Part shown: positions 1 to 64,000 of the stretch, piece after piece | How positions within the stretch are numbered: the stretch's first letter is position 1 | Layout: each line of letters opens with the position of its first letter | From: Candidatus Parcubacteria bacterium | GTDB lineage: Bacteria > Patescibacteriota > Saccharimonadia > UBA4664 > JBIOIQ01 | Assembly (NCBI GenBank): GCA_963718875.1 | Contig: OY970378.1 | Span: 1,011,691-1,075,690, forward strand | DNA length: 64,000 nucleotides | Reading direction: 5' to 3' | Notes under the pieces: model-generated | Told to the model about the DNA's origin: nothing | Seen by the model: the letters and a program-made list of their open reading frames with translations, nothing else | Database searches by the model: none | Position numbers and translations under genes: made by a program

Positions 1-159
1 AAGCTCCTTGGCGGTTTGGGCGGAGCGATGCCTGTCGATCAAGGCCTGGATCTGATGGAGTCTTGCACCCTGGGGGACTTCAATTTCCAGCTCTGCAGCT
101 TGCGCTACAAGCCGAGCAAGGTTGGCACCATAAGAGCCGCTTGAACCATGAAAACCCAT
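1..159 (-). CDS. hypothetical protein, N-terminal part (gene continues beyond window start); GC-rich
   Basis: minus-strand ORF open to the window edge; SD AAAGGAG is 7 nt upstream of ATG (157-159 minus); translation MGFHGSSGSYGANLARLVAQAAELEIEV... Confidence 0.35.
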   Translation of the reverse strand, partial: MGFHGSSGSYGANLARLVAQAAELEIEVPQGARLHQIQALIDRHRSAQTAKEL

Positions 160-285
160 GCTTACTCCTTTTGGTGGGGGCTGGATAGGCTGATACTAGT
201 CTTAACTGATTAAGGTTGGTTCAGTCAAGCATGAGAGCTTTTAGCTCTATCATTTTTGAGCTGGTAAAATACGCTCAAACTGATT

Positions 286-1956
286 ATGCTTAGTATGATG
301 AACTTAAAAGATGACATTACTGCTCTCATAAAAGGTGAGGTAGAGAGTAGTCCTGAGACCCTGGCGATCTACAGCCATGACGCGAGCTTGTTTGAAGTTG
401 TTCCAGAACTGGTTGTGTATCCTAAGGATGCTAGTGACGTGGCGGCTTTGGTCAAGTATGCATCCAATCACAAAAAAGGTCATCCTACCCTATCACTAAC
501 CGCCCGCAGTGCAGGTACCGATATGTCTGGGGGCGCCGTAAACGACAGTATTATTGTTGATTTTAATCGCTATTTCACATCAATCGAAAAAGTGACCGCT
601 AGCACTGCTAAGGCTCAGCCGGGGGTATTTTATCGTGATTTTGAAGCCGAGACTCTTAAACACCACTCCCTCATGCCCAGCTACCCCGCCTCCCGCCAGC
701 TCTGCACTATTGGGGGGATGGTCAATAATAATTCGGGTGGTGAAAAATCGTTAGAGTATGGTAAAACCGAAAATTTTGTAAAAGAGTTAAGTGTGATTTT
801 GGCTGACGGAAACGAGTACGTTATAAAACCCTTAAATCGCAAGGAGCTAGCGGCCAAGCTAAAGCAAAAAAACTATGAAGGGCGCATATACCAACAGATC
901 TATCACTTGGTAGACGATCACTACGACAAAATTAAAGCCGCCAAACCAAATGTCACAAAAAATTCTACTGGTTACAATCTTTGGAACGTGTGGGACCGAG
1001 ATACCGGTGTGTTTGATTTGACCCAACTGTTTGTAGGCGCACAAGGGACTTTAGGCTTTGTGACCGATATTAAATTCAAACTTGTGCCCGCCCGTAAACA
1101 TTCTGGCTTACTAGTAGCTTTCATGAAAGATATCAACAACCTGGGTGAAGTCATTAACGTAGTGCTGTCACATCATCCGGCTAGTTTTGAGTCGTTTGAT
1201 GATTACACCCTAAAGTTGTCTATAAAGTTTATGCCTTATTTTGTAAAAACTTTGGGTGTTTGGGGCGTTATTAAATTAATGATAAGTCTTATCCCCGACG
1301 CACTGGTACTGTTGCACGGTATACCTAAACTCATTATGTTAGTGGAGTTTAACGGTGAAACACCCGGGGAGGTAAAACAAAAAATTCAGGCATTACACAA
1401 ACAGCTTGACTTAAATCATTACCGCTACGAGATCCAGAGCCAAGAAGAGGATTTAACCGAAGAATCTAGCAAAAAGTTTTGGATTATGCGCCGCGAAAGC
1501 TTTAATTTATTACGCAAGAAAGTTAAGGACAAACACACGGCACCCTTTATTGATGATTTGGTTGTTCCCCCGCCATATTTAACCGAATTTTTGCCTAAAC
1601 TACGCAAAATTATTAAAAAGTATAAATTACTAGCAACAGTGGCTGGACACATGGGCGATGGAAACTTTCATATTATTCCGTTAATGAAATTGGAGGACAA
1701 GGACGAGCGAGCTAAATTGCGGCCGGCTATGAAAGAGGTTAATGAGTTGGTGCTGTCATATCATGGCGTGCTGTCGGGTGAGCATAACGATGGGATGATC
1801 CGCGGGCCGTGGCTTGAGCAAGCCTATGGGCGTGATATATATAGGTTGTTTAGGCAGACAAAAAATATTTTTGATCCGCAGGAGATTTTTAATCCGCATA
1901 AAAAAGCCAATGCTGATTGGAAATGGAGCATGAGCCACGTGCGGAAAAGTTTTTAA
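286..1956 (+). CDS. FAD-binding oxidoreductase (FAD-linked oxidase / GlcD, D-lactate dehydrogenase-like family)
   Basis: 556-aa ORF; PCMH-type FAD-binding N-terminus (TARSAGTDMSGGAV...IVDF) and C-terminal FAD-oxidase-like region (HMGDGNFH). Confidence 0.65.
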   Translation: MLSMMNLKDDITALIKGEVESSPETLAIYSHDASLFEVVPELVVYPKDASDVAALVKYASNHKKGHPTLSLTARSAGTDMSGGAVNDSIIVDFNRYFTSIEKVTASTAKAQPGVFYRDFEAETLKHHSLMPSYPASRQLCTIGGMVNNNSGGEKSLEYGKTENFVKELSVILADGNEYVIKPLNRKELAAKLKQKNYEGRIYQQIYHLVDDHYDKIKAAKPNVTKNSTGYNLWNVWDRDTGVFDLTQLFVGAQGTLGFVTDIKFKLVPARKHSGLLVAFMKDINNLGEVINVVLSHHPASFESFDDYTLKLSIKFMPYFVKTLGVWGVIKLMISLIPDALVLLHGIPKLIMLVEFNGETPGEVKQKIQALHKQLDLNHYRYEIQSQEEDLTEESSKKFWIMRRESFNLLRKKVKDKHTAPFIDDLVVPPPYLTEFLPKLRKIIKKYKLLATVAGHMGDGNFHIIPLMKLEDKDERAKLRPAMKEVNELVLSYHGVLSGEHNDGMIRGPWLEQAYGRDIYRLFRQTKNIFDPQEIFNPHKKANADWKWSMSHVRKSF

Positions 1957-2288
1957 GTTTTATTCGGATTCTTTTAGTCAATGACGGGTGCTTTTTCGAC
2001 AAATAAATCCATCTTTTATTACCCCGACAGAGGTGTAGATATCTTTTTTGTTTTTTATATCACCAAAAGTAATAATATATTAGTACTTTTGGTGATATAA
2101 TCTTGGGAATGTATTAGACCCCTCCTTGGATATGAGGACGTAAACACCACGGCGTTACCGATAAAGCAATGGACATAAATTCATTATTAAAAGAAATCTT
2201 TGTTTTAGTTGGTGGATCACCGGATCTTGGTCCGGGGAAACTAGTTCAGGATAGCCTAAGGGGTGCGACGGGTTCTATAATGATTAAC

Positions 2289-3011
2289 TTAGCGGTACTC
2301 GGGGTTTTCAAAATCAAACCTGGCGCCGTCATCCCAACCTTTGCGCTGATTTCCGTAGGCCGGAATGCCGCCCGCCCGCTTGATCATATCGGCCAAGTGC
2401 ATCAGGTTCCATGTCATGAAAGTAGTGTTGCGGTTGGTGAAATCGTTTTCTGGCCCGCCTGATCCAGAGTCAAGGTATGAAGGTCCTGGACCAGCCTCCC
2501 CTACCCAGCCTGCGTCAGCTTGAGGAGGGATGGTATAGCCGAGGTGTTGTAAGCTGTACAGGGTATTCATGGTACAGTGCTTTATGCCGTCCTCGTTTCC
2601 TGTAATGAGGCTTCCTCCGACTTTACCATAAAAGGCGTATTGGCCGGCTTCATTTAAAATGCTACTGCAGGCATAAAGGCGTTCGATGACGCGCTTCATT
2701 ACCGAGCTGTTATCGCCCAACCAAATCGGCCCGCATAACACTAGTATATCGGCAGTCATAACTTTTTTATAAATATGCGGCCATTCATCTGTATCCCAGC
2801 CGTGCTCGCGCATATCAGGCCACACACCCGTGGCTATATCGTGGTCAATCGCGCGAATCAACTCTGTCTGTACACCGTGTTTATCCATAATGTCACGGCT
2901 GATCTTGATTAACCCTTCGGTATTACTGGCTTCGGGTGATTTTTTTAGGGTGGCATTTATGTATAAGGCTTTTAGATTAGAAAAGTCCCATTTATTTATT
3001 TGCTCAGCCAT
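2289..3011 (-). CDS. flavodoxin-like fold NAD(P)H-dependent FMN reductase family protein
   Basis: 240-aa ORF; ADILVLCGPIWLGDNSSVMKRVIERL resembles the FMN-reductase/flavodoxin-like core. Confidence 0.5.
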   Translation of the reverse strand: MAEQINKWDFSNLKALYINATLKKSPEASNTEGLIKISRDIMDKHGVQTELIRAIDHDIATGVWPDMREHGWDTDEWPHIYKKVMTADILVLCGPIWLGDNSSVMKRVIERLYACSSILNEAGQYAFYGKVGGSLITGNEDGIKHCTMNTLYSLQHLGYTIPPQADAGWVGEAGPGPSYLDSGSGGPENDFTNRNTTFMTWNLMHLADMIKRAGGIPAYGNQRKGWDDGARFDFENPEYR

Positions 3012-3044
3012 ATCCAGCTCCTTTTACTTATCTTATTATACGCC

Positions 3045-3095
3045 AGCAAAAAGAAAAGCCGCCGTCCGCTCTCGACCTTGCGGGTCGGGTGCGAA
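3045..3095 (-). terminator. Rho-independent terminator of the GC-rich membrane-protein gene
   Basis: minus-strand hairpin gccgccgt...acggcggc followed by UUUUCUUUUUG. Confidence 0.5.
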
Positions 3096-3112
3096 CGGCG
3101 GCGGGTACGCGA

Positions 3113-3622
3113 CTAGCGGTTCCGGTTTGCCGCGTGAACGATCTGAGCGGCGATGCCCACCCAGACCAAGACGACCAACACGGTGGCGAGCATGGCTGTT
3201 CCTCGCCTCACAGTGCCTCCGTCATAGAAGGGGGTCTCCTGGAAGCCGACGCCGTAGTTGGAAGCGTTGGCTACTGCCGTTCTTCCGGTGCTGGCCTGTT
3301 CCCAGACGGTGACGACCGGACGCTCCCCCGAGGGGATGTCCTTGATCAACATGTTGACGGTCAAGGCTTGCGGCTTGGTCGAGAGCCTTCCGACGTAGGA
3401 AACGGCGACCTTCTGGTAAGGCCCGTAGTAGCTGGAGTGCACCTGGTCGTCGACGCCTGCGACAGATCCCTGGATCGGGTCACCCCACAGACTGATCGAG
3501 TGGTCGCGTCCGTGCTCGCCGGCGATGTTGCCGATGGTGACGAGCGTGGTGATGATCAGAACGGTTGAGACGATTCCGGCCACAACCCACCCTATGATCC
3601 TCAATCCGTTATTGGTACGCAC
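3113..3622 (-). CDS. hypothetical membrane protein (N- and C-terminal TM helices) in a GC-rich islet
   Basis: 169-aa ORF; GTG start with GGAGG SD 7 nt upstream; own terminator; local GC clearly above the flanks. Confidence 0.5.
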   Translation of the reverse strand: MRTNNGLRIIGWVVAGIVSTVLIITTLVTIGNIAGEHGRDHSISLWGDPIQGSVAGVDDQVHSSYYGPYQKVAVSYVGRLSTKPQALTVNMLIKDIPSGERPVVTVWEQASTGRTAVANASNYGVGFQETPFYDGGTVRRGTAMLATVLVVLVWVGIAAQIVHAANRNR

Positions 3623-3767
3623 GTAAAGACCTCCGGTTCGGGGCGGGACGATCCCGCATCTGAACGTAGCCGGTGTATTATAGCAAAAAAGGTTATGTTT
3701 GTCAAGTCGCTCATTTTCTTAAGGTTATTGAGTCGGAGTGACATATAGGTGATGTGCGCGTACAATT

Positions 3768-4736
3768 TTGGTTATGGAACCGGTTTTACCTTCTATTAAG
3801 CCTGTAATTAAAAGTTCTCAACACGTGTTTCTTAATGAGGCTATGCTAATGGAGTTTTGTAAAACAGTGACGCCAGCCGAGCTTGAGGGAACAGAGTTTG
3901 AAGATAGCACTATCATTAAGGGGTTAACTGAAGAAGAATATATAGCCCTTTGTTTTGTTGATAGCTCGCTAAATTTTTGCTACTGGGGAGAGCCCAAGTG
4001 GACAATCCAGGTCGACGGCGCGGATTGGGACGGCAGTGCTGCCATGATTAGGGCTATTAAGCAGGCCGTGGAAAATGATTATCCCCTGCTTAGCGCCGAT
4101 TATTTAGCTACTATACCGCTAGCCGACCTCGGAACTATCTTCAAAGGCAATGTCACGATTCCGCTGTTTAACGAACGTCTGGAAATTTTACGGGCATTGG
4201 GGCGAATTACCAAAGAAAAGTTTGGAGGTCAGTTTAGTAATATTGTGCAAGCTGCCAACTGGGATTCACTGGCTTTAATTGATTTGATTGTACGCGATTT
4301 TCCGACAGTGTTTGACGATGCAGTCAACTACCATGGGCACAAGGTTGGTTTATATAAGCGCGCTCAACTGCTCCCGGTTCAGCTTCACGACCTGCATGGA
4401 TTGGGGTTGGTAGGAAGACAGATTAACGGTTTTGCCAGCGTTACAGCCATGGCCGATTATAAAATTCCGCAAGCGTTGCGCAAGTTTGGCATATTAGAAT
4501 ATACGACTGAACTGGCAGGCAAAGTTGATAATTTAGTCGAGCTACCGGAAGGCAGCGAGGAAGAGGTGGAGATCCGGGCAATGACAATTTGGGCTTGCGA
4601 GCTGATTGCGGGGGAACTAAACAAGCGTATGCCGGATGTTTATGCTGCTCGCGTAGGCGTTTTGTTTTGGTGGAAGGGCCAGGTTAAGTCGCCCGATGAT
4701 AAGCCTTATCACCGCACCCGGACTGTTTGGTATTGA
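3768..4736 (+). CDS. qng1: queuosine salvage protein Qng1 (DUF2419 / C9orf64 family)
   Basis: 322 aa; blocks KEKFGGQFSNIV, LYKRAQLL, AMADYKIPQALRKFGIL, EVEIRAMTIWACELI align with my recalled human C9orf64/QNG1 sequence. Confidence 0.7.
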   Translation: MVMEPVLPSIKPVIKSSQHVFLNEAMLMEFCKTVTPAELEGTEFEDSTIIKGLTEEEYIALCFVDSSLNFCYWGEPKWTIQVDGADWDGSAAMIRAIKQAVENDYPLLSADYLATIPLADLGTIFKGNVTIPLFNERLEILRALGRITKEKFGGQFSNIVQAANWDSLALIDLIVRDFPTVFDDAVNYHGHKVGLYKRAQLLPVQLHDLHGLGLVGRQINGFASVTAMADYKIPQALRKFGILEYTTELAGKVDNLVELPEGSEEEVEIRAMTIWACELIAGELNKRMPDVYAARVGVLFWWKGQVKSPDDKPYHRTRTVWY

Positions 4737-4744
4737 ATCTTATC

Positions 4745-4850
4745 TTGTCATTCCCTATCGGAAGCCAGCAAAATGATTTGTTTTATACAATCCGCGCTCC
4801 GGATAGGGAATCCAGGGCTTTATCTATTTTTATTTCTGGGTCCCTCTTCG
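4745..4850. repeat. modular palindromic intergenic repeat, gene-less copy (module 1 TGTCATTCCC-TATCGG..CCGGATA-GGGAATCCAGG, then module 2 TTTTTATTTCTGGGTCCC)
   Basis: same modules recur at 31372-31403/31700-31745, 32750-32936, 45167-45290 and 34364-34398. Confidence 0.6.
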
Positions 4851-5102
4851 AGTAAACCGTGCCACTCGCTTACCCTCCCACTCAACTTCTTCTATCCACT
4901 CGTCTACTGGACGGATAAACAACAACTTGTCGCCGTACTCAGCTCTATAAATAACGCAAACTGCATCAGTGCTTTCTTGAATGGCCAAGTTTAAGACGGT
5001 ATAAATCTGATTTTTATAATGATTATACTGTGCACCAACCTCGACTTGGTCGGCGGCTTGGGTGAGCATTTGTGATAATTCGATTTGCGATTTATGAGAC
5101 AT
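4830..5102 (-). CDS. DUF1653 domain protein
   Basis: 90 aa from ATG 5100-5102 (minus) with AAGGA SD; YKNQIYTVLNLA...VCVIYRAEYGDKLLFIRP is the DUF1653 pattern. Confidence 0.6.
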   Translation of the reverse strand: MSHKSQIELSQMLTQAADQVEVGAQYNHYKNQIYTVLNLAIQESTDAVCVIYRAEYGDKLLFIRPVDEWIEEVEWEGKRVARFTRRGTQK

Positions 5103-5205
5103 GAACGAGTTCCTTGTAATCAACAAATGACAAGTAACAATTTACAAACAATTTCAAAAAGTTAAGTTTAAAATTCCAAATCACTACCCCACACATAGAA
5201 CTACC

Positions 5206-5237
5206 GGTGACAGACTCTCCAATGAGAGTCTGTCACC
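5206..5237 (-). terminator. perfect 14-bp stem / 5-nt loop hairpin without U tract downstream of the HicB-like gene (possible U-less intrinsic terminator)
   Basis: ggtgacagactctc-caatg-gagagtctgtcacc; lies just 3' of the minus-strand ORF ending at 5255. Confidence 0.3.
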
Positions 5238-5254
5238 GCCGTGCAAGGGGTCAA

Positions 5255-5557
5255 CTAGTCGGCCGATCCGTCGTAGTTACCGGTCGATTCATCTTCTTCC
5301 TCTGTAACAGTGCGTCCGAGACGCCGCGCCAAGTCAGGCGAAATGGCGGTGCGTTGAACTTCACGGGCGCGGTTATCCCCACAGAACAACATACGCCCGA
5401 AGCTGGAGTAGAACAGCCCGCACAGTACGTGACCGGTAGCGTGGTCCAACCGGTCGGAGAGTTCGCTTACCCAGATTGCCCAGTCTGGCACTTCGGACTC
5501 TACAAGCCAGTGGGTATCTGACGAGTGATGGTATTCGACGCGATACTGAGTTGCCAT
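5255..5557 (-). CDS. HicB-like antitoxin-fold protein with C-terminal RHH-like segment (GC-rich islet)
   Basis: 100 aa; YRVEYHHSSDTHWLVESEVPDW resembles the HicB/UPF0150 N-terminal fold; TAISPDLARRLGRTV is RHH-like; SD GAGAGG; a 6-codon SD-preceded mini-ORF (MMTVIR) lies immediately upstream. Confidence 0.35.
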   Translation of the reverse strand: MATQYRVEYHHSSDTHWLVESEVPDWAIWVSELSDRLDHATGHVLCGLFYSSFGRMLFCGDNRAREVQRTAISPDLARRLGRTVTEEEDESTGNYDGSAD

Positions 5558-5830
5558 GATTGCCTCTCTAACGCGCCCTCACAGTGAGGGCTAGCGTATG
5601 ACGGTCATCATGGTTGCCTCCTTTGCAAGTTGTAGGGTACAGCTGACGGCCTAAGCGTAACAAGGACTACCGATTAACGCAAACTTTTCAGCGCGCATTC
5701 TTGATCAGGTGTAATCGCCACCAACAGGTGCACTTCTTGCTAGACTTGAGCTAATTTAGCATAAATGTTACGATGGGTCGGTTCTTTAGTATGAAACAGT
5801 AGTCACTAAATCCGCAAACGTCCCGTTTGC

Positions 5831-5888
5831 GACCCCATCGTCTAGCGGTTAGGACATCCCGGCATTAGCCGGGACAACCGGGGTTCGA
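5831..5888 (+). pseudogene. truncated tRNA-Glu-like gene fragment (5' acceptor strand, D arm, altered anticodon arm, 5' T stem; no 3' end)
   Basis: 26 nt plus 14 nt identical to the intact tRNA-Glu at 6149; anticodon arm replaced (TCCCGGCATTAGCCGGGA); no complementary 3' acceptor strand downstream. Confidence 0.5.
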
Positions 5889-5901
5889 GGTTACGAAGTC
5901 T

Positions 5902-6141
5902 ATGATCTATACAGCATATATTCTTTTGACAAGCACGGGGAGCTTTTATATCGGTCAGACCAATGATATGACCGATCGCTTAGTGAGGCACGCTCGAGGG
6001 GAATGCAGTTTCACAAAATCTAGGCTGCCTGTTACTCTTGTGTATAAGGAAGAATTTACTTCTAGATCTCAGGCTGTAACGCGAGAAAGACAACTCAAAT
6101 CTTGGAAAAGCACGCAAAGGCTTAAGGCTCTTATAAATTAG
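5902..6141 (+). CDS. GIY-YIG nuclease family protein (UPF0213 / YhbQ-like, 79 aa)
   Basis: YILLTSTGSFYIGQTNDMTDRLVRH...RERQLKSWKS has the GIY-YIG core; sits between the tRNA fragment and the intact tRNA-Glu. Confidence 0.7.
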   Translation: MIYTAYILLTSTGSFYIGQTNDMTDRLVRHARGECSFTKSRLPVTLVYKEEFTSRSQAVTRERQLKSWKSTQRLKALIN

Positions 6142-6148
6142 ATGGCAT

Positions 6149-6223
6149 GACCCCATCGTCTAGCGGTTAGGACACCAGGTTTTCATCCTGGCAACCGGGG
6201 TTCGATTCCCCGTGGGGTCACCA
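6149..6223 (+). tRNA. tRNA-Glu (anticodon TTC)
   Basis: 75-nt cloverleaf folded by hand; acceptor GACCCCA/TGGGGTC; anticodon loop TTTTCAT; T arm CGGGGTTCGATTCCCCG; encoded CCA. Confidence 0.9.
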
Positions 6224-6225
6224 AT

Positions 6226-6259
6226 AAAAATACCCGAGCTTGTCTCGGGTATTTTTATT
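6226..6259 (+). terminator. Rho-independent terminator after tRNA-Glu (bidirectional-looking)
   Basis: aaaaatacccgag-cttgt-ctcgggtattttt: perfect stem flanked by an A run and a T run. Confidence 0.6.
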
Positions 6260-6422
6260 GGTGAGTGCCGCAGGCACAGCGGACCTCGGTTGAGAGTGAG
6301 CGAAAGCTAACGAGGGGTTTGATAACGAGGAAAGCGCACACAAGTTTACTTGGGGCACATGCCAATGTTATACAAAAATTCCCCGTCGGGTCACTATTCG
6401 TTATCCCTTTTCTAAGCCATGC

Positions 6423-7367
6423 TTAAAGTAGTGGTGCGAGTTCCTGATTGCGCCTAAATAGCTCCTGCAAGTCGCCTAATCGTTCGTCAGGGTTAGTACA
6501 TAGCTCAGCTAAGGTATCTAGTAGCTCCCAATCCTTTTCACTCAACTCATCGTCCCTTGCCGACACAAGTCTCCAAGCGTCCCATTTTTCTCCGAACTCA
6601 AGTCGCACAAGATATGGTACAGCCTCAACTTTGTTCAATGACGCAAAGTCTCTCAGCAACTGACCTCGCACGAACCAAGCACCATACAGTGATTTCAAAC
6701 CGAACTCTTTTGGGTCTGCGCCAATACCGAACCTACTAGAACTTACCTCATCGTCACGCATCATATTCCAGGCAATACCAGCGTTTATAAAATGCTTATT
6801 ACTTACATTCAACGGGTCAAGCGATAGGAGCATTTGCTTGTACTCTGGCTCAATATCTGTCTCAGTATTAGCGTAGTTTTGGAGAACACTTTGCTGGAAC
6901 GGGTCAATCTGAGGGTCAATAGCTATCCAGGTATTACCATTCCAATACTCACAGACCCAATGGTCTTCATATAAGCCTGGTTTTGCAAGATACGTAGCAA
7001 ATCCGCACCTCGCTCGTGCTGGTATGCCTTTTGCCCTAAATAATGCCGTAGCCAGCACCGTAAACTCTCTGCAACAGGCAACCACTCGCTCTTCAGGGCT
7101 GCGTGGTAAAGCTAGCGATATACTGACTTCCCGCAGTTTTGCGGCTTGAGTAATAATTTCACTAGCACTAGGAGTACACTTAGTTCTTTTATGCTCTGGT
7201 TTCAAATGTATGCCGTAGCGCTCAATCCACATATCGTGCACTATTAAGCCTTGAGCAACTTGGAATATGACACGAGGGTCTGCAGAAAGCCAAGTAGTAA
7301 AATCCTTGAAATCGGACAGGTCAGTTAGGCTATCAGGCAGGGCATAATATTCTTGTGATAATTGCAT
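6423..7367 (-). CDS. transglutaminase-like cysteine peptidase superfamily protein
   Basis: 314 aa; CREFTVLATALFRAKGIPARARCGF ... DHWVCEYW match the transglutaminase-like Cys/His/Asp core. Confidence 0.6.
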   Translation of the reverse strand: MQLSQEYYALPDSLTDLSDFKDFTTWLSADPRVIFQVAQGLIVHDMWIERYGIHLKPEHKRTKCTPSASEIITQAAKLREVSISLALPRSPEERVVACCREFTVLATALFRAKGIPARARCGFATYLAKPGLYEDHWVCEYWNGNTWIAIDPQIDPFQQSVLQNYANTETDIEPEYKQMLLSLDPLNVSNKHFINAGIAWNMMRDDEVSSSRFGIGADPKEFGLKSLYGAWFVRGQLLRDFASLNKVEAVPYLVRLEFGEKWDAWRLVSARDDELSEKDWELLDTLAELCTNPDERLGDLQELFRRNQELAPLL

Positions 7368-7464
7368 AGCTCCAGTTTACCACCAGCAATTGCCTGTTAG
7401 AACCACTGAATACTAGACTGCATAGGCAGAGGTGAATAACAGGGTTCTCGCCTGGCAAATACTA

Positions 7465-7493
7465 TTGATTTTTTAGTAACTTTATACTATTAT
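7465..7493 (+). promoter_or_regulatory. sigma70-like promoter (TTGATT-17-TATTAT) for the GC-rich ORF 7529-8122
   Basis: near-consensus -35/-10 with 17-nt spacer about 35 nt upstream of the start codon. Confidence 0.35.
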
Positions 7494-7528
7494 GCACACA
7501 CTCAATCCCCAGACACCAGGAGAGCACC

Positions 7529-8122
7529 ATGCACAGCTTCATCGACTTGCATTGCGGATCTCGGCTATTCGTCGAGGTGGAACTTGACGAATCCATCCGA
7601 ACGGCCCAGGCTCGTGAACGCATCGAGATCATCTTGCTCGATCGGCAAATCGGCCGTCTTTTCCCTACCCTGAAGGGGTTCATGTACTACCCGCCCGACG
7701 AGCGGTGGAATGTGACCAGAATCGTGGAGCGCCTGCACAACCTCCTGAAGGAGCTGTTCGGGGACGACTACACGGTTTCCTACTGCAAGGACCGCGAGAG
7801 CGACGACATCATCATGCGCGAAGCTGATGGGTCCGAGCACGTCGTTGAGCCCAGCCGGCCACTAGGTCGCTTCGGCGCGACCAGGAGGCTTGTTATGCCG
7901 GCTAGTATCGAAGAGTACTTGGACCGTATTGCCAGAGAAGCAGCCGATTACTTCGACCGAGGTGATAGAGGAGCGGCTATCAGCTGCGTTCTGTCTCTGC
8001 TGCAAAGTCATCCCGACACTCAATCCATCGGGCGCACTTCTTCAACTTTGCCTCTCCTATTGGCGGGATGGGAAGGAGGTAGAGACAGGTTCATCGAAAC
8101 GATTACCGGGTTCCAGCCTTGA
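7529..8122 (+). CDS. hypothetical protein (GC-rich islet)
   Basis: 197-aa ORF; SD AGGAGAG 4 nt before ATG; local GC much higher than the flanks; possible terminator-like hairpin near 8150-8185. Confidence 0.45.
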   Translation: MHSFIDLHCGSRLFVEVELDESIRTAQARERIEIILLDRQIGRLFPTLKGFMYYPPDERWNVTRIVERLHNLLKELFGDDYTVSYCKDRESDDIIMREADGSEHVVEPSRPLGRFGATRRLVMPASIEEYLDRIAREAADYFDRGDRGAAISCVLSLLQSHPDTQSIGRTSSTLPLLLAGWEGGRDRFIETITGFQP

Positions 8123-8216
8123 CCGCGTTCATCGCGTTCCCCTGCTCCGATCGAAGCTTACGGCTTCGGCCGGAGCTTCTTTCGTTATGCCCCTCGTGGA
8201 ATTGGTTGTGTCGAAA

Positions 8217-8783
8217 TTACTCTATAATATCCGCAGAAATAGACAAGTAGAATAAATCAATCTTAAGATCATTGTTAAGCCTGTATGCAACAACCCAATT
8301 GTTAGCAGAGATGCCAATGTTACCCAGCCCCGCATAATTTGAGATAATCCTTGATTTGCTTATTTTATCTCTGGACTCGGTGTGCCCAGTAAAGTCCCAG
8401 GGTAAGTTTGCGCCTAGTGAAGCGCTGGATTTTGTCAGGTATGTAGAAATAGACTTTGCTGCATCGGCCTTAGACAAATCTCCGTTACCATCTGTGCTCT
8501 GACGAACAACCAATACTTTGTCTGTCATGTAGGTATCGAGTTTTGAATACTCACCCTTATTGATTAAGGCGTTAATTTCTGCCACGACCTGCGGGGTTTT
8601 ATCAACTGGTTTTTGGGATGTTGGTTTGCTTGGTGTCTGTGAGGTAGATTGAGTGTTGTTCGAGCTCTTATTCGCTTCATTTCGAGTTTTTATCACATAC
8701 CAACCAATGCCTACAATCATAGCAATTAGAACTATTGCAAACAGTACTTCAACTGCGCTAAAACCGTTTTCATTTTTTTTCAT
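8217..8783 (-). CDS. type IV pilin-like / pseudopilin protein (prepilin N-terminal motif)
   Basis: N-terminus MKKNENG|FSAVEVLFAIVLIAMIVGIGW: G|F..E(+5) prepilin cleavage/methylation pattern plus a hydrophobic helix. Confidence 0.5.
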   Translation of the reverse strand: MKKNENGFSAVEVLFAIVLIAMIVGIGWYVIKTRNEANKSSNNTQSTSQTPSKPTSQKPVDKTPQVVAEINALINKGEYSKLDTYMTDKVLVVRQSTDGNGDLSKADAAKSISTYLTKSSASLGANLPWDFTGHTESRDKISKSRIISNYAGLGNIGISANNWVVAYRLNNDLKIDLFYLSISADIIE

Positions 8784-9011
8784 TACGCTCTCCTTTCGTA
8801 GATACTATCAAATTGCTAAGGTAATTAATATAGCGTAGCAAAGGAAAAATCGCCTTTACGCTACACGAGCCAGGACTATACTGGTTCTATATCACGCCGG
8901 TAGTATTTGCGATCTCATTTCCGGAATGTAATCGTGTTTGCTTACTCTGGAAATTAAATTTCCGAAGCATCAATTCTGGTATGCACTCGTCGCACCAATG
9001 ACCTGTCCTTA

Positions 9012-9326
9012 TTATCTAGACTTAGACTGCTTGTCAATTAGGACTTTTTGCGCCCATGGGCTTACTGGCTTGTCGGTGCGATGAATACAACCAACCCAGC
9101 AACAAGGGCGGCGCTTCCCTTCTAGCAGCTCCTCTCGGGTTCGCTCTATGCGACGCTTTCTTGTCTCGATTTGCTTAGCGTTCTCTACCCAGCAAATAAA
9201 CTCATTCCGACCGAGCGGTGTGAGGCCTTGCCACCGTTCTAAGACAGCCTCGTCTGATAAAAGGACGTCCCGTAAATCAGTTGGCATTTTGTGTGCCACT
9301 CCATCTGCTATTTCAGTCTTAATCAT
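9012..9326 (-). CDS. small protein, YdeI/OmpD-associated-like family (tentative)
   Basis: 104 aa; C-terminal ...AKQIETRKRRIERTREEL resembles the conserved tail of the YdeI/OmpD-associated domain. Confidence 0.35.
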   Translation of the reverse strand: MIKTEIADGVAHKMPTDLRDVLLSDEAVLERWQGLTPLGRNEFICWVENAKQIETRKRRIERTREELLEGKRRPCCWVGCIHRTDKPVSPWAQKVLIDKQSKSR

Positions 9327-9616
9327 AGCTTTATTCTACTACAGTATCTAATCTACTGCCTCTTTATGCAGCCTATGACGAAGTTAACAAAGTATCCCTA
9401 TTGGTCAATAGCAAACCGCCCGTGCTTGCACCGGTGCTATCAAAGCTGCTACAAACAATACATGAAGTGGCTGATTGTCTTAGCGGTGGTGAGTTTATAT
9501 TTTTTCGGTACGACGCGACTTGCCAATGTGGCTTTGGCGCAGTTTCGACAGGTGGAGAATATTTATACCAATGCCGTTAATCATCCTAATCAGTTGGTGG
9601 AAAATTTTTGACTCTC

Positions 9617-10372
9617 TTAAGGTTTTAGATCCATGGCCTGGAAAATTTGGAGAGCATGCCTAAACGGATCTTTGCTGACTGGTATTTGGCCGGTAAAAGG
9701 AAAGTTTAAAGTGTAAATCAAAAACAGCACTCCAGCTACAACGATTGTTAACATGGCTGTGAGCAAATGTTGAGCCCTGAGGCTGCCCATGATTAAAAAG
9801 TAGGATGAGCCAATGGTAATAAGTCCACCGCCAATTAGTAACGGCCAAAAAACTATGGGCAAGCTGGCTTCGCCAGCCAGGTGACGCAGGTGCCTTTGTT
9901 CTTCGAGGGTGTGCAAACGATCTTGGGCAGCATCCGACGCATTGGCGTTTTTGTAAATGGTCCAGATAGGATTTATGGCATCAGCCTTGGTATGAGTCAT
10001 TACGGCGCCGTGGTTGGTCCACTCTTTATCCATGATGGTATGAGCGTAATCGTAAAACGCTTTTTGCGCGTCAGAGCGAATTGGCTCTGGAAAGTTTTCC
10101 GTATCGCGAAAAGCAACCACCAGTGAGGCAGCCTCGCTGGTTACTACTTGCTGGGAGGCAGAATAGCGTTCCCAAACGGCAAACACGACGAATGCTAAAA
10201 CAACAGCGTAAATTAAAGCAATTGCACTAAATATGTAGCCGACAATTGCTACCTCACGCTTAAGATGTTTTGTATCCAGCAAAAGTCTATGCGCCCACAG
10301 TCCAAACAGAGCAATGACTACAGATATTGCCAGGAAAGCAATTGCAGAAAGTATAATCGATAAATCTATCAC
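9617..10372 (-). CDS. hypothetical membrane protein (DUF4239-like, tentative)
   Basis: 251-aa ORF with N- and C-terminal hydrophobic helices. Confidence 0.5.
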   Translation of the reverse strand: MIDLSIILSAIAFLAISVVIALFGLWAHRLLLDTKHLKREVAIVGYIFSAIALIYAVVLAFVVFAVWERYSASQQVVTSEAASLVVAFRDTENFPEPIRSDAQKAFYDYAHTIMDKEWTNHGAVMTHTKADAINPIWTIYKNANASDAAQDRLHTLEEQRHLRHLAGEASLPIVFWPLLIGGGLITIGSSYFLIMGSLRAQHLLTAMLTIVVAGVLFLIYTLNFPFTGQIPVSKDPFRHALQIFQAMDLKP

Positions 10373-10514
10373 AATAAATTTATTATAGGCGATTATGCCT
10401 AACGTGATAAGTAATTATTTTGCTTTAAGCAAGGTACTCTATATGAGCTACGGGCGAGGCAAAAGCACAGCTCGTTTGACTTATGAAGCAATGAATTCGA
10501 CCGATTCCTTCAAA

Positions 10515-11162
10515 CTATTTTAGATTATCGTAAAAAAGCTTTCTGTCGGCTGGGCTGACCTGCTCAAGGTAACCCACAAAAGTTTTGTAATCAAGCTCTT
10601 CAAACGTTTCTAGCTCTTCATCTTCGAGATAGACTTTATCTTGGCCAGGCGTATCGAGAACGATGATGCAGCCAATTTCTTCGTTTTTATAGCCAGGAAG
10701 CAATCTGTGTACGTAATCGGTATCTTTAATATATTTAAACTCCAAGGCCTTGATGCTCATGTCTTTATATTCGTACTGGCTAATTAAGCTTATTACGTCG
10801 GGTTTTTGTAGTACTTTAATTTTACCTTCGTATTCTTCCGCAGAAGTCATGTGACACAAAAGCTTTGCTTCGGCTGGATCAACAGGAATAAACTCCTGGG
10901 CTTCGCCTTTCCTATTTACCGTGTCTGATTTGAGGCGAATTGGCCTGGAGCATTGGTAGCCACCCAATCCAGAGACGTAATACGAAGATGCTGTTTTGTA
11001 CTTAAGAGTGCCGCTGTGCTTTAGGGTGGGGTTGGTACACTCCATAGGTGAGGGGGCGCAAAAGTAATTTTTTTTGTCTGCATATCTATACACCGCATAG
11101 GCAATGGCAGACAGCCAAACAACGGATGCCAGCACTATAAACAATAGTTTTTTGCTTTTCAT
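10515..11162 (-). CDS. hypothetical membrane-anchored protein
   Basis: start chosen at MKSKKLLFIV with GGGGGAG SD; signal-anchor followed by a Cys-containing soluble domain. Confidence 0.5.
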   Translation of the reverse strand: MKSKKLLFIVLASVVWLSAIAYAVYRYADKKNYFCAPSPMECTNPTLKHSGTLKYKTASSYYVSGLGGYQCSRPIRLKSDTVNRKGEAQEFIPVDPAEAKLLCHMTSAEEYEGKIKVLQKPDVISLISQYEYKDMSIKALEFKYIKDTDYVHRLLPGYKNEEIGCIIVLDTPGQDKVYLEDEELETFEELDYKTFVGYLEQVSPADRKLFYDNLK

Positions 11163-11349
11163 AAACTCCCCCATTACCTTCCAAGGCTCGTAATTAGTGA
11201 ATAGATGGAGGCCAGAAGTGCAAATACCCACACCCCCCAACGGTAACTAGTATCGGGATTATGGCGCAATCGATGAATTTGCTTTTCCGCCCAATCGAGG
11301 GCAACAAACACGACCGCAAAGACCACCACCGACCATATAACGGCGCTGA

Positions 11350-11835
11350 TCATACAGTTGGACCCGCGTTTGGAGCGTCGTTTATGCCTAATTTTGCCTT
11401 GATCCGGTCCAAAACATTTCGTGGCGTCACTTCGGCTTTTACAATATATTCCGCACCTAGCGATTCGGCTTTTTTGCGCATTTTTGGATCGCTAGAGTTG
11501 GTAAGAATGAGTGCGGGAGAGGTTTTAAAATCGTAGCCATTTTGGACTAAGCTAGACAACACGTCCAAGCCCGAAATTTCCGGCATGCTTATATCTAGCA
11601 TCATAAGGTCGGGATGAATTTCGGTAATAGTCTGGAGTGCGTCCCGACCATTGGTTTTTATAACCACTTCAAAACCAGAGTTGGTCAACTTGGTTTGGTA
11701 CATACGAGAAATAAAAGGGTCGTCTTCGGCAATGAGGATGGTTTTGCCATTGTTTGGCAAAACAGTGTTTGCTGGTATTACGTCTTCTGGATCTGTGATG
11801 CGTGCCATGTAATACAGTTTAATGCCAAAAGACAA
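11350..11835 (-). CDS. response regulator, receiver domain only (CheY-like)
   Basis: KTILIAEDDPFISRMY...DLMMLDISMPEISGLDVL receiver motifs; no output domain. Confidence 0.65.
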   Translation of the reverse strand: MSFGIKLYYMARITDPEDVIPANTVLPNNGKTILIAEDDPFISRMYQTKLTNSGFEVVIKTNGRDALQTITEIHPDLMMLDISMPEISGLDVLSSLVQNGYDFKTSPALILTNSSDPKMRKKAESLGAEYIVKAEVTPRNVLDRIKAKLGINDAPNAGPTV

Positions 11836-11841
11836 AAGTTC

Positions 11842-12915
11842 CTAGGCGGGCTTTTTTAGATCCTTCCGAGAGTCGTGTTTTACCTTTGAGCGCTTGGCAA
11901 TCCCGAGTGGAATGGAAAAACCAAAGGTGCTACCAACGTTTTCTTGAGATTCAAAAATAACCGATCCACCTTGATCTTCGACAACTCTTTTGGCCAAATA
12001 AAGCCCTAAACCGGTCCCATCGGGTCTAGTTTTTTGGGCGTTTGTGGCCCGATAAAACTTGGTAAACAGTTTTTGCTTAGCGGCTTCTGGTACGCCAATG
12101 CCAGTATCACTCACCTTTACAATGGCATGGGTGTCATCACACTCAAGTGATACCACCACACTACCTTCCTTGGTGTAATAGATGGCATTATCAATAAAAT
12201 TCATAATAACTTGCCTGGTTTTGCCTTCATCTAGCCCTATGCGCGGGAGCTTGCGCTTTGGCAAGAGAAGTCTTAAATCCAAATGTTTGGCCATAGCATG
12301 GCTGCGCAGTTGACGCACCTCGTCGGCCAAAACCAAGCCAAGGTCAGTTGGTTTTTTTTCGATAATGAATCTGCCTGCACTTAGTCGCGAGACATTCAGA
12401 AGATCAGATATCAATGCCACCATTCTCTCTGCACCGGCATAGGCGTAACCTAAAAATTCTCGCTCTTGGTGATTTATGTGACCGGCGTCACCCTCTAAAA
12501 TCATACTAATATACCCAGTAATCGTGGTCAGGGGAGTCCTCAATTGATGCGATGTCATAGAAATAAACTCATCTTTGGCATTATCAAGCGCCCTTAAGTT
12601 GCGCTTGGCTAGTCTAAGGCGAGCTTGGGCATGTTTTAGCTGATGTTTTAGCTTTTGGTTTTCCTGGATGATAGCAGAGTGGGTATCTAATAGAGAAGAT
12701 TCTTGGGGAGTCACGACACGAGCCACCAAATTAAAACTACTACCCCGACCAAGGCTATCAATAATATAAGCATTTAACTTAATATAACCTATTGTAGTCA
12801 AATGCGTCACTTTTAAATCTTTTGGGGCCCCTTTGTCTATCGTTTCGCCATTGACGGAGCTGTCCATTTTGTAATCAACAAAATTATATTCCGCAGTTTG
12901 TAGCGCAGCTACCAC
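11842..12915 (-). CDS. sensor histidine kinase (cytoplasmic, no TM segment seen)
   Basis: H-box MTSHQLRTPLTTITGY plus HATPase_c motifs (NAIYYT, DTGIGV, GTGLGL); immediately upstream of the receiver gene. Confidence 0.7.
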   Translation of the reverse strand: MVAALQTAEYNFVDYKMDSSVNGETIDKGAPKDLKVTHLTTIGYIKLNAYIIDSLGRGSSFNLVARVVTPQESSLLDTHSAIIQENQKLKHQLKHAQARLRLAKRNLRALDNAKDEFISMTSHQLRTPLTTITGYISMILEGDAGHINHQEREFLGYAYAGAERMVALISDLLNVSRLSAGRFIIEKKPTDLGLVLADEVRQLRSHAMAKHLDLRLLLPKRKLPRIGLDEGKTRQVIMNFIDNAIYYTKEGSVVVSLECDDTHAIVKVSDTGIGVPEAAKQKLFTKFYRATNAQKTRPDGTGLGLYLAKRVVEDQGGSVIFESQENVGSTFGFSIPLGIAKRSKVKHDSRKDLKKPA

Positions 12916-12982
12916 TAATTTATTAGCTTAAGGTATATGTTATGACTTTTAGCAGCCACCGGTTAGATATACCCCAAGTGTT

Positions 12983-14305
12983 ATGATTAAGGTAATGAAA
13001 CCCAAAAGACCAAACTTGAACTTAAAAGCTTTGGCTAAGCAAACGATTGACCGAAAGCTGCGTCGATCGGTTACGCGTTTACTTCAGAATCATCACCCTA
13101 CAATTGTTGCGGTTACCGGCAGCGTAGGCAAAACCAGTGCCAAAAACGCTATCAGCCATGTCTTGTCCGATAGCCATCGAGTTAATAGCGACTTGGGCAG
13201 CTATAATACCGAGATTGGCTTGCCTTTGAGCTTTTTTGGGCTCAAAGCACCAACACGACTAACAAACCCGCTGGAGTGGAAAAAAGTTTTTAAAAAGATT
13301 AATCAAACCATCGACAGCGGATACCCTTACGACATGAGCGTCCTTGAAATGGGAGCAGATCGCCCCGGAGAGATAGGTTATTTCTTGGGTTTTATCAAGC
13401 CAAGCATTGCCGTTATTACTGGTATTGCAGCAGTCCACACACAAGGGTTTGGTACAGTTGAAGCCATTTTAGCGGAAAAATGGCTCTTGGCCGAGCAATC
13501 TGATCGGGTAGTATATAATGCTGATTTCGAGCTTTTGCGGCAACGCGCTAAAAGCCTTGCTAGCTCAAAACTGATTCGCTCTTACGGCTTGGACCATGGA
13601 GAGGTTACTTTTGCCGATTTGAGGCGAAACGCCGAGGGTTATTTTGAGGGACAACTTAAACTTGGCTCCACGAACACATTCATAGCAACGCAAATGGTTG
13701 CCCGCACCGGGCTGTATAGTTTACTTGCCGCCGCCTGTGTAGCCGATATGCTGGAAGTGACTCTAGGCGATATCATAAAAAGCCTGGGTGAAATTGCACC
13801 TACAAAGGGGCGGATGAGGTTGTTAAAAGGAGTTAATCAAAGCCAAATTTTGGATGACAGTTATAATTCTAGCCCAATTAGCGCATTGTCAGCGCTCCAA
13901 ACTCTAGCTGATTTTCCGGCAGGTCAGCGCATCGCAATCTTAGGAAGCATGAACGAGCTGGGGGATCATGCGACACAAGGTCATGTAGAAGTTGGTACAA
14001 AAGCCGGACAAGTAGTAGACTTATTAATTACTATTGGAGATGAGGCCAAAACCCATTTGGCGCCGGCGGCAATTGCAGCTGGTCTTTCGATCGACAAAGT
14101 AAAGTGCTTTGAGGGCCCCAGGGATGCGGGAATTTATGTGAGGCCGCTGATCAAGAAAGACGACGCCGTACTAGTAAAGGGGTCGCAGAACAGGGTGTTT
14201 ACCGAAGAGGCTATTAAAGTAATATTGGCATCGGATCTCGATCCAGCAGAGCAGCTAGTGCGCCAGTCGGTCGACTGGTTGCGAGTTAAGAAAGATTATC
14301 TATGA
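12983..14305 (+). CDS. murF: Mur ligase, probably UDP-MurNAc-tripeptide--D-alanyl-D-alanine ligase
   Basis: VAVTGSVGKTSAKNAI P-loop of Mur ligases; 4-nt overlap with alr downstream supports MurF. Confidence 0.6.
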   Translation: MIKVMKPKRPNLNLKALAKQTIDRKLRRSVTRLLQNHHPTIVAVTGSVGKTSAKNAISHVLSDSHRVNSDLGSYNTEIGLPLSFFGLKAPTRLTNPLEWKKVFKKINQTIDSGYPYDMSVLEMGADRPGEIGYFLGFIKPSIAVITGIAAVHTQGFGTVEAILAEKWLLAEQSDRVVYNADFELLRQRAKSLASSKLIRSYGLDHGEVTFADLRRNAEGYFEGQLKLGSTNTFIATQMVARTGLYSLLAAACVADMLEVTLGDIIKSLGEIAPTKGRMRLLKGVNQSQILDDSYNSSPISALSALQTLADFPAGQRIAILGSMNELGDHATQGHVEVGTKAGQVVDLLITIGDEAKTHLAPAAIAAGLSIDKVKCFEGPRDAGIYVRPLIKKDDAVLVKGSQNRVFTEEAIKVILASDLDPAEQLVRQSVDWLRVKKDYL

Positions 14306-15438
14306 TTTCGTGGCGACAACGTTTTAGCGAACCTTATGAAACCCTTAACCGAATTGAGGTATCTAAGGAGCGCTTGCTCCATAATTATGATTTGGTCGTG
14401 AGTCAGCACCCAAACATGGCTATTATGCCGGTTCTTAAAGGTAATGCCTACGGACATGGGTTGCTTCAGGTAGCCGAAATTTTACAAAAACGCCAGCCAC
14501 CTTATATCGTGGTCGATGGCTACTTTGAAGCCTTAAAGCTGAGGCGGTTAACCAGGCGGCCCATTTTGATAATGGGGTACATCAACCCCAGCAACTACGC
14601 TGTACTTAAAACCGAAGGTCTGGCCTTTGTAGTGCACGACCAGCCAACGCTTGAAGCACTAGCAAAACTCCGCCGGTCAATAACAGTTCATTTAGAAATT
14701 AATACAGGTATGAACCGCCAAGGTATCCAACCAGCAGAACTAGTGAGTTATTTGGCTCTGTTCAAAAGCCACCCTAGCTTGAAGTTGGAAGGAATCATGT
14801 CGCACTTAGCAGACGCCGATGGCGAAACTACAAGCTATACCCGTGAACAGGTGGAGCTATTCGATCAATGCGTACAGGCTGTGTTAGCGGCCGGGTTTAA
14901 GCCAAAACTAATCCATTTGGCACAAACCGCCGGTAGCGTGCGGGCCGTATCCGCCTATGCCAACGCCATGCGCTTAGGCATAGGTCTGTATGGAATTAAC
15001 CCTTTTGGTACTGGAACACCTTCACACCAGAGGCTAGCGGGCTTAAGTCCGGCTTTAACTTTTAAGAGTACCATTATTAAGGTAATTGAGGTTAAAAAGG
15101 GTGAGAAAATTAGTTACAATGGTATTTTTACGGCCAAAACTGCAACTCGCATTGGGGTTTTACCGTTAGGTTATTACGAAGGCGTTCCTAGAAGTTTAAG
15201 TAATAACGGTGTAGTAAAACATGGTCAGGAATATTTTCCAATCGCCGGGCGGGTTTGCATGAACCACATTATGATCGACCTAGGAACATCCAAAGCCGGG
15301 TATATGGACCAAGTCGAAGTGATAAGTAATAAGCCAGCCGATCAAAATAGCGTGGCTAGATTAGAGAGCGAGCAGGGGTTGTTTTCTTATGAGCTTTTAA
15401 CGGGATTGTCCGAATCGGTCAGGAGGGTGGTTGTTTAG
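14302..15438 (+). CDS. alr: alanine racemase
   Basis: PLP motif AIMPVLKGNAYGHG; 378 aa. Confidence 0.8.
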   Translation: MISWRQRFSEPYETLNRIEVSKERLLHNYDLVVSQHPNMAIMPVLKGNAYGHGLLQVAEILQKRQPPYIVVDGYFEALKLRRLTRRPILIMGYINPSNYAVLKTEGLAFVVHDQPTLEALAKLRRSITVHLEINTGMNRQGIQPAELVSYLALFKSHPSLKLEGIMSHLADADGETTSYTREQVELFDQCVQAVLAAGFKPKLIHLAQTAGSVRAVSAYANAMRLGIGLYGINPFGTGTPSHQRLAGLSPALTFKSTIIKVIEVKKGEKISYNGIFTAKTATRIGVLPLGYYEGVPRSLSNNGVVKHGQEYFPIAGRVCMNHIMIDLGTSKAGYMDQVEVISNKPADQNSVARLESEQGLFSYELLTGLSESVRRVVV

Positions 15439-15511
15439 TCTAAGTTAAGGAATGGTGGGATTACTCTCGGCTTGCGACAACCTGAAGCGAAAATAATTCA
15501 TGATTCCTTAT

Positions 15512-16321
15512 TCATAATTCGCGAGGATTTGCTTTTGTTGCTGCGAGCAGCAAATTATCAAACAAAGCTGCTACAGTCAGCGGGCCAACCCCACCGGGAT
15601 TAGGAGTTATTTTGAGGGTTTCGTCATCGTAGAGAGCATGGTCCACATCGCCGACTAAATTTCCGCCCATTTCGGTAGTTCCGGCATCCACAATAACGCT
15701 TCCGGGGCGGACCATGTCGGCTTTAATAAGACTTGGGACGCCAGCGGCAGTTACAATAATGTCAGCTTTAAGGGTCTCCTCTTTAAGATTTACTGTAGTC
15801 TTATCACAGCGGATCACTTGAGCCTGTGAGTTCTCCAACATATCTGCCAGTGGCTTGCCAACAACTCTTCCCTGCCCCACGACAGTTACGGTTTTGTCTT
15901 GCCACTCAACGCCGTAGGAGCTGAGCAGCCAAAGGATGGCTTTGGGTGTAGCCGGATCAAATTGACTTTTGGGGTGTAGGCCGTCAATGTCCTTAAATGG
16001 ATCAACAGACGACAAACCACGATCCAGATCCAAGCCGGCAAAAGGCAGTTGTACTATTATTCCATTAACGTCGGCGCGCTGATTCAGCTTGTGAATGAAG
16101 TTTTCTACTTCTTTCGTATCTCCAGCCGTCTCATGCACCTCTACCACCGCCCCAATATCCTGGCTGTAACGCGTTTTAGTGCTTTTGACATACATGCGCG
16201 TGGCCGCATTAGCTTCTGCACTCATCACTATGGCTAGTTTTGGTGTAAACCCTAGAGCTTTGATTTGCTCGGCGTGACGACGCTTCAGGTAATCGGCCAA
16301 GTCTCGTCCGTGAAGCAACAT
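15512..16321 (-). CDS. folD: bifunctional methylenetetrahydrofolate dehydrogenase/cyclohydrolase
   Basis: 269 aa; Rossmann GxGxxVG (VVGQGRVVGKP) and FolD N-terminal catalytic region. Confidence 0.8.
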   Translation of the reverse strand: MLLHGRDLADYLKRRHAEQIKALGFTPKLAIVMSAEANAATRMYVKSTKTRYSQDIGAVVEVHETAGDTKEVENFIHKLNQRADVNGIIVQLPFAGLDLDRGLSSVDPFKDIDGLHPKSQFDPATPKAILWLLSSYGVEWQDKTVTVVGQGRVVGKPLADMLENSQAQVIRCDKTTVNLKEETLKADIIVTAAGVPSLIKADMVRPGSVIVDAGTTEMGGNLVGDVDHALYDDETLKITPNPGGVGPLTVAALFDNLLLAATKANPREL

Positions 16322-16340
16322 TAGCTAACCTCCTGTTTAT

Positions 16341-16397
16341 GAAAGTCCGACTTTAATCTTTGTTGATTGCTGCAATCCGGATTTAAAGTCGGACTTT
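16341..16397. repeat. paired nested-palindrome repeat R1 (AAAGTCCGACTTTAATC ... GATTTAAAGTCGGACTTT)
   Basis: two AAGTCNGACTT palindromes about 39 bp apart in inverted orientation; family also at 20176, 21216 and 41359. Confidence 0.6.
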
Positions 16398-16467
16398 TGA
16401 TCTCCATACTTCGTCGCCTTAAAGATACTTCATTCTTTGTGGTTAGTAATGCTTGATTCATAATTCG

Positions 16468-17154
16468 TTATTCATTATTCGCAGATTCTAAAAGCGGCCT
16501 TACTAAGTTACTAACATCAATATTGTGAGGCCAATCGGCAGCAGTCTTCTTATTATAGGCTTTGAAGTTCTTTTTATCGAGGAAGTGCGCTTTGGTGGGA
16601 TCGGGTAAGTAATCAATAAAAAGACGGCCATCTAGGTGGTCAACTTCGTGCTGCAGCAAGATGGCCGGCCAACCCTTGGCCTCTAAGGTGAGCTTGGTAC
16701 CAAATCGGTCTAGAGCTGTAACTGTAACGGCGCTGGCTCGATCTATTAGCCCCCATACACTAGGCAAATTTACACAGCCCTCACGGTTTGTAGCTTTGGA
16801 TTTGGAGCGCTTTATAATTTCTGGGTTTATTAACACGTGTATATCGCTGTATTTTTTGCTGCCAACGCCCATATCTACGATACTGATGCGCCGCATAATA
16901 CCAACCTGAGGAGCCGAAAGACCCACTGTCATCGGAAGATTGTGAGCATGGTTTCGACCCTTATTGTTATGTCCGCATACAAACCTAATTAACTGTTCGA
17001 TAGTGTTTTGCATAGCGGCCGTACGCAACTCTCGTCGCCCAATCGACTGAGAGATTTGACGTAGAGTCGGGTTATCTGGTTTTAATGCGTGCAGCTGTGG
17101 GTTGGTCATTATATGTATGGTATCAGAAAAGCCGCTTAAAAAGATGGTTGTCAT
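16468..17154 (-). CDS. def: peptide deformylase (N-terminally extended ORF; true start may be near 17109)
   Basis: GLSAPQVG and HEVDHLDG motifs present; the third PDF motif was not located. Confidence 0.75.
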   Translation of the reverse strand: MTTIFLSGFSDTIHIMTNPQLHALKPDNPTLRQISQSIGRRELRTAAMQNTIEQLIRFVCGHNNKGRNHAHNLPMTVGLSAPQVGIMRRISIVDMGVGSKKYSDIHVLINPEIIKRSKSKATNREGCVNLPSVWGLIDRASAVTVTALDRFGTKLTLEAKGWPAILLQHEVDHLDGRLFIDYLPDPTKAHFLDKKNFKAYNKKTAADWPHNIDVSNLVRPLLESANNE

Positions 17155-17171
17155 GGAATGATTGGATGTCC

Positions 17172-17200
17172 TTGTATAAAGACCATAACCGTGTTATAAT
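17172..17200 (+). promoter_or_regulatory. near-consensus sigma70 promoter TTGTAT-17-TATAAT
   Basis: -35 at 17172-17177, -10 at 17195-17200; no plus-strand protein gene follows. Confidence 0.45.
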
Positions 17201-17206
17201 TTTAAT

Positions 17207-17395
17207 TACAACTTTCAACAGGGGGTTCGAGTGTGCGGTGGGTAATCTGCATACCCGTCTATGTAGTGATCGTTTTATTGATCGCGGGGTTCACGGGCAT
17301 GAACAATCAGAGGCATCGCGACAAAGACTTTTAGCCCAACCTGGTCGCTAGCGGCGATCATGGGGACTCTCCGGTTTATCCGGGGAGTCCCACTT
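17207..17395 (+). ncRNA. candidate small RNA (about 190 nt, unknown family) between the consensus promoter and a terminator
   Basis: only tiny ORFs inside; GC-rich structured segments; terminator hairpin 17362-17392 followed by a U-rich tract. Confidence 0.3.
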
Positions 17396-17405
17396 TCTTT
17401 TAAGC
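17362..17405 (+). terminator. intrinsic terminator hairpin GGGGACTCTCCGG-TTTA-TCCGGGGAGTCCC plus U-rich tail
   Basis: 13-bp stem with 1 mismatch, then ACTTTCTTTTAA. Confidence 0.5.
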
Positions 17406-18226
17406 TATCTGGCACCCACCAGGTTGCTACTTTCATAACGGCGGATTGAGCGGCGGAAAAGCCACAGAGTTACAGCCAGCCAAAATAGCGCAACCGGAAT
17501 ACCCAAAAGCACAGTCCGCCAATCAAATCGATGCAATACATCCAGTTGGACCGCGCCTATAAAAAGACCGGGGACAATCGTTAGCAAAAATACCCGTAGG
17601 ACTCCGGTCAGAATTCCCGTGGGGTATAGACCACTGTCCAGAATGGATGTACCAACCATTCTGCTAATTTGTTCGCTGTCAAAAACGTAAAAGGCTATTA
17701 TTCCAGGCAGTAAGACTACAAAACACCAAAAAATTATTAAGCCTATCAAGAGCGATCCGGTAAACACAATTAGCTTTGTAACGCTTATTCCAGACACCAA
17801 CATGTACCATGTAACCAACCCGAGCCCCAGCAATAGATCGCCAAACGTGGTTGAGTCTACGTTACTGCTAGCCAGCTGTAGCAAAAGTGGCGTTGGTTTT
17901 GTAAGCATATTATCGAGCGATCCCCGATCAACATGCTTAGGTAAGTCCAGGATTCCAACGCTTAATATCATGACGATGCCGAATATCACCATATTCATAC
18001 CTTCAAAGCCAATTAACTCTTGCGCACGCCAGCCATTGATTGATCCAAAACGCTGGAATAAAAACAACCAAGCAATGGTTATGGCAGCATTGTTCAATAT
18101 CATAGCCCCTATTTGTAATGCAAATGCGCCTCGCAAGGCCATGGCTCCTTTAATTTGCAAGCAAAGGCTATGCCAATACACGCCTAGGTCCTTGCGAAGG
18201 TCACGCAAACTATATTTATCCACCAT
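17405..18226 (-). CDS. ABC-2 family transporter permease
   Basis: 273-aa polytopic membrane protein in an operon with an ABC ATPase. Confidence 0.6.
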   Translation of the reverse strand: MVDKYSLRDLRKDLGVYWHSLCLQIKGAMALRGAFALQIGAMILNNAAITIAWLFLFQRFGSINGWRAQELIGFEGMNMVIFGIVMILSVGILDLPKHVDRGSLDNMLTKPTPLLLQLASSNVDSTTFGDLLLGLGLVTWYMLVSGISVTKLIVFTGSLLIGLIIFWCFVVLLPGIIAFYVFDSEQISRMVGTSILDSGLYPTGILTGVLRVFLLTIVPGLFIGAVQLDVLHRFDWRTVLLGIPVALFWLAVTLWLFRRSIRRYESSNLVGAR

Positions 18227-19013
18227 TCACCTCAATGCGTAATAAAGCTCGTTTCCAAATGACGTTACAAATGTAGACAAGTACACCTGTCCATACGATG
18301 GCTGACAAGACATAGCCTGGCAACACGCTGGCAATTTGAGGATTAAACAGCTGTGTCGGAGCCGAGTAAACCCCTAAAGGAGAAAACCGCACAAATGTTT
18401 GGACCCCTTGAGGGAGCAAGGCAATGGGCACAAACCCCCCGCCGAATACAAGGATAGCCTTATCGAACAATCTAAAAACCGATTTAGCATCATTGAGCCA
18501 AAAGGCCGCTAGGCCAATAGATAGGAAGAGACTGCTTGCACTTATAATAGCAAGCGTAGTAAGAACGAAAAACATTAGCAGAAAAGGCATGGTCCAGAAT
18601 GATATATCTGGCTTGTTAATGAGCAGGAGTAAAAATATGGGTGATATGAATAGTTGCACCAAAAATACGGTTCCGTTCTTGCCTAACAGCTGACATAACT
18701 TTGCAAGTCTCCAGTCTACTGGCTTGATTAACTGAACCTCAATTTCACCCGTTTGAACATCCCGCTCTACCAGGGTGAACAAATGTCGTAAGCCTAAGTT
18801 TGATATAAAAGCAAAGTATACTGCCAGGCTCCATACGGCGTTTTGATAAGGCAGCGATGGTTTGTTGAATTGATAAGCAGCAGCGTAGATAGCGGACAAC
18901 AAAAAAACCCGAAAAAACGTTACAGCTACCGCTCCAACTCTTCTTTGCCAAGTATCCTCTCTTGCCGATGCAACGACAATTCGCCAGTACGGTCGCCAGT
19001 TCATTTTACTCAT
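18216..19013 (-). CDS. ABC-2 family transporter permease
   Basis: 265-aa polytopic membrane protein; overlaps the downstream permease by 11 nt. Confidence 0.6.
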   Translation of the reverse strand: MSKMNWRPYWRIVVASAREDTWQRRVGAVAVTFFRVFLLSAIYAAAYQFNKPSLPYQNAVWSLAVYFAFISNLGLRHLFTLVERDVQTGEIEVQLIKPVDWRLAKLCQLLGKNGTVFLVQLFISPIFLLLLINKPDISFWTMPFLLMFFVLTTLAIISASSLFLSIGLAAFWLNDAKSVFRLFDKAILVFGGGFVPIALLPQGVQTFVRFSPLGVYSAPTQLFNPQIASVLPGYVLSAIVWTGVLVYICNVIWKRALLRIEVNGG

Positions 19014-19163
19014 CGTAGGATCTGTTCCAACTTTTATAAAGACTTGGCTGGGATGGAGTACAAGGAGAGCTTGAAGACCGTAAGTAAGCCGTAGTAGTAC
19101 CTACGGCGAACGCGGACTGGAAAGATCGACACCGTAATACGCACAGCCAAGCCTTTATAGATC

Positions 19164-20141
19164 TCATGGTGCTTGCCGAGTGTAGAGCTCGTGAATTATG
19201 TCTTCCAAGGGTGTATCTTCGACCGTCATATCGGCAATTTCTAGTGACTCAAGCATGGCCGGAAGAAATTTTTTCATTGAGTGTTTGGCGGTATCTATAG
19301 AATAAGTAGCTACACCGTCCTCATAATTAGCTGGTGCAATACCCAAGATAGCTGGCATCTCTTTTAGCTGCTTTTTGAGTACTACCCTTACTGTTTTGTT
19401 CTTGAGGTAGTCAGACTTGAGTTGGTCGGTAGGAGTATCAAGCATGATTCGGCCGTGATTGATAATAACGGTACGGTCACTAACTTCTTCGACGTCCCCA
19501 ACATCATGACTCGTTAAGAAAATGGTGGTTCCGAGGTCGCGATTTATCTGCCTGACGGCCTCTCTTAAGCTGCGTCTAGCCACAACATCAAGACCAATGG
19601 TGGGTTCGTCCAGAAAAACAATCTCTGGATTATGTAGAAGCGAGTTGGCTACTTCTGCCCGCATACGTTGGCCAAGTGACAGCTTGCGGACTGGTTGACC
19701 AGCAAATTCTTCTAGGTTAAATTGGGCCGTCACTTCATTTATGCGTTTCTGAACTTGACTGCGATCGATGGCGTACATATCGGCCGTTAATTTAAGGCTG
19801 TCAATAAGGGGCAAGTTAAAAATAAGCTGAGACCGTTGACCAAACACCGTGCCGATTCGATAGGCAAGTTCACGCCTTTGGCTAAGTGGGTTAAGTTCCA
19901 ACGCCCTAATGAGCCCTTTGGTCGGTTGTAAAATACCGCAGAGCATTTTTATCGTAGTGGATTTGCCAGCCCCATTTGGCCCAATAAAAGCTATGGACTC
20001 ACCTGCTTCGACTTGCAGGCTAATATTGTCAACCGCCTTAACTTGCTTGTGCTCAGGATTAAAAAAGCCTTTCAATCCTTGCCGTTTGGCATAAGTAAAG
20101 GTTTTGGAAACATTATGGAGAGTAATGGCAGGTTGTGGCAT
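19164..20141 (-). CDS. ABC transporter ATP-binding protein
   Basis: Walker A GPNGAGKST, signature LSLGQRMR, Walker B VFLDEPTIGLD. Confidence 0.8.
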   Translation of the reverse strand: MPQPAITLHNVSKTFTYAKRQGLKGFFNPEHKQVKAVDNISLQVEAGESIAFIGPNGAGKSTTIKMLCGILQPTKGLIRALELNPLSQRRELAYRIGTVFGQRSQLIFNLPLIDSLKLTADMYAIDRSQVQKRINEVTAQFNLEEFAGQPVRKLSLGQRMRAEVANSLLHNPEIVFLDEPTIGLDVVARRSLREAVRQINRDLGTTIFLTSHDVGDVEEVSDRTVIINHGRIMLDTPTDQLKSDYLKNKTVRVVLKKQLKEMPAILGIAPANYEDGVATYSIDTAKHSMKKFLPAMLESLEIADMTVEDTPLEDIIHELYTRQAP

Positions 20142-20175
20142 TGTAGGTTTTTAATTTACCTTACTTTTAGATGGT

Positions 20176-20232
20176 TGAAGTCGGACTTCAATCTTTGATA
20201 ATTTAAGCAATATTGATTTGAAGTCTGACTTC
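20176..20232. repeat. paired nested-palindrome repeat R2 (GAAGTCGGACTTCAATC ... GATTTGAAGTCTGACTTC)
   Basis: same family as R1, R3 and R4; inner segment TTAAGCAAT shared with R3. Confidence 0.6.
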
Positions 20233-20408
20233 TAATCTGGTTTTATTGTAGCGAAGTTTCAGCACAAGTGGAAACGGGTTATCATTGCAAGGGATCCCGA
20301 TTTTTTGCGACATGATGAAGGTAGCATCATGAGATTGCCACGCTCATCCTTCGCTCGCAATGACGATTTTGTAAATCCACTAGGGTCATACCGTGTAATA
20401 ATAAACTT

Positions 20409-20681
20409 ATGGATAAAAAACACTACAAGATTCGCGTCACCGGTAAAGTTCAAGATGTTGGCTTTCGTTCCAGCGCCAAGCGCCGGGCCGAAGAATTGGG
20501 CTTACATGGTTTTGCACGCAACGAGCCAGACGGAACGGTTTATGTTGAAGTTGAAGGGTCAGCTGATCAAGTTGAAAAGTTTTTAGAGTGGTGCCAAAAT
20601 GGCTCGAACGAAGCAATCGTAGAAACTGTTGACGTGACTGATCACCCCCCGGTTGGGCATGAGGGGTTTGAGCGGCTGTAA
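20409..20681 (+). CDS. acyP: acylphosphatase
   Basis: 90 aa; VTGKVQDVGFRSSAKRRAEELGLHGFARNEPDGTVYVEVEG matches the acylphosphatase signatures. Confidence 0.75.
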   Translation: MDKKHYKIRVTGKVQDVGFRSSAKRRAEELGLHGFARNEPDGTVYVEVEGSADQVEKFLEWCQNGSNEAIVETVDVTDHPPVGHEGFERL

Positions 20682-20716
20682 AAAAACTGCCCGCCCCAAG
20701 ACTTCCGGGGCGGGCG
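20680..20716. terminator. bidirectional intrinsic terminator (perfect 9-bp GC stem); the U tract is on the minus-strand side
   Basis: GCCCGCCCC-aagacttcc-GGGGCGGGC preceded by an A7 run; sits between convergent acyP and the 20749-21126 gene. Confidence 0.55.
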
Positions 20717-20748
20717 TTCTGACAATTGGCCTCTGTCACTCATCTGAT

Positions 20749-21126
20749 TCAGCTGGGTGTTTCTTGCCTGCCACGGTAGATCAGCCAGTCGAGCTTGCCC
20801 TGCAAGAGAGGAATCTCTAGCAAGATACAGAGGCAGCCGATAACTATCCAAAATGCGCCGTCCAGACCAAGCGCTACGATCAGCAGGGCCACAGAGGCAA
20901 GGGAAAATGCCACCGCAGTAGTGCGTGTAAGCGGAAGCTCCGACAGCGCTACCAGAATAGGATCGGCCATCCCCGACATCACGACTGGGAGCAGCATCGT
21001 GCAGATCAAGATGACGACTAACAGGCCGGACCACCAGATACTCTCGAAGATGGGCGCGATGGCTACTGCCATAACAGCTGCGATAACGCCGGCCGACTTA
21101 CGGCGGAGAGCCTGCATATCGTTCAT
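20749..21126 (-). CDS. hypothetical membrane protein (GC-rich islet)
   Basis: 125 aa, three or four hydrophobic helices; SD AAGGAAG 6 nt before ATG; GC-rich relative to the flanks. Confidence 0.45.
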   Translation of the reverse strand: MNDMQALRRKSAGVIAAVMAVAIAPIFESIWWSGLLVVILICTMLLPVVMSGMADPILVALSELPLTRTTAVAFSLASVALLIVALGLDGAFWIVIGCLCILLEIPLLQGKLDWLIYRGRQETPS

Positions 21127-21215
21127 ATGCCACTTCCTTATCGTTGGATCGTAGATGCGAGTAATTTCGCTTTATTATTGTTGACCCAAAAGGGTTTTTT
21201 GGCAATGGCGAAAAG

Positions 21216-21272
21216 AGAAGTCAGACTTTAATATTCGCCGCATTAAGCAATCCAGATTTGAAGTCTGACTTC
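21216..21272. repeat. paired nested-palindrome repeat R3 (AGAAGTCAGACTTTAAT ... GATTTGAAGTCTGACTTC)
   Basis: same family; lies between two minus-strand genes. Confidence 0.6.
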
Positions 21273-21285
21273 GATTTTCTGAAAT

Positions 21286-21822
21286 TTACGGTACTAGCTC
21301 TGGTCCCTTATCTAGATGGTCATTATAAAACTGTAAAATTTTGGCTTCGTCGGGTGTAGTTAAACTATGGGAGTATGTCCAGGCAGTTAATTCAATGGGG
21401 TTTTTATTAGCCGCCCGAGGGGCAAGAATAGCTTTGACCGAGTTAAATTGTTGGCTTACCGGCAGCTTGTTATAAATCTGCTTTAGTTTCGCAATTTGGT
21501 CTTTGGGCAGGTCCGGCTTGTAAAAAATATTTATACCGCCATGCTCTAGGTTGTGTACCAACTGCTCATCCGGTAAGGCACTATCTTTAATCCCCCAAGT
21601 TGCTGGCTGAGGGTAATGCGAGCCTGAGGTGGGTGGATTAGAGTTGTAGGTTTCATGGGGAGTACCCGGCTGAATATGGGTTTGTCCTTGGTTTGCATGT
21701 GTTGTACCGAGTCGTTTTGCGTTATCTTTTTTGGCCGGGGTAGATTTGTTGCCGATTATAAACAAGCCAATCAGTACGGCGACAATGGCAACTAAACCTA
21801 GGGGTAAACCAAGCTTTTTCAT
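21286..21822 (-). CDS. secreted/membrane-anchored protein, DUF3105-like (tentative)
   Basis: N-terminal signal-anchor; LVHNLEHGGINIFY resembles the conserved His/Gly block of DUF3105. Confidence 0.45.
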   Translation of the reverse strand: MKKLGLPLGLVAIVAVLIGLFIIGNKSTPAKKDNAKRLGTTHANQGQTHIQPGTPHETYNSNPPTSGSHYPQPATWGIKDSALPDEQLVHNLEHGGINIFYKPDLPKDQIAKLKQIYNKLPVSQQFNSVKAILAPRAANKNPIELTAWTYSHSLTTPDEAKILQFYNDHLDKGPELVP

Positions 21823-21899
21823 TAAAAATTCCTAATTAAATTCTAATCTAACTCGAACAATGTTATTTATTTATACCACATTTTACAAGTTGCTAAGCG

Positions 21900-24527
21900 C
21901 TACACTTCTTCCATTCTGATGTTGCGCAACCTGGGAACACCACCCTTGAGGGGGATAACCAGCCTGGCTTTTTTTGAAGGAGTATTTTCCAAATATCTCC
22001 AGGTGATGGTTTGAACGAGTTGATCCGCCAATAATTCTGACAACATAGCCTGGTACTGCGGTGATTCGAGCAGACTAGTGTTAGCCGAAACAACCACCTG
22101 GCCTTCAGTGCCGAATTCAAGCTCCAGACTAACTTCTTTTAACGTTTCCGGGAAATGGTATCTTTCGCCAATTTCCGAGACTGCTAAGATCAACATGTCT
22201 TCTTTGGTCGAGTGGATAGGGATACTTGCTTCGACTTTTTTGGGATCATACGTAACTGAACGAGAAGACAGTTCTAAAGAAAGAGTTAGTTCCGGTAGCT
22301 GGACGGGCTGGGGTTTTTCAATAGGATGTTCTGGTGTGAGCAAATCCGGAACGGGGTGGTCGGTTTTACTAGTCTTTTTAGCAAAATCACGAGTGGCTGG
22401 CACAGTTGTCCAGAGGGCAACACGTCCGGAAATCTTATTCTTATCACCGCGCCTTTCTCTACTTTTGGCTCCAGGTGACTGTGTAATCCAGGTTGGTAAC
22501 TCCGCAGTTTCTTTATCCCCAAAGGCATGTGGACCGATTGTATAAACCTCAGTGTCCTGGTATTTGGCTGCCACCTGCTCGCCGGTTTCATCGGTAACAT
22601 ACTCGGCTGAAAGGCCTCCCCCTGGCAGCTCTAAAGCTAATGGATTTTCGGCTTTTACCCCGGACAGAAAATAGTTTAGTCGCATTCCCGAACCATCATC
22701 TTCGATCTGACCGGCGATTGGATCACCATGACTCCTAGGAAAAAGATGATAATTAACCAACTTTTTCCCAGAACTTTCATCGACAGTTATACTGTCAACG
22801 ACCAATTCTTTGTAAAAACTATCTGGTCCAAAAAACACATGCGACCCAGCAGATTCAAAAATTTGACCGAGTGAAGCATTTACTGTTTCGGGGTTTCTAA
22901 TTATGCTGTTGGCGAGACGCTTATTTACAACTTGTGCAAAATCTTTATCAAACCCGGTGGTCATAATTACATGGTCTACGATCTGTGTGGCTGTACCGCT
23001 AAACTTTTTTTGTCCATCTTCCAGGACGTTATTGCCTTCTTCATCTCTTTCATAAATGCCATAGGTAATTTCAATCTTGCCGTCATCCGTACGGCGCAAA
23101 GAAAGCGCGCGTCCATCGATGGGGTTAATTCTATGAAAATACTCTTCGGGATCTATCCCTTCCGGCGGTACATCACCAGCCATTTTGGTGTACCGATGCC
23201 GTAAGCTGGTGGCAAACTTTTGCTCATCCTTCTGTTCAAGCCCGATCCAATCGATAGTTATGTTTGTCTCTTGACGCGTAGTTAAACCGGCGTTGCCACC
23301 ATACCCTAGCAGCTGCTCTCCTACTGTGCTGCCCGAATCACCGGCTCCAATTACCGCTACTCTACCCCAGCCTTCAAATGGCAGTTCACCCCGACGTATC
23401 CTGTCAATAGTTTGACGCTGGAACGATCCCAAGGTGTGTACTTGGGCTTCTTGGCCATTTCTATGCTTGTCTGCTTCTTCGGCTACTATCTGTTGCGACT
23501 GTTCGTCTCGAAAGCTAGAGGTTTCCCTTCCTAATCCGCCCGCCCAAATTAATCGATCTGTTGTAACTTCATAGCTTTTGCCTGTTTGAGGGTCCACAAA
23601 AGTCACAATGTATTCCGCCTTGCCATCTTCTTGAGCGTATGGGTTGCGCCGCACTTCTGAAACTTCGGCGTTTACCAAGGCTCGGCCTGCCAGAGTTTCA
23701 TTGACTCTAACAGCTGTCGCCAACTTATCTTGAGCGCTATAGGCATCATAATGCAGGTCTGAATCCGTCAGGGCTCCCCGCCCCAAGCTGTTCTTGTTAC
23801 CGCTGCGACCAGCAATATTTTCGCTAGGATCTGAGGACTCTGGCCCAGACTTGGTGTTGAGTTCGTGAACCTCAGTTTCGTAGGCGAACTGTCCGCCTAG
23901 ATGAGCACCAGCCTCCAAAATAAGACTCGGGTGGTCGGGGTCTTGAAAAAGACGCTCTGCAACATAGACTTGTGCGTGCGGGCCGGAGCCAATTATGATT
24001 TCATGAACATGGGTTTCGCCGCCCAAAATACGTTCCTTAAACTCATCCGATTCACGCTCGGTGAGACGGTCAATCGCTTCATTCATAAGCGCTTGTCCGC
24101 GTTCCACTCGAACAATTCCGGCTAAGTAAGGTGTAAGATCGCGATGGGTTTGACCTTCCGAGACGGCCTCATCGGCACCATCTTCGCCATACCCTACCAT
24201 TTTTTCTTGGAGGGCAGCTCGCGCTGGGGCATCCTCCGCCGAAACGCCTTCTCTGCCCTCAGCTATATCTCTTTTGATCAATCGGCGGCGGACGCTATCG
24301 GTCACAGAAGAGCGGATTTCGTCTATAGCCCTTACGGCCCGACTTAACGCCCGTAACTCTGGGGTTTTGAGGCGCTCAGCCATCACCCTGCGGCCTTTCG
24401 TCTCAAGATCTTCATCTAATGCTTCGGGCGTGAGGATGGTAGGAAACGGATCCCGTTCTGAATCAGTGATGGCGGGGAGAGCGGCGCTAGCTTCTATATC
24501 TGGTTGGCTCTGTACTATTTCGGGCAT
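21900..24527 (-). CDS. large (875 aa) two-dinucleotide-binding flavoprotein, class-B flavin monooxygenase-like core with extra N- and C-terminal regions
   Basis: two Rossmann motifs (HEIIIGSGPHAQVYV and RVAVIGAGDSGSTVGEQL) and an ATG-like motif (VIMTTGFD); flanking ~170-aa N-terminal and ~250-aa C-terminal regions unrecognised. Confidence 0.55.
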   Translation of the reverse strand: MPEIVQSQPDIEASAALPAITDSERDPFPTILTPEALDEDLETKGRRVMAERLKTPELRALSRAVRAIDEIRSSVTDSVRRRLIKRDIAEGREGVSAEDAPARAALQEKMVGYGEDGADEAVSEGQTHRDLTPYLAGIVRVERGQALMNEAIDRLTERESDEFKERILGGETHVHEIIIGSGPHAQVYVAERLFQDPDHPSLILEAGAHLGGQFAYETEVHELNTKSGPESSDPSENIAGRSGNKNSLGRGALTDSDLHYDAYSAQDKLATAVRVNETLAGRALVNAEVSEVRRNPYAQEDGKAEYIVTFVDPQTGKSYEVTTDRLIWAGGLGRETSSFRDEQSQQIVAEEADKHRNGQEAQVHTLGSFQRQTIDRIRRGELPFEGWGRVAVIGAGDSGSTVGEQLLGYGGNAGLTTRQETNITIDWIGLEQKDEQKFATSLRHRYTKMAGDVPPEGIDPEEYFHRINPIDGRALSLRRTDDGKIEITYGIYERDEEGNNVLEDGQKKFSGTATQIVDHVIMTTGFDKDFAQVVNKRLANSIIRNPETVNASLGQIFESAGSHVFFGPDSFYKELVVDSITVDESSGKKLVNYHLFPRSHGDPIAGQIEDDGSGMRLNYFLSGVKAENPLALELPGGGLSAEYVTDETGEQVAAKYQDTEVYTIGPHAFGDKETAELPTWITQSPGAKSRERRGDKNKISGRVALWTTVPATRDFAKKTSKTDHPVPDLLTPEHPIEKPQPVQLPELTLSLELSSRSVTYDPKKVEASIPIHSTKEDMLILAVSEIGERYHFPETLKEVSLELEFGTEGQVVVSANTSLLESPQYQAMLSELLADQLVQTITWRYLENTPSKKARLVIPLKGGVPRLRNIRMEEV

Positions 24528-24583
24528 AGTTATTACGCTTAATGCGCTAATTATAGCTTATCGTTAAGGCAAATCATAACAGG

Positions 24584-25654
24584 CTAGAAAATTTCTACCG
24601 GAAGGCCTGTAAAACTAGCGTAGCGATTAGCTGCTTCAGCTATAGCTTTCGATGGGTGTTCGGCCGATACATCAAATGGTTTGAGTTTAATCTTGATTTT
24701 GCTTTTAGTAGCAGTCTTTTTCCAAGTTCCCACAACTTGGCCGTCTACTAAAATGGTGGCTAAAAACATGCCGTTGCCGCCAGGGACAACTTTTTGGCTA
24801 TAAGCTGGCGCTAGAACTGCCGAACGATCTTTATACCCCAGCAGATATTCATCAAAGCCAGGTAATAAATAAATCGGTTCTGATGAAACGGGTCGGGGCT
24901 GACGGCGTGATAAGAAATATTGACTGTCGTCGATGGTTTCGGGCGTGATGCTTGAGCCGGCTAACGCGATGCCGGCACGGGCATCAACGGCCGTCAATCC
25001 CGACCACCACATAAAATCTTGAACTGTGGCGGGACCATGACTGCTAAAATACGTAGTCGTTAATTTAGCTAACGCCTCCTCCCGACTTATCTGAGGCTGT
25101 GGCGGCAACCAATCCTCCAACCATACGAAGGTAGGCTGTTTGCCCTCATTGGGACCAAAGCAGATTAAGCCATCCTGAGACAATTGCCATAAGATGTGGT
25201 AACCGCGCTGGTTAGCTGTAGCTATGCCAGCTTGCTCTAAAGAGGTTAAAAGCTGGGCCCGAGTGACTACTCTTCCAACTTGAAGCGCGGCCGCAAGGAC
25301 CTCTTTGGCCTTACCGAAAACTTTATCATTAAGACTCAAGTTTTTCCGACGACTGGCCGCTCCGGCAATCACACGCGGAGTCAGCAACTTAAGCATCCAG
25401 CGCACATCCTGAGGTGCCACAAAGTGCAATGTGCCGCGCATAGGCCAGGTACGAATGAGCTCCCTATCGGCCACAGCCTGCTCAATGTCGGCATCGGTGA
25501 CGCCAATTGGCAGGCGTAATCCGATTGACCATTTAGCGCCGGGGTAATCTTGCGCCTGTATCGCACCCATCCAAGCCACTATCTCAGCTGGGGTAGTAAA
25601 TTGGGAATGGCTGATTTGCTGATTCGACAATCTCATCTCGGAGATTTTGTTCAT
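24584..25654 (-). CDS. winged-helix DNA glycosylase of the YcaQ/AlkZ (HTH_42, DUF1006) family
   Basis: 356 aa; N-terminal RLSNQQISHSQF...AIQAQDYPGAKWSIGLR contains the Q-hydrophobic-Q catalytic-type motif of AlkZ-like crosslink-repair glycosylases. Confidence 0.6.
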   Translation of the reverse strand: MNKISEMRLSNQQISHSQFTTPAEIVAWMGAIQAQDYPGAKWSIGLRLPIGVTDADIEQAVADRELIRTWPMRGTLHFVAPQDVRWMLKLLTPRVIAGAASRRKNLSLNDKVFGKAKEVLAAALQVGRVVTRAQLLTSLEQAGIATANQRGYHILWQLSQDGLICFGPNEGKQPTFVWLEDWLPPQPQISREEALAKLTTTYFSSHGPATVQDFMWWSGLTAVDARAGIALAGSSITPETIDDSQYFLSRRQPRPVSSEPIYLLPGFDEYLLGYKDRSAVLAPAYSQKVVPGGNGMFLATILVDGQVVGTWKKTATKSKIKIKLKPFDVSAEHPSKAIAEAANRYASFTGLPVEIF

Positions 25655-25673
25655 GGGCTAATGATAGCAGATA

Positions 25674-26093
25674 CTATATGCCGATAAGGCCGATGACAAT
25701 ACCCATTACCATCAATGTTACGAACTCGTTACCAATATTGAGCGCTGTTAGCTTCATGGGGCGACCTTCAAATGCGTCATGAGTAATGAAACGGGCGGCT
25801 GTAAAACCAAGCCACATCCAAAAGGCCGTTGTAACAGAATCTTGTAAGAAGCTATTGTTAAAGAATTGGTTGGAGAGATACGCCACGTGTGCGAGCACAT
25901 AGGCGGTGACAAGACTAACTACCATGGTTACGATAATGGGTTTTGCTACACTACCGCGGTCTTTCGTCATATCAATCTTTGCGAGCTTTGCCCATATTTT
26001 GCCAAATACCGGCATGGCATACCATATACTACCAACAATCAACGAGCTAATCATGGCTGCCAAAACGGCCCAAAAGTTAATTTGTACGTCCAT
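25674..26093 (-). CDS. DUF1761 family membrane protein
   Basis: 139 aa; N-terminus WAVLAAMISSLIVGSIWYAMPVFGKIW matches the DUF1761 pattern. Confidence 0.5.
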   Translation of the reverse strand: MDVQINFWAVLAAMISSLIVGSIWYAMPVFGKIWAKLAKIDMTKDRGSVAKPIIVTMVVSLVTAYVLAHVAYLSNQFFNNSFLQDSVTTAFWMWLGFTAARFITHDAFEGRPMKLTALNIGNEFVTLMVMGIVIGLIGI

Positions 26094-26293
26094 TTATAAG
26101 TTCTCCATTATGCTTGGATTGTACCTCTGGGTAGCGATTTTGCCTAGTAGACTAATGCTTAACCGTATTAGCAATCTTTGGCTCAACCATTTCCAGCTCA
26201 TCCAGCGGTACCAATGCTGGGCTGAAAAGAAAAAACTGCTATTGTTAGGAAATGAAAGAAACACCAAAAGTTAGTGTAGCCACGCCCAAATTG

Positions 26294-26746
26294 TTAGGGC
26301 GAGTTCAGTGCATTCAAAAAATCCGTCAAAATATTTTTATTTGACGGAACGCCCCGGTTTAAATAGCGGATGACTCCACTAGAATCGATCCCCACAACTG
26401 AACGGCGAATAACTTTGATGGGTCCAATCTGCCATAAGCAATCATAGGCTTTCGAGACGGCATAGTCGTAGTCGCTGAGCAGACGCAAATGCAGAAACTT
26501 CCGTTTGGCAAAGACATTATGAGTATCAGCATCAGCGTTGTTGATGCCAAAAACTTCCAGGCCGTTCTGAGCAAACTCGTCAAGGTCTTTGTTGATAGCG
26601 CAAAGCTGTCTGGTACAGGTGGGAGATTGGTCATAGGGATAGAAAACAAGTATCACGGCGTTTTTAGCCAAACGCTCATGCAGGTTATAATTCTGACCTT
26701 TCTGATCCATGAGAGTAAAATCCGGCGCCACAGCCCCAGTTGTCAT
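26294..26746 (-). CDS. bcp: thiol peroxidase / peroxiredoxin (Bcp-type, AhpC-TSA family)
   Basis: FYPYDQSPTCT peroxidatic-Cys motif; 150 aa. Confidence 0.7.
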   Translation of the reverse strand: MTTGAVAPDFTLMDQKGQNYNLHERLAKNAVILVFYPYDQSPTCTRQLCAINKDLDEFAQNGLEVFGINNADADTHNVFAKRKFLHLRLLSDYDYAVSKAYDCLWQIGPIKVIRRSVVGIDSSGVIRYLNRGVPSNKNILTDFLNALNSP

Positions 26747-26834
26747 TACTTAACCTGCTTAATTATTTTTAGTTTACACCACTTAGTAATTGATGACCCA
26801 TAAATTGTCTATAACGGCAGATTTTACGCAAGTT

Positions 26835-27218
26835 TTAGGTGCTTTTTGACTGTGGCTGAAAATAGTAATATGCAAAACCAGCTGCCAGCACTGCGTGTAA
26901 AATTACTCCTGTCCAGCCACTCGAGCCCAAGTAGCCTTGGCTAATATCGGCCACATTAACAACAACGCCCAGCGCTTGCATTACCAAGTTTCCAGTGATA
27001 ACTACTTTGAGGGCTTTGGCATCGTCAATGCCCCGAGCCAGCCAGTTGATAGCGGCAACTCCTAAGAGGGTTGTACCGAGGTCTCTAAAAAGGACTCGCC
27101 CTAGATCTGTCAGGTCTAGGCCAAAACCCTTGGCCATGTTGGCAGAGTTAAATATCATACTGAGGCCAAATAAGCCCAATACTACGGCAGATATGCTTAA
27201 AAAAGTTTTTAGCTTCAC
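26835..27218 (-). CDS. hypothetical small membrane protein (4 predicted helices)
   Basis: 127-aa hydrophobic ORF. Confidence 0.45.
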   Translation of the reverse strand: MKLKTFLSISAVVLGLFGLSMIFNSANMAKGFGLDLTDLGRVLFRDLGTTLLGVAAINWLARGIDDAKALKVVITGNLVMQALGVVVNVADISQGYLGSSGWTGVILHAVLAAGFAYYYFQPQSKST

Positions 27219-27508
27219 GGGAGTTCTCCTTATTTATCCTTATGGTAACAGATTTTAACTTAAAGTACTGTTCTTTTCTTTGAGATTGCGCTACCTAAAA
27301 ATTAAGTAGCTGGCTGGTGGGTACCTGAATCAGATAGCTAGCATCCGCCTCCATATTTGACCGTAACGCTTGCAGAAGGGTCACTGATGTCACCAGCTGT
27401 AGCGACTGCTCGAATATAATAAACTAGGGAAATCGCATCGCAGCTGGGTGGGGGCGGCGGCAAAATATGGTGATAATTTGTAACAGTTGGCTCAGCCAGC
27501 AAATTGCC

Positions 27509-27889
27509 CTAATAAAAAATTTGATACTTGGCGATGGAAGTAGTTGCCGCCGAAGCTTCCCATGACAGATCATAGCCGCCGCTAGCTGCTATAACTTTAA
27601 AGTTTCGGGGAGTAGTGGGCTTGGGATAATCTACCGGGGTTACGTTTAGCGGATTACTTTGGGGGGCCACCTGGGGACTGGATTTAGGGTTTGGGGTTGC
27701 AGTGCTTTGCTGAGTTGCACTGCTTCCTGGCTGTGGATTAGGTTTGGTAACCGTGGTGGTTTTTTTTGCAGGTAATGTTTTACTGGTCTTGGCATTATTT
27801 ATCAGCCAAATACCCCCGCCTATCAGGCTAACCACAAGAAACACTAATAAAATTTCAATTAGTCCTGTACCATCCTGATTTTTTTTCAT
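27509..27889 (-). CDS. pilin-like protein with prepilin-type N-terminus (tentative)
   Basis: MKKNQDG|TGLIEILLVFLVVSLIGGGIW: Glu at +5 and a hydrophobic helix. Confidence 0.4.
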   Translation of the reverse strand: MKKNQDGTGLIEILLVFLVVSLIGGGIWLINNAKTSKTLPAKKTTTVTKPNPQPGSSATQQSTATPNPKSSPQVAPQSNPLNVTPVDYPKPTTPRNFKVIAASGGYDLSWEASAATTSIAKYQIFY

Positions 27890-28286
27890 ACTTTTATTAT
27901 CTACAAAAGAACAGACAATACAAACTTCTTAATTATAAGTAAGTCCAGTTTTTCATATTTGACGAGACGCCCAGAATTGCCGCTCAGCAGTGATTTGACT
28001 AATTTTTATTTTGTTCACATTCTAGTCGCAGGTATTGCCAATTACGATGGGCTCCGGGTCTGTCCCCATCGCGTATCCATCGCCGATAATATCATGGCAG
28101 TTCTTGGGCTGTTGAGTATAAATGTAACCAGCAGCTCCTAATACAACAGCTGTTATCAAAAGCACAGCGATAGATTTGCGGTTTACTTTCTTCACCAGTT
28201 GAGTATAGCAATAAAACATTCAACTGTTAAAGCGCTTATGCTTATGGACGGCCATTTGTGACGCTATTAGGTTTGATGGTTAAACT

Positions 28287-28583
28287 CTAACGAAATTTGT
28301 CACTGCAGGCTTGCAGACCCTCGTCGATAAGTTCCTGTCTTGCTTCTGAATTACTTACGCGTCGACGACACTCGTCAAGATTCTTGTCACTTGGCGTTGT
28401 TGGTCCGGGCGTAGGTTGTTGAACATTATTTTGCTGGCTACCATTCGATGCTGGCTGAGCAGGCAGGCTTAGGCCATCAACCTGGCTATTACTTTGCATA
28501 ATAAAAAACCAGCCAGCCATCAGCACAACAAATACTGCTACTATTACAACAACTATCCTATTTTTCATAACCATATAATACAT
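28287..28583 (-). CDS. small secreted/membrane-anchored hypothetical protein
   Basis: 98 aa with N-terminal hydrophobic segment and a Gln/Pro-rich region. Confidence 0.35.
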   Translation of the reverse strand: MYYMVMKNRIVVVIVAVFVVLMAGWFFIMQSNSQVDGLSLPAQPASNGSQQNNVQQPTPGPTTPSDKNLDECRRRVSNSEARQELIDEGLQACSDKFR

Positions 28584-28603
28584 AATTTAGGGCGGTTGGG
28601 TAT

Positions 28604-29149
28604 CTATTCTGCGGAGTAATCCCAGCCAGGTTGCCAAGCTTGAGCTTTACGCCAATCAGTAGCAAACGCTTCTTCCCAAGTCATGCCCTTTAATAGAACA
28701 TCTAGTGAAAGCTGAGGAGCTTTATGGGCAACTATGGCAATATGCTTTCCGTGATACTCTTTCTTTACGAATTCTAAGAAGTCAGCGATCCTAGCTTTGA
28801 CATCTTCGTAGCTTTCACCGTTTGGCATTGGTGTATCGATTGATTTTTCCTGCATTGTCTCGACTAGTTCTGAGTCTTCGCCATTCAAGTCACCGTAATT
28901 ACATTCACGCAAACGCTTATCGGCAAATCTGGGATATTTATCTCCCCAAGTCAACCTAGCCGATTCAACCGACCTAACTAAATCCGAAGTGAACACCGCA
29001 TCAAAGGTCATATTTTCTGTTAGACCAGTAAGATCCTTAGACTGCTGGATTCCCAACTCTGATAACTCAACATCATTCCAGCCAGAGGATTTGTGGATTT
29101 CATTATCTATAGTAGTACCGTGTACAAAATAAGTAATTTCTACAGACAT
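28604..29149 (-). CDS. histidine phosphatase family protein (phosphoglycerate mutase-like)
   Basis: start set at MSVEITYFVHGTT (the RHG-type motif appears here as VHG); the 125 codons upstream of it in the ORF track overlap tRNA-Lys and a structured noncoding region. Confidence 0.6.
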   Translation of the reverse strand: MSVEITYFVHGTTIDNEIHKSSGWNDVELSELGIQQSKDLTGLTENMTFDAVFTSDLVRSVESARLTWGDKYPRFADKRLRECNYGDLNGEDSELVETMQEKSIDTPMPNGESYEDVKARIADFLEFVKKEYHGKHIAIVAHKAPQLSLDVLLKGMTWEEAFATDWRKAQAWQPGWDYSAE

Positions 29150-29189
29150 AACGCAATTATACCACCAGGGGTACGAACTCCTGCAACAG

Positions 29190-29220
29190 ATAAAAAAATG
29201 CCTCTCGAATTTGAGAGTCT
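29190..29220 (-). terminator. minus-strand hairpin plus U7 (CTCTC-n6-GAGAG then GCAUUUUUUUA) in the leader of the phosphatase gene, downstream of tRNA-Lys
   Basis: short stem followed by 7 U on the minus strand; could terminate the tRNA-Lys transcript or act as an attenuator. Confidence 0.35.
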
Positions 29221-29255
29221 TCGGTGCGAACCGAATCGTATCTGGTAGATACGAT

Positions 29256-29308
29256 TGGAGGGCCGTCCGTGACTCCCCGGCTAGTGGGCCTGGGTAAACT
29301 TCTCGTCT
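29256..29308. repeat. 14-nt duplication of the tRNA-Lys 3' end (TGGAGGGCCGTCCG) fused to conserved motif copy 1 (TGACTCCCCGGCTAGTGGGCCTGGGTAAACTTCTCGTC)
   Basis: direct repeat of the tRNA 3' end about 90 bp from the tRNA; motif also at 37451-37487 and, diverged, at 63892-63927. Confidence 0.55.
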
Positions 29309-29358
29309 CGATGGACCCTTTCCAGTGAAAAAGCCCCACTTTCGTGAGGCGTTTTCAC

Positions 29359-29434
29359 TGGAGGGCCGTCCGGGACTTGAACCCGGAACCAATTGCTTAA
29401 GAGGCAACTGCTCTGCCGATTGAGCTAACGGCCC
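29359..29434 (-). tRNA. tRNA-Lys (anticodon CTT)
   Basis: 76-nt cloverleaf folded by hand: GGGCCGTTAGCTCAATCGGCAGAGCAGTTGCCTCTTAAGCAATTGGTTCCGGGTTCAAGTCCCGGACGGCCCTCCA. Confidence 0.9.
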
Positions 29435-29536
29435 TAGTCGTTTACAAAAACTTAACTTTCTGTCATTTATAATCTTCCTGATATAGTCTTTTCTCTTCCA
29501 AGACTTTATATGCTTTTCTGCCAACCTGGCAATAGC

Positions 29537-30109
29537 TTAAGCTTTGCGGCCGGTCATGGCTAGCATTTTTGTTTGGGCATCAGAGTCCTCTGGCACTTCT
29601 ACGATAGGCCCGAAGAGTCCCTTGGAACGAGCACCTTCTGCCATTGGTCCAAAAATTTTATTAGCGAGGGCTACTAAGCTGGGGTCGATTTTGGTATCTG
29701 CGCCAATAGCTTTGGCCAGGTCCCAATTATGGACGGCTATGTCACTGGTTATTTGCTCGCAGTAATCAGCCGCCGATGTATCACCCATCGAGAGGTGAAC
29801 TGTTCGCTCGAGCGCCCCAGGCTGGCTCAAGGTCTCCACGGCAGAGTCAGCTGCAACTGTGGCTGCCATAACTGGATCATTACCCAAAAGGTCCCCGTCG
29901 AATTTGTCGGCAACTTCTGCGATTGTTTTTCCCTCAACCATGGGCTTTATCCACATCAACTCGTTAACCATATGATTAACCAGCTCTCGGGTATCCCAAT
30001 CTGTGTCTGGCGTTGCCGCATTCCACTGGTCGGCTTTGACAGAAGAAACCAGCCTTTTAAATTGATCCGTAGCCAGTTTAAGTAACGCGAGCTCATTCAT
30101 AAACATCAC
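29537..30109 (-). CDS. DinB/MDMPI_N-like domain protein (TIGR03086-like, tentative)
   Basis: 190 aa; N-terminal WNAATPDTDWDTRELVNHMVNELMW fits the mycothiol-maleylpyruvate-isomerase N-terminal-like fold pattern. Confidence 0.45.
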   Translation of the reverse strand: MMFMNELALLKLATDQFKRLVSSVKADQWNAATPDTDWDTRELVNHMVNELMWIKPMVEGKTIAEVADKFDGDLLGNDPVMAATVAADSAVETLSQPGALERTVHLSMGDTSAADYCEQITSDIAVHNWDLAKAIGADTKIDPSLVALANKIFGPMAEGARSKGLFGPIVEVPEDSDAQTKMLAMTGRKA

Positions 30110-30147
30110 CTTTCGTTACGGTCAACTATACGTACAAGAAATTCTTA

Positions 30148-30224
30148 TGGTGCGCTCGGCAGGATTCGAACCTGCGACCCCTTGGTTCGAAGCCAAGTAC
30201 TCTAATCCGCTGAGCTACGAGCGC
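30148..30224 (-). tRNA. tRNA-Arg (anticodon TCG)
   Basis: 77-nt cloverleaf: GCGCTCGTAGCTCAGCGGATTAGAGTACTTGGCTTCGAACCAAGGGGTCGCAGGTTCGAATCCTGCCGAGCGCACCA. Confidence 0.85.
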
Positions 30225-30312
30225 GCACTCCCTAATACGTGGTTAAGACTGGGGAATCATAGCATAATGAGGCGATTTTGACTACACTGGTAGAGATGAC
30301 TATTACCAATAT

Positions 30313-31368
30313 ATGAAAACGCGCGCAAACGTATCACTAGCAGGCTTAACCTCCTTGAACTGTGGAGGCCCGGCCGAGAAATTGATTGAAATTGAAAACC
30401 ATGAAGAGGCTAGCCTTGCCTTGGAGTCCATTGACCATAGCCAGCCGTTGTGGATTCTTGGCCATGGCAATAACACTCTTATCTCGGACGCTGGGCTTCC
30501 CGGCACAACTCTGCGTTTTTTTGGTAATGCCGAGCCGCAGGCAGAAGGTACGTTGGTAATTGTTGATGCCGGTGTTTTATGGGACGACTTTGTGCAATTT
30601 TGTGTAGCTCAAAATTTGTGGGGGTTAGAACTTATCAGTGGTGTTCCAGGTGGTGTAGGCGCAGCTGTTGTCATAAACGTTACGGCTTACGGCGAGCGAG
30701 TGTCGGAAACATTGGCGTGGGCGGATGTGCTTGATCCGGCCAGTGGGGTGATTAATCGCATGACCGTTACAGAAATGGATTATAGCTATAAAAGCAGTAA
30801 GCTCATGATGCCTGGATCGCAGCTGATTGTGCTTCGAGCAGCATTTCAACTAGCAGAACAGCCAACCAAGGAACTTGAGTACACATCTGCCCTTCATGTA
30901 GCGGACGAGTTAAAGCTCAAGCCAGACAGTCTGGTTAACCGCCGTACTATCATAATGGAGACGCGTCGACGTGCAGGAGCACTGTATGATCCCGACGATC
31001 CAACCCGCGAACACACCGCCGGATCTTTTTTTAAGAATCCCCTGGTGATCGCCAAAAAAGCCGCGGAACTGTCTGAGTTTGAAGAGGCTAACATTAGCCC
31101 TCAGCAACTGTTGGAACAAAACCGCATTCATGGCGGCGAAGCCCGCCGAGTTTCATCGGCTCATGTGCTGCTAGCGGCTGGGTTTAAGCGTGGGCAAAGC
31201 TGGGGACCGGTACGTTTGCACCCGCAACATGTTTTAAAAATCGAAAACACGGGAGGAGCCAAAGCCCAGGAAATTTATGATGTCGCCCAAGAGATTATCG
31301 CTATCGTAAAAGCTAAACTAGACATTAACCTGGAGCCAGAGGTGCAGTTTTTGGGAGAATTTGAATAA
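30313..31368 (+). CDS. murB: UDP-N-acetylenolpyruvoylglucosamine reductase
   Basis: 351 aa; PCMH FAD-binding N-terminus and MurB C-terminal domain; cell-wall gene context. Confidence 0.65.
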   Translation: MKTRANVSLAGLTSLNCGGPAEKLIEIENHEEASLALESIDHSQPLWILGHGNNTLISDAGLPGTTLRFFGNAEPQAEGTLVIVDAGVLWDDFVQFCVAQNLWGLELISGVPGGVGAAVVINVTAYGERVSETLAWADVLDPASGVINRMTVTEMDYSYKSSKLMMPGSQLIVLRAAFQLAEQPTKELEYTSALHVADELKLKPDSLVNRRTIIMETRRRAGALYDPDDPTREHTAGSFFKNPLVIAKKAAELSEFEEANISPQQLLEQNRIHGGEARRVSSAHVLLAAGFKRGQSWGPVRLHPQHVLKIENTGGAKAQEIYDVAQEIIAIVKAKLDINLEPEVQFLGEFE

Positions 31369-31371
31369 ATT

Positions 31372-31403
31372 CTGTCATCCCTGCGTAGGCGGGGATCCAG
31401 GCC
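31372..31403. repeat. repeat module 1 (TGTCATCCC-TGCGTAGGCG-GGGATCCAGG) abutting the 3' end of the GIY-YIG gene
   Basis: same module as at 4745, 32750, 45167 and 34364; near-inverted copy of the module at 31700-31745. Confidence 0.6.
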
Positions 31404-31404
31404 A

Positions 31405-31689
31405 TTAGAAATCCTCTGCTAAATCTTTCCAGTTCGGGTTACTCTCTTCAATTAATCGCAGCTTCCAAGCTCTCTTCCAATGCTTAATTTGTTTTTCGCG
31501 AAGCAATGCGGAGTTCACGTCATTGGTTTGTTCAAAATAAACCAGCATATGAACACTATTTTCCTTGGTGAACCCATCTATGAGATTGTTTTTATGCTGG
31601 TGCGCCCTAGTTTGCAGATTATTCGTCATGCCAACATAGAGAGTCCCATTGCGCTGACTAGCCATTATATAGACGTAATAAGTTTTCAT
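31405..31689 (-). CDS. GIY-YIG nuclease family protein (UPF0213/YhbQ-like, 94 aa)
   Basis: YVYIMASQRNGTLYVGMTNNLQTRAHQH...REKQIKHWKR GIY-YIG core; flanked on both sides by the repeat modules. Confidence 0.7.
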   Translation of the reverse strand: MKTYYVYIMASQRNGTLYVGMTNNLQTRAHQHKNNLIDGFTKENSVHMLVYFEQTNDVNSALLREKQIKHWKRAWKLRLIEESNPNWKDLAEDF

Positions 31690-31699
31690 TTGTTTATAT

Positions 31700-31745
31700 T
31701 ATACTTTTTTCTTTTCTGGGTCCCCGCCTTCGCAGGGACGACAAC
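31700..31745. repeat. repeat module 2 (TTTTTCTTTTCTGGGTCCCC-GCCTTCGCA-GGGAC) abutting the 5' end of the GIY-YIG gene
   Basis: reverse complement GTCCCTGCGAAGGCGGGGAC matches module 1 ATCCCTGCGTAGGCGGGGATC (roughly 18/20). Confidence 0.6.
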
Positions 31746-31747
31746 TA

Positions 31748-32392
31748 CTATTTAATCAAGTGCTTATTATGGCCAGATTCGATCAATAGCCGGTATGCAT
31801 TCTTAACCTCGTCGGGCACATCCATTTCAATTTGGTACCCTTTGGCCGGATATTCCATAATACGTTGCAAATCGCCAACCATAATGCTTACAACTAATTC
31901 CTGGCCGAGCTTTTCCGTGGGATAATTTTCAAAACTGATTGGGGGAGATGAAACAATAAAGTTTTTACTTGGAAAAAGCTTTTTGGCTGTGGCGAACACT
32001 CGTCGCTCCATGTAGGGCTTGGTGACTATAATTACAAGGTTGGCGGAAATATGGTTTTTACTTAACAAGTCCATCGAAAAAAGAATGTTTTCGCCGGTAT
32101 TGGTCGATTTCTTTTCCAGCAATACAGCATCGTCTGGGATGCCGGCTGCAGCCGCAACCTCTGCAAATATTTCAGCTTCGGTTTGGCCAAAACGGTCTTT
32201 AGTTAACGATCCCAAGCCTCCCGAAAAGATTATATGCGGCGCAAGTTCTCTCTTAAATAACTCAACACCGTATTCGGCCACCCGAATATCACTGCTACCG
32301 AGGACTATGATGCAATCGGCTTTTTCGAGGCTCTGGTTCATGTGATGATAGTCCCAGACGATTTTGGCGGCACTTTGGATTTCTGGATTCAT
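31748..32392 (-). CDS. YdcF/DUF218 family protein
   Basis: 214 aa; CIIVLGSSDIRVAEYGVELFKRELAPHIIFSGG is the DUF218 core. Confidence 0.6.
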   Translation of the reverse strand: MNPEIQSAAKIVWDYHHMNQSLEKADCIIVLGSSDIRVAEYGVELFKRELAPHIIFSGGLGSLTKDRFGQTEAEIFAEVAAAAGIPDDAVLLEKKSTNTGENILFSMDLLSKNHISANLVIIVTKPYMERRVFATAKKLFPSKNFIVSSPPISFENYPTEKLGQELVVSIMVGDLQRIMEYPAKGYQIEMDVPDEVKNAYRLLIESGHNKHLIK

Positions 32393-32730
32393 TTTGAACG
32401 TTCTCTAATCTTTTGATCATCGTCAGCCAGCATGTCCTCCCACGCTTGAGCCATATCAATGTCGAGCTTGGCGGCGATAAAAAGGGCTTCAGCTATGATA
32501 TCGGCCAGCTCATTGGCTAGCTGGGTTTTAAGTTCGGGCTCGGTCTTACCTTCGGCCCAGCGCTCACCTGTGAGCTGTAGCATGATTTTGGACAAGCTCC
32601 CAACTTGGTACGTCAAATCCTTGGCGGCCGATTCCCAGCTCCATGGCTTGGTGCCTTGGGCCACATAGCGGTCAAACGAAGCCACTACTTCGGCTTTGAG
32701 TTGGGCAATGGTCTTGGTTTGCTCGCTCAT
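32389..32730 (-). CDS. MazG-like nucleotide pyrophosphohydrolase (small single-domain type)
   Basis: 113 aa; ELADIIAEALFIAAKLDIDMAQAWEDML EExxE/D-type helix pattern. Confidence 0.5.
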   Translation of the reverse strand: MSEQTKTIAQLKAEVVASFDRYVAQGTKPWSWESAAKDLTYQVGSLSKIMLQLTGERWAEGKTEPELKTQLANELADIIAEALFIAAKLDIDMAQAWEDMLADDDQKIRERSK

Positions 32731-32749
32731 CGGAATCTTTTTCCTTTCT

Positions 32750-32936
32750 TGACATCCCCTATCGGCCGTTCGAGGCTCTGAGGAGCCCTCAGGCTCTCGA
32801 AGAGAAGCCAGTTATGGCTGAGTGCTTACGTAATCTGCGCTCCGGATAGGGGATCGAGGCAAAATTATCCAACTGTTTGTTTTGCTTATTTTTTTGTTTT
32901 TTTTATTTCTGGTTCCCCGCCTTCGCGGGGATAACA
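32750..32936. repeat. modular palindromic repeat, gene-less copy with long internal loop (TGACATCCCCTATCGG ... CCGGATAGGGGATCGAGG ... TTTTTTTATTTCTGGTTCCCCGCCTTCGCGGGGA)
   Basis: module 1 and module 2 both present; perfect mini-palindrome CCCCGCCTTCGCGGGG. Confidence 0.55.
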
Positions 32937-33025
32937 AGAATGAACCGTGCAAAAGTTATGTTTGATGTTTGAAAGCTGGCGCTTGAATATTGTCTGTATC
33001 CTTGCTTCTTGGGTCTTGTACCTTG

Positions 33026-34327
33026 CTAATGCTTGTCGCTAGGAAGTGGAAATTGAAGGCAGAAAGCTTTGACCTCTTCGTGCAGCTTTTCAAGGTAAGC
33101 CTCGTCGGTGTGGTGGGTAATGGCCTGGTGCATCCAGCGAGCAATGTGCTCCATGTCGTCCTCTTTCATTCCGCGAGTGGTAATGGCAGGAGTTCCAAGT
33201 CGAATACCGCTGGGATCAAACGGCTTACGTTGGTCGTCGGCAATGACGTTTTTGTTAACGGTAAGTCCCACTTTGTCCAGCGTCTGCTCTACCACTTTGC
33301 CGCCCAATTTGAACGACGTGAAGACATCGGCCAAGATGAGGTGGTTGTCCGTACCGTTAGTGACGAGCTTAAAGCCAAGCTTCATCATTTCGTCAGCCAA
33401 ACGAGTGGCGTTTACCAGAATTTGTTTGGCATAGGTTTTAAATTCTGGTTGCTGAGCCTCGCCAAAGGCTACGGCTTTAGCGAGTATTTGATGTTCGTGA
33501 GGTCCACCTTGTAACCCAGGGAAAAGAGTCCGATCAATAAGCGTTGGTAGTTGTTCTAAGGTATGTTCTGGTTTTTTAAGCCGGTTGCCAACCTCCCCGC
33601 GGGTCAAAATCATGCCCCCGCGCGGACCGCGCAAAGTTTTATGCGTGGTGGTTGTAACCACGTCGAACCCAAAGTCAAATGGGTTTGCTAAAACGCCCGC
33701 AGCAATTAAACCGGCAATGTGTGCCATGTCCATCATGGCAATGGCACCAACTTGATCGGCGATGTCACGAAACTTTTGATAGTTTAACTCGCGGGGATAG
33801 GCAGAGAATCCCGCTAAAATGATTTTGGGCTTTTCTTTCTTTGCCACTTCAAGTAATTGATCGTAATCAATTTCCCCTGTCTCGACGTCCTTCATGCCAT
33901 AGCGCACAAAGTTGAACAGTTTGCTCATAACTGTTACGGGGCTACCGTGAGTTAGGTGACCACCGTGACTTAAATCCATGCCCAATATGGTGTCGCCGGG
34001 TTCCATCCAGGCATGATAGACGGCAATATTGGCTGGGGCACCGGAAAGAGGTTGAACATTGGCATGACCTGCCTTAAACAAGGTTTTTGCACGATCGATA
34101 GCGATGTCCTCTACTTGGTCAGTATACTGCTGGCCGCCGTACCAACGGATGCCCGGGTAGCCTTCGGAGTATTTGTTAGTAAAAATGCTACCCAGAGCCT
34201 CGAGGACTGCCCGTGAAACATAGTTTTCACTAGGAATCAGCTCCACGCCCTCGCGTTCACGCTGCTCCTCGCCTTTAATTAGGGCTCCGAGTGTAGGGTC
34301 TTGGTTTTGTAACGCTTGAAAATCCAT
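33026..34327 (-). CDS. glyA: serine hydroxymethyltransferase
   Basis: 433 aa; PLP-lysine region VVTTTTHKTLRGPRGG and overall SHMT colinearity. Confidence 0.85.
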   Translation of the reverse strand: MDFQALQNQDPTLGALIKGEEQREREGVELIPSENYVSRAVLEALGSIFTNKYSEGYPGIRWYGGQQYTDQVEDIAIDRAKTLFKAGHANVQPLSGAPANIAVYHAWMEPGDTILGMDLSHGGHLTHGSPVTVMSKLFNFVRYGMKDVETGEIDYDQLLEVAKKEKPKIILAGFSAYPRELNYQKFRDIADQVGAIAMMDMAHIAGLIAAGVLANPFDFGFDVVTTTTHKTLRGPRGGMILTRGEVGNRLKKPEHTLEQLPTLIDRTLFPGLQGGPHEHQILAKAVAFGEAQQPEFKTYAKQILVNATRLADEMMKLGFKLVTNGTDNHLILADVFTSFKLGGKVVEQTLDKVGLTVNKNVIADDQRKPFDPSGIRLGTPAITTRGMKEDDMEHIARWMHQAITHHTDEAYLEKLHEEVKAFCLQFPLPSDKH

Positions 34328-34363
34328 CTTAAAAATCTCCTTTTAGAGAATGAGGTAGTAAGC

Positions 34364-34398
34364 TGTCATCCCGAGCGATAATCGAGGGATCTAACTGG
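34364..34398. repeat. short module-1-like repeat (TGTCATCCCGAGCGATAATCGAGGGATCTAACTGG) in the glyA 5' leader
   Basis: shares TGTCATCCC...GGGATC with the other module 1 copies. Confidence 0.4.
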
Positions 34399-34549
34399 AT
34401 AGATGTTTCGACTTACGCTCAACATGACAAAGATAAGATGGGGCAAGCTACAACACGTCACAAAATCCTTATTTGTCCTGATTGTAACGGTTTACAGATC
34501 ATAGCGCTAGAGCTACGCCCACAGGAAAAGGACAGACCTTTTCCCAGTG

Positions 34550-35209
34550 TTAATTTTTGCCGTCCCACTCAGTATAAAATCGCTCTAAAAATTCTTTCAT
34601 ATATTTATGTCGTGACTCGGCCATATGTTTGCCCTCGGCCGTATTCATTCTGTCTTTTAGTAAAAGAAGTTTTTCATAAAAATGGTTTATGACGGTACCA
34701 TTACCGTTGTTTTTCATGTGTTCTTGCTTGGTTTTACGTAGGTTAGGCTTAATATTTGGATCATGCATCGCTTCTTGGATGTGTCCGGCATAGGCGAATG
34801 CTCGAGCGATCCCGACGGCTCCCAAGGCATCGAGCCGGTCAGAATCCTGGACTATTTGGCCCTCCAAGTTCGTTGGCCGATCTTCTCCAGTGCCCTTAAA
34901 AGATATGCAATCGATGGAGTCACAAATTCGGCTTGTAAGAGCTGGGTCAACCCGATGACCTTCTAAAATAACGCGAGCGGCTTTTGACCCAGCCAACTCG
35001 TCGCCACTAAACTTCCAATCGGCAACGTCGTGCAGTAGAGCGGTTAGCTCAACTTCAAATTGATCTGCCTTTTCGATTGCACAAATATGTTTAGCCATTT
35101 GCCATACGCGATAAACGTGCCACCAATCATGGCCTGAAGTTTCGCCTTCCATGCGCAAGCGGACTTTGGCGGCCACTGCCGAGATTATAGCTCTTTGTTC
35201 ACTACTCAT
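34550..35209 (-). CDS. HD domain phosphohydrolase (YpgQ/YedJ-like)
   Basis: 219 aa; H...HD motif (ALLHDVAD) and a downstream D; family associated with metal-dependent (d)NTP pyrophosphohydrolase activity. Confidence 0.6.
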   Translation of the reverse strand: MSSEQRAIISAVAAKVRLRMEGETSGHDWWHVYRVWQMAKHICAIEKADQFEVELTALLHDVADWKFSGDELAGSKAARVILEGHRVDPALTSRICDSIDCISFKGTGEDRPTNLEGQIVQDSDRLDALGAVGIARAFAYAGHIQEAMHDPNIKPNLRKTKQEHMKNNGNGTVINHFYEKLLLLKDRMNTAEGKHMAESRHKYMKEFLERFYTEWDGKN

Positions 35210-35739
35210 TTATTATCATTTTGGATATACAATGGTTTGTATTCATATTTATTAAGATCAGCTGCAATGTCATCATACGTCTTACCGCACAACATGCCAC
35301 CGGCCAAAAACTCCTCCTGGGTTACCTCTATCAAACAAAAAACAGGGGGCACAAATTGGTTCATTTCGGCTTCGCTTTCAAATTCAGCGTCAATCAAAAC
35401 TAGGCCCGATAAATCATCCTGAAAAAGATCAATTTCAAGCGTTTTGCCATTGTACGGATAAAAGTAACGCAGTTTCCGCACTCGTTTTCCTAGAATTTGC
35501 GTTAATTCTTCAAACTCAGCAATGTTCAGCTTAATGGTATCTTCGGCTTGTTGAGAAGCATCACCTTGAGCGATATGGGTCTTTTTGGTTATTTCGTAAA
35601 CACCTCCGCGCCTGCGAATGCGTAGGTTCGGGTGGTCTGAACTGGCTGGAATGTATATATCCAGAAGTTCCTTTGAGGGTGCTTCTTTTAAACCCAAGGG
35701 GAGTGAACTGGCTAGAAATGTGCGCTCGAGCTCAATCAT
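35206..35739 (-). CDS. CYTH domain protein (triphosphate tunnel metalloenzyme family)
   Basis: N-terminal ELERTFL (ExExK/R-type motif) and acidic residues along a beta-barrel pattern; 4-nt overlap with the HD gene. Confidence 0.6.
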   Translation of the reverse strand: MIELERTFLASSLPLGLKEAPSKELLDIYIPASSDHPNLRIRRRGGVYEITKKTHIAQGDASQQAEDTIKLNIAEFEELTQILGKRVRKLRYFYPYNGKTLEIDLFQDDLSGLVLIDAEFESEAEMNQFVPPVFCLIEVTQEEFLAGGMLCGKTYDDIAADLNKYEYKPLYIQNDNK

Positions 35740-35765
35740 GGCTCTATTTTAACAGAAGCCCTAGT

Positions 35766-36002
35766 TTAGTGAATTAGGCGAATAATTTCCTGATTGGTAA
35801 GTGTCTTGGTGCCGTATTCCTCCTTCAGGAGTTTGATCATACAATTGACGTAGGCCGTCTTTGAGCTATATACACAGTCGGAGGCCAAAATCTCCAGGCG
35901 TTCAAAATTGGCCCCACAGGACTCAAACCTTTTTGGATCTGTACACAGGCGGATATTTGATTGTAAATGTGAAACCTCGCCCGAGAGCGAGGTTTCACTC
36001 AA
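35766..36002 (-). CDS. hypothetical small protein
   Basis: 78-aa ORF, no recognisable motif. Confidence 0.25.
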   Translation of the reverse strand: MSETSLSGEVSHLQSNIRLCTDPKRFESCGANFERLEILASDCVYSSKTAYVNCMIKLLKEEYGTKTLTNQEIIRLIH

Positions 36003-36027
36003 ACGGGCGAGGTGGGCGCTGGCTTGG

Positions 36028-36423
36028 CTAGCTGTTGGCTGAGGGTGCTCCGGGTCGGTCGCTTCGGCCTTCGAAGAACGAGCCCACCTTGTTCTGCTTG
36101 CGCGTCTTCTTGCTCCCGATGTTCATCCATACCTTCGTCGGGCAGCCGACAACTTCTCTTGCGATCCGATCCGCAATCCTGTTGACCGCGTTAGGGGCTG
36201 CTTTGATGCGATCTGGTTGGTAGTACACCTCGAGCCTGATAACGCAGTGCACCCGTCGGTTGATACCAGTGGGGTAGACCGCCGGGATGACGCCGTCGAC
36301 CGGATCGATAACCGGCAGCGCCTTGCAAGCTGTCTCCTCGGCGAGAATCTGGTCGATAGCAGCCACTTGGTCATCGGTAAAGTTGGGTGATCCGAATCCC
36401 GGATAGTAATCGGCGTACGGCAC
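36028..36423 (-). CDS. hypothetical protein (GC-rich islet)
   Basis: GTG start with AGGAG SD; GC-rich; no family recognised. Confidence 0.35.
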   Translation of the reverse strand: MPYADYYPGFGSPNFTDDQVAAIDQILAEETACKALPVIDPVDGVIPAVYPTGINRRVHCVIRLEVYYQPDRIKAAPNAVNRIADRIAREVVGCPTKVWMNIGSKKTRKQNKVGSFFEGRSDRPGAPSANS

Positions 36424-36491
36424 AGCTTTCTTCTCCTGAGTCTGGAGTCGTAATTGTGGTGGCGACTCGTTTATGCAAGCAAACAATATAC

Positions 36492-36520
36492 TTGCATTAG
36501 ATACAATATACTGGTATAAT
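36492..36520 (+). promoter_or_regulatory. sigma70-like promoter TTGCAT-17-TATAAT for the TrmB-family gene
   Basis: near-consensus hexamers with 17-nt spacer, about 15 nt upstream of ATG 36536. Confidence 0.4.
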
Positions 36521-36535
36521 CATACTGTAAATCAA

Positions 36536-37342
36536 ATGATTGTTCAGATGGACAAACAAATTTTATCCACACAACTAACAGAATATGGACTTGAGGAGAT
36601 CGAAGCTCAGGTGTATTTGTTTTTGCTTGAGGCAGGACCACAGACGCCCCTGGAGCTGTCCAGGGCTATAAATATCGATAGATCCAAGGTGTATCGCAGC
36701 ATCGAGAAGCTAACCACTCAAGGCTTTATCGAGCAAAGTCATGCTGCATGGGGCAAAAAGCTGAGGGCAGCGACCCCAGATAACATCTCGAGACTGCTGA
36801 AGCAAGAGGAAGAAGCGCTGCAAAATAAAAAAGAAAGTTTGCCGGATTTGATAAAAGGACTTTCGGACATCTCAACGATCGTGCAGCGAGAGTTTGAAGT
36901 CAAGCACTATCGTGGGCAGGAGGGGCTGCGTCAGATGCTCTGGAATCATTTGGCTGCAACTACCGATATTGTGGCTTTAAGCCACAAGAACAAGAACGAC
37001 ATCGTGGGCAAGAGGTTTGCTGAGAAAATTAGGGCTGAGCAACTAGAGCGGGGAATCGTGCTTTATGAGGTCGAAAACGAAACGGACCAAGGCGACTATT
37101 GGTATACGGATATAGGCACCAAGAATAAAGAAGCCTGGGAGAAGTGCTACAAATCACGTTATATTCCGCCAGAAGTACTGGAGATCACGCAGTATGTAGC
37201 CGTTTTCAATCACACTGTGTCCATTATTAACTGGCAGGACGGGGAAGAGGTAGGCCTGGAGATCATCAATAAGCCATTTGCCGATATGCAGCGTCAGCAG
37301 ATCTGGAAGTTTTGGGAAATTGCCGGGGAAACTTCGGCTTAG
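36536..37342 (+). CDS. TrmB family transcriptional regulator (wHTH N-terminus plus TrmB C-terminal domain)
   Basis: LTEYGLEEIEAQVYLFLLEAGPQTPLELSRAINIDRSKVYRSIEKL TrmB-type HTH. Confidence 0.55.
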   Translation: MIVQMDKQILSTQLTEYGLEEIEAQVYLFLLEAGPQTPLELSRAINIDRSKVYRSIEKLTTQGFIEQSHAAWGKKLRAATPDNISRLLKQEEEALQNKKESLPDLIKGLSDISTIVQREFEVKHYRGQEGLRQMLWNHLAATTDIVALSHKNKNDIVGKRFAEKIRAEQLERGIVLYEVENETDQGDYWYTDIGTKNKEAWEKCYKSRYIPPEVLEITQYVAVFNHTVSIINWQDGEEVGLEIINKPFADMQRQQIWKFWEIAGETSA

Positions 37343-37756
37343 TAGCGTCGTAGGGCACTACTTGGTGCACATGTTGGGGTGGACGCAACCCGTTTTATAA
37401 GCGCAGCCGTTCCGGTAATTTGAAATTGAAGTGGCTGGTGCGCCTGGAGGGACTCCCCGGCTCGGTGGCCGGGGTAAACTTCTCGTCCCTATGATTGTTA
37501 TCTGGTGCCCCTAATCGGACAGCTTTCAAACCCAGGTTTCCATGACGCGATCAGTATTCTGTATCATTCCACGCTGGAAGCCTAAGGCCCGGTACGACAT
37601 CGATTACACCTGCTTACACAAGCTACAAAAAGAAACCTCTTTGTCGTTATACAGCGGGCGGGCTCTGACGAACATTGGCCGAACGTCCAGAAATTGCTTG
37701 TTTGTTGCCGTTGCGTCCTGGAACTTCCGCCAGGCGGCGTGATCGAGCCTGGAAAA

Positions 37757-38137
37757 TCAGGCTGCTCGCTCTGATGAGACTGCTTTGGCCGTTGCAATAA
37801 CTGCATCTCGAGCTGCTTCAAGATTAGCGCTAGCCTCTTCAAGAGCTTTCGCGGCAGCATCGCTGGCTTCTCTAGCCTGAAGATACTCTTCCATGGAGGC
37901 CCTGGTTTCACTTGTGTGACTTTCTACAAGTGCGGGATCAATACCTAGATCGCGTGCGGCATCAACAGCAAGCGCCTCTCTCTGCATATTCCATACGGCA
38001 TCATAGTCCTTGCCTTCTTGGGTAGATCGTTCCCAAGGCGTATCAGTGGCTCGTGCAACGTCTAGCGACTCAGCCGCTCTGCTTGCATTGTCCATTGTTT
38101 CTTTTGATATGTCTTCGTACCCTTGTGACTCGCCCAT
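37757..38137 (-). CDS. hypothetical acidic alpha-helical protein (islet cargo)
   Basis: 126 aa from MGESQGYEDISKE; GC-rich. Confidence 0.4.
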   Translation of the reverse strand: MGESQGYEDISKETMDNASRAAESLDVARATDTPWERSTQEGKDYDAVWNMQREALAVDAARDLGIDPALVESHTSETRASMEEYLQAREASDAAAKALEEASANLEAARDAVIATAKAVSSERAA

Positions 38138-38359
38138 ATGAAAAAGTTCCTTCTTTAAAGCATATAGGATCAATGTTACGCCAAACACTCATTTACACAA
38201 GTTGTTTGATCAAGTGGCCTTAAACGCAAGGCGCCTCCCAGAACTGGCGAGTAGCCTTGCCTGGGAGGCGAATAAGGACGATGGTGACGGGACTGGCTGG
38301 TGACGCCTGTCATGCGACAAGCTCGTCAAGTGACCAGGGCGAGGCGAGGAAATTGGCGA

Positions 38360-38794
38360 TCAGCTACTCGATGGCTTGAGTGCAGAGGGATCAGTGGAAG
38401 CAATAGACGCCTCCAGTAGCCTGCGCAGGGAATCCGGGGTTTCGGGCCCGAATAGCTTGTCGAGCGTTCCTGCTTCCTCCACATTCGCAGCAAACCCTCC
38501 TTCGATCAGTTGACGATGCCGCTCCGCACGCACATCTGGAGGTTCGGGAAGGTAGATGTCACAGTCCCAGTGACCGTCTTCCATAGCATCTTCTCTGAAC
38601 GAGGAGTCTTCTTCGCCGAAGTACTTGGACAAGTCTGTCACTCGGAAGACCAGGTCTTGATCTCCACAATAGAACACATGCCCCGGTCTGACTTGCCAGT
38701 GGGCTTGCAAATCAGTATCGGCTCGGCACAGCTCGATGTACTCGTCCGTGGCCCAAACAGGCCGTTCCTGAAGGTCATGGCCTGAATTGCTCAC
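38360..38794 (-). CDS. hypothetical acidic protein (islet cargo)
   Basis: GTG start 10 nt after a GGAGG SD; GC-rich. Confidence 0.4.
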   Translation of the reverse strand: MSNSGHDLQERPVWATDEYIELCRADTDLQAHWQVRPGHVFYCGDQDLVFRVTDLSKYFGEEDSSFREDAMEDGHWDCDIYLPEPPDVRAERHRQLIEGGFAANVEEAGTLDKLFGPETPDSLRRLLEASIASTDPSALKPSSS

Positions 38795-39290
38795 TTTTGA
38801 CGAGCCTCCTCCGCATCCGGGACTTCCGGTGTTGCGACAAGCCAAGCGCTAAGGACTAGTACTCGGGTTGTCGCAGCGGAGGAATAGGCTACTTATACTG
38901 AAATAAGTTGAGTTAGGCAAGCACAAGCGTAACGCAGGCTCCTACTATGCGTCTGTCTTCTTGTCCTCTGCTTGGACTTGCTCCCTTGCTAGTTCGATCA
39001 GGGCCGCGACGAACAAATCGACCCTCGGCTCTTTCTTCTTAACTCCAGTTACTCTGACGCGGCGCTGCGGACGGGGATTGGGTTGCTTTATTGGTACATC
39101 TCATTAATTACCGCGATTGTCGCGCCGACACGAGATATCTGCAAGAGCAAAAAACGGCATTAATGTTGACAATTTGAAACAACCAGAGCATAATATTGTC
39201 CACGAATTGGCATCTCCCGTTGAGTTTCTTTAGCAGGCTGCCGCAATGCAGCAGTCGCCTGCTTCCCGGAACTCAACGCTAGGAGAACTG

Positions 39291-39629
39291 ATGCGTTTCA
39301 TTGACCTGTACAACGTGAGCGTGGAACGCTACTGGACGGCACAAGCCACTCGAGAAGACGGCTCAGCCAACAGCTTCATCAACGTAGCCACCGATGTGGC
39401 CGAAGATCTTGTGACCACTCTCGAAGACTCTGCCGAGCTGCTGGCCGACATTGTCAGGAACTGCCCACCTCCAAACCTTGGCGAGCTCGAAGCCAGCAGC
39501 TGGATCGAGTTCGTCGTATTTCTTTTCTGGAACATGGCCGGCGAACGCGCCAGAACAAACGATCGCATCACGGCCGAGGATGATCGACGCGATCGCATCG
39601 AGGCCCTTCAGAGGGGATCCAGGGCCTAA
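39291..39629 (+). CDS. hypothetical protein (islet cargo)
   Basis: AGGAGA SD 4 nt before ATG; followed by a 9-bp GC hairpin at 39649-39681. Confidence 0.45.
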   Translation: MRFIDLYNVSVERYWTAQATREDGSANSFINVATDVAEDLVTTLEDSAELLADIVRNCPPPNLGELEASSWIEFVVFLFWNMAGERARTNDRITAEDDRRDRIEALQRGSRA

Positions 39630-39648
39630 CGGCCGACAGACTCGCACT

Positions 39649-39690
39649 GGCCCTGCATGCTCACATCGAGTGTGCAGGGCCGTTTCATTA
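39649..39690 (+). terminator. hairpin GGCCCTGCA-n15-TGCAGGGCC with a weak U tail
   Basis: perfect 9-bp stem immediately after the stop of 39291-39629. Confidence 0.3.
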
Positions 39691-39918
39691 AGTATTGTTT
39701 GCAAGAAAAAAATGAATCGACATTGAACCACACTGCGAGAAGTTGAATCACTAGGCAACATTACAGACTTCAAGCGGACCTATCGAAAGGGGATAGAGCA
39801 ACTTCTTACTTAATTGCCTGACATTTTGCTGCTCACGACAAGTGCCCCTAAATACAAAAAAGAGACTTTGCTAAGTCTCTTTTCTATACTTTTGTGTAAT
39901 TACACAGGTGTTTTTCGA

Positions 39919-39994
39919 TGGTGCGCCTGAAGGGACTCGAACCCCCGACACCCAGATCCGGAATCTGGTGCTCTATCCACTGAGCTACAGGCGC
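39919..39994 (-). tRNA. tRNA-Arg (anticodon CCG)
   Basis: 76-nt cloverleaf: GCGCCTGTAGCTCAGTGGATAGAGCACCAGATTCCGGATCTGGGTGTCGGGGGTTCGAGTCCCTTCAGGCGCACCA. Confidence 0.9.
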
Positions 39995-40050
39995 GTGTAG
40001 GTAATTATAGCCTATACATTCACCTACATCCCCGCTACAATCGATGCGTT

Positions 40051-41349
40051 ATGCCTAAATCAATCAAAATTACCGGTGGAAGACCCTTGCGGGGCGAGGT
40101 TACTATTAGTGGAGCCAAAAACGCCGCTACCAAGATGATGATAGCGAGCCTGCTGACGGACGAGCCGGTAGTTTTGCACAATTGCCCGCAGATTGGGGAC
40201 GTTGAAATAACGGCCGAAATTTGCCGGGCGGTGGGTGCAAAAGTGACGTTTGACGGTTCAACGGTTAGCCTCCATACGCCAAAAATATTGCGGCCAGCAG
40301 TTAAGCGGTTAAGCCAAAATAATCGCATTTCGGTTTTAGCTATTTCGCCTTTACTGCACCGCGCCGGTAGCGCTGCTGTACCAAAAGTATCGGGTGACTT
40401 TATTGGACCGAGGCCGGTTAACTTTCATCTTGATGCTTTGCGAAAAATGGGAGCAAACATCGAAGAAACTAGTAAAGGCTACAAGGCAAAAGCTACAGGA
40501 CTCCATGGAACGTCCATCACCTTGCCGTATCCAAGTGTTGGTGCGACGGAAAACGTTATTTTTGCGGCTGTTCTTGCCCAAGGTAGGACGATTATCAAAA
40601 ATGCGGCTACTGAGCCGGAAATAACCGACATCATTAAGATGCTCCAACGCATGGGAGCGATCATTGAGTTTCGGGCCAACCGAACCATCATTATTGACGG
40701 CGTAGAAAGACTGGGCGGCGTAGAGTACAGCATAATCCCCGACCGCATTGAGGCCGCTTCATATGCCATTATGGCCGTAGCAACGGACGGGGACATTTTG
40801 GTTAAAGGTGCAAGGCAAGAAGACCTCATGACCCTCCTCAATACCATAAGACGAATTGGGGCAGACTATACAATTGAGGAAGGCGGAATTCGCTTTAAAA
40901 GGATAGGCCGGACATTAATTGGTATTGAGCTTGAAACCGATACCCATCCCGGATTTATGACTGACTGGCAACAGCCTATGGTGGTACTCTTAACCCAGGC
41001 TGAAGGGATTTCGGTAGTACATGAAACGGTTTATGAAGATCGTTTTGGGTATGTTGAAACACTAAAGGCGATGGGATCAAGCATTACGGTTTTTAGTAAA
41101 TGTTTGGGTGAACTACCTTGCCGATTTAACGGTGAGGGTTATAAACACAGTGCCGTCATTAAGGGTCCTACGCCTTTACGTTCAGCCAAAGTGGTGATTC
41201 CAGATATTCGGGCCGGGATGGCTCAAGTCATCGCAGCATTAATAGCCGAGGGCACTTCGGAGTTGACGGGGTTAGAGCACTTGTTGCGCGGATACGAGAA
41301 CTTGCTTGATAAATTGAAGTCCGTGGGCGCGGATTTTAGCGCCAAATAG
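40051..41349 (+). CDS. murA: UDP-N-acetylglucosamine 1-carboxyvinyltransferase
   Basis: 432 aa; EPT-fold MurA colinearity (KISGAKNAA-type N-terminus, catalytic Cys region). Confidence 0.85.
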   Translation: MPKSIKITGGRPLRGEVTISGAKNAATKMMIASLLTDEPVVLHNCPQIGDVEITAEICRAVGAKVTFDGSTVSLHTPKILRPAVKRLSQNNRISVLAISPLLHRAGSAAVPKVSGDFIGPRPVNFHLDALRKMGANIEETSKGYKAKATGLHGTSITLPYPSVGATENVIFAAVLAQGRTIIKNAATEPEITDIIKMLQRMGAIIEFRANRTIIIDGVERLGGVEYSIIPDRIEAASYAIMAVATDGDILVKGARQEDLMTLLNTIRRIGADYTIEEGGIRFKRIGRTLIGIELETDTHPGFMTDWQQPMVVLLTQAEGISVVHETVYEDRFGYVETLKAMGSSITVFSKCLGELPCRFNGEGYKHSAVIKGPTPLRSAKVVIPDIRAGMAQVIAALIAEGTSELTGLEHLLRGYENLLDKLKSVGADFSAK

Positions 41350-41358
41350 TCTAGATCA

Positions 41359-41423
41359 GAAGTCAGACTTCAAATCTAGACCACCTAAGCATGGTTATTA
41401 AAGTCTGACTTTTAAATCAAGCA
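41359..41423. repeat. paired nested-palindrome repeat R4 (GAAGTCAGACTTCAAATC ... AAAGTCTGACTTTTAAATC)
   Basis: same family; immediately downstream of murA. Confidence 0.55.
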
Positions 41424-41609
41424 TTGGCCGCTCCTACCGTTCAGGATCTCTTAACCTGTACTGCGTTCTCGCGTTCTTAGTTCAAGAGGCCCTGAATCGA
41501 GTTCAGGGTGACAACTAAGGGCTTTGGTAGGGATGAAATGAGCTAAACAGTTGTATAATTTACACATTTGTGCTGTAATAAATGCACGACCATATATGGG
41601 AGGGTTTTC

Positions 41610-41852
41610 ATGACTCTATTGGTTTTCGGAGCGCAGTGGTTGAGTGTCGGTCTGGTATCGGCGCTGGTTTGGGCCGTAACGGCCAAACGGATGGGACGAA
41701 TTCGACGAGACGGTGATGTCTCCGGCTTCATCTTCATCATTCTTTTAGGGCCAATCGCGGGCTTCGTGGCTATCTATGACAGCACCATCCATGAAGAGCT
41801 CGAAGAGGGAGAAGCAGAGCGAATTAGGGCCGGAACCGCGTCAACGACGTAA
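41610..41852 (+). CDS. small two-helix membrane protein (hypothetical)
   Basis: GGGAGG SD 6 nt before ATG; 80 aa with two hydrophobic segments. Confidence 0.4.
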   Translation: MTLLVFGAQWLSVGLVSALVWAVTAKRMGRIRRDGDVSGFIFIILLGPIAGFVAIYDSTIHEELEEGEAERIRAGTASTT

Positions 41853-41917
41853 ACCCCAGGCCATTGAGGTGGCGGGACGGGCTCACCAGAGTTCGTCCCG
41901 CCACAACGTTTTATAAA

Positions 41918-43711
41918 TTACTTATATCCTTCCGCCTGCAGTTCAAATAATTCGCGATAATGGCCACCCTTAATTTTCACCAAATCATTGTGAGTACCAT
42001 GTTCAATTAGCCGGCCTTTGTCCATGACGTAGATGTGGTCGGCGTTACGAACCGTACTAAAACGGTGGGAAATAATGATGGTGGTTTTATCTTTTTGGGT
42101 TTTATTAATCTGCTGAAATATTTCGTATTCTCCCCGAGCATCAATAGCGCTAGTTGGTTCGTCTAGAATCAAAATCCCGGCGTTACGAAAAAAAGTCCGG
42201 GCAAGCGCAATGCGCTGCCATTGTCCGCCCGACGGCTCTATCCCCTCCGCAAACGAACGATCTAATATTTGGTGGTATTTTTTGTTGTAACGCTCGATAA
42301 AATCATTAGCGCCAGCCGCTTTTGATGCCTTGATCATCCGGGTGTCGTTATGATAATCCAGCACATCGCCCAGCTTAATGTTGTCGCCTGCCGACAAATA
42401 ACCGTAGTGGTTGAAATCTTGGAACAGTACCCCTATATGGCGGTACCAGTCAGACAGTTTAAGCTCTTTAATATTGTGGCCGTTGATTAATATCTCGCCT
42501 TCATCAACGTCATAAAACCGCATCAAGAGCTTGATGAGAGTGGTTTTACCGGCGCCGTTTTCGCCTACTATTGCGACTGCCTCACCGGGCTGGATGACCA
42601 TGGAGAAGTCTTTAAAAATGTAGTTTTTGGTGTGGGGATATTTAAAGGAAATATTTTTTACCTCAATGAGCGGAACTTCTTTGGCTGGCAATGAAACTGG
42701 CTGGGCTGGCTCAACTACTCTTGGTTCAAGCGCCAGTAAATCAAATGTATCTTCAATGTAACGCTGGTTGTCTTGCATGCGCTGGTATGCGGTAGATAGG
42801 CTAGTGAGACTCCCTGAAAAATTATTCACAACTTGGCGGTAAAACTGAAAATCCCCTAAGCCAAATTTGCTGCCTCGCCCTAAAACTTTCAAGAGCAGCC
42901 ATATGTCCACACCCAGCTCAACGGCGCCACTCAATATAGCTGCACCGCTACGGCGCTTCAATGCCCGCTTTTCGATTTTGACGTCTAAGTCTTTAAATCT
43001 TTGAAAAAAAGTTTTCCATAAACCCACCATGTGGTTATAAATACCGGTCATTTTAATTTCTTTGACCATTTCCGGGTTAAGCAGGGTGGTGCGTGAGTTC
43101 CACATATGACGCCAGTCATCACCAATAATGTCCCAGCGGCGCCAACGTTCTAAACTGGTTTGAGTCTCAATTATTACGACGGGCGCAACTGAAATTAATA
43201 AAACAAACAACAAAATGGGGTTTAATAGCACTAAGGCGGCTGCAGCTACCAATAAGGTTACGAGGGAGGAAATAAGTTGGAATAGATTGGTCGAAAATTG
43301 TGTTAAGGCATAGCGGTTTTCGTCCACTTTGGCTAGTTGGGTATTAAAGCTGGGGTCTTCATAGTAGCTTTGATCTAGACGTTGAAACTGGCTAAACAGT
43401 CGCTGCTGCAAGTGCATATCAAAACGATAATCCGTGACGGAACTCCAGTATCTATCGAGGCTTGCCAGTAGCTGGCCAAGAAAGCTAAGCCCAGCCACTA
43501 AGGCTGTCAGGGCAAATATGGGCGTTGTTGAGCCGTTATGATCTACCAGGTAATTGACCACAAGATTAATAATGCGGCCAGCCAGGTAAGCGTTGGCTAG
43601 AGGCAAAATGCCCTGTAGTATTTGAAGGACGAAGCGGCCAAAATAAAGTAAAGGGGATGTTTCCCAAGCAAAAAGCACAGCCCGCTTGGTTGTTTGCCAA
43701 AACTTTTTCAT
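41918..43711 (-). CDS. ABC exporter, fused permease/ATP-binding protein (MsbA-like type I)
   Basis: N-terminal six-helix TMD; C-terminal NBD with GENGAGKTT, LSGGQWQRIALAR, ILILDEPTSAID. Confidence 0.75.
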   Translation of the reverse strand: MKKFWQTTKRAVLFAWETSPLLYFGRFVLQILQGILPLANAYLAGRIINLVVNYLVDHNGSTTPIFALTALVAGLSFLGQLLASLDRYWSSVTDYRFDMHLQQRLFSQFQRLDQSYYEDPSFNTQLAKVDENRYALTQFSTNLFQLISSLVTLLVAAAALVLLNPILLFVLLISVAPVVIIETQTSLERWRRWDIIGDDWRHMWNSRTTLLNPEMVKEIKMTGIYNHMVGLWKTFFQRFKDLDVKIEKRALKRRSGAAILSGAVELGVDIWLLLKVLGRGSKFGLGDFQFYRQVVNNFSGSLTSLSTAYQRMQDNQRYIEDTFDLLALEPRVVEPAQPVSLPAKEVPLIEVKNISFKYPHTKNYIFKDFSMVIQPGEAVAIVGENGAGKTTLIKLLMRFYDVDEGEILINGHNIKELKLSDWYRHIGVLFQDFNHYGYLSAGDNIKLGDVLDYHNDTRMIKASKAAGANDFIERYNKKYHQILDRSFAEGIEPSGGQWQRIALARTFFRNAGILILDEPTSAIDARGEYEIFQQINKTQKDKTTIIISHRFSTVRNADHIYVMDKGRLIEHGTHNDLVKIKGGHYRELFELQAEGYK

Positions 43712-43754
43712 TTAGTAATCATAACAATAAACACTCGCGGTCGGAAAGTCCTGG

Positions 43755-43788
43755 CAGCAGGACGAGGCGCGAGCGCCCCGCCCTGCTG
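43755..43788 (-). terminator. GC hairpin CAGCAGG...CCTGCTG downstream of the IMPCH-domain gene copy 1 (no U tract)
   Basis: near-identical hairpin recurs at 44467-44495 after copy 2. Confidence 0.3.
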
Positions 43789-43802
43789 TTTGATGTCGCA
43801 CT

Positions 43803-44361
43803 TCAGCCCAGCTGTTCCAACACCCACGCCGCAACCCCAGCTGCATAGTTGCGGCAGTACTTCACTGCCTTGCCCGTGAGATAAACGCGCATTCCTCCGG
43901 AAAGCACGTTGTCGTGTGCCTGAAGATCTGACAGCACGGCGGAGTAGTTCTCGGGGTCAACCACAATGAATGGACCATCTTCGTGGTTCTTGATGCACCC
44001 CCAAATCATACTTGGGCCACCGACGTCGATACCGGCGAAAGAAGAAGGAGGGGTGGGATAGAGATTGCAAACCACTGCGTCTATATGACCGTAGCCTGCT
44101 GCAGCCAGCTCTGCCACATCCTCCTCCACGGATCTCCGAGCCAGAATGGGTCCGTGGATCCCGGGGTGCAAGGTCTTAACTCGACCTCCCATCATCTCTG
44201 GCTGACCAGTGACCTGCGCGACTGAGGTGAAGTCGATGCCCGCTTCAGCCAGAAAATCTCCTGTACCGCCACTGGCCACGATCTCCCAGCCCAGCTGCTT
44301 GAGCCGTTTTAGCGAAGACCCGAAGGCCTTTGGTGTTTGAGACGGAAATCAGAACGCGCAT
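43803..44361 (-). pseudogene. stand-alone PurH N-terminal IMP cyclohydrolase (MGS-like) domain gene, copy 1, frameshifted
   Basis: [20 protein letters not shown] reads in one frame and [15 protein letters not shown]...GGRVKTLHPGIHGPILARR...IDAVVCNLYP in the next; the shift lies in a TTTT/AAAA run at 44307-44310; no AICAR formyltransferase domain follows. Confidence 0.5.
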
Positions 44362-44466
44362 ACGACGTGCTCCTTCTGGAGAAATGGCCGGAACAGTTTC
44401 CGACGGGGTAATTATGGGTTCAAGGATAAAACTAAGCAAGCGTAAGCGATTAATAAGTGTTGGGAA

Positions 44467-44495
44467 GCAGGACGAGGCGCGAACGCCCCGTCCTG
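44467..44495 (-). terminator. GC hairpin CAGGACG...CGTCCTG downstream of the IMPCH-like gene copy 2 (no U tract)
   Basis: paralogous to the hairpin at 43755-43788. Confidence 0.3.
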
Positions 44496-44507
44496 GTGGG
44501 CTGTCGA

Positions 44508-45068
44508 TCAGTGCGGAGGTGGTCCCATCTCTCTAAACAGATCAAGGACAGATTGCGAGTACAGCGTTGTGTACTCGTACGTCTTAAGCGCCAGATTCCA
44601 CCTTGTGTAATCAGACAGCTGCCCTCCGTTGCTGCCTAACTCATCGATCACACTGGGATAGTCACCTGGATCTACTAGCACAACCACATGTCGCCAGTTG
44701 GCTGCTGCCGTCCAAAGGAGGGCATGCCCTCCATGATCTCCTCCGTCAAGACCAGGCTTCCTTAAATTGCAAACGACCCAGTCGATTGGACGAGAAAGGA
44801 TTGCCTTCAACCAAGCCATGTCGGACTCGACGTCACGGTGAGCTCCAATAGCAGAAAAGATGCCTGGATCTACTGCCCTCCGCCTTCTACCACCTTCAAC
44901 TTCCTCGAAGAGCAGAGCTGGTTTGTATTCACGGATGGGCCGACGAGTTGTACCCAAGGCTTCCTTAGTGCCTCCGCCGGCCATGAGGGTCAGTCCGAGT
45001 GCTTCGAGCGTGTCTGCCAGCTCTTCCAAGCCAGTCTTGTCATCAACGCTCAACAGTGCATACGCCAT
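44508..45068 (-). CDS. stand-alone PurH-N (IMPCH/MGS-like) domain protein, copy 2, degenerate catalytic motifs
   Basis: ALLSVDDKTG, GGGT and IDWVVCNL conserved, but the GGRVKTLHP motif is replaced by GGRRRRAVDP; GC-rich. Confidence 0.45.
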   Translation of the reverse strand: MAYALLSVDDKTGLEELADTLEALGLTLMAGGGTKEALGTTRRPIREYKPALLFEEVEGGRRRRAVDPGIFSAIGAHRDVESDMAWLKAILSRPIDWVVCNLRKPGLDGGDHGGHALLWTAAANWRHVVVLVDPGDYPSVIDELGSNGGQLSDYTRWNLALKTYEYTTLYSQSVLDLFREMGPPPH

Positions 45069-45166
45069 GCGAGTCGCTCCTTGTCGAAAGAAAAGGCCGG
45101 GCTGTCCGGCGGAGCTATTATGCTTGTTAAAGCCGTTATTTGCAAGCTTAAGCTTTTTTTTCTATC

Positions 45167-45290
45167 TGTCATTCCCTACCGGAAACCAAACTCCACCATT
45201 GCCTAGTTTGGTGCTCCGGATAGGGAATCCAGGCATTTTTAGCTTTCACATTTTTATTTTCTTTTCTGGGCCCCCTATCCGGAGCGCAGA
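45167..45290. repeat. modular palindromic repeat, gene-less copy (TGTCATTCCCTACCGG..CCGGATAGGGAATCCAGG ... TTTTCTTTTCTGGGCCCCCTATCCGG)
   Basis: module 1 and module 2 both present, with an inner hairpin ACCAAACT..AGTTTGGT. Confidence 0.55.
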
Positions 45291-45343
45291 TGAGCTTTTA
45301 ACAGTTTGTACCGGCTTCCGATAGGGGGTGACAAAAAAGACAC

Positions 45344-45447
45344 AAGGAGAGACGCGCATGACAGGGCGCTTTAAGTTGCACGGGTGCCTCCCGTGTCGAT
45401 AGTAATTGTTACTCAAAAGCCGATTACACGGGAGGCACCCGTGCAAC
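45344..45447 (+). promoter_or_regulatory. purL leader: SD plus 14-codon mini-ORF (45358-45402) running into a perfect 22-bp inverted repeat (45375-45396 / 45426-45447)
   Basis: AAGGAGA-8nt-ATG encodes MTGRFKLHGCLPCR; left arm GTTGCACGGGTGCCTCCCGTGT, 29-nt loop, right arm exact reverse complement; about 60 nt upstream of purL. Confidence 0.35.
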
Positions 45448-45507
45448 TATGGCATGACATGGATGGCTTGATCGCTTATACTGCCTTTATATAAAGGTAG
45501 TCAGCGG

Positions 45508-48477
45508 TTGGCAGACGTGCACAAAATTGAAGTCATACCCAAAACCAGTGACTCGCGAGCCGAGCAACTGCTGCGACTGTGGGGCGAGCAAACCAAGGGT
45601 AAAGTTAAAACTGTATGGCTGCGCGACGCCTACACTATTACAAAACCACTCGACTCCAAACAGGCCGGAAATGTGGCGGCAATGCTAACCAACCCGGTAA
45701 CCCAAACCGTAGAAGTCCACCCTGACACCCGTCATGGAGTGCCTCAAGAAGCTTTTGATTGGTCAATTGAAATCGGTTATTTGCCTGGTGTAACAGATAA
45801 CGTTGGCCATACCGCCAGGGTTAGTATCGAAGATTTGCTGGGTACCCCTTTTGTAGATCAGGAGGCGGTTTACTCATCGCAGATTATTTTAATTGAAGCC
45901 GAGCTTGACCGGGCTGAGGTAGATGATTTGGCAGCGGGGCTGGCGAACCGTTTGATTCAACGTATCGTTGTGCAATCGCATAGTGCTTGGGAAGATGGCG
46001 AAGCTGCTAAAATTGTGGTGCCTCAGGTTAAACTAAAACCGCCTGCCCCACCCACATTGATTGACCTAGATGTGAGTGATGATGAACTGGTAGCAATCGG
46101 CCAAAAGGGCATCGCAAATGAAAACGGCAATCGCCGCGGCCCGCTGGCTCTAGACCTAGCTAGCATGAAAGCAATTCAAGCCTACTTTGCCAAGCTGGAG
46201 CGCAAGCCGACAGACATTGAACTTGAATCCATAGCCCAGACTTGGTCTGAACATTGTAAACACACTATTTTTGCTGGACCATTGGATGAAATTGAAGACG
46301 GAATTTACAAAACCTACATCAAAGCTGCCACCCAAAAGGTACGAGCCGACAAAGGCAGTCGGGATCTGTGCGTTTCAGTGTTTACCGATAACGCCGGAGC
46401 CATTCGGTTCGATGATGACTATCTTGTAACACATAAAGTTGAAACCCATAATAGCCCGTCGGCACTGGATCCGTTTGGTGGCGCAATTACCGGTATTGTA
46501 GGCGTTAACCGCGACACCATGGGGTTTGGGATGGGCGCAAAACCAGTCATAAACGTCTATGGTTTTTGCTTGGCCGATCCAGAAGACAAAGCACTGCTCT
46601 ATCGCGACCCAAAGCTAACATCGGCCATGCTTCCGCCGGCCCGGATTATGAGCGGGGTGATTGCAGGAGTAAATGCCGGTGGTAACCAATCGGGTATCCC
46701 CTCCCCTCAGGGCTTCATGTTTTTCGATGAGCGCTATAAGGGAAAGCCACTGGTATTCGCAGGTACGCTGGGAATTATTCCGAACAAAGTCGGGGGCAAA
46801 GATTCCCACGAAAAGCAGGCTCGTCCAGGAGATTTAATCGTAGTCATGGGCGGACGCGTAGGCCTAGATGGCATTCATGGTGCCACATTTGCTTCGGTCG
46901 CATTAGATGAAGATAGTCCAGCAGCAGCAGTCCAAATAGGCGACCCGATTACCCAAAAGAAAATGAGCGATGCTTTGATCAAAGAGGCCCGCGATGCAGG
47001 ATTGTATTCGAGTATTACCGATAACGGCGCCGGTGGATTGTCCTGTAGTGTGGCCGAAATGGCCAAAGAAGCCGGTGGTTTTGAGGTGCAAATTGAAAAA
47101 GTGCCGTTAAAGTATCCTAACCTGGCCCCTTGGCAAACCTGGGTGTCTGAGAGCCAGGAGCGAATGACCCTGTCGGTGCCGGCAGAGCATTGGGAAGCGC
47201 TCAACGACCTGATGAAGAGTCGTGGTGTAGAGGCGATGGTGATCGGAACCTTTACTGATACTGGACGCGGGTTGGTGACGGACGACGGGGAAACGGTACT
47301 CGACATTGACTTGGAGTTTTTACATGATGGGCTGCCAAAAACGGCGCGTTCAAGCAATAATTACCACCCGCCGAAGGTAGCTGAATCAACATTGCCTGAG
47401 CCAAGCGATTGGAACCAGGCAGTACTTAAATTATTGGGGTCGTTGAATTTGGCTAGCTTTGAGTTTTTATCAAGCCAATACGATCACGAGGTTCAGGCCG
47501 GTTCGGTGTTAAAACCGCTCCAGGGGCGCGGAAGGGTTAACTCGGAGGCAAGTGTAACGCGTCCGGTTTTGTCCTCGCCCAAGGGGGTGGTTTTGTCGCA
47601 AGGCCTTTACCCGTCTTACAGCGAAATGGATCCTTACGCAATGGCGGCAGCTAGCATCGACACGGCCATTCGTAACGTTGTGGCAGCTGGTGCGGATCCT
47701 GACACAATTGCACTTCTGGATAATTTTTGCTGGTGCAGCTCTAATGATCCTGAACGTTTGGGCCAACTCAAACTAGCAGCCCAAGCCTGCTATGACTATG
47801 CCGTAGCATTTGGAGCGCCGTTTATATCTGGTAAAGACAGTATGTTTAACGACTTTAAAGGCTTTGACGCGAACGGTAACCCAATTCAAATTTCCATACC
47901 CCCTACTTTGCTTGTTTCCAGTATGGGGTTGATTAATGATGCTAGTAAGGCAGTATCGATTGATCTTAAAAAAGCCGGTGATGTGATTTACTTGCTCGGA
48001 GAAACGGCCGACGAGTTAGGGGGATCAGAATACTCGCGAGTTGCTGAGTTGTCAGGCGGCCAGGTACCGCAGGTAGACGCTAAGCGTAATTTACCCATTT
48101 ACCAGTCGTTGGCTCGAGCAATTAATAGAGATTTGGTGGCTTCAAGTATAAGCGTGACCCGCGGTGGCCTGGCAATGGCAGTGGTGAAGACGGCCCTTGC
48201 AGGGCGACTGGGAGTGAACGTTTCGATTGATGAGATACCTGGAGCTGCCTCTGGTTCTGTAGCTAGATTGTTTAGCGAGTCGCAAGGCCGGATAGTGGTT
48301 TCAGTGGCTCCGGAAAACCAAGCCGCTTTTGAGAAAGAAATGGGGTCGACTATGGGTCAGATTGGGTCTGTCACGGATGATGGTGCGATTACGATCACAG
48401 CGAATGGATCAGTTTTAGTGAAAGTGCCAGTCGACGATGCGCTCGAAACATATCGAAAAAGGTTTAAAGACGTATGA
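45508..48477 (+). CDS. purL: phosphoribosylformylglycinamidine synthase subunit PurL with an N-terminal PurS-like extension (989 aa)
   Basis: core small-PurL motifs (WSEHCKH, AIR-synthase-like domains); about 200 extra N-terminal residues with a PurS-like ...AAGLANRLIQRIVV tail; TTG or GTG start. Confidence 0.8.
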   Translation: MADVHKIEVIPKTSDSRAEQLLRLWGEQTKGKVKTVWLRDAYTITKPLDSKQAGNVAAMLTNPVTQTVEVHPDTRHGVPQEAFDWSIEIGYLPGVTDNVGHTARVSIEDLLGTPFVDQEAVYSSQIILIEAELDRAEVDDLAAGLANRLIQRIVVQSHSAWEDGEAAKIVVPQVKLKPPAPPTLIDLDVSDDELVAIGQKGIANENGNRRGPLALDLASMKAIQAYFAKLERKPTDIELESIAQTWSEHCKHTIFAGPLDEIEDGIYKTYIKAATQKVRADKGSRDLCVSVFTDNAGAIRFDDDYLVTHKVETHNSPSALDPFGGAITGIVGVNRDTMGFGMGAKPVINVYGFCLADPEDKALLYRDPKLTSAMLPPARIMSGVIAGVNAGGNQSGIPSPQGFMFFDERYKGKPLVFAGTLGIIPNKVGGKDSHEKQARPGDLIVVMGGRVGLDGIHGATFASVALDEDSPAAAVQIGDPITQKKMSDALIKEARDAGLYSSITDNGAGGLSCSVAEMAKEAGGFEVQIEKVPLKYPNLAPWQTWVSESQERMTLSVPAEHWEALNDLMKSRGVEAMVIGTFTDTGRGLVTDDGETVLDIDLEFLHDGLPKTARSSNNYHPPKVAESTLPEPSDWNQAVLKLLGSLNLASFEFLSSQYDHEVQAGSVLKPLQGRGRVNSEASVTRPVLSSPKGVVLSQGLYPSYSEMDPYAMAAASIDTAIRNVVAAGADPDTIALLDNFCWCSSNDPERLGQLKLAAQACYDYAVAFGAPFISGKDSMFNDFKGFDANGNPIQISIPPTLLVSSMGLINDASKAVSIDLKKAGDVIYLLGETADELGGSEYSRVAELSGGQVPQVDAKRNLPIYQSLARAINRDLVASSISVTRGGLAMAVVKTALAGRLGVNVSIDEIPGAASGSVARLFSESQGRIVVSVAPENQAAFEKEMGSTMGQIGSVTDDGAITITANGSVLVKVPVDDALETYRKRFKDV

Positions 48478-49274
48478 GCACTCCAAAAGTGATAGTTTTA
48501 TCGGGCTATGGGCTCAACTGCGAGGAAGAAACAGCGTTTGCTTTTGGCCTGGCTGGAGCCAAGGCTGATATTGTTCATATTAATGATCTGATTGCTCAAC
48601 CAGCACGGTTGAATGACTATCAAATAATGGCCCTCCCTGGCGGATTTTCATACGGAGACGACACTGGATCTGGTAATGCGTATGCCAATAAACTGCGCCA
48701 CCACCTGGGTGATGCCTTGCATGAGTTTGTAGCCCGGGAGACCTTGCTGATTGGGATTTGTAACGGGTTTCAAATTATCTCTAATTTGGGCCTTGTTCCG
48801 GCCACTGATAAAAGTTATGCAACACCTACGGTCGCTCTAACCACTAACACCAATGCCCGTTACCTCGACCGCTGGGTCGATTTGAAATCGGACAGCCAGT
48901 CGCCCTGGCTAACTGGAATTGGAACATTGTCTCTTCCGATTGCCCATGGCGAAGGCAAGCTATTTACTGACAAAGCAGTTCTTGACGCGTTAAAGGCCAA
49001 TGGGCAAATGGCTCTTAGGTACATGAAAGGTGAGGTTTGCGAATACTTGGATCTACCGGCCAACCCCAACGGATCACTAGAGGACATTGCAGCCATTACT
49101 GATTTGACGGGGCGAATCCTGGGCATGATGCCACATCCAGAACGGGCAATGTTCTTTACTCAGTTGCCACATTGGCCAGCTTTGGCCGACGAATTGCGCC
49201 GTGAAGAAAAACCGCTACCCCAGTCCGGACCAGGGCTACAATTATTCAAAAATGCAGTGGAATGGTTTAGATAA
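48474..49274 (+). CDS. purQ: phosphoribosylformylglycinamidine synthase glutaminase subunit
   Basis: class I amidotransferase triad (GICNGFQ ... HPE); 4-nt overlap with purL. Confidence 0.8.
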   Translation: MSTPKVIVLSGYGLNCEEETAFAFGLAGAKADIVHINDLIAQPARLNDYQIMALPGGFSYGDDTGSGNAYANKLRHHLGDALHEFVARETLLIGICNGFQIISNLGLVPATDKSYATPTVALTTNTNARYLDRWVDLKSDSQSPWLTGIGTLSLPIAHGEGKLFTDKAVLDALKANGQMALRYMKGEVCEYLDLPANPNGSLEDIAAITDLTGRILGMMPHPERAMFFTQLPHWPALADELRREEKPLPQSGPGLQLFKNAVEWFR

Positions 49275-49352
49275 ACTCGGGTCAGGGAGAAGGAGAACAA
49301 CTTCGTCCCCTTCTCCCTGCGAACTGCTGCATCACTAGGCCGCATTGGCAGC

Positions 49353-49571
49353 CTAGAAGGCCTTGAACGGGAAGAGCTCGATGCCTCCACCGGGCAAGGG
49401 CGCCGTCACGAAGACTCTTTCTGTCGCGTTTGGCCAAACGCATGCCAGAGCCCATAAAGCCGACTGAGCCAACACTAAGGCCTCAGAAAGCGTCATGGGA
49501 TCAGCCGGAAACGGTTTAAAACCTTCTGGGGCTTCGAACGCCACTCCCCAGTGGGCTTTATCGTTAGCCAC
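49353..49571 (-). CDS. hypothetical small protein
   Basis: 72 aa; GTG start with AAGGGAG SD; no family recognised. Confidence 0.3.
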   Translation of the reverse strand: MANDKAHWGVAFEAPEGFKPFPADPMTLSEALVLAQSALWALACVWPNATERVFVTAPLPGGGIELFPFKAF

Positions 49572-49613
49572 TTTTAGCTCCCTTCACTCGGTCGGTCATG
49601 CTAATTATGTCCT

Positions 49614-51029
49614 ATGGTAAGATTAAAAACAATGAAACCTGATTACGGGAGCTATCAATCTTATTTAAGTTTTCGGTATAGTTCGCCAGAGATGCGGCGG
49701 ATTTTTGGGGATGAATATAAATATCAAGTGTATCGCAAACTGTGGGTGGCGCTGGCAGAGTCTGAACATAACGCCGGTTTAGTGAGCGCCGAGGAGCTGG
49801 CGGACCTCAAAAAATATCAAAACGACATCGACATTGACCGTATTTACCAAATTGAACGCGAAGAAACCGACCATGTTGAGGTAGCCGCTATTCGAGAATT
49901 TGCCGAGAAAGCTCGGGTGGGCGGAGGTAAGATTCACTTGGGAGCTACCAGCATGGATTTGTCGGACAACGTGGAAGTTGTGCGGCATCATGAGGCCTTG
50001 GATCTGATCGAGACCCGCTTGAAGGATGTCATGGCCGCCTTTTCCGATCAGATCACTGCCCATGCCGATGAGCCGTGCATGGGCTACACTCACTTGCAGC
50101 CGGCCGAGCCCACCACTATTGGCTATCGGCTGGCGTTTTATGTTCAAGACCTGCTGATAGATTTGAAACAGCTGCGATTTGTTCGGGAACACCTGCTCGG
50201 TAAAGGCATGAAGGGGGCGGTGGGAACACGTGCGAGTTATGCCGCGATCTTGAATGGGTCGGGCGTTTCAGCCGCACAGTTGGACGAACAAGTAATGGGG
50301 GCGGTGGGTATAAAGGCAGCTGACGTTACCACCCAGGTGGTCTCACGCAAGATGGAATATTATCTGGTTAACTTACTGGCGAGTATTGGCTCAAGCTTGG
50401 CCAAGTTTGCAGCTGATGTGCGAATTTTGCAATCCCCAGCTTTTGGTGAGTGGAGTGAGCCATTTGGCTCCAAGCAGGTGGGGTCATCGGCTATGCCCTT
50501 CAAAAAAAACCCCATCAAAACAGAGAAAATTTGTTCGCTGGCACGCTACTTGCAAGCGCTGCCGCAGGTGATGTTGGAAAACGCTAGCTTGTCATACCTG
50601 GAACGGACGCTTGATGATTCGGCCAACCGGAGACTGGTTCTTCCGGAAGCTTTTTTACTGGCCGACGACATTTTAATGACCTCTGTAAAAGTGATCCGTG
50701 GGCTGATATATAACCAAGCAAATATCAAACGAAACTTGGATAAGTATGCACCGTTTTCGGCTACGGAGAGCTTTATTATAGAAGCCGTTAACAAAGGGGC
50801 TGACCGTCAAATGATGCATGAACATCTGCGCGACGTGGCCATGAAAGCTTGGGAAGCCGACCAGCCTGGAACTACTATGACAGAGTTGTTACAACACGAT
50901 GCGACTGTGGCAAAATACATAGACCGCACCAAGCTCAATCAACTATTGGACGTTTCGCACCATTTGGGTGATGCCCCCGAACGTGCTCGTCAAATGGTGG
51001 AAACGATTCAAAAGGAAATTAAGTTATGA
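49614..51029 (+). CDS. purB: adenylosuccinate lyase
   Basis: fumarate-lyase signature GSSAMPFKKNP; YSSPEMRRIFG N-terminus; true start may lie a few codons inside the ORF. Confidence 0.8.
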   Translation: MVRLKTMKPDYGSYQSYLSFRYSSPEMRRIFGDEYKYQVYRKLWVALAESEHNAGLVSAEELADLKKYQNDIDIDRIYQIEREETDHVEVAAIREFAEKARVGGGKIHLGATSMDLSDNVEVVRHHEALDLIETRLKDVMAAFSDQITAHADEPCMGYTHLQPAEPTTIGYRLAFYVQDLLIDLKQLRFVREHLLGKGMKGAVGTRASYAAILNGSGVSAAQLDEQVMGAVGIKAADVTTQVVSRKMEYYLVNLLASIGSSLAKFAADVRILQSPAFGEWSEPFGSKQVGSSAMPFKKNPIKTEKICSLARYLQALPQVMLENASLSYLERTLDDSANRRLVLPEAFLLADDILMTSVKVIRGLIYNQANIKRNLDKYAPFSATESFIIEAVNKGADRQMMHEHLRDVAMKAWEADQPGTTMTELLQHDATVAKYIDRTKLNQLLDVSHHLGDAPERARQMVETIQKEIKL

Positions 51030-52144
51030 AGAATCGCATCGGCATCATTGGCGGTGGGCAGCTGGCGCGTATGATGGATGCACCGGCCAAACAACTAGGC
51101 TTTAGCATTGTGGTACTAGATCCCACGCCCGACAGCCCGGCCGGCCAGGTCGTTCATAGGCAAATCGTCGGCGATTACGAAGATGCTGTATCTATTGCGG
51201 CGCTAGGCAAGGAAGCTGATTTTGTGACATTTGAGTCCGAGGTGGCTAACTGGGCTGCCCTTGACGCGTTAAGTGCTCAAGTAAACCCACCTGCATCCAC
51301 TTTAGAAGTTATGGTAAATAAGCTCAAACAAAAACAGCTTTTGCAAAGGTTGGGGGTTACAACGCCCGATTTTCGAGAAGTTTTTGATAGTCAAGGAGTA
51401 CTCAATGCTGCTGCAGAATTGGATTATCCTTTGATGCTCAAAGCCGCCGTTAATGCCTACGATGGGCGCGGAAACTTTTTGATTAATGGTCCAGAAGACG
51501 TTGATATAGCGTTAAACAAATTGGGTGGTCAAGTACTATATGTCGAAAAGTTCGTTCCTTTTAGCAAGGAACTCGCAATTATGGTGGCGCGTAACATTGA
51601 CGGAGAGATTGCCACTCATCCGTTAGTAGAAAATATCCATCGTAACCATATTTTGCACGAGACTTTGGCCCCCGCCCCTGTTAAGGATGATATACGCCAA
51701 AAAGCCGAAAATTTTGCCACTACCGTAATGCATCAGCTCGAAGGAGCGGGAATATTTGGTATTGAAATGTTTTTGACATCAGACGGAGAGGTTCTTATTA
51801 ATGAAATTGCACCACGGGTCCACAATAGCGGACACTATACCATCGAAGCTTGTAAAACCTCTCAGTTTGAGCAGCACATTCGCGCCATCACGGGACTACC
51901 CTTAGGGCAGACCGATATGACCGTCCCTGCTGCAGTCATGGTGAATATTTTGGGCGAACGCAGTGGCCCCGCACAGGTAGACGGCCTCACCAGAGCGCAA
52001 GAAATTCCTGGTGTATCGATACATATATATGGTAAAAAAGACACACGTCCGGAGCGTAAGATGGGACACATTACAGCCGTGGCCAAGACGCTAGATGCAG
52101 CGCTGGCTAACGCGCGTGCCGCCCGGGCATTAATAAGGATTTAA
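51026..52144 (+). CDS. purK: N5-carboxyaminoimidazole ribonucleotide synthase
   Basis: ATP-grasp; N-terminus IGIIGGGQLARMM; directly upstream of purE. Confidence 0.75.
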   Translation: MKNRIGIIGGGQLARMMDAPAKQLGFSIVVLDPTPDSPAGQVVHRQIVGDYEDAVSIAALGKEADFVTFESEVANWAALDALSAQVNPPASTLEVMVNKLKQKQLLQRLGVTTPDFREVFDSQGVLNAAAELDYPLMLKAAVNAYDGRGNFLINGPEDVDIALNKLGGQVLYVEKFVPFSKELAIMVARNIDGEIATHPLVENIHRNHILHETLAPAPVKDDIRQKAENFATTVMHQLEGAGIFGIEMFLTSDGEVLINEIAPRVHNSGHYTIEACKTSQFEQHIRAITGLPLGQTDMTVPAAVMVNILGERSGPAQVDGLTRAQEIPGVSIHIYGKKDTRPERKMGHITAVAKTLDAALANARAARALIRI

Positions 52145-52147
52145 TCT

Positions 52148-52669
52148 ATGGCAGACCCAATTGTAGGAATTATTATGGGCTCAGATTCTGATTTACCGTT
52201 AATGTCGGGGGCGGCCGAAGTACTTGAGAAACTTGGCATCGCTAGTGAAGTCACTATTATTTCAGCCCACCGCACACCGGAACGCATGTTTGAATATGCC
52301 CAAACTGCTCACGAACGAGGGATCAAAGTAATTATTGCTGGCGCAGGTGGAGCAGTGCACTTGCCCGGCATGGTTGCCGCCTTGGCTCCCCTGCCCGTTA
52401 TTGGTGTACCTAGAGCACTGAAAAATTTGGACGGTTTAGATTCGCTTTTATCAATTGTACAAATGCCGCCCGGTATTCCCGTAGCTACAATCTCAATAGA
52501 CGGAGCTAAAAACGCTGGGCTACTTGCGGCGCGGATTTTGGCAGTAAACGACGAGACTTTATGGCAAAGTCTCGTCGAATATCAGTCCAACTTGAAAAAT
52601 GAGGTATTGAAAAAAGCTAAGAAACTCGAGAGCATTGGCTATGAGTCTTACTTGGAAGAACAACAATAA
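52148..52669 (+). CDS. purE: N5-carboxyaminoimidazole ribonucleotide mutase
   Basis: [12 protein letters not shown] ... ISAHRTP ... [12 protein letters not shown] PurE signatures. Confidence 0.85.
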
Positions 52670-52778
52670 TGTCATTTCAACTTACTTCTGTCATCCTCCG
52701 GCTTGACAGGAGGATCTATCTGGATACGTGCTTCGGCCCTTCGACAAGCTCAGGGAGTAAATTGGAGGGTAAAGTATC

Positions 52779-53756
52779 GTGATTTCAAAGAAAGACATTA
52801 TTGCCGCCATCCCTCACGCGCTAGAGGCGGTGGACTTGCCGGGATTGGGACCAAAACAAAATGGAAAGGTGCGGGACTTTTACGCCTATGGCGGTAAGCG
52901 AATCACTGTAACTACTGACCGCCAATCGGCCTTTGACCAAATGTTGGGACATGTGCCGTTTAAGGGGTCGGTCTTAAATTTGCTGGCGGCCTGGTGGTTT
53001 GAGCAAACTCGGGCGATTGTGCCAAATCATCTGGTGTCCGTTCCGGATCCTAATGTTTTGGTGTCGCAGGAGTGCCAGGCGATTCCGGTGGAGATGATTG
53101 TGCGCGGATACATGAGCGGGGTGACCAAAACGTCGATTTGGTACTCCTACCAACAAGGTGAGCGACAGATTTACGGGTTGGATTTTCCAGATGGGTTGGT
53201 CAAAAATCAGGAGCTACCATCGCCAGCGATTACACCCACGACTCATGGTGGAGGGGCCGATGGGCACGACGAGCGATTGACGCGGGATGAGATCATTGGT
53301 CGAGAAATTGTCGAGGAATCACTGTACAAAGAGATGGAGAGGGCCAGTCTGGAACTGTTCAAATTTGGCGGCGAAAGAGCCAAGGAGCGAGGGTTGATTC
53401 TGGTAGATACCAAATACGAATTTGGGCTTTATGAAGGTAAACTGATGTTGATTGATGAGGTTCATACGCCAGATTCGTCGCGGTTCTGGAAGGCTGGTAG
53501 TTACCATGAACTACTCTCGGCTGGGCAAGAACCGGAAAATTTTGATAAGGAGTTTATTCGGCTGTGGTACGCAGACAAAGGCTACCGTGGTGACGGACCA
53601 GCCGAACCGATGAGTAAAGACTTGGTTGTTCAGGCTGCCGAGCGATACATTGGCGTATACGAGATGCTGACCGGGAAGACGTTTGAGCCTTATGAGTATC
53701 CGATTGAAGAGCGAATTCAAGAGTCGGTTCGGAGCTACATCAATGGCAGCGGTTGA
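52779..53756 (+). CDS. purC: SAICAR synthetase, long (about 325 aa) type
   Basis: GKVRDFY ... LILVDTKYEFG PurC motifs; longer than the approximately 240-aa bacterial form. Confidence 0.75.
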   Translation: MISKKDIIAAIPHALEAVDLPGLGPKQNGKVRDFYAYGGKRITVTTDRQSAFDQMLGHVPFKGSVLNLLAAWWFEQTRAIVPNHLVSVPDPNVLVSQECQAIPVEMIVRGYMSGVTKTSIWYSYQQGERQIYGLDFPDGLVKNQELPSPAITPTTHGGGADGHDERLTRDEIIGREIVEESLYKEMERASLELFKFGGERAKERGLILVDTKYEFGLYEGKLMLIDEVHTPDSSRFWKAGSYHELLSAGQEPENFDKEFIRLWYADKGYRGDGPAEPMSKDLVVQAAERYIGVYEMLTGKTFEPYEYPIEERIQESVRSYINGSG

Positions 53757-54636
53757 AGCAAAATTAGCGGCCGCCAAAGCTACCCGCAAGATGGCGGCCG
53801 ACTCACTACACCAGGCCTTGAGCGATCTTTTGCCGGGTTCTGAACCGATTTCCGAGGTGCGCTTACGCGACCGGTGGCTGACGATTATGCGCTCGAGTGG
53901 TACGATTTACGATGATGGCTGGTACATGCCGCCGCCACATGGTATGGCGGTGCTTTTTAGCACGGATGAGGACATTTCGCGGACCAATTTCGAGGTGTTA
54001 AGGCCAGAACCCATCTGGGCTCGAGATGATATTTTTCTTGATCGTGGCAGAGGAATCATTATGGTTTATGCCTCTCCCGTTGATAGGTCGTCCCATATGA
54101 TCGGCGACTTTGAAATGATGTTATATTTTGGCGACAAGAAGTCAATTAAGGACCATTTTGCAAAGGTGCTGGCCCTTGACTACCAGGTATTTCAAAAAGT
54201 TATTGTAGGAATGACGCTGTCAGAAGTTACGGAGCTGGCAGAGTCATCGATGAGCGAGCTAGGTTTAGTGAATAATGTAGTAAGTCTCAATGATCCGGCC
54301 GGGACGAACATTGGGCATACTGTTCCGTCGACCGATCAGGATTGGACGACAGAAGAAAACGCTGTTTTTGCTCAAGGCGATTGGAAAAAAAGTTTGGACG
54401 TTATTGCCAAAAAACGCCGATTTGTAAATAAGACTGAGCAGTTCAAAGTTCAGCCAGGCCTGGGTTTCAATATCGAGCCGCGACCATTGTCAAAAGATGA
54501 TCCCAGTATCCCGATGGCATCATTTCATACTACGGTTCTGGTCCATGAAGACGGCCGCAACGAGCTGTTGACTAATTTTGATGAATTATTTGAACTGGCT
54601 GGGATGGATTACATGCCATGGTTAGCGGACTTCTAA
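53743..54636 (+). CDS. pita-bread (M24 peptidase/creatinase-like) fold protein inside the pur cluster (tentative)
   Basis: GTNIGHTVPS, GFNIEPRPL, TTVLVHEDG resemble the M24 metal-ligand blocks; start overlaps the purC end by 14 nt. Confidence 0.4.
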   Translation: MAAVEAKLAAAKATRKMAADSLHQALSDLLPGSEPISEVRLRDRWLTIMRSSGTIYDDGWYMPPPHGMAVLFSTDEDISRTNFEVLRPEPIWARDDIFLDRGRGIIMVYASPVDRSSHMIGDFEMMLYFGDKKSIKDHFAKVLALDYQVFQKVIVGMTLSEVTELAESSMSELGLVNNVVSLNDPAGTNIGHTVPSTDQDWTTEENAVFAQGDWKKSLDVIAKKRRFVNKTEQFKVQPGLGFNIEPRPLSKDDPSIPMASFHTTVLVHEDGRNELLTNFDELFELAGMDYMPWLADF

Positions 54637-55722
54637 GTCGCTACCGGCGTAGGTAATGCCGAGGGGTTTGATAATGACTTGTTTGGGTCCTGACTCAACC
54701 CGACCGGCGTCCCAGGCTTTAAAACCAGAATCGGCGGCGGTTTTTAGCACCGTTTTCACGTCTGCCTCTGGCACATAAATAGCGAATCCTGTTCCCATAT
54801 TATAAGTGCCATACATATCTTTAGTGTCATTGCCAGAGTGTTCTTCGATAAGATCGAATACCGGGTCTACTGGTGGTAACTGCGTCATAACATAGCTAAA
54901 TTCACCAGGTGCCCGCATCAGCTTGCGCCAACCATGGCCGCTAACATGAACCATGTAATGAATTTTGACTCCCGCTTTAAAAACATCTTGAACGACTTGG
55001 GCATAAATATGTGACGGCTTGAGAACGGCCTCCCCAAACAGGGTCCCGTCCGGCAATTTTGTGGCATACCCATCAGGCAAATTGTCGGCAACTTTGCGAG
55101 CAAGAGACAGGCCATTAGTATGAATACCATTGCTTTCAATTAACACAATGCGGTCACCCGCCTCAAGTTTGTCTCCCAACACCAGGCGCTCTTTGGGGTT
55201 AATAATTCCAATGCACGCCCCGCCAATATCGATGGTAGTTGGCTCGATTATGCCACTTAAACCCGGTGTTTCTCCCCCGCCCCAGGTAGCTCCAGCATCA
55301 ACGCAGGCATCGCCCCAACCATTTACTAAGTCTCGGGCGCGTTCCACGTCGTCATGCCAGCTTGAGTCCCCTACTCCCCAATAGGCGTTGACTACTAAAG
55401 GCTTGGCTCCAACTACAACCACATCGTTCACAATCGCTGCTACGGCGTCTTTACCAATGGCATCGTAATAGGTTTTACCAGTAACTTGGCGCATCGCATC
55501 GGCCACCAAATTTTTAGTTCCTAAACCTTCTACGACGAAGGCAGAATAACTGTCCCCGGTGTCCCAAACGTAGGCCGATTCACCGCGACTGACTCCGAGC
55601 TCCTTCATCCCAATATTCTCCAGCATCGATGATGTGCCCGCAGCTTTAGCTTGAGCCAAACGTTTCATAGAATCTAGCTGTGAATAATTTACCCCAGACT
55701 CAGCATAGGAAATCTTTTTCAT
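54622..55722 (-). CDS. purM: phosphoribosylformylglycinamidine cyclo-ligase (AIR synthetase), long form
   Basis: PurM-like N- and C-domains (DAIGKDAVAAIVNDVVVVGAKPL ... GIHTNGLSL); start placed at MKKISYAESGVN, but the upstream ATG at 55773 remains possible. Confidence 0.7.
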   Translation of the reverse strand: MKKISYAESGVNYSQLDSMKRLAQAKAAGTSSMLENIGMKELGVSRGESAYVWDTGDSYSAFVVEGLGTKNLVADAMRQVTGKTYYDAIGKDAVAAIVNDVVVVGAKPLVVNAYWGVGDSSWHDDVERARDLVNGWGDACVDAGATWGGGETPGLSGIIEPTTIDIGGACIGIINPKERLVLGDKLEAGDRIVLIESNGIHTNGLSLARKVADNLPDGYATKLPDGTLFGEAVLKPSHIYAQVVQDVFKAGVKIHYMVHVSGHGWRKLMRAPGEFSYVMTQLPPVDPVFDLIEEHSGNDTKDMYGTYNMGTGFAIYVPEADVKTVLKTAADSGFKAWDAGRVESGPKQVIIKPLGITYAGSDLEVR

Positions 55723-55885
55723 TGAATAAAGCTTAACATAAATAGCCTGCTCTCTGATCCTAAGCTCTAACATTATTGCCGTAACTTTTTTAAAAAATCT
55801 TTTTATAATGTCTGTAAGCTATGTCCTTTTTCATGGGCTTTATGGCGCGAGCCATGTCCTTCCAGCTATGCTTTTGCCCACTTCG

Positions 55886-55915
55886 CATTTTCATATCATA
55901 TACGATATGAAAATC
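55886..55915. promoter_or_regulatory. perfect 10-bp inverted repeat ATTTTCATAT-n8-ATATGAAAAT in the purN-purM intergenic region
   Basis: palindrome in an AT-rich about 300-bp spacer upstream of purM on the minus strand; candidate operator. Confidence 0.25.
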
Positions 55916-56026
55916 GCAACTTAGTAAAAGTCTTAGACGAGCCTAATTGTTTAAAAAATGTTTATCCCTGGGATTAACCTTGAGCCTAAAAAAACGATAC
56001 CAACTCTCTTATTAAAAAGTCTTTTG

Positions 56027-56617
56027 TTATTTCAAGACTAAATTACCAGCCAAAATATCGCGAACGACTTGCGGATACAATTTGCGCTCTTCGGCCTTAA
56101 TCCGCTCCCACAACATTTCGACATCATCGCCCGGAAACACCGGAACAGTTTTTTGAGCTACAATGGAGCGTGAATTATCTACATCAGCAGTCGCCACATG
56201 GATAGTACAGCCGGTTTCGACCACTCGCGCATCCAGCGCCGCTTGAATCACGTGTTTACCATACAAGCCCTTAAAGGCCGGTAATAATGCGGGGTGGGTG
56301 TTTAGTAACATTCCGGCATACTTATCAAAAAAAGCGGATCCTAAAATAGTGTCAAAACCGGCCATGGCCGTCAGGCTAATGCCGACTTTATTCAATATTG
56401 ATGCTACTTTAACGGAAAAACCCGGACGGTCCCAAGCAGCTCCATGAGCAAAACCAAACTTTCGACGGTCTACAATTATAACCGGAATACCCGCAGCTTC
56501 AGCAATTTCAATTGCCCTGCAAGCCCGATCGGCTAGAACAAGATCTGGCCTCATCGCTTCCGCAATCATTGACTCCAAGATTGTGCCGCTACCAGATACG
56601 AGTACTGCCCATTTCAT
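56027..56617 (-). CDS. purN: phosphoribosylglycinamide formyltransferase
   Basis: 196 aa; formyl-transferase N-terminal fold; MKWAVLVSGSG start; folate-binding loop region present. Confidence 0.75.
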   Translation of the reverse strand: MKWAVLVSGSGTILESMIAEAMRPDLVLADRACRAIEIAEAAGIPVIIVDRRKFGFAHGAAWDRPGFSVKVASILNKVGISLTAMAGFDTILGSAFFDKYAGMLLNTHPALLPAFKGLYGKHVIQAALDARVVETGCTIHVATADVDNSRSIVAQKTVPVFPGDDVEMLWERIKAEERKLYPQVVRDILAGNLVLK

Positions 56618-56669
56618 GCTAGTACTATACTAAACCGCAAGCTAAATCAAAATAGCTATTTAACCTAGC

Positions 56670-56822
56670 TTAAAGGCCTTTTTTACGACCCGTTACCATG
56701 TTGTATATGAACACAACCAGCGCCACTACAAGCAACAAGTGGATTAGCCCGCTGGAAATATGAAACGCTAAAAAGCCCAGCAACCATAAAATAACTAATA
56801 CTGCGGCGATTGTGGTAAGCAT
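56670..56822 (-). CDS. lmo0937-family small membrane protein (50 aa), absent from the ORF track
   Basis: AGAGGTG SD 6 nt before ATG; MLTTIAAVLVILWLLGFLAFHISSGLIHLLLVVALVVFIYNMVTGRKKGL closely matches the lmo0937-family consensus. Confidence 0.55.
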   Translation of the reverse strand: MLTTIAAVLVILWLLGFLAFHISSGLIHLLLVVALVVFIYNMVTGRKKGL

Positions 56823-57079
56823 GGTACGCACCTCTTGTTAATTACAATTTAATTATAAGCCAAGCAAGCATCATATCCATTAGGCATAATTACAATTAAG
56901 GCTCATTTTTGTGTGGGAATATTGCCTAGGGGAAGATTATTAGGGCAATGGCTAGAGCCGCGATCACACCTAATATGGAAATACAGCACCCCTCAGCCGC
57001 AAGCTCCAGCGGTTGGCTGGGATACTTGCGAACTGAGGGGTTGAGGGATGAGAGCGGGGTGTATCGGACTTGCATGGTG

Positions 57080-57361
57080 CTAGGCTGCCTCGACGCCGTC
57101 GACATGGACGGTGAACGGGAAGTCATGAGCCATATCGGCTTCGAACCTCAGCCTTTCAGCGATGAACTTGGGACTTTCACCTGTAAACACGCTGAGTGCC
57201 GTAATTAGTCCGGTGACCTCTCCAGATTCTTGGCCGGCTCGAAAACCTGTACGCCACTCCACTGATGGCCCTTGTGGTCCATCGGGAGCAACAGTGAGTC
57301 CGGCTCTCTGAGTGCTGAGTGCATTGAGGAGAAAGCCTTCGATTATGGCCTCGACGCTCAT
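57080..57361 (-). CDS. hypothetical protein (GC-rich islet, second gene of a 2-gene operon)
   Basis: ATGA stop/start overlap with the upstream gene; 93 aa. Confidence 0.35.
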   Translation of the reverse strand: MSVEAIIEGFLLNALSTQRAGLTVAPDGPQGPSVEWRTGFRAGQESGEVTGLITALSVFTGESPKFIAERLRFEADMAHDFPFTVHVDGVEAA

Positions 57362-57549
57362 GACGCCGCCGGTCGGTCCGCTATCTTGTCCTGCAGTGTA
57401 CGCAGGTGGGCCAGTACTGCCGGTATCAGCGAGTTGTCGTGGCCTCTGGGGCAACGGGAGTGAGGATTGGTGTCATGAGCCGGTGGGGCGACTAGGTCGG
57501 CCGGAAGCCAACAGGTGGGGCAGGGTATGGTCTCCTCGTCAAAAGACAT
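57358..57549 (-). CDS. small Cys/His-motif protein (possible zinc-ribbon), GC-rich islet
   Basis: AAGGAAAG SD 5 nt before ATG; MSFDEETIPCPTCW...HSRCPRGH; 63 aa. Confidence 0.35.
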   Translation of the reverse strand: MSFDEETIPCPTCWLPADLVAPPAHDTNPHSRCPRGHDNSLIPAVLAHLRTLQDKIADRPAAS

Positions 57550-57818
57550 AGCTTCTTTCCTTTCTAGTCCGTTCCGGTGGAACGTAGGGTCTAGCGGAAT
57601 ACTACAGACTCTCGTGTTGATCTTAAGAGAATTTGCAGCTTGGTCCTTGTGAAAAATCATAAGTACAAAGCTACAAATGCTCCACCTGTCAAAAAGCGCA
57701 TTAGAGCCCAAAGTTAGCACAACAGCTATAAAAAGGCAATGCTTTTGCTAGGTTTGCCACATAGAAAACAGCAAGCTTTAAAAAGAAAAAAGCGCCAAAA
57801 AGTCGTACAATAAAATTA

Positions 57819-59279
57819 ATGAACCGAACGATGACGATTATAAAACTCATGACCTGGGCCATTTCCACCTACATGCGGGGCGAAAAGTTGCAGTTTATGC
57901 AAGGTAGCCACCGCCTCGAAAAACTGGGTGGGATTTACATTAAGTTTTTGCAAATTATTGTCCTCAACCTTGACCCCAACGACCAGAAAGATTATGAAGA
58001 GTTGTTGTCGGTATATGAACACAGCCAACCTGACGAGCTGGACATCCGTCAGTATCTGCGTCGTCAGCTACCAGAGCATAAGCTGGCTCAGTTTGAGTCG
58101 ATCGAGACTAGGCCATTTGCCACCGGTTCATTTGGACAAGTGTACCGTGGCAAACTTAAAACGGGCGAGCAAGTAGTTATTAAGATCTTGCGACCCAGTG
58201 TGCAAAAATACCTTTATTATGATTTGAGATTGCTGGCAATTTTTAGCCGCCTATATAACTTAGCCGGTCGACGCAATGTCATAAACATGCGCACCGTTTA
58301 CAAGCGTTTCAAACAAACTTGTCTGGAGGAAACAGATTATGTGCGTGAGGCCACTGTTGCCACCATGTATTACGACAAATTTCGTGAGCACCCATACCTA
58401 GTAATCCCTAAGACCTTTACCGAAATTAGCAACAGTCGAGTTTTAGTACAGGATTATCTAGAGGGCATTTCGGTAACCGAAATGCTAGCTGTCCAAACAA
58501 GCACAAAAAATGCTCGTGAACAGGTGGCCGAGCGCTTGGGTAGCGATATATTGTGGCAACTGCGGGTCGTGGGGACAGAATTGTTGGGCCAAGCCGTTAC
58601 GGGTGATATTATGCATGCCGATCCCCATCCTGGGAACATAATCTTGCTACCGAACAATCACGTGGCTTTGATTGATTTCGGTATGTCCACGCACTTATCT
58701 AAAAACCGTTACGCTTTTTACCAAATGTTGGTGCAGTATGTGGCCTTTTATTCAGACGAGTTGGCGATTGGTGACTTTGGGTTAAGTGCTTTGCACTTTT
58801 TACAACCGGATCTATTTGACGCCATTGATCAAGCAGACAAATCGGGTCTAATAGCCACGCGTAAACCGATTATAGATAAGGTTGGTGAAGCTGTTGATAG
58901 TATTTTTCATGATAAGACAAACCAAGCGGTCATCGATCAACTATTAAAACGCAAAATGATTATGCGGGTGCTGTTTTTCACTATAAATAAAGGCAACCGC
59001 TTCGGTTTTAGCTTTGACATGGAGGCGATTAACCTTATAAAAGCCTCACAAAATTTTTCTGTCCTGGCCTATCAATTTGATCCCGAAGGCGAGATGGTGC
59101 GAGAGGTTTTACGTGATGTGGTAAAAATTGCCGAAGACAATTTAGAGTTAGTAGTGGATATGAAAAAATCTCCGGCTGATCCATCTAAGGCACTTGAAGA
59201 TCTGTCGGTTTGGCTCGACAAAGTTGGTCGTAACGACCCATGGCTAATGGACCAACTGGCCGTGGGATATTGGCGCTAA
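57819..59279 (+). CDS. ABC1/UbiB/AarF-family atypical protein kinase
   Basis: ATGSFGQVYRG, HADPHPGNI and DFG motifs. Confidence 0.7.
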   Translation: MNRTMTIIKLMTWAISTYMRGEKLQFMQGSHRLEKLGGIYIKFLQIIVLNLDPNDQKDYEELLSVYEHSQPDELDIRQYLRRQLPEHKLAQFESIETRPFATGSFGQVYRGKLKTGEQVVIKILRPSVQKYLYYDLRLLAIFSRLYNLAGRRNVINMRTVYKRFKQTCLEETDYVREATVATMYYDKFREHPYLVIPKTFTEISNSRVLVQDYLEGISVTEMLAVQTSTKNAREQVAERLGSDILWQLRVVGTELLGQAVTGDIMHADPHPGNIILLPNNHVALIDFGMSTHLSKNRYAFYQMLVQYVAFYSDELAIGDFGLSALHFLQPDLFDAIDQADKSGLIATRKPIIDKVGEAVDSIFHDKTNQAVIDQLLKRKMIMRVLFFTINKGNRFGFSFDMEAINLIKASQNFSVLAYQFDPEGEMVREVLRDVVKIAEDNLELVVDMKKSPADPSKALEDLSVWLDKVGRNDPWLMDQLAVGYWR

Positions 59280-59346
59280 ACAATATTGATTTATAACCCA
59301 GGAGGCTTCGCAAGCACCATAATGCATCAGAGCCGGGGCATAGTAA

Positions 59347-59811
59347 CTATATAGGCTGATTAATAATACTTTTTAACGGCATGTCGCCATGAGCATAAAA
59401 AGTAATTTTCCGGTCTCTTGAGATCCCCACCACACTCCTCCGGATTACTTTAATGGGACCAAATGAAAAAAGGCTGTCGTACTTTTTAGAGACTTCGTAG
59501 CCCTCGTCGGATAGTAATGGGAGATTAAGACGCTGCTTGTCAGCAAATCGCTTATGGGATTCAGCGCTGGCATTGTTTATGCCCCAAGCAACTAGATTGT
59601 ACTTATGGAATAGGGTCAGCTCGTCATTAATTGTACATAGCTGTTTAGTACAGGAAGGAGATTGATCATAGGGGTAGAAAAATAAAAAGACTCTTTTCTG
59701 CCGAAGTGTCTCGTATAAGTTCCTCACTTGACCTGATTGATCTTGCAGGCTAAAGTCAGGAGCTATTTTCCCAATTGCTGGGTTCGCTAAGGCGGCGTTA
59801 AAGATGGACAT
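59347..59811 (-). CDS. bcp: peroxiredoxin (Bcp-type), paralog of 26294-26746
   Basis: FFYPYDQSPSCT motif; shares the identical block FGPIKVIRRSVVGI with the first paralog. Confidence 0.7.
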   Translation of the reverse strand: MSIFNAALANPAIGKIAPDFSLQDQSGQVRNLYETLRQKRVFLFFYPYDQSPSCTKQLCTINDELTLFHKYNLVAWGINNASAESHKRFADKQRLNLPLLSDEGYEVSKKYDSLFSFGPIKVIRRSVVGISRDRKITFYAHGDMPLKSIINQPI

Positions 59812-60241
59812 CAGAACTTACTTTTCTGTCAGGTTCATAGACGACTACAGTTATTGAAAGTTTGGGATTTAAATGATCATGAAAGTTGAATGTGCCAGTT
59901 TGGCTAAATTGAACCCTGTACGCTTCTGAAGGCCCAAAAACACCCGAATCTTTGCCATTTACTTGATGCTCATGAACACCCATATGAGTTTGATGGTGGG
60001 CTTCGTTATCGCCGCTACCCTGGCTCATTTGATGCTGCTTGCCATCTCTTGCATTAAACTGAACATACTGACCTTTTACGACTGCTATGACATTAGGGTC
60101 AGCTCCATGGCTGGTGAGATTCACGTGGTGAATTGATTTACTGTTTTTTGATGCCATTGTTTGTGCAGCCAGAAACCCAAGTCCACCAAAGGCTGCCAGG
60201 CTGCCGGCGGCGACTAATATTTGAAGTTTAGCTAATTTCAT
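59798..60241 (-). CDS. cupredoxin-like secreted protein with a His-rich insert (HHQTHMGVHEH)
   Basis: signal peptide; cupredoxin-like beta pattern (VAVVKGQYVQFNARDG ... GTFNFHDHLNP). Confidence 0.45.
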   Translation of the reverse strand: MKLAKLQILVAAGSLAAFGGLGFLAAQTMASKNSKSIHHVNLTSHGADPNVIAVVKGQYVQFNARDGKQHQMSQGSGDNEAHHQTHMGVHEHQVNGKDSGVFGPSEAYRVQFSQTGTFNFHDHLNPKLSITVVVYEPDRKVSSDVHL

Positions 60242-60672
60242 TCAGTCACCTCCACAACCCCTTTCATGTACGGATGGGGACTACAGTGATATTTATATGT
60301 TCCGGCACTCGCAAATGTGAACTGATAAGTTTCATTTTTACCAAATAACGGTCCATCCAGTTTTTTTGCAGGCTGACCGTCATCAAATGCTACATTGTGC
60401 TTGGCTGTATCGGTATTAGTCCAGGTCACAGTAGTGCCTTTTTTGACCTTCAGAGGATTGGGGTTAAAAGTATAGTCCTGTATTACAACACTTTTAGCGT
60501 CGGCGGGCTGGGTTGTTCCAGCTTTTGGGGTGCTGCCCATTTTGTCTATTTTAGAGTGGTTAGATAGGCTACTAAACGCCACCACCACGCCTATCACCAA
60601 AACAAGGCCAAGGAATGTAAATATAATTGCTTTTCTATTCAATGTGTCTCCTTTCACAACCAGGAGCCACAA
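60238..60672 (-). CDS. cupredoxin-like copper-binding protein (plastocyanin/EfeO-N-like)
   Basis: TVTWTNTDTAKHNVAF ... AGTYKYHCSPHPYMKGVVEV type-1 copper-site pattern (H...C..H...M). Confidence 0.6.
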   Translation of the reverse strand: MWLLVVKGDTLNRKAIIFTFLGLVLVIGVVVAFSSLSNHSKIDKMGSTPKAGTTQPADAKSVVIQDYTFNPNPLKVKKGTTVTWTNTDTAKHNVAFDDGQPAKKLDGPLFGKNETYQFTFASAGTYKYHCSPHPYMKGVVEVTE

Positions 60673-60696
60673 GTTGGCTCCTGGTTACATTTAAGT

Positions 60697-61392
60697 CTAG
60701 AACTTATCTGGGCTTTGCTTAACAATTGCACCGCTAATAGCATCGGCAATTTTACCTACCTGTTCGCTGGCTTCGTGCTGTTTGGCATACGAACCGGCAA
60801 AGTCTTTGGCTCCATAGGTATCGACTGTTGTCTTGAGTAAGCCAATGTGGTCAGTAATTAGCTGGTGCACCGCTTCTCGGGGTAGATTTGGGTTGGCCCC
60901 GCTTAGAAAGTCGGAAATCGCGTCTGCATAACCACCAAGGTTAGTAACAGCTTTGTCCATTCCGGCCTTATCGCCGCCCTTGGCTGCAACTGTGTAGTCT
61001 ACAAAGAAGCCAATATGGCTACGCCAGATCTCCAAAAACTTTGTTTCTGCTTTAGCACCGTAAACACTGCCTACAGCCTTTGCCAATGATACCGAGTTGG
61101 CATCAAGCGCATCAGCTGAGGCTTTAAAGTCGGCGCTGCCGTCAAAACCGTTGCGGGTGGCAGCCGACGCCAGGTCAACGTGCTCCCTCTCTAAGGCATT
61201 TAATACAACCCGCAAGTCAGCGGCTTTAGTAGCCGTGTCAGGCTGACTAGAGGTAGCTGTTTTGGTGTTTACATCATCGTTATTCACCATGGCTTTGGCA
61301 ATACCAAATCCTAGAGCCAAACCAACAATGGCGGTTATAATACTCACCATCATTACCGGTGCTGTTCCCTTACTATTACTATCTTGTTCCAT
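60697..61392 (-). CDS. hypothetical membrane-anchored helical protein
   Basis: 231 aa with N-terminal TM helix and an Ala/Asp-rich helical body; no family recognised. Confidence 0.45.
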   Translation of the reverse strand: MEQDSNSKGTAPVMMVSIITAIVGLALGFGIAKAMVNNDDVNTKTATSSQPDTATKAADLRVVLNALEREHVDLASAATRNGFDGSADFKASADALDANSVSLAKAVGSVYGAKAETKFLEIWRSHIGFFVDYTVAAKGGDKAGMDKAVTNLGGYADAISDFLSGANPNLPREAVHQLITDHIGLLKTTVDTYGAKDFAGSYAKQHEASEQVGKIADAISGAIVKQSPDKF

Positions 61393-61558
61393 ACTGCCTC
61401 CTTAAGCTAATTTATTTAGCTATATTAATTAAGTAACTTAAATGTTACACTGGTATTTGTTCATCGTCAATAAACATTAATACCTACTGAATGGGTGCAT
61501 CGCTGCAACTTTTTTGGCAAATTGCCCAAGTTAAAAATTAAATGGTACTATTTCCACT

Positions 61559-62011
61559 ATGGATATGAGTAAAATTTCTACATACCAAATTGGCCTTATC
61601 CAGGCTCAAGCTTACCGCTATTTACAGGTGCAGTTTCAGGCTGCACTTGCGCCTTTCGAATTAACCATTCCTGAATGGTCACTTTTGGGGTTGCTTTATG
61701 ACAACAAGGAAATGAATCTAACTCAAATTACTCAGGCTTTAAAAACTAAAGCCTCACATCCTACGGTGCTGGTTGATCAATTGGAAAAGCGTGGGTTGGT
61801 TAGTAGGAGCCTGCATAGAAAAGATAAACGTACCAAGATAGTTTCGTTAACAGCCAAGGGCAAGGATCTTGTCCCTAATGTTGAAATGCAGGCTAGGGTA
61901 CGCATTGGTTTGGCCGTTGGACATATTGATCGCGAGCTGCTTGAAGACTATTTTAAAGCCCTTCAAATGCTAGCAGCAGGCCGCCCAACCGAAGTTGTTT
62001 TTAAAGATTAG
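61559..62011 (+). CDS. MarR family transcriptional regulator
   Basis: winged HTH (LTQITQALKTKASHPTVLVDQLEKRGLVSRSLHRKDKRTKIVSLTAKG); GTAAC-n6-GTTAC inverted repeat in its upstream region at 61433-61448. Confidence 0.7.
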   Translation: MDMSKISTYQIGLIQAQAYRYLQVQFQAALAPFELTIPEWSLLGLLYDNKEMNLTQITQALKTKASHPTVLVDQLEKRGLVSRSLHRKDKRTKIVSLTAKGKDLVPNVEMQARVRIGLAVGHIDRELLEDYFKALQMLAAGRPTEVVFKD

Positions 62012-62083
62012 GGTAAACGCGACTATCACTTTCGACCCACAAAACAAAGCAGTCCTGCTTAAAGAAGTTTGTTTTTGCAGCCA

Positions 62084-63034
62084 CTAGCTAGCCCTAGCCA
62101 TTATATTTCTAATAGCAGCGAGCGTACCCTTAGCTTCTTCTACTTCTTCATTTTCAGTTTCAATGGCTAAGTCACTAATCTTTTCTAGACTCTTTAGTAA
62201 TGTTGCTAATCTTTGATCTACCCTTATCCCAGTTTTTTTCTCATATAAAGCAGCAGCCATTTCGAGCATTCCATGATCCTGATCCCAATCTCCGATGGCA
62301 AACTCTCTAGGTAAAGGACCTACCTCAACATCAGTCCAATCTATTAGCCCTGTAACTCGCTTGCTATCAGGATCAATGAGCATGTTCTGGTATTGCAGAT
62401 CGTTATGAAGGACAACCATATATTGGCTTGATGAGTCGATTGCAAGCGCAGCTTCAATAGTATCGTGAGCAAAATTTAATACTTCGGGCGGCATAGCTGG
62501 CAAATCGAATATTCGTTTAGCTTCGTCAGTTGAAATGATGAATTTTGGTAAGTTCAACTCAGCAGCCGTAGCGAGTGAAATGCCTTGATGGATTGCAACG
62601 GCGATAGTCACCCAATCCTTAACAATTTGGGCTTTTTCTAGATCGGTTAGATGGGGTAATGCTTTCTGTAATATCTTTCCTGGCAATTTCTTGTAACCAA
62701 AGTAGGCATTTTCTGGAGCAATATACTTTGGTGTAGGGATTTCTACAGGGAGTTGTCCCTGAAGATGCCTGAGTATGGTTGTTTCTCGAGCTACGCTATC
62801 TTCGGATTGTGTGTGAATACCTAAAGGAATTCGAAAGACTAAGTCATGATTGACTTCTATGGCCGCATGATGCCAACCTTTGCCAATTATACTGACTGTT
62901 TGAATATCTAAGTCAGGAAAGTCCGCGCTAAGCCTATCTTGATAGCCCAATACTTCTGGCTCTAGATTTTCTATAACAGGATTCTCTGTATCGTTTTCTT
63001 TCACTTCGTACTCCGATTGCATATCAACGTCCAC
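62084..63034 (-). CDS. aminoglycoside/choline-kinase-like phosphotransferase (APH family)
   Basis: HNDLQYQNMLIDPDSKRVTGLIDWTDVEVGP catalytic-loop and DFG-like region. Confidence 0.6.
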   Translation of the reverse strand: MDVDMQSEYEVKENDTENPVIENLEPEVLGYQDRLSADFPDLDIQTVSIIGKGWHHAAIEVNHDLVFRIPLGIHTQSEDSVARETTILRHLQGQLPVEIPTPKYIAPENAYFGYKKLPGKILQKALPHLTDLEKAQIVKDWVTIAVAIHQGISLATAAELNLPKFIISTDEAKRIFDLPAMPPEVLNFAHDTIEAALAIDSSSQYMVVLHNDLQYQNMLIDPDSKRVTGLIDWTDVEVGPLPREFAIGDWDQDHGMLEMAAALYEKKTGIRVDQRLATLLKSLEKISDLAIETENEEVEEAKGTLAAIRNIMARAS

Positions 63035-63118
63035 CTGGATGCCTTAAGGTTGATGGTTCTTTTCGCTCATAAGCTTATCTTAAAAGAGTTGTTTTACCAA
63101 TTACTAGTTAGGCTCAAC

Positions 63119-63176
63119 CCATCCTCTTCAAAACAAAAACCCCAGCTTACGCTGAGGTTTTTGTTTTGGGGCCGTG
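63119..63176. repeat. 58-bp direct repeat copy 1 containing a terminator-like hairpin (CCATCCTCTTCAAAACAAAAACCCCAGCTTACGCTGAGGTTTTTGTTTTGGGGCCGT)
   Basis: 55/58 identical to 63930-63987; hairpin CAAAAACC-CAGC/GCTG-AGGTTTTTG with T-runs on both sides. Confidence 0.6.
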
Positions 63177-63223
63177 TGGTAGGTGGTGTCAGAACAATTT
63201 TTGTTGATTGGATGAGCTAATCT

Positions 63224-63775
63224 TCATTCCTGAACTCGCCGAACTGGCGTAAGTGAGCCGACTATCGACTGTCCGTTATCTTTGGATTGCGCGATGGAAT
63301 CAAAAGTTGTCTTGTCGACAAAGTATACGTCGACACCTTGACCAATCATTGCTTCAAGTCCAGACTCATATTCTTCTTTGCCCAATGGCTTAACAGCTTG
63401 ATGACTTGTCCACTCAGTTTCGCTCATATTCCGTTCTGGGTGAAATGAAAATGATTGACTGGGTAAGTGATAAATTGCCCCACCTTTGTCTGCTCGCCTA
63501 AACCTTTCCTCGTCACTAACAACAACTTTCCACGGGCCAGGAACGCCATAAGTAGAATACCGCCCAATTATTACCCAACTATCATCACTTGGGACTAGGA
63601 AGCACGACGCGTAAGCTTTGTCCGGCGTGGCAAAAACAACAGGCCCCTCAAGCGGGTCTCTGACCTTTTTATTTCGAGGCTCGAATTCCTTAATATCTTT
63701 ATTCCTCGAGGAGTGAAAAAGGACTTTCGGCTTTGCAGCTTCAGAGCCAGTAGTTAAGTCTGGTTTTAATATCAT
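63224..63775 (-). CDS. hypothetical protein (183 aa) bracketed by the 58-bp direct repeats
   Basis: ORF with no recognised family. Confidence 0.45.
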   Translation of the reverse strand: MILKPDLTTGSEAAKPKVLFHSSRNKDIKEFEPRNKKVRDPLEGPVVFATPDKAYASCFLVPSDDSWVIIGRYSTYGVPGPWKVVVSDEERFRRADKGGAIYHLPSQSFSFHPERNMSETEWTSHQAVKPLGKEEYESGLEAMIGQGVDVYFVDKTTFDSIAQSKDNGQSIVGSLTPVRRVQE

Positions 63776-63891
63776 TGACTAATACTATCAAAAAGTTCGA
63801 TTACCCATCAGGGGTAACAAAAATAATCACTTAGCGAAGGGATTATTTTATGGGGCGAGTGATCCTTCGACTACGCTCAGGATTTAGAATG

Positions 63892-63927
63892 GGCTCCCCG
63901 GATCGTCGCCTGAGAGTAAACTTCTCG
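63892..63927. repeat. diverged copy 3 of the tRNA-associated end motif (GGCTCCCCGGATCGTCGCCTGAGAGTAAACTTCTCGC)
   Basis: shares CTCCCCGG and GTAAACTTCTCG with copies at 29270-29307 and 37451-37487. Confidence 0.4.
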
Positions 63928-63929
63928 CA

Positions 63930-63987
63930 CCATCCTCTTCAAAACAAAAACCCCAGCTTTCGCTGAGGATTTTGTTTTGGGGCCGTA
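63930..63987. repeat. 58-bp direct repeat copy 2
   Basis: see 63119-63176. Confidence 0.6.
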
Positions 63988-64000
63988 CGGTGAGTAGGGT

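Follow-up and report, generated by a model that had tools for sequence, protein, structure and literature searches.

Elements of the CIME type, in which att-type repeats flank DNA without recombination genes, accumulate in tandem at a single tRNA gene; the known examples measure kilobases and can be traced to identifiable ICEs. Tandem units are also known from the region downstream of the tyrT gene of E. coli, where each repeat contains the last 19 nt of tRNA-Tyr. Partial tRNAs made by integrases are reported to flank genomic islands, repeated integrations pushing the older elements outward (10.1101/2020.12.28.424599).

The segment studied here lies on the minus strand between a tRNA-Lys gene and a histidine-phosphatase gene of a genome from which a stretch of 64,000 nt (the window) was analysed. 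An earlier note had offered two readings of this segment: an att scar, left beside tRNA-Lys by an element that has since been lost, and an attenuator or riboswitch-like leader of the phosphatase gene. The segment probably consists of three juxtaposed pieces rather than one regulatory RNA, namely the insertion of a tRNA-targeting element, the ancestral trailer and terminator of tRNA-Lys, and the promoter of the phosphatase gene.

Insertion at the 3' end of tRNA-Lys

The tRNA-Lys(CTT) gene (29359-29434, minus strand) is intact and encodes its own CCA (ARAGORN; Rfam tRNA, 70.2 bits, among window tRNAs that score 68-72 bits). Its last 14 nt (plus-strand TGGAGGGCCGTCCG) are found exactly at 29359-29372 and again at 29256-29269, as the earlier note had observed, and the repeat can be extended to 19 nt with one mismatch, its copies being 103 bp apart from start to start. 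With up to two mismatches, only 0.30 matches to TGGAGGGCCGTCCG are expected per whole window, and three or more were obtained in none of 100 shuffles. The displaced tRNA-Lys 3' end (AGUCaCGGACGGCCCUCCA, 29256-29274, minus strand) overlaps the 3' strand of P1, a helix described below. The arrangement is of the att type: the 3' end of the tRNA is repeated on either side of the insert, with the intact tRNA on one side, and the same is true of a tRNA-Arg gene in the window. All four displaced ends that were examined (of tRNA-Lys, tRNA-Arg and tRNA-Glu in the window, and of tRNA-Lys in the related locus L005) run from the T-loop to the CCA and stop exactly at the CCA.

Homologues of the phosphatase bear Saccharibacteria names, and four loci that have close orthologues of it and the same arrangement from tRNA-Lys to phosphatase (L003-L006) were compared with the window (alignment A4). 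In L003 and L004 (phosphatase 92% identical) and in L006 (85% identical), the CCA of tRNA-Lys directly abuts a trailer hairpin, which is followed by a GGTTCG box, a CCTCTC...GAGAGG terminator with its T-run, TTGCAA, TGGTATAAT and the ATG of the phosphatase gene. The window has the same series from trailer to promoter, beginning only past the second copy of the tRNA-Lys end. Since the CCA is joined directly to the trailer in L003, L004 and L006, these loci are empty sites and the 103 bp at 29256-29358 of the window are an insertion; the covariance model of the conserved motif described below (R1) finds no copy in them. The remaining locus, L005 (89% identical), possesses a different insert of approximately 130 bp from CCA to CCA at the identical nucleotide. 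This insert shares the layout of the one in the window: its terminator abuts the CCA and precedes a spacer, after which come a T-stem-complementary strand with GCGAGA, a hairpin that contains GTTTAC, and a copy of the tRNA end of L005 itself.

The comparison with an unoccupied tRNA-Lys locus that the earlier note had proposed is thus available in three relatives, and the att scar holds to the extent that there is an insertion with a displaced tRNA end and with empty sites elsewhere. That the element has since been lost is less certain: other sites, and another phylum, show the same compact build of terminator, spacer, motif and displaced end. Instead of being what a random deletion left behind, the insert may itself be a miniature element.

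The tRNA-Lys(CTT) of the window differs from the tRNA-Lys of L003, L005 and L006 at approximately 20 positions, located in acceptor pairs 6-7, the D-loop, the anticodon stem and the T-stem, and the changes in the acceptor are compensatory. The genes upstream of tRNA-Lys also differ between the window and the relatives with 85-92% identical phosphatases. Together, the divergence of the tRNA and the change of upstream genes suggest a replacement or rearrangement with its breakpoint at the tRNA. The displaced end has the acceptor strand of the window type (ACGGCCC, versus CTGGCCC in the relatives), and the insertion therefore occurred in, or arrived with, that tRNA variant.

Structure of the insert and its conserved motif

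Read in the sense of the tRNA, the modules consist of a terminator hairpin abutting the CCA, a spacer of 7-27 nt, a 45-nt motif, and a displaced tRNA end that extends to the CCA. The left end of the Lys insert (29321-29362, minus strand) has the form of a bidirectional-type intrinsic terminator with an A-tract, a GC-rich hairpin and a U-tract (inverted repeat I3, terminator scan and MFE), in which CCAGUGAAAA.../...UUUUUCACUGG (arms 29321-29339 and 29344-29362) enclose GCCUCAC-GAAA-GUGGGGC (stem 29333-29350 in the scan). In the Saccharibacteria copies the outer stem of this terminator pairs with the CCA of the tRNA, and terminators of like design are found in L005 and at 63941-63978 and 6221-6261 of the window. 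The spacer of the Lys insert (29312-29320, minus strand; the GGAAAGGGUCCA region), which separates the terminator from the motif, resembles TTAGGGGCAC, a repeat of 10 nt that is found on both sides of the cargo in the tRNA-Arg islet.

The conserved 45-nt motif of the Lys insert (29267-29311, minus strand; alignment A2) scores 62.9 bits (E=1.8e-13) with covariance model R1, which was built from four copies of the motif; the Arg copy scores 67 bits and a third copy 22.3 bits (E=0.003). In the outer helix P1, a 5-nt strand complementary to the 3' strand of the T-stem, extended by AC, pairs with GU and the 3' strand of the displaced T-stem; the helix encloses a junction (GAGAAGUUUA) and a second hairpin, P2 (CCCNGGC-6 nt-GCCGGGG), which is followed by A. 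The T-stem-complementary strand and the displaced T-stem flank GAGAAGTTTA and the GC hairpin, and the predicted fold would make the motif in effect a T-arm with its loop replaced by a conserved block of 35 nt. Counted over five copies of the motif, pairing is found in 88% of cells, compared with 76% when shuffled and 36-48% with slid partners. Both-sided changes occur in four of the seven pairs of P1 and track the T-stems of tRNA-Lys, tRNA-Arg, tRNA-Leu and the target of the third copy (n=5 copies); the junction and P2 are nearly constant across the same five.

Other modules in the window

A second module end (37436-37491, minus strand) has the motif (37447-37491) fused to a displaced tRNA-Arg(CCG) 3' end (37436-37455, a repeat of 20 nt with one mismatch). 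The earlier note had recognized that the Lys copy is joined to the motif seen at this boundary, and the two can indeed be aligned over 58 nt at 78% identity (37436-37493). The tRNA-Arg(CCG) gene itself is located at 39919-39994, and the islet that extends from it to 37436 is 2.48 kb long and of higher GC content (0.51-0.53). Inside the spacer, the 2.3-kb cargo has on each side a direct repeat of 10 nt (GTGCCCCTAA, 37505-37514 and 39842-39851). The repeat suggests a second site of entry or exit for cargo, or else that empty modules are produced by deletions between repeats of this kind. The ORFs of the islet (143, 161 and approximately 130 aa, all acidic) have no match in Pfam or PHROG, to an integrase or otherwise. 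The displaced Arg copy has a derived base (CCCTC), while the working tRNA-Arg keeps the CCCTT of the relatives; attR being expected to preserve the original end, this difference would be neutral to slightly contrary. The orthologous loci identified through MurA (L016-L018) are too rearranged to yield an empty tRNA-Arg site.

A third, diverged module (63889-63978, minus strand) consists of a terminator hairpin (63941-63978) that closely resembles those of the Lys insert and L005, and the motif (63889-63933). The RNA or gene that this copy follows ends ...CACCGTACGGCCCCA and is situated past the end of the window (64000); the sequence after the motif does not match that end.

The tRNA-Glu(TTC) region (6149-6396, plus strand) includes a bidirectional terminator that pairs with the CCA (6221-6261), ACGAG...AAGTTTAC boxes (6340-6349), and a copy of the tRNA-Glu end 173 bp downstream (6378-6396, 19 nt with two mismatches). 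Because the tRNA end copy lies behind a terminator of the same type and these boxes, the site is probably a diverged fourth module, and if it is counted, modules mark three of the window's four tRNAs.

Two small stand-alone GIY-YIG ORFs are also present, of 79 aa (5902-6141, plus strand) and 94 aa (31405-31689, minus strand). The former ends 8 nt before tRNA-Glu, and near the latter is a 63-nt repeat (31682-31744 and 32875-32937, 73% identity) with the hairpin TCCCCGCCTTCGCGGGGA.

Distribution of the motif

The motif in its exact form is rare. Exact motif patterns gave only two chance coding matches, in Alphaproteobacteria, among genomes that represent each GTDB species once, and nothing or chance coding matches in IMG/VR; a blastn search with the module against phage and plasmid collections returned nothing meaningful. 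An exact scan of JGI metagenomes identified one real locus, L015. At this locus (L015 4300-4612 = L021 9603-9900), at least three tandem units of 95 bp, each made of a terminator, the motif and a tRNA-Leu end, follow tRNA-Leu(CAG) and become more degenerate the farther they lie from it. Four further contigs of this strain contain an identical array, which makes five contigs in all, from different samples. Between the Saccharibacteria genome and this FCB-group-like contig, 16 + 12 nt of the motif are identical.

The organism of L015 encodes an AraD1/GguC protein, an AraC regulator and a sugar porter. The named homologues of its GguC (55-58% identity) are from Balneolaceae, Flexithrix, Saprospiraceae and Chitinophagaceae, which places this organism in a different phylum from that of the window. 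Different genes are found upstream of GguC in the loci of a GguC relative (L027-L030). There is no recombinase within 10 kb of the L021 array.

Origin of the insertion

The repeat from T-loop to CCA, the empty sites, the islet with cargo, and the stacked copies that decay outward fit the site-specific integration reported for islands with partial tRNAs at their flanks (10.1101/2020.12.28.424599) and lead to the reading of the Lys insert as an integration footprint. A tRNA-targeting mobile element would have inserted 103 bp at the 3' end of tRNA-Lys; since the tRNA is intact, the insertion either rebuilt its end from the middle of the T-loop to the CCA or landed just past the CCA. It would have brought a new intrinsic terminator directly after the CCA and left a 19-nt copy of the tRNA end downstream, joined to the 45-nt motif at the far end of the element. 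What is now present may be a gene-less miniature element or a footprint, resembling an attL and an attR with almost nothing between them, or a cis-mobilisable element; it may have been reduced to its two ends or have been miniature from the start. We infer site-specific recombination, most simply by a tyrosine-type integrase that would act in trans with its crossover in or beside the T-loop. The predicted junction of the empty site is tRNA-Lys ...CCCTCCA + ATCGTATCT, and that of the circle would be ...GCCGGGG + AGTCCCGG...CCAGTGAAAA.

Some features of the modules are not those of a typical integrase element. No integrase or recombinase is found in the Lys insert, which contains no ORF, in the Arg islet (Pfam and PHROG) or in the L021 flanks, and a box-II regular expression applied to all ORFs of the window, which is a weak test, identified no integrase. 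The preponderance of gene-less modules (four or five, versus one with cargo) would be odd for random decay, and a circle of 103 bp would be a poor substrate for an integrase. Standard attP models do not predict a 35-nt block at the position of the T-loop, nor an element strand that co-varies with the T-stem of the target.

These features could instead belong to a hairpin-guided miniature transposon that inserts precisely after the 3' end of a tRNA, an explanation that we regard as unlikely. To recognize its target, the variable 5' strand of P1 would base-pair with the 3' strand of the T-stem, as do the single-stranded DNA ends of IS200/IS605 elements or RNA-guided systems, and the right end of such an element would carry its own copy of the target, so that tandem arrays like the units of L015 would arise naturally. 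In keeping with this explanation, P1 has both-sided changes in four of seven pairs while the junction and P2 are constant; uniform, compact modules occur in two phyla and in three genomic contexts; all four repeats examined stop exactly at the CCA; the CCA of the tRNA pairs with the outer stem of the left hairpin; and the places examined contain no integrase. However, the complementarity of P1, scored on five copies, is equally expected from simple copying of the T-arm; neither a Y1/HUH transposase nor another candidate enzyme was found (Pfam, PHROG), the sequence of the left hairpin bears no relation to that of the right one, in contrast to the ends of IS200/IS605, and the target copy of 19-20 nt is much longer than the cleavage sites of 4-5 nt used by IS200/IS605. 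A broader proposition, likewise doubtful, takes the 45-nt motif as the mark of a family of miniature elements not yet described, or of a platform where cargo docks. The family would target the T-arm and 3' end of tRNAs in distant phyla by means of a P1 guide beside the constant GAGAAGUUUA and P2 and of an enzyme acting in trans, and this structure- or guide-based recognition would differ from that of classic integrase att sites.

Local duplication of the tRNA 3' end and terminator by slippage or unequal crossing-over, without any mobile element, is quite improbable. The tandem 95-bp units of L015 do look like the product of such a duplication, and no recombinase was found; but the interior of the insert is not copied from neighbouring sequence, close relatives have clean empty sites, and the same 35-nt block is found in two phyla, with three different tRNAs, and in an islet whose foreign cargo measures 2.3 kb. 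Local duplication is unlikely to produce one block that serves different tRNAs and phyla, and the sharing of the motif by unrelated tRNAs largely refutes it.

There is very little probability that the 45-nt motif and the displaced acceptor strand constitute a functional tRNA-like sRNA, or a decoy that mimics the T-arm, under selection in its own right. Its two-helix fold shows covariation and is conserved across phyla, but the covariation is explained by the T-stem of the target; the putative RNA would lie downstream of a strong terminator with no promoter of its own, it has no 5' acceptor strand and no Rfam family, and its copies decay with distance from the tRNA.

In antisense the motif presumably resembles type I-E CRISPR repeats. 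A CRISPR origin was rejected, the copies in the window being solitary and the units of L015 having identical "spacers", and so was a DDE transposon, there being no terminal inverted repeats.

The region between the insertion and the phosphatase gene

Next to the inserted segment are the two pieces of the segment that the window shares with its relatives. The ancestral trailer hairpin of tRNA-Lys (AAUCGUAUCU-ACC-AGAUACGAUU, 29234-29256, minus strand) is present in all orthologous loci (A4 and consensus fold), and the ancestral intrinsic terminator of the tRNA-Lys transcript (29192-29217, minus strand; terminator scan) is conserved in L003-L006. The terminator has a stem, CUCUC-AAAUUC-GAGAG (29202-29217), followed by GCA and a run of seven U (29192-29198) whose end is 42 nt from the ATG at 29149; the earlier note gave about 45 nt. 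The hairpins listed there are all present, except that on the minus strand the loop of the trailer hairpin is ACC and not GGU. The terminator scan detects intrinsic terminators at both 29333-29350 and 29202-29217, and both are predicted to be active.

The phosphatase gene (28604-29149, minus strand; PF00300, Pfam E=2.2e-27) is preceded by a putative promoter (29156-29186, minus strand) with a -35-like TTGCAG (29181-29186), a spacer of 19 nt and an extended -10 sequence, TGGTATAAT (29156-29164), which is situated between the U7 terminator and the ATG. TGGTATAAT is invariant in all five loci and ends 6 nt upstream of the ATG; there is no Shine-Dalgarno sequence, and the mRNA would have essentially no 5' UTR. 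To judge from these sequences, TGGTATAAT would be the promoter of the phosphatase gene and its mRNA leaderless. In 10 of the 46 long ORFs of the window (examples are at 40051, 24584-25654 and 41918-43711), a -10-like hexamer ends 6-9 nt upstream of the ATG, and none of the 10 has a Shine-Dalgarno sequence; thus, leaderless starts appear to be common in this genome.

The spacer of the promoter contains a T-arm-like relic (GGAGTTCGTACCCC at 29168-29181 of the window, minus strand; AGGGTTCAAGTCCCT at 2970-2985 of L003), after which comes GGTGGTATAAT. The relic looks like an older displaced tRNA end that may now provide the -10 box.

The U7 terminator, which is conserved as part of the trailer, probably belongs to the tRNA transcript and lies upstream of the putative phosphatase promoter. 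The ancestral trailer, with its hairpin and U7 terminator, would end transcription of tRNA-Lys, and the phosphatase gene, with an extended -10 promoter of its own 6 nt from the ATG, would give a leaderless mRNA. The 213-nt minus-strand RNA has a predicted folding energy of -87.3 kcal/mol (z = -6.5 versus shuffles), and in the modelled structure this stability is that of two terminators and a trailer hairpin, not of a single integrated fold. Changes in the pairs of the trailer hairpin and terminator are one-sided (G-U) only, with both-sided changes in 0 of 35 predicted pairs. Rfam searches of the Lys region, at gathering thresholds and at E<=10, detect only the tRNA, and those of the Arg islet end and the L015 array yield only tRNAs and chance matches. 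More distant homologues of the phosphatase (79-82% identical) are found in unrelated contexts, without such an upstream region.

Upstream of one 82% identical homologue, L007 has a gene for a reverse transcriptase (RVT_1) and a non-coding stretch of 700 bp (1449-2288), with no tRNA-Lys nearby.

The leader of approximately 200 nt that the earlier note supposed to control the phosphatase gene through the U7 terminator, as an attenuator or riboswitch, would accord with the strong structure of the segment (z = -6.5) and with a terminator on the same strand approximately 42 nt upstream of the ATG, but it is scarcely credible, given that its tRNA-proximal half is an insertion absent from the closest orthologous loci, that the terminator is part of a conserved tRNA trailer upstream of the putative phosphatase promoter, that the invariant TGGTATAAT between terminator and ATG would leave essentially no 5' UTR, that the Rfam search and comparative alignment proposed in the note reveal only the tRNA, even at E<=10, and no compensatory changes, and that homologues 79-82% identical to the phosphatase have no such region upstream.

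Comparison with known systems

A false riboswitch candidate can be removed from the annotation of this genome. The pieces of the supposed leader match ordinary intrinsic terminators and leaderless extended -10 promoters, and are unusual only in the T-arm-like relic of the promoter spacer. The tRNA trailers of this Saccharibacteria genome appear to be built from layered scars of mobile elements, which may supply terminators and even a promoter.

The IS200/IS605 elements and PATEs resemble the modules in their small size, their subterminal hairpins and an internal strand complementary to the junction sequence. They differ in that no Y1_Tnp match is found here (Pfam), the hairpins of a module are dissimilar, and a 19-nt target copy is present where those elements make no duplication; the resemblance is a lead only. 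The tyrT/rtT repeats of E. coli are likewise tandem units downstream of a tRNA, each with approximately 19 nt of the tRNA end, a tandem arrangement that is seen here in L015 only. There is no sequence similarity to them and no Rfam match to rtT, and the motif, unlike the tyrT repeats, is shared by tRNAs of different kinds and by different phyla, an indication that it is of mobile origin.

The CIMEs share with the modules their att-type repeats, the absence of recombination genes and the tandem copies at one tRNA, but the units here are only 95-130 bp long and have no known parent element. A gene-less module of approximately 100 bp with a conserved hairpin motif embedded in a T-arm, for which no recombinase was found, is of note for the biology of mobile elements. 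If the modules prove mobile, they would be to our knowledge the smallest tRNA-targeting elements, and they may offer a handle on an as yet unidentified recombination system in CPR bacteria.

In overall layout the locus resembles islands integrated at tRNAs, such as the tycheposons of Prochlorococcus and the ssrA islands of Dehalococcoides, which have in common with this locus the flanking repeat of the tRNA 3' end, the intact tRNA, the empty sites, the stacked partial tRNAs with older ones farther out, and, in the Arg islet, foreign-looking cargo. Unlike those islands, no copy seen here is accompanied by an integrase, most copies are only approximately 100 bp long, and in the displaced copy the place of the T-loop is taken by a conserved block of 35 nt, which includes a GC hairpin and is shared across tRNAs and phyla. 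Overall, the locus is an ordinary tRNA integration hotspot, whose end motif and miniature form are unusual and apparently undescribed.

Follow-up and report, generated by a model that had tools for sequence, protein, structure and literature searches.

A GIY-YIG nuclease gene between inverted hairpin repeats in a Saccharibacteria-like genome and its probable place in the Ssn/SRM system

A small GIY-YIG nuclease gene stands between two hairpin modules in a 64-kb stretch of DNA (the whole stretch analysed, hereafter the window), and similar module pairs without any gene recur in the same stretch. Is this arrangement a mobile element with MITE-like derivatives, as a preliminary description of the window had proposed, or does it belong to a system that is already known? 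The Ssn family was characterized only in 2025, when Chenal et al. (Nat Commun 2025; PMC11893778) described the Ssn nuclease together with its SRM repeats. Ssn proteins are small, at ~94 aa, and most of their genes have such hairpins beside them. The prototype, SsnA of N. meningitidis, is a 94-aa enzyme specific for single-stranded DNA; it binds its NTS (CGTCATTCCCGCGMAVGCGGGAATCYRG) only as single-stranded DNA and cuts just upstream of it, and its cleavage activity is abolished by Y6A, Y17A and E64A (PMC11893778). In that study, 71% of homologues had an SRM nearby and 42% had one on both sides, direct hairpin binding was shown experimentally in four species, and the characterized Ssn enzymes left duplex DNA uncut (PMC11893778). 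The locus is a fresh example of this known Ssn/SRM system, not a new kind of system, and it contributes an Ssn member whose host has a very small, Saccharibacteria-like genome.

The gene and its flanking hairpins

The coordinates of the gene, of the hairpins beside it and of the other copies in the window are collected in Table 1. Pfam PF01541 (GIY-YIG) matched the window protein over residues 4-77 (E=2e-15), and the Pfam search of the 94-aa protein returned no family besides this one and no Y1/HUH domain. We compared the protein with a homologue encoded on an uncultured Neisseria sp. contig (L067:7230-7514), taken as a proxy for SsnA of N. meningitidis 8013. The two proteins were 61% identical over their full length with E=1e-42, which through this proxy lies well below the homology limit used in PMC11893778 (E < 1e-10), and the Neisseria sp. 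gene has an NTS-like hairpin of its own beside it. Among 28 homologues, the window protein included, Y7, Y18, R28, H32, E65 and N84 were invariant, and Y7, Y18 and E65 correspond to Y6, Y17 and E64 of SsnA with an offset of +1. In all, 2492 homologues of the window protein were found across phyla, many of them 60-70% identical to it, and the closest relative protein (P0002) was 86% identical. A metagenome scan gave no close relatives (the best match was 73% identical), a PDB sequence search gave no solved relative at E <= 0.01, and NCBIfam held no specific model for the protein, the best matches being far under their cut-offs. Note that the public gene call is 86 aa long and starts at Met9, so that the GIY tyrosine is lost; because of this shorter call, an exact look-up of the 94-aa protein returned no record.

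Table 1. Positions of the ssn-like gene, its hairpins and further hairpin copies in the window
Feature	Position	Strand	Description
ssn-like gene	31405..31689	(-)	94-aa single-domain GIY-YIG nuclease (predicted)
3' SRM hairpin (module 1)	31373..31400	(+), opposite gene strand	TGTCATCCCTGCGTAGGCGGGGATCCAG; 4 nt past stop codon
5' SRM hairpin (module 2)	31716..31743	(-), gene strand	TGTCGTCCCTGCGAAGGCGGGGACCCAG; 26 nt before ATG
A-rich leader, 5' SRM to ATG	31690..31715	(-)	AAAAGAAAAAAGTATAATATAAACAA
Site A, long-type SRM, gene-less	4746..4815	(+)	from sequence and fold
Site A, partner, truncated 5'-type SRM	4827..4844	(-)	3' arm and A-rich tail only, GGGACCCAGAAATAAAAA
Site C, long-type SRM, gene-less	32750..32858	(+)	~70-nt insert, itself a hairpin; dG -27.2, z = -3.9
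Site C, partner, short 5'-type SRM	32909..32936	(-)	TGTTATCCCCGCGAAGGCGGGGAACCAG
Site D, degenerate SRM, gene-less	34364..34391	(+)	TGTCATCCCGAGCGATAATCGAGGGATC; weak fold
Site D, partner, degenerate	34395..34429	(-)	TGTCATGTTGAGCGTAAGTCGAAACATCTATCCAG; 3 nt from the other copy
Site E, long-type SRM, gene-less	45167..45232	(+)	dG -19.1, z = -6.5
Site E, partner, long-type SRM of 5' type	45266..45333	(-)	followed by ssn-like leader
Solo SRM	52689..52716	(+)	TGTCATCCTCCGGCTTGACAGGAGGATC; between two same-strand ORFs

The two modules beside the gene are inverted 28-nt copies, ~25/28 identical by eye, with the layout TGTCAT-stem-loop-stem-ATCCAG, and their outer ends face away from the gene. When folded as single-stranded DNA, each formed an 8-bp stem capped by a 4-nt loop, with a dG of -7.8 kcal/mol for module 1 and -7.3 kcal/mol for module 2. 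The core CCCTGCGWAGGCGGGG occurred 3 times in the window where 0.08 were expected, and the tail CCAGAAAWRAAAA 5 times where 0.74 were expected. Between the hairpins there is room for little more than the ORF, and the whole SRM-ssn-SRM cassette, the only one with an ssn copy in the 64-kb window, measures ~370 bp. The preliminary description had placed a GIY-YIG gene between two hairpin-forming modules whose near reverse-complement cores act as terminal inverted repeats. The Pfam match, the sequences and the folds confirmed the gene and its bracketing hairpins, and homology between cassettes elsewhere ends at these hairpins, which behave as terminal inverted repeats bounding a compact cassette.

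The flanking hairpins fit the family consensus TGTCATTCCnGCGAAnGCGGGAATCCAG, which was built from 56 SRMs in ssn flanks. They fail the published degenerate SRM pattern, HGTCWYN(0-2)YYVSBRHN(0-5)WNVSBRGN(0-2)RNCYNB, at one position, where the stem CCCTGCG has T and C/G (S) is required. In the window, this strict pattern found the solo copy (52689-52719) and one probable chance site and nothing else, and the solo SRM is the only true window copy that matches it exactly. Structure-only scans (GTC + stem + C) of the whole window gave 47 matches against 33 in shuffles, and at a stem of >= 6 only 3 of 36 matches were real; scans of this kind proved too noisy and were used on gene flanks with matched controls only. 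Checks of the hairpins against terminator and promoter consensus gave no matches and no T-run signature, and intrinsic terminators or promoters were ruled out on this basis. Rfam contained no family for the hairpins, nor for a 58-nt repeat near tRNA-Lys.

The locus resembles the published Ssn/SRM system in its 94-aa single-domain GIY-YIG protein with conserved Tyr/Tyr/Glu, in the ~28-nt hairpins on both sides, which have a conserved GTCAT next to the 5' arm and a C following the stem, and in the further hairpin copies dispersed in intergenic DNA. It differs in its host, here a Saccharibacteria-like genome of ~1.19 Mb, in its stem (ATCCCTGC/GCGGGGAT), which contains a G.T pair and departs from the published pattern at one position, in the long-type variant with variable apical inserts, and in its gene-less pairs, which are all convergent and keep the ssn leader. 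With this comparison, the window gene is very probably a member of the Ssn family (cd10448, single-domain GIY-YIG), and the flanking modules very probably its cognate SRM/NTS-like hairpins.

Association of the hairpins with homologous genes, and the proposed activity

We surveyed the flanks of 150 homologous genes from many phyla. A sense SRM was found upstream of 96 of them (64%) and an antisense SRM downstream of 78 (52%), whereas SRMs in the wrong orientation were found at 16 and 29 of the 150, and only 12 of 454 random control windows (2.6%) contained an SRM. At least one side carried an SRM in 115/150 loci and both sides did in 59/150. The dominant form of the family has 8 bp of stem and 4 nt of loop; its median distance is 14.5 nt to the ATG on the upstream side and 7 nt from the stop codon on the downstream side. 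Compensatory changes were present at 7/8 stem pairs, and the non-palindromic flanks, GTCAT and C, were conserved in the SRMs of ssn flanks. Furthermore, single stem mismatches on the GTCAT strand were G.T 21 times and A.C 9 times, an excess that fits function on the GTCAT strand. The pairing of the GIY-YIG gene with the hairpins is genuine and holds across phyla.

We infer the enzymatic activity of the window protein by homology to the characterized enzymes, and the following course of events is proposed. When DNA becomes single-stranded, during replication, repair, recombination or uptake, the 5'-TGTCAT...-3' strand would fold into the 8-bp hairpin. The protein would make contact with this hairpin, with the conserved GTCAT on its 5' side and with the C after the stem, and would cut the motif strand a few nt 5' of the motif; judging from its characterized homologues, it would leave duplex DNA, RNA and the complementary strand alone. 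Since a changed stem sequence made the Neisseria enzyme inactive even when the hairpin was kept (PMC11893778), the window protein is assumed to be specific for its local stem. The gene-less pairs may provide further genomic cleavage sites. The system could serve to control single-stranded DNA that enters the cell or recombines, or to maintain and spread the cassette itself. In practical terms, new hairpin/enzyme pairs are of interest as tools for cutting single-stranded DNA.

Gene-less hairpin pairs in the window

The window holds five hairpin pairs, one around ssn and four gene-less, all convergent with their TGTCAT ends outward, and every SRM copy in it is intergenic. The locus is unusually tidy: within 64 kb, a single cassette is occupied and four convergent pairs lack the gene. 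Adjacent module pairs with no gene between them had been reported before, and they proved to be real, convergent and intergenic, except that at site A no more than the 3' part of the second module is left (CTGGGTCCC at 4836-4844, preceded by an A-rich tail back to 4827). The pair given earlier as 45167-45290 exists as well but ends at 45333, and the copy at 34364-34398, described as module 1 only, turned out to have a degenerate minus-strand partner at 34395-34429. Note that the solo SRM was absent from the earlier list. At site C the outer end has degenerated to TGACAT. Three plus-strand copies are of a long variant, with a CCCTATCGGAAGCC...GCGCTCCGGATAGGG stem and variable apical inserts of ~24-70 nt.

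As seen by alignment, the gene-less pairs retain both the 5' leader of ssn and its 3' junction, and the leader at 31690..31715 is common to these pairs and to the relative L001. Because leader and junction are retained, the gene-less pairs look like cassettes from which the ORF was deleted, and they are most simply read as ORF-deleted or degenerate cassette copies.

Mobility of the cassette and other explanations

Could the SRM-ssn-SRM cassette move by itself? In the form put forward in the preliminary description, it would be an autonomous transposable element mobilized by Ssn through cuts at the two hairpin ends, and the gene-less pairs would be MITE-like copies moved in trans; we regard this as possible but doubtful. 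The likeness of NTS-ssnA-NTS to an insertion sequence had already been raised (PMC11893778), so that the mobile-element reading is a published hypothesis, partly supported here, and a literature search for follow-up on Ssn mobility returned the original paper alone (PMC11893778). This reading extends the Ssn/SRM explanation and does not exclude it.

Several comparisons between genomes bear directly on cassette movement. Homology ended exactly at TTGTCA/TGACAA between unrelated contexts in four sets of loci (L087/L097, L012/L127, L022/L048/L152 and L034/L060), a tandem cassette duplicate in L044 was bounded by hairpins, and one MAG carried five copies with 94-97% identity. In addition, the cassette of L127 is inverted in situ relative to that of L012, with the same neighbour gene adjoining, and in L138 the place of the complete cassette of L139 is taken by one chimeric hairpin, TGTCAT...ATGACA. 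These hairpin-end boundaries and tandem, inverted and multi-copy cassettes, together with the collapsed site, support the mobile reading, as do the ssn leader and 3' junction kept by the gene-less pairs. On the other hand, ordinary recombination at hairpins or palindromes could also produce rearrangements of this kind. In the MAG with five copies, what is repeated extends beyond the cassette and is bounded by an outer inverted repeat of its own, so that ssn may be a passenger there. The excess of convergent pairs across 161 loci was also mild (113 convergent, 86 divergent and 90 tandem, with a noisy detector).

The comparison with related genomes, which had been suggested as a check, gave a divided answer. 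The gene-less pairs of sites C and D are absent from L001, that of site D being missing at the orthologous spot; for site C, the intergenic DNA was too diverged for base alignment, and the length difference and the absence of the hairpins were scored. Beside murB, the cassette is patchy, present in some relatives and missing in others. However, inspection of the five window sites revealed no visible target-site duplications, and the cassette adjoins murB in three related genomes, which fits vertical inheritance. Like insertion sequences with MITE derivatives, the locus has terminal inverted repeats around a gene-bearing copy, shares these ends with short copies that lack the gene, and varies in presence between relatives; unlike them, its sites are without target-site duplication and without a DDE or other recognized transposase, and its ends are themselves hairpins.

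A second comparison concerns REP/RAYT (TnpA-REP) and IS200/IS605, in which a small nuclease gene likewise lies between hairpin repeats recognized as single-stranded DNA, the repeats are scattered over the genome, and domestication has been suggested. Those systems use HUH/Y1 transposases with covalent intermediates, whereas the enzyme here is of the GIY-YIG type. Their hairpin ends are on the same strand, whereas the ends in the window are inverted, as in most homologous loci, and inverted ends would imply cuts on opposite strands. We know of no strand-transfer, joining or ligation activity for a 94-aa nuclease of this kind; cleavage of single-stranded DNA is the sole activity demonstrated for the Ssn family. 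A minimal self-mobilizing cassette of ~0.4 kb, in which opposite-strand cuts at its own single-stranded hairpin ends would lead to excision, inversion or copying and the gene-less convergent pairs would be non-autonomous derivatives, is put forward here only tentatively. If cassettes do move, a mobile element of a new kind would be built around a nuclease of only 94 aa, and if they mobilize themselves, the mechanism of transposition or rearrangement would be unlike the HUH, DDE, serine and tyrosine systems. If they do not move, the host would be maintaining the hairpins as sites where single-stranded DNA is cut, which has a bearing on how reduced genomes take up and recombine DNA.

Classic homing endonucleases are found among the GIY-YIG enzymes, and the gene-less pairs might instead be ancestral targets that the ssn ORF enters by cleavage and repair copied from an occupied copy. 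The leader and 3' junction common to occupied and empty sites could then be homology arms, and the ORF, filling the inter-hairpin space almost exactly, behaves as a discrete insertable module with the catalytic fold of the I-TevI type. We nevertheless consider homing improbable. Of the five pairs in the 64 kb only one is occupied, and stems vary from site to site, being of the short or the long type, which makes them poor homology for copying of this sort. Unlike I-TevI, the window protein lacks the DNA-binding domain of homing enzymes, scoring 20.6 bits with TIGR01453 (group I intron endonuclease, NCBIfam), for which the cut-off is 56, and matching it over residues 6-36 only, and its gene is not in an intron or a phage. 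Homing also needs duplex cutting, and the characterized Ssn enzymes cut single-stranded DNA only (PMC11893778).

That the hairpins are generic REP-like intergenic elements, stabilizing or terminating transcripts and standing beside a GIY-YIG gene by coincidence, agrees with their being all intergenic and all hairpin-forming, with the frequent occurrence of palindromic intergenic repeats in small genomes and with at least one other such family in the window (D1), but this view is effectively refuted by the orientation-specific link to ssn in many phyla (64% and 52% vs 2.6% in controls), the conserved non-palindromic GTCAT and C flanks, the absence of a T-run terminator signature and the direct binding found by experiment in four species (PMC11893778).

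The Ssn/SRM assignment also invites comparison with the dRS3 repeats and NIMEs of Neisseria, the NTS being a superset of dRS3. They share with the window copies a palindromic core, of the type ATTCCC-N8-GGGAAT, and their occurrence in intergenic clusters. The window core, ATCCC-N10-GGGAT, has other loop and stem bases, and unlike in NIMEs there are no RS segments between the window copies. The dRS3 repeat, for its part, is a phage integration target too.

The ssn gene and its flanking hairpins

The window gene very probably encodes an Ssn-family ssDNA nuclease that is accompanied by its cognate hairpins. This kind of system was published in 2025 (Chenal et al., Nat Commun 2025, PMC11893778). 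There, the NTS repeat of Neisseria, CGTCATTCCCGCGMAVGCGGGAATCYRG, which is a superset of dRS3, was linked in space, across bacteria, to ssnA, a 94-aa single-domain GIY-YIG gene (CDD cd10448). Purified SsnA needs NTS in single-stranded form for binding, cuts a few nt upstream of it, is inactive on the reverse strand, duplex DNA and RNA, and shows no cutting as Y6A, Y17A or E64A; the NTS bases that matter most are those directly preceding the palindrome on its 5′ side, together with the C right after it (PMC11893778). In N. meningitidis, the enzyme reduces transformation by NTS-bearing DNA, and the Ssn-related motif (SRM) lies near 71% of homologues, on both sides in 42% (PMC11893778). Furthermore, the discussion of that paper describes NTS-ssnA-NTS as arranged like an insertion sequence, compares it with IS200/IS605 and REP/RAYT, and raises mobility as speculation (PMC11893778). 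A REP-like family served by a GIY-YIG nuclease, considered unusual in the preliminary description, was already on record; the new elements are an Ssn member in a reduced genome, its clean collection of gene-less derivatives, and some comparative hints on turnover.

A protein homology search gave 2492 homologues of the window protein, many of them 60-70% identical and in very different phyla. Among 486 relatives from a genome scan, one on an uncultured Neisseria sp. contig (95 aa, 61% identity, E=1e-42) has an NTS-like hairpin 3′ of its stop codon. Y7, Y18, R28, H32, E65 and N84 were invariant in an alignment of 28 homologues, and Y7, Y18 and E65 correspond, with an offset of one, to SsnA Y6, Y17 and E64; the nuclease mechanism at this locus would be that of the characterised homologues. 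Note that the public call for ssn begins at Met9, yielding 86 aa without the invariant GIY tyrosine Y7 (31665-31689), so that Met1 is the likelier start. For murB, too, the public call (337 aa) falls short of the ORF in this reading (351 aa). A sequence search for solved structures gave no close relative.

The preliminary description had placed the gene between two inverted modules acting like terminal inverted repeats, and this arrangement held: the flanking hairpins are inverted copies, ~25/28 identical by eye, whose TGTCAT ends face away from ssn. That description had proposed folding the modules; as ssDNA, each is predicted to form an 8-bp stem with a 4-nt loop (dG -7.8 kcal/mol downstream and -7.3 kcal/mol upstream), including a T.G pair present only on the TGTCAT strand. 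Their core motif occurs 3 times, vs 0.08 expected. The published degenerate SRM pattern matches only the solo copy at 52689; both flanking hairpins miss it at one position, the T of the G.T pair, and conform to the consensus TGTCATTCCnGCGAAnGCGGGAATCCAG, which was derived here from hairpins adjoining ssn genes.

Other GIY-YIG genes sit between such modules as well. We sampled 161 loci with ssn homologues and scored the 150 genes with full 100-nt flanks for a GTC-hairpin-C motif, using random windows of the same loci as controls. In the expected orientations, the motif was present upstream (sense) of 96 genes (64%) and downstream (antisense) of 78 (52%), at both positions in 59 (39%) and at one or more in 115 (77%), compared with 16 genes for upstream antisense, 29 for downstream sense and 12/454 control windows (2.6%). 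The commonest form was the 8-bp stem and 4-nt loop of the window, with medians of 14.5 nt from hairpin end to ATG and 7 nt from stop to hairpin start. Stem sequences vary among genomes with pairing kept, and 7/8 pairs changed on both sides; as the stems had been selected for pairing, this covariation, and not the percentage paired, is the evidence. Single-mismatch motifs had G.T on the GTCAT strand in 21 cases vs A.C in 9. No terminator-like or promoter-like features were found in the hairpins, which matched no Rfam family.

Positions of the ssn gene, SRM hairpins and other repeats in the window
Feature	Position	Strand	Remark
ssn-like ORF, 94 aa, single GIY-YIG domain	31405-31689	-	Pfam PF01541, E=2e-15, residues 4-77
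Downstream hairpin TGTCATCCCTGCGTAGGCGGGGATCCAG	31373-31400	+ (opposite gene)	4 nt past ssn stop codon
Upstream hairpin TGTCGTCCCTGCGAAGGCGGGGACCCAG	31716-31743	- (gene strand)	26 nt ahead of ssn start codon
Site A, long-type SRM	4746-4815	+	partner truncated, 4827-4844 (-)
Site C, long-type SRM	32750-32858	+	partner 32909-32936 (-)
Site D, degenerate SRM pair	34364-34391	+	partner 34395-34429 (-), likewise degenerate
Site E, long-type SRM	45167-45232	+	partner 45266-45333 (-), long variant too
Solo SRM	52689-52716	+	unpaired
Apical inserts of long-type hairpins	4767-4793, 32768-32836, 45188-45211, 45289-45313	- and + copies	stem tip
GAAGTCAGACTTCAAATC...GATTTGAAGTCTGACTTC repeats	16342-16397, 20177-20232, 21217-21272, 41336-41380		families D1, I3, I20
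58-nt repeat	29256-29313, 37436-37493		78% identity
Perfect 23-nt inverted repeat	45374-45448		29-nt spacer
Two-copy repeat with hairpin	63119-63189, 63930-64000		89% identity
GC-rich 36-mer	43753-43788, 44463-44498		89% identity

Gene-less hairpin pairs

Every SRM copy in the window is intergenic. At sites A, C, D and E, two convergent SRMs have no gene between them, and pairs in the window are convergent in 5/5. The gene-less pairs of the preliminary description are real; its list missed one partner of site D and the solo copy. The long variant, with several plus-strand copies and a minus-strand copy at site E, has the stem CCCTATCGGAAGCC...GCGCTCCGGATAGGG and a tip insert of ~24-70 nt that differs in each copy; in the relative L001, the same long stem has no insert. 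At site C, the apical insert forms a strong hairpin on its own.

The SRM on the gene's 5′ side always runs on into CCAGAAAWRAAAA (5 matches vs 0.74 expected) and the opposite one continues CCAGGC, indicating that the pairs retain 5′/3′ polarity. In addition, pairs E, C and A keep the A-rich leader of ssn as far as the start-codon position and the GCC-TGGAT junction found after the ssn stop codon. Such pairs are what deletion of the ORF from an SRM-ssn-SRM cassette would leave.

The cassette in other genomes

MurB homologues put the source genome, whose contig is ~1.19 Mb, near Candidatus Saccharibacteria. A cassette lies beside murB in the window (MurB 100%) and in L001 (MurB 61%, ssn 80% identical), and an ssn gene, known from the gene alone, in the P0002/P0123 contig (MurB 77%). 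There is no cassette beside murB in L164 (MurB 69%), L163 (67%) or L162 (67%); in L162, a gap of 331 nt contains a single TTGTCATCCC half-site, and tblastn detected no ssn remnant. Presence beside murB is therefore patchy, which requires either that the cassette was lost several times or that it was gained repeatedly at this place. In L001, ssn has a hairpin on either side, the downstream copy being long-type, and the gene-less pairs C and D are lacking, which indicates faster turnover of the pairs than of the occupied cassette. Downstream of murB, the lineage is variable, with an EamA gene abutting murB in L163 and L164. In L001, the DUF218 gene is absent, and the orthologue (2506-2845) of the window's 113-aa gene (32389-32730) has an in-frame stop and is likely a pseudogene.

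In other genomes and metagenome contigs, cassettes 80-94% identical in nucleotides (L087/L097, L022/L048 and L034/L060) stand in contexts whose flanks show no detectable similarity, tblastx included, and identity starts at (T)TGTCA and stops at TGACA(A). A Chloroflexota MAG holds a tandem duplicate whose common part is bounded by hairpins, and the cassette is in opposite orientations beside an 88% identical neighbour gene in L012 (Ignavibacteriaceae MAG) and L127 (metagenome contig). Where L139 has hairpin-ssn-hairpin, L138 has one chimeric hairpin, TGTCATTCCCGACTGAATCTTGAGATCGGGAATGACA (11514-11550), with TGTCAT on one side and ATGACA on the other; the L138 cassette stands at a distance of ~280 bp, and part of the neighbouring segment is duplicated at its flank. 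On one strand, the palindromic stem amounts to a direct repeat, and the chimera, which may be the footprint of an excision or a target for insertion, would be explicable by recombinational loss within stems or by insertion into a hairpin. Five ssn cassettes of MAG CBDBHR01 (L021, L029, L031, L035 and L043) are 94-97% identical. Their repeated unit goes beyond the hairpins, with tandem modules of ~95 nt upstream and, on the outside, an inverted repeat of its own, GTTACGTG-N5-TTTTTGCA ... TGCAAAAA-N5-CACGTAAC, so that ssn may be a passenger there; in L021, upstream homology breaks exactly at the hairpin 5′ end and resumes in the upstream segment, ~0.9 kb further off. Over all loci, a noisy detector counted 113 convergent, 86 divergent and 90 tandem adjacent motif pairs, and the strict convergence seen in the window is therefore no general rule. 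Separately, the cassettes of L111 and L107/L115 are 96% identical, and L107 has ~2.8 kb of extra DNA, holding repeated modules of ~180 nt, between cassette and common neighbour gene.

Judged from these comparisons, the cassette clearly behaves as a self-contained unit of evolution: it undergoes duplication, inversion and loss, and it turns up in new contexts. This behaviour and the ORF-deleted look of the gene-less pairs agree with the mobile element with MITE-like derivatives proposed at first, an insertion-sequence idea that had already been published (PMC11893778). That Ssn itself drives the movement, making the cassette self-mobilising, is however doubtful: no target-site duplications, which that proposal had suggested looking for, were seen by inspection at any window site, the inverted ends would put cuts on opposite strands, no strand-joining activity is known, and there is local synteny beside murB. 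Spread of the ssn ORF into gene-less pairs by homing is considerably less probable. Least credible is that generic REP-like hairpins lie near ssn by coincidence.

Other repeats in the window

The GAAGTCAGACTTCAAATC...GATTTGAAGTCTGACTTC repeats are a second, unrelated family of intergenic palindromes, and no link between them and the SRM hairpins was seen. The 58-nt repeat has the core GACTCCCCGGCT.G..GGCC.GGGTAAACTTCTCGTC and was neither matched by an Rfam family at E <= 1 nor called as a tRNA; one copy is just past tRNA-Lys, and the second starts with a resemblance to a tRNA 3′ end in reverse complement (TGGTGCGCC). The 23-nt inverted repeat, AGTTGCACGGGTGCCTCCCGTGT ... ACACGGGAGGCACCCGTGCAACT, directly follows pair E, 60 nt ahead of a 989-aa ORF (45508-48477). 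Two further repeats have two copies each, namely the GC-rich 36-mer and one that includes an A/T-flanked hairpin, CAAAACAAAAACCCCAGC...GCTGAGGTTTTTGTTTTG.

Follow-up and report, generated by a model that had tools for sequence, protein, structure and literature searches.

The 2.46-kb interval downstream of tRNA-Arg(CCG) in the window (the whole 64,000-nucleotide stretch of Saccharimonadia DNA analysed here) is best read as a decayed, integrase-less and CIME-like cargo islet lying within a stack of T-loop integration scars. CIMEs, known from the Streptococcus thermophilus ICESt3 literature, are cis-mobilisable, att-flanked remnants of integrative elements without recombination genes. We tentatively favor, at a little under even chances, the explanation that horizontally acquired cargo, lacking a recombinase of its own, now occupies a scar left by recombination at tRNA-Arg(CCG). 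The features on which this reading rests are collected in Table 1.

Table 1. Features of the islet at tRNA-Arg(CCG) and of related copies elsewhere in the window
Feature	Position	Strand	Basis
tRNA-Arg(CCG), intact	39919-39994	-	ARAGORN; Rfam tRNA, 68 bits
Proximal repeat copy, last 20 nt of tRNA-Arg(CCG) (nt 57-76 including CCA)	39919-39938	-	repeat search
AT-rich terminator-type hairpin AAAAGAGACTT/AAGTCTCTTTT, inside islet	39858-39883	-	inverted repeat; terminator scan
10-nt repeat TTAGGGGCAC, proximal copy	39842-39851	-	repeat search, exact
10-nt repeat TTAGGGGCAC, distal copy	37505-37514	-	repeat search, exact
Transcription unit of protein C	39166-39682	+	promoter and terminator scan
Promoter of C, TTGACA-17-CATAAT, sigma-70-like, 11/12	39166-39194	+	promoter scan
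ORF C, 112 aa	39291-39629	+	best of six frames, GC3 0.67
Terminator-like hairpin of C	39648-39682	+	terminator scan
Broken ORF tail (ending in RRVRVTGVKKKEPRVDLFVAALIELAREQVQAEDKKTDA, then stop)	38942-39100	-	translations
Cargo protein B, 144 aa, pI 4.4, GTG start after GGAGGAGG	38360-38794	-	best of six frames
10-bp GC hairpin following ORF B	38232-38270		
Cargo protein A, 126 aa, pI 4.3, Ala/Glu-rich, GC3 0.38	37757-38137	-	best of six frames, LLR 0.27
End module and displaced tRNA-Arg end	37436-37502	-	covariance model R1, 76 bits; alignment
tRNA-Lys(CTT)	29359-29434		
Cargo-free sister copy, directly downstream of tRNA-Lys(CTT)	29256-29358	-	R1, 70 bits
Third terminator and module copy, window edge	63880-63968	-	R1, 55.6 bits
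Long-form variant downstream of tRNA-Glu (6149-6223)	6224-6396	+	59 bits

The terminal 20-mer of the tRNA gene (TGGTGCGCCTGAAGGGACTC) recurs in the same orientation as TGGTGCGCCTGGAGGGACTC at 37436-37455, with 19 of 20 positions identical, which places a displaced tRNA-Arg end 2.46 kb downstream of the tRNA. Shuffles give a chance expectation of 0.01 for such a match, and the window holds no other match to the 20-mer at up to three mismatches, bearing out the original prediction of a tRNA-Arg(CCG) gene (ARAGORN, Rfam) with a direct repeat of its terminus. The identity block begins in the T-loop (tRNA nt 57) and ends exactly at the encoded CCA, without similarity beyond it on either side, and only one clear displaced fragment is present at this tRNA. 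A terminator-type hairpin lies 35 nt downstream of the tRNA 3' end.

The DNA between the repeats had been described as GC-richer, and computation confirms this: GC is 0.520 in the islet vs 0.469 elsewhere in the window, ranking in the top 2% among windows of equal size, and the tetranucleotide distance of 0.351 (vs 0.211 ± 0.034) is the highest found, so that no other 2.46-kb stretch of the window deviates as strongly in composition. The GC excess is uneven, the tRNA-proximal ~220 bp being AT-rich. GC3 values of 0.57 in B and 0.67 in C lie 2.5 and 4.8 sd above host ORFs (0.466 ± 0.043), and A has a GC3 of 0.38; the islet cargo is thus compositionally mosaic in GC3. An ORF outside the islet (36028-36486) likewise has a GC3 of 0.67.

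Under a codon model built from long ORFs of the window itself, A, B, and C each score highest among their six reading frames, and with pI values of 4.3-4.4 they match the three acidic ORFs originally described. The GC hairpins expected after two of the ORFs are present after B and, in terminator-like form, after C, while the one after A is weak. ORF C has an alternative start at 39246, which would yield 127 aa. The three small acidic proteins may represent separately transcribed passengers; no shared repeat or module separates them, and only terminator-like hairpins lie there.

Searches with A, B, C, and their neighbours against Pfam, PHROGs, PADLOC, and NCBIfam returned nothing significant, a word-indexed homologue search with A, B, and C retrieved each protein itself alone, tblastn of all cargo against plasmids and phages gave no match, and PDB sequence searches yielded noise only. 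Protein A is a singleton without family, PDB, plasmid, or phage matches, and protein C is a singleton in a 5.8-billion-cluster database with a weak, sub-threshold similarity to DUF5069 (E 0.004); both are orphans. ERR12037361 contains a contig with an identical A-B segment. For protein B, full phmmer recovered 19 remote homologues, whose alignment reveals the invariant residues P12, W14, Q30, W33, G38, Y58, C78, D79, and P83. Three Cys residues of B are conserved. AF2 with this alignment models residues ~10-93 at pLDDT >90, with no fold match in PDB or BFVD and no match to a known family; this N-terminal domain belongs to an uncharacterised conserved family. Members of the family occur in ordinary chromosomal contexts, and one homologue adjoins a gene for ribosomal protein S3Ae (archaeal/eukaryotic family). 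Recurrent linkage of B to tRNA genes was rejected as a rule, a tRNA array being nearby in 2 of 9 distinct contexts, several others lying on short contigs unable to show one. The idea that the cargo serves immunity or anti-defence found no support in the PADLOC, PHROG, Pfam, and NCBIfam searches, in the neighbourhood, which holds no toxin-like gene, or in the contexts of the B family.

As originally noted, no integrase gene is present in the islet: family searches of the islet ORF translations revealed no integrase-like ORF, and no integrase domain was found in the broken ORF tail. The tail was considered as a recombinase C-terminus and rejected, having no Pfam hit at E<=10 and no plasmid or phage match. 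Ten other window ORFs, chosen by size, tRNA adjacency, or high GC, contain no integrase either and encode housekeeping or other non-recombinase proteins (MurB, transglutaminase-like, queuosine salvage, etc.), one of them without a Pfam hit. Across the islet ORFs and these ten, within 64 kb of a ~1.19-Mb contig, no tyrosine or large serine recombinase and no replication genes were found.

The genes between glyA and tRNA-Arg(CCG) were found in none of 80 related loci. The glyA to tRNA-Arg(CCG) interval is variable, measuring 5.6 kb in the window against 2.2 kb in L001 and 1 kb in L035, and its genes differ in each case. The comparison with an empty tRNA-Arg site that the original prediction called for yielded no such site among the relatives, whose non-coding flanks do not align; the closest one shares 82% MurA identity and carries a different gene set at this position. 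No second fragment was found in the relatives.

Just inside the displaced tRNA-Arg copy lies a conserved module consisting of RCGAGAAGTTTAC and a 7-bp GC hairpin. Read toward the displaced end, the layout is CATAGGG, then ACGAGAAGTTTAC with the hairpin CCCCGGC/GCCGGGG (37456-37487), and then tRNA-Arg nt 57-76. The hairpin is 94% paired across copies, and the terminator motif CCTCA(N)CGAAAG(N)TGGGG accompanies the module. A sister copy at tRNA-Lys(CTT) comprises a terminator (CCTCACGAAAGTGGGG), the same module, and a displaced tRNA-Lys 3' end (18/20), with 83 bp between the repeats and no cargo; the exact 16-mer GACGAGAAGTTTACCC occurs solely beside the displaced tRNA-Arg and tRNA-Lys ends. The third copy, matched by R1 at 63880-63944, has a decayed tRNA-like tail, and its parent gene lies beyond the window. 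Downstream of tRNA-Glu, a long form combines a terminator, a hairpin, a ~57-nt conserved insert beginning TAACGAGGAAAGCGCACACAAGTTTAC, and displaced tRNA-Glu nt 58-76 (17/20 at 6377-6396); it matches a copy in contig L084 (nhmmer E 1e-4), and the long form follows tRNAs in two contigs besides this one. The junction pattern of the long form gave zero matches in metagenome and viral contigs.

R1 also detects the module in metagenome contigs L092 and L090, at least one of which derives from a non-CPR bacterium. In L092, which carries AraC/ExsA, sugar-MFS, and PAP2 genes, the module is found downstream of tRNA-Leu, next to a displaced end of this tRNA, and it is tandemly repeated. Displaced 3' ends occur downstream of 3 of 4 tRNAs in the window, 2 of 4 in L009, and both in L084, and at none of the remaining tRNAs among the 72 scanned; a reverse-strand control gave no hits. 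Such a patchy, multi-copy distribution is characteristic of mobile elements. In L084, units are stacked, with three fragments and single orphan genes between displaced fragments. The module is absent from viral contigs and gives chance-level hits only, in its short and long forms, in plasmids and phages.

Because an identical module abuts the displaced ends of other tRNAs with differing tails, it looks like the end of an element family targeting the tRNA T-loop. Under the favored reading, a site-specific integrating element carrying an attP that mimics the tRNA from T-arm to CCA would have recombined with the tRNA gene at about nt 56-58, in the T-loop. This would have given the tRNA an element-borne 3' end and terminator and pushed its original 3' end (nt 57-76) downstream to its present position. 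The module would be the conserved element end, most likely a recombinase-binding arm and putatively the binding site of a tyrosine-type integrase, which probably made the junctions. That integrase would afterwards have been lost, or was always supplied in trans, leaving a CIME-like islet either fixed in place or mobilisable only in cis. The order of these events, and the arrival of all 2.46 kb in one of them, are inferred. Against an integrated element, the replacement of the T-loop bases TTCG by a 32-nt insert is unlike a simple attR, and near-identical modules at different tRNAs would require easy retargeting of the integrase or a different mechanism.

The tRNA-attL to attR geometry originally proposed is therefore upheld as an att-like layout, strengthened by the conserved module at other tRNAs and in other organisms, and does not extend to a single standard integrated element, because the locus has no identifiable integrase or integrase remnant, no empty site among the relatives, and a mosaic cargo, and because a cargo-free layout exists at tRNA-Lys and a 10-nt repeat brackets the cargo.

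A rather unlikely alternative is that the module itself is the mobile or functional unit, either a miniature non-autonomous insertion element in T-loop-like DNA that survives only in dispensable partial tRNA copies, or a gene for a small structured RNA ending in a tRNA-like 3' tail, the cargo having come separately by illegitimate recombination into a variable region. This would account for an insert that replaces TTCG of the partial tRNA copy every time and for a 17-nt core (CGAGAAGTTTACCCCGG) that is near-identical in contigs whose GC is 0.38, 0.47, and 0.51, L092 among them. It is also consistent with the terminator that comes after several displaced fragments, with a gene for a 79-aa GIY-YIG nuclease (5902-6141) that has an intact tRNA-Glu on one side and, on the other, a tRNA-Glu-like 5' part interrupted at A58 of the T-loop, and with module hairpins conserved with some compensatory changes, although this covariation comes from 5-6 sequences only. 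However, a structured RNA was rejected, since predicted folds are no better than shuffles (z -2.7 to +1.2) and Rfam provides no family match, only tRNAs exceeding the gathering threshold and E-value scans of two module copies giving noise. This alternative also leaves unexplained the close coincidence of the compositional anomaly with the inter-repeat interval. No transposase, tnpA/tnpB gene, or TnpB was found nearby and no omega/reRNA matched in Rfam, which rejects an IS200/IS605-TnpB type element with an RNA guide. The related idea of a TnpB/omega-RNA scaffold and guide, whose appeal is that the 3' tail of the module is the tRNA sequence after TTCRA, is left as speculation.

The cargo may instead have entered a pre-existing scar, because a cargo-free layout is found at tRNA-Lys and TTAGGGGCAC brackets the cargo within the 20-nt repeats. 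A compact tRNA-terminator-module-fragment arrangement would then have pre-existed at tRNA-Arg(CCG), with 2.3 kb of cargo inserted later at TTAGGGGCAC by a separate event (10-bp target duplication or recombination between module copies), and the 19/20 repeat would record the older event instead of the cargo borders. The window contains only two exact copies of the 10-mer, which share one orientation and lie ~70 nt inward from either islet end, and the proximal copy continues as GGCACTTGTCGTGAGCA, resembling the long-form module of tRNA-Arg(CCT) in L084; genes follow a truncated module copy in both L084 and L009, and the GC3 mosaic is compatible with separate entry. However, a 10-mer match between two ~100-nt zones has a chance probability of roughly 1% and is suggestive only, similarity stops at the edges of the two copies, and the islet shows neither a transposase nor inverted ends nor any other sign of a transposon duplicating 10 bp. 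Later insertion into an older scar is rather unlikely.

A history without any mobile element, in which the 20-mer would be left over from a local duplication or from a second tRNA gene since decayed and the difference in GC would be normal variation among genes, is very improbable: the GC contrast is modest, other window patches reach 0.55 and the GC3 of protein A is host-like or lower, but this explanation is largely refuted by the tetranucleotide outlier and by the recurrence of the module beside fragments of other tRNAs and in other organisms, and A and C have no homologues and B remote ones only, with none of the three in related genomes.

Few mobile elements can be recognised in the tiny genomes of Saccharimonadia and other CPR bacteria, whose gene gain and loss are poorly understood. 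The locus shows that tRNA T-loops have repeatedly been used as insertion points in at least some CPR genomes, and that the scars carry a searchable conserved module. Should the module prove to be the terminus of one particular element family, it would help in finding the recombinase and in mapping the flexible gene content of CPR genomes, orphans like A, B, and C included; should it be no more than debris of decay, the islet would be an ordinary one without an integrase. We consider it unlikely that the module, including the ~57-nt long form with its T-arm-derived hairpin, identifies a T-loop-targeting element or cassette platform of a kind not yet described. Such a platform would use tRNAs as docking sites for small units of tRNA 3' end, terminator, and module, which would be integrated, stacked, and supplied with orphan genes although no integrase is resident, perhaps via a trans-acting recombinase or nuclease, and it would operate across phyla (at least one non-CPR bacterium besides Saccharimonadia and another CPR-like lineage).

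Integron attC sites are short sites of recombination whose structure is better conserved than their sequence, as the candidate sites here would be. The arms of the long-form hairpin, ATCGAAC/GTTCGAT, resemble RYYYAAC/GTTRRRY at 6 of 7 positions, and small promoter-poor orphan genes lie between sites, as in integrons and CALINs; unlike those, the sites here are anchored on tRNA 3' ends, no IntI gene is present, and C has its own strong promoter. A cassette array or CALIN was rejected, as no attC-type folded site follows each cassette ORF and none separates A, B, and C. In mycobacteriophage Ms6-type attP, the core lies in the T-loop, and editing the core alone retargets integration to other tRNAs with the arms unchanged (PMC1762012). 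The identity block here similarly spans the T-arm to the 3' end, with the T-loop as the likely strand-exchange site, whereas the phage Ms6 brings an integrase of its own and has a continuous 26-bp core, and the T-loop of the displaced copy here is interrupted (PMC1762012). In Prochlorococcus tycheposons, stacked integrations push older elements inward and leave scattered partial tRNAs and degenerate remnants (10.1101/2020.12.28.424599). The present locus shares with them a streamlined genome and tRNA-adjacent islands, and its partial tRNAs may likewise stem from repeated integration; tycheposons are defined by tyrosine or large serine recombinases and replication modules (10.1101/2020.12.28.424599), which are lacking here, and are not known to carry a conserved short module. 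Islander defines tRNA-gene (tDNA) genomic islands with an integrase gene as a requirement (PMC4383910). Like such islands, the islet is bounded by an intact tRNA and, on the opposite side, by a directly oriented, displaced 3' fragment of that tRNA, and the deviant DNA in between is missing from relatives; unlike them, it lacks an integrase, measures only 2.5 kb, and carries a conserved 32-nt T-loop insert before the displaced fragment (PMC4383910). The islet differs from CIMEs in that no cognate integrase-bearing element is known from this genome and its mobilisation is hypothetical; free of integrase, other recombination, and transfer genes, it resembles them in carrying cargo only, between att-like repeats at both ends.

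The gene for tRNA-Arg(CCG), on which ARAGORN and Rfam agree, lies on the minus strand, and its last 20 nt recur downstream in the same orientation with one mismatch. No further match to this 20-mer occurs in the window, even with three mismatches allowed, and shuffles yield 0.01 matches, supporting the original prediction of a 19/20 direct repeat of the tRNA 3' end. The block of identity runs exactly from the T-loop (tRNA nt 57) to the encoded CCA, and no similarity extends beyond it on either flank. The 2,463 bp between the repeats (the islet) are GC-richer, as predicted (0.520 vs 0.469 elsewhere in the window; within the top 2% of windows of equal size), and their tetranucleotide usage deviates more than anywhere else in the 64 kb (0.351 vs 0.211 ± 0.034; peak at 37251-39713).

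Coordinates of the islet, of related tRNA-linked units and of associated genes
Feature	Locus	Position	Remarks
tRNA-Arg(CCG)	window	39919-39994	minus strand
Displaced tRNA-Arg(CCG) 3' end	window	37436-37455	19/20
Cargo ORF A	window	37757-38137	minus strand
Cargo ORF B	window	38360-38794	minus strand
Cargo ORF C	window	39291-39629	plus strand
Broken ORF tail	window	38942-39100	no identity from searches
murA	window	40051-41349	
Cargo-free sister copy	window	29256-29358	immediately downstream of tRNA-Lys(CTT), with terminator, module and displaced 3' end (18/20)
Third module copy with terminator motif	window	63880-63968	module at 63880-63944; more decayed, window edge
tRNA-Glu-like 5' part	window	5831-5889	first 20 nt as in tRNA-Glu; anticodon arm differs; broken exactly after T-loop A58
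GIY-YIG nuclease ORF	window	5902-6141	79 aa; Pfam E 4.7e-12
Intact tRNA-Glu	window	6149-6223	then terminator, long-form module, displaced 3' end at 6377-6396
Long form	window, L084, L009		downstream of tRNA-Glu (window), tRNA-Asp and tRNA-Arg(CCT) (L084), two tRNA-Arg genes (L009)
Stacked units	L084	8394-10510	after tRNA-Asp; includes a tandem of two complete long-form units
Orphan gene	L084	8627-9970	447 aa; no Pfam match
Cargo-B homologue	L084	8001-8366	

The remaining tRNAs of the window were tested for displaced 3' ends in the same way, revealing one just 83 bp downstream of tRNA-Lys(CTT) and another (17/20) 154 bp downstream of tRNA-Glu. The inner flanks of the displaced tRNA-Arg and tRNA-Lys ends are nearly identical, GACGAGAAGTTTACCC(C/A)GGCC..AGCCGGGG, and an exact 16-mer of this module, a conserved short sequence with a GC hairpin, occurs in the window only beside these two ends. 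The third copy carries a decayed tRNA-like tail, whose parent tRNA would lie beyond 64000. A degenerate pattern fitting all three window copies matched four metagenome contigs, two of which have the same architecture: L092 (GC 0.51, with AraC/ExsA, sugar-MFS and PAP2 genes) reads tRNA-Leu, terminator, GGCTCCCGGGAG, ACGAGAAGTTTACCCCGGCCGTAGCGCCGGGG, tRNA-Leu from nt 58 to its end and a terminator copy, followed in tandem by a second, decayed unit, and L090 (GC 0.38) is laid out likewise. In every module copy, the intact tRNA and its terminator are followed by a partial second tRNA that starts at the T-stem 5' strand and has a 31-32-nt insert in place of the T-loop bases TTCG. Across copies, 94% of the module hairpin is paired and one pair changes in a compensatory way; a search of 1.38 Mb of related loci with its covariance model (R1) recovered only the known copies. 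At two window loci the module comes with the terminator motif CCTCA(N)CGAAAG(N)TGGGG, which also goes with a longer variant (long form) in L009 and has no other occurrence in the sequences searched.

The three-part layout of the long form is legible in all copies except the more divergent one at tRNA-Arg(CCT), and comprises a hairpin pairing the reverse complement of the T-stem 5' strand and T-loop with a direct copy of the same stretch (e.g., ATCGAACCGG ... CCGGTTCGAT), a conserved insert of ~57 nt (TAAYGAGGAA.GCGC.CA ... GAGCAC), and tRNA nt 59-76. The hairpin is 79.5% paired, compared with 23-42% in slid controls, and three of the four inner-helix pairs are altered on both sides, which, with six sequences, is moderate evidence for covariation. 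On L084, tRNA-Asp is followed by unit 1, unit 2, the orphan gene, a third displaced fragment (duplicate terminator and hairpin, broken exactly after GGTTCGA), a truncated unit and a B-family gene. On L009 (3329-3703 and 1-255), the fragment found after tRNA-Arg(TCT) carries the 3' end of tRNA-Arg(TCG) and is followed by a copy of the tRNA-Arg(TCG) terminator and hairpin; units have thus moved between tRNA loci. The tRNA-Glu locus (5831-6396) is layered, and the GIY-YIG ORF within its T-loop-broken tRNA could encode the enzyme or represent a second element type. Across 72 tRNAs scanned in the compared loci, displaced ends occur at three of four here, two of four in L009 and two of two in L084, none were found at the others, and a reverse-strand control gave 0 matches; such patchiness between genomes, with multiple copies where present, is how mobile elements behave.

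A codon model trained on 28 long window ORFs ranks each cargo ORF first among its six frames; the encoded proteins are acidic (pI 4.3-4.4), as predicted. C, with a promoter matching at 11/12 positions and a terminator hairpin, reads as a complete transcription unit. Their GC3 is mosaic: B (0.57) and C (0.67) deviate upward from the host (0.466 ± 0.043), but A (0.38) does not. All three are singletons in a 5.8 billion-cluster database, with zero matches in plasmids, phages, Pfam, PHROGs, PADLOC and NCBIfam. The speculated immunity or anti-defence role has nothing in its favor. A full phmmer scan retrieved 19 remote homologues of B, mostly of 94-121 aa, sharing P-x-W-x-T, LQ..W.P..GDW, three Cys and a C-terminal W-x-CD-x-Y-[LI]-P-x-P. 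AlphaFold with the homologue alignment predicted a confident domain (pLDDT >90), but the fold has no counterpart in PDB or BFVD. The homologues mostly occupy ordinary chromosomal contexts; one (P0007) is fused to a response-regulator receiver domain and another (L093/L094) adjoins the gene for ribosomal protein S3Ae, which belongs to an archaeal/eukaryotic family; the B family thus reaches beyond small-genome bacteria. B is therefore a genuine gene from a family still uncharacterised, and A and C remain orphans. In agreement with the original prediction, no integrase was found in the islet, nor among 10 other window ORFs picked for size, tRNA adjacency or high GC.

The host MurA matches Saccharimonadia (Saccharibacteria/TM7) MAGs, at best with 82% identity. 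Relatives share the order tRNA-Lys(CTT), tRNA-Arg(TCG), ..., glyA, variable stretch, tRNA-Arg(CCG), murA, in which the stretch from glyA to tRNA-Arg(CCG) spans 5.6 kb here, 2.2 kb in L001 and ~1 kb in L035, with different gene content each time. Since, in addition, the window genes from 34.4 to 39.9 kb are absent from all 80 related loci, the downstream side of tRNA-Arg(CCG) is a hot spot for gene turnover. The relatives thus lack the islet genes, but none of those compared yielded a precise empty site, being too distant for the non-coding flanks to align. Just outside the islet, beyond a TrmB-like gene, an ORF at 36028-36486 (minus strand, 152 aa) has a GC3 of 0.67, like C, with no family match and no counterpart in related loci; foreign-looking DNA at this hot spot extends outside the inter-repeat interval. 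In L002 (5878-5953), tRNA-Arg(CCG) is oppositely oriented with respect to murA, with a 5-bp gap between them, suggesting inversion at the tRNA. In L035 (5124-5911), the ~1 kb after tRNA-Arg(CCG) also has ORFs that look GC-rich by eye, one with a by-eye likeness to a DUF433-type antitoxin-like protein. Elsewhere in the window, a GC-rich patch (0.55-0.59) at 43803-45068 (minus strand) holds two separate short ORFs, one with an MGS-like domain and the other with only the first ~58 positions of an AICARFT/IMPCHase domain, which look like a split or truncated purH.

Collectively, the repeat geometry, T-loop breakpoint, compositional anomaly and recurrent conserved end fit, with confidence no more than moderate, site-specific integration into the T-loop, in which the integrating element would supply a new tRNA 3' end and push the original away; since no integrase is present, a CIME-like remnant (an att-flanked, cis-mobilisable element lacking recombination genes) describes the islet best. 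The predicted att-like geometry is supported, but a conserved insert interrupts the displaced T-loop, where a plain attR would look otherwise. Confidence is further tempered because recombinase and empty site were not found, the cargo composition is mosaic, and near-identical modules at different tRNAs fit poorly with a classical, highly site-specific integrase. It is likewise tempered by the exact 10-nt repeat TTAGGGGCAC, present only at 39842-39851 and 37505-37514, which flanks the cargo on both sides, within the interval set by the 20-nt repeats; together with the same architecture standing without cargo at tRNA-Lys, this means that the cargo may have entered an older scar later, as in a rival landing-pad reading. 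In another rival reading, the module itself would be a miniature T-loop-seeking element or a small RNA, but its predicted RNA folds are no better than shuffles and neither form matches Rfam, which speaks against a small RNA; plasmids and phages likewise gave no match.

The distal T-loop-associated module is the part worth follow-up, since it is common to other tRNAs and other organisms and absent from Rfam. By itself, the tRNA-linked, integrase-less islet is rather ordinary, apart from its unusual host. It resembles tDNA islands, which are known to replace the tRNA 3' end and displace the old one (PMC4383910), and, in its proposed integration into the T-loop, Ms6-type T-loop attP systems, which can be redirected to other tRNAs by changing nothing but the core (PMC1762012). 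Tycheposons are a documented case of elements that stack and decay to partial tRNAs (10.1101/2020.12.28.424599).
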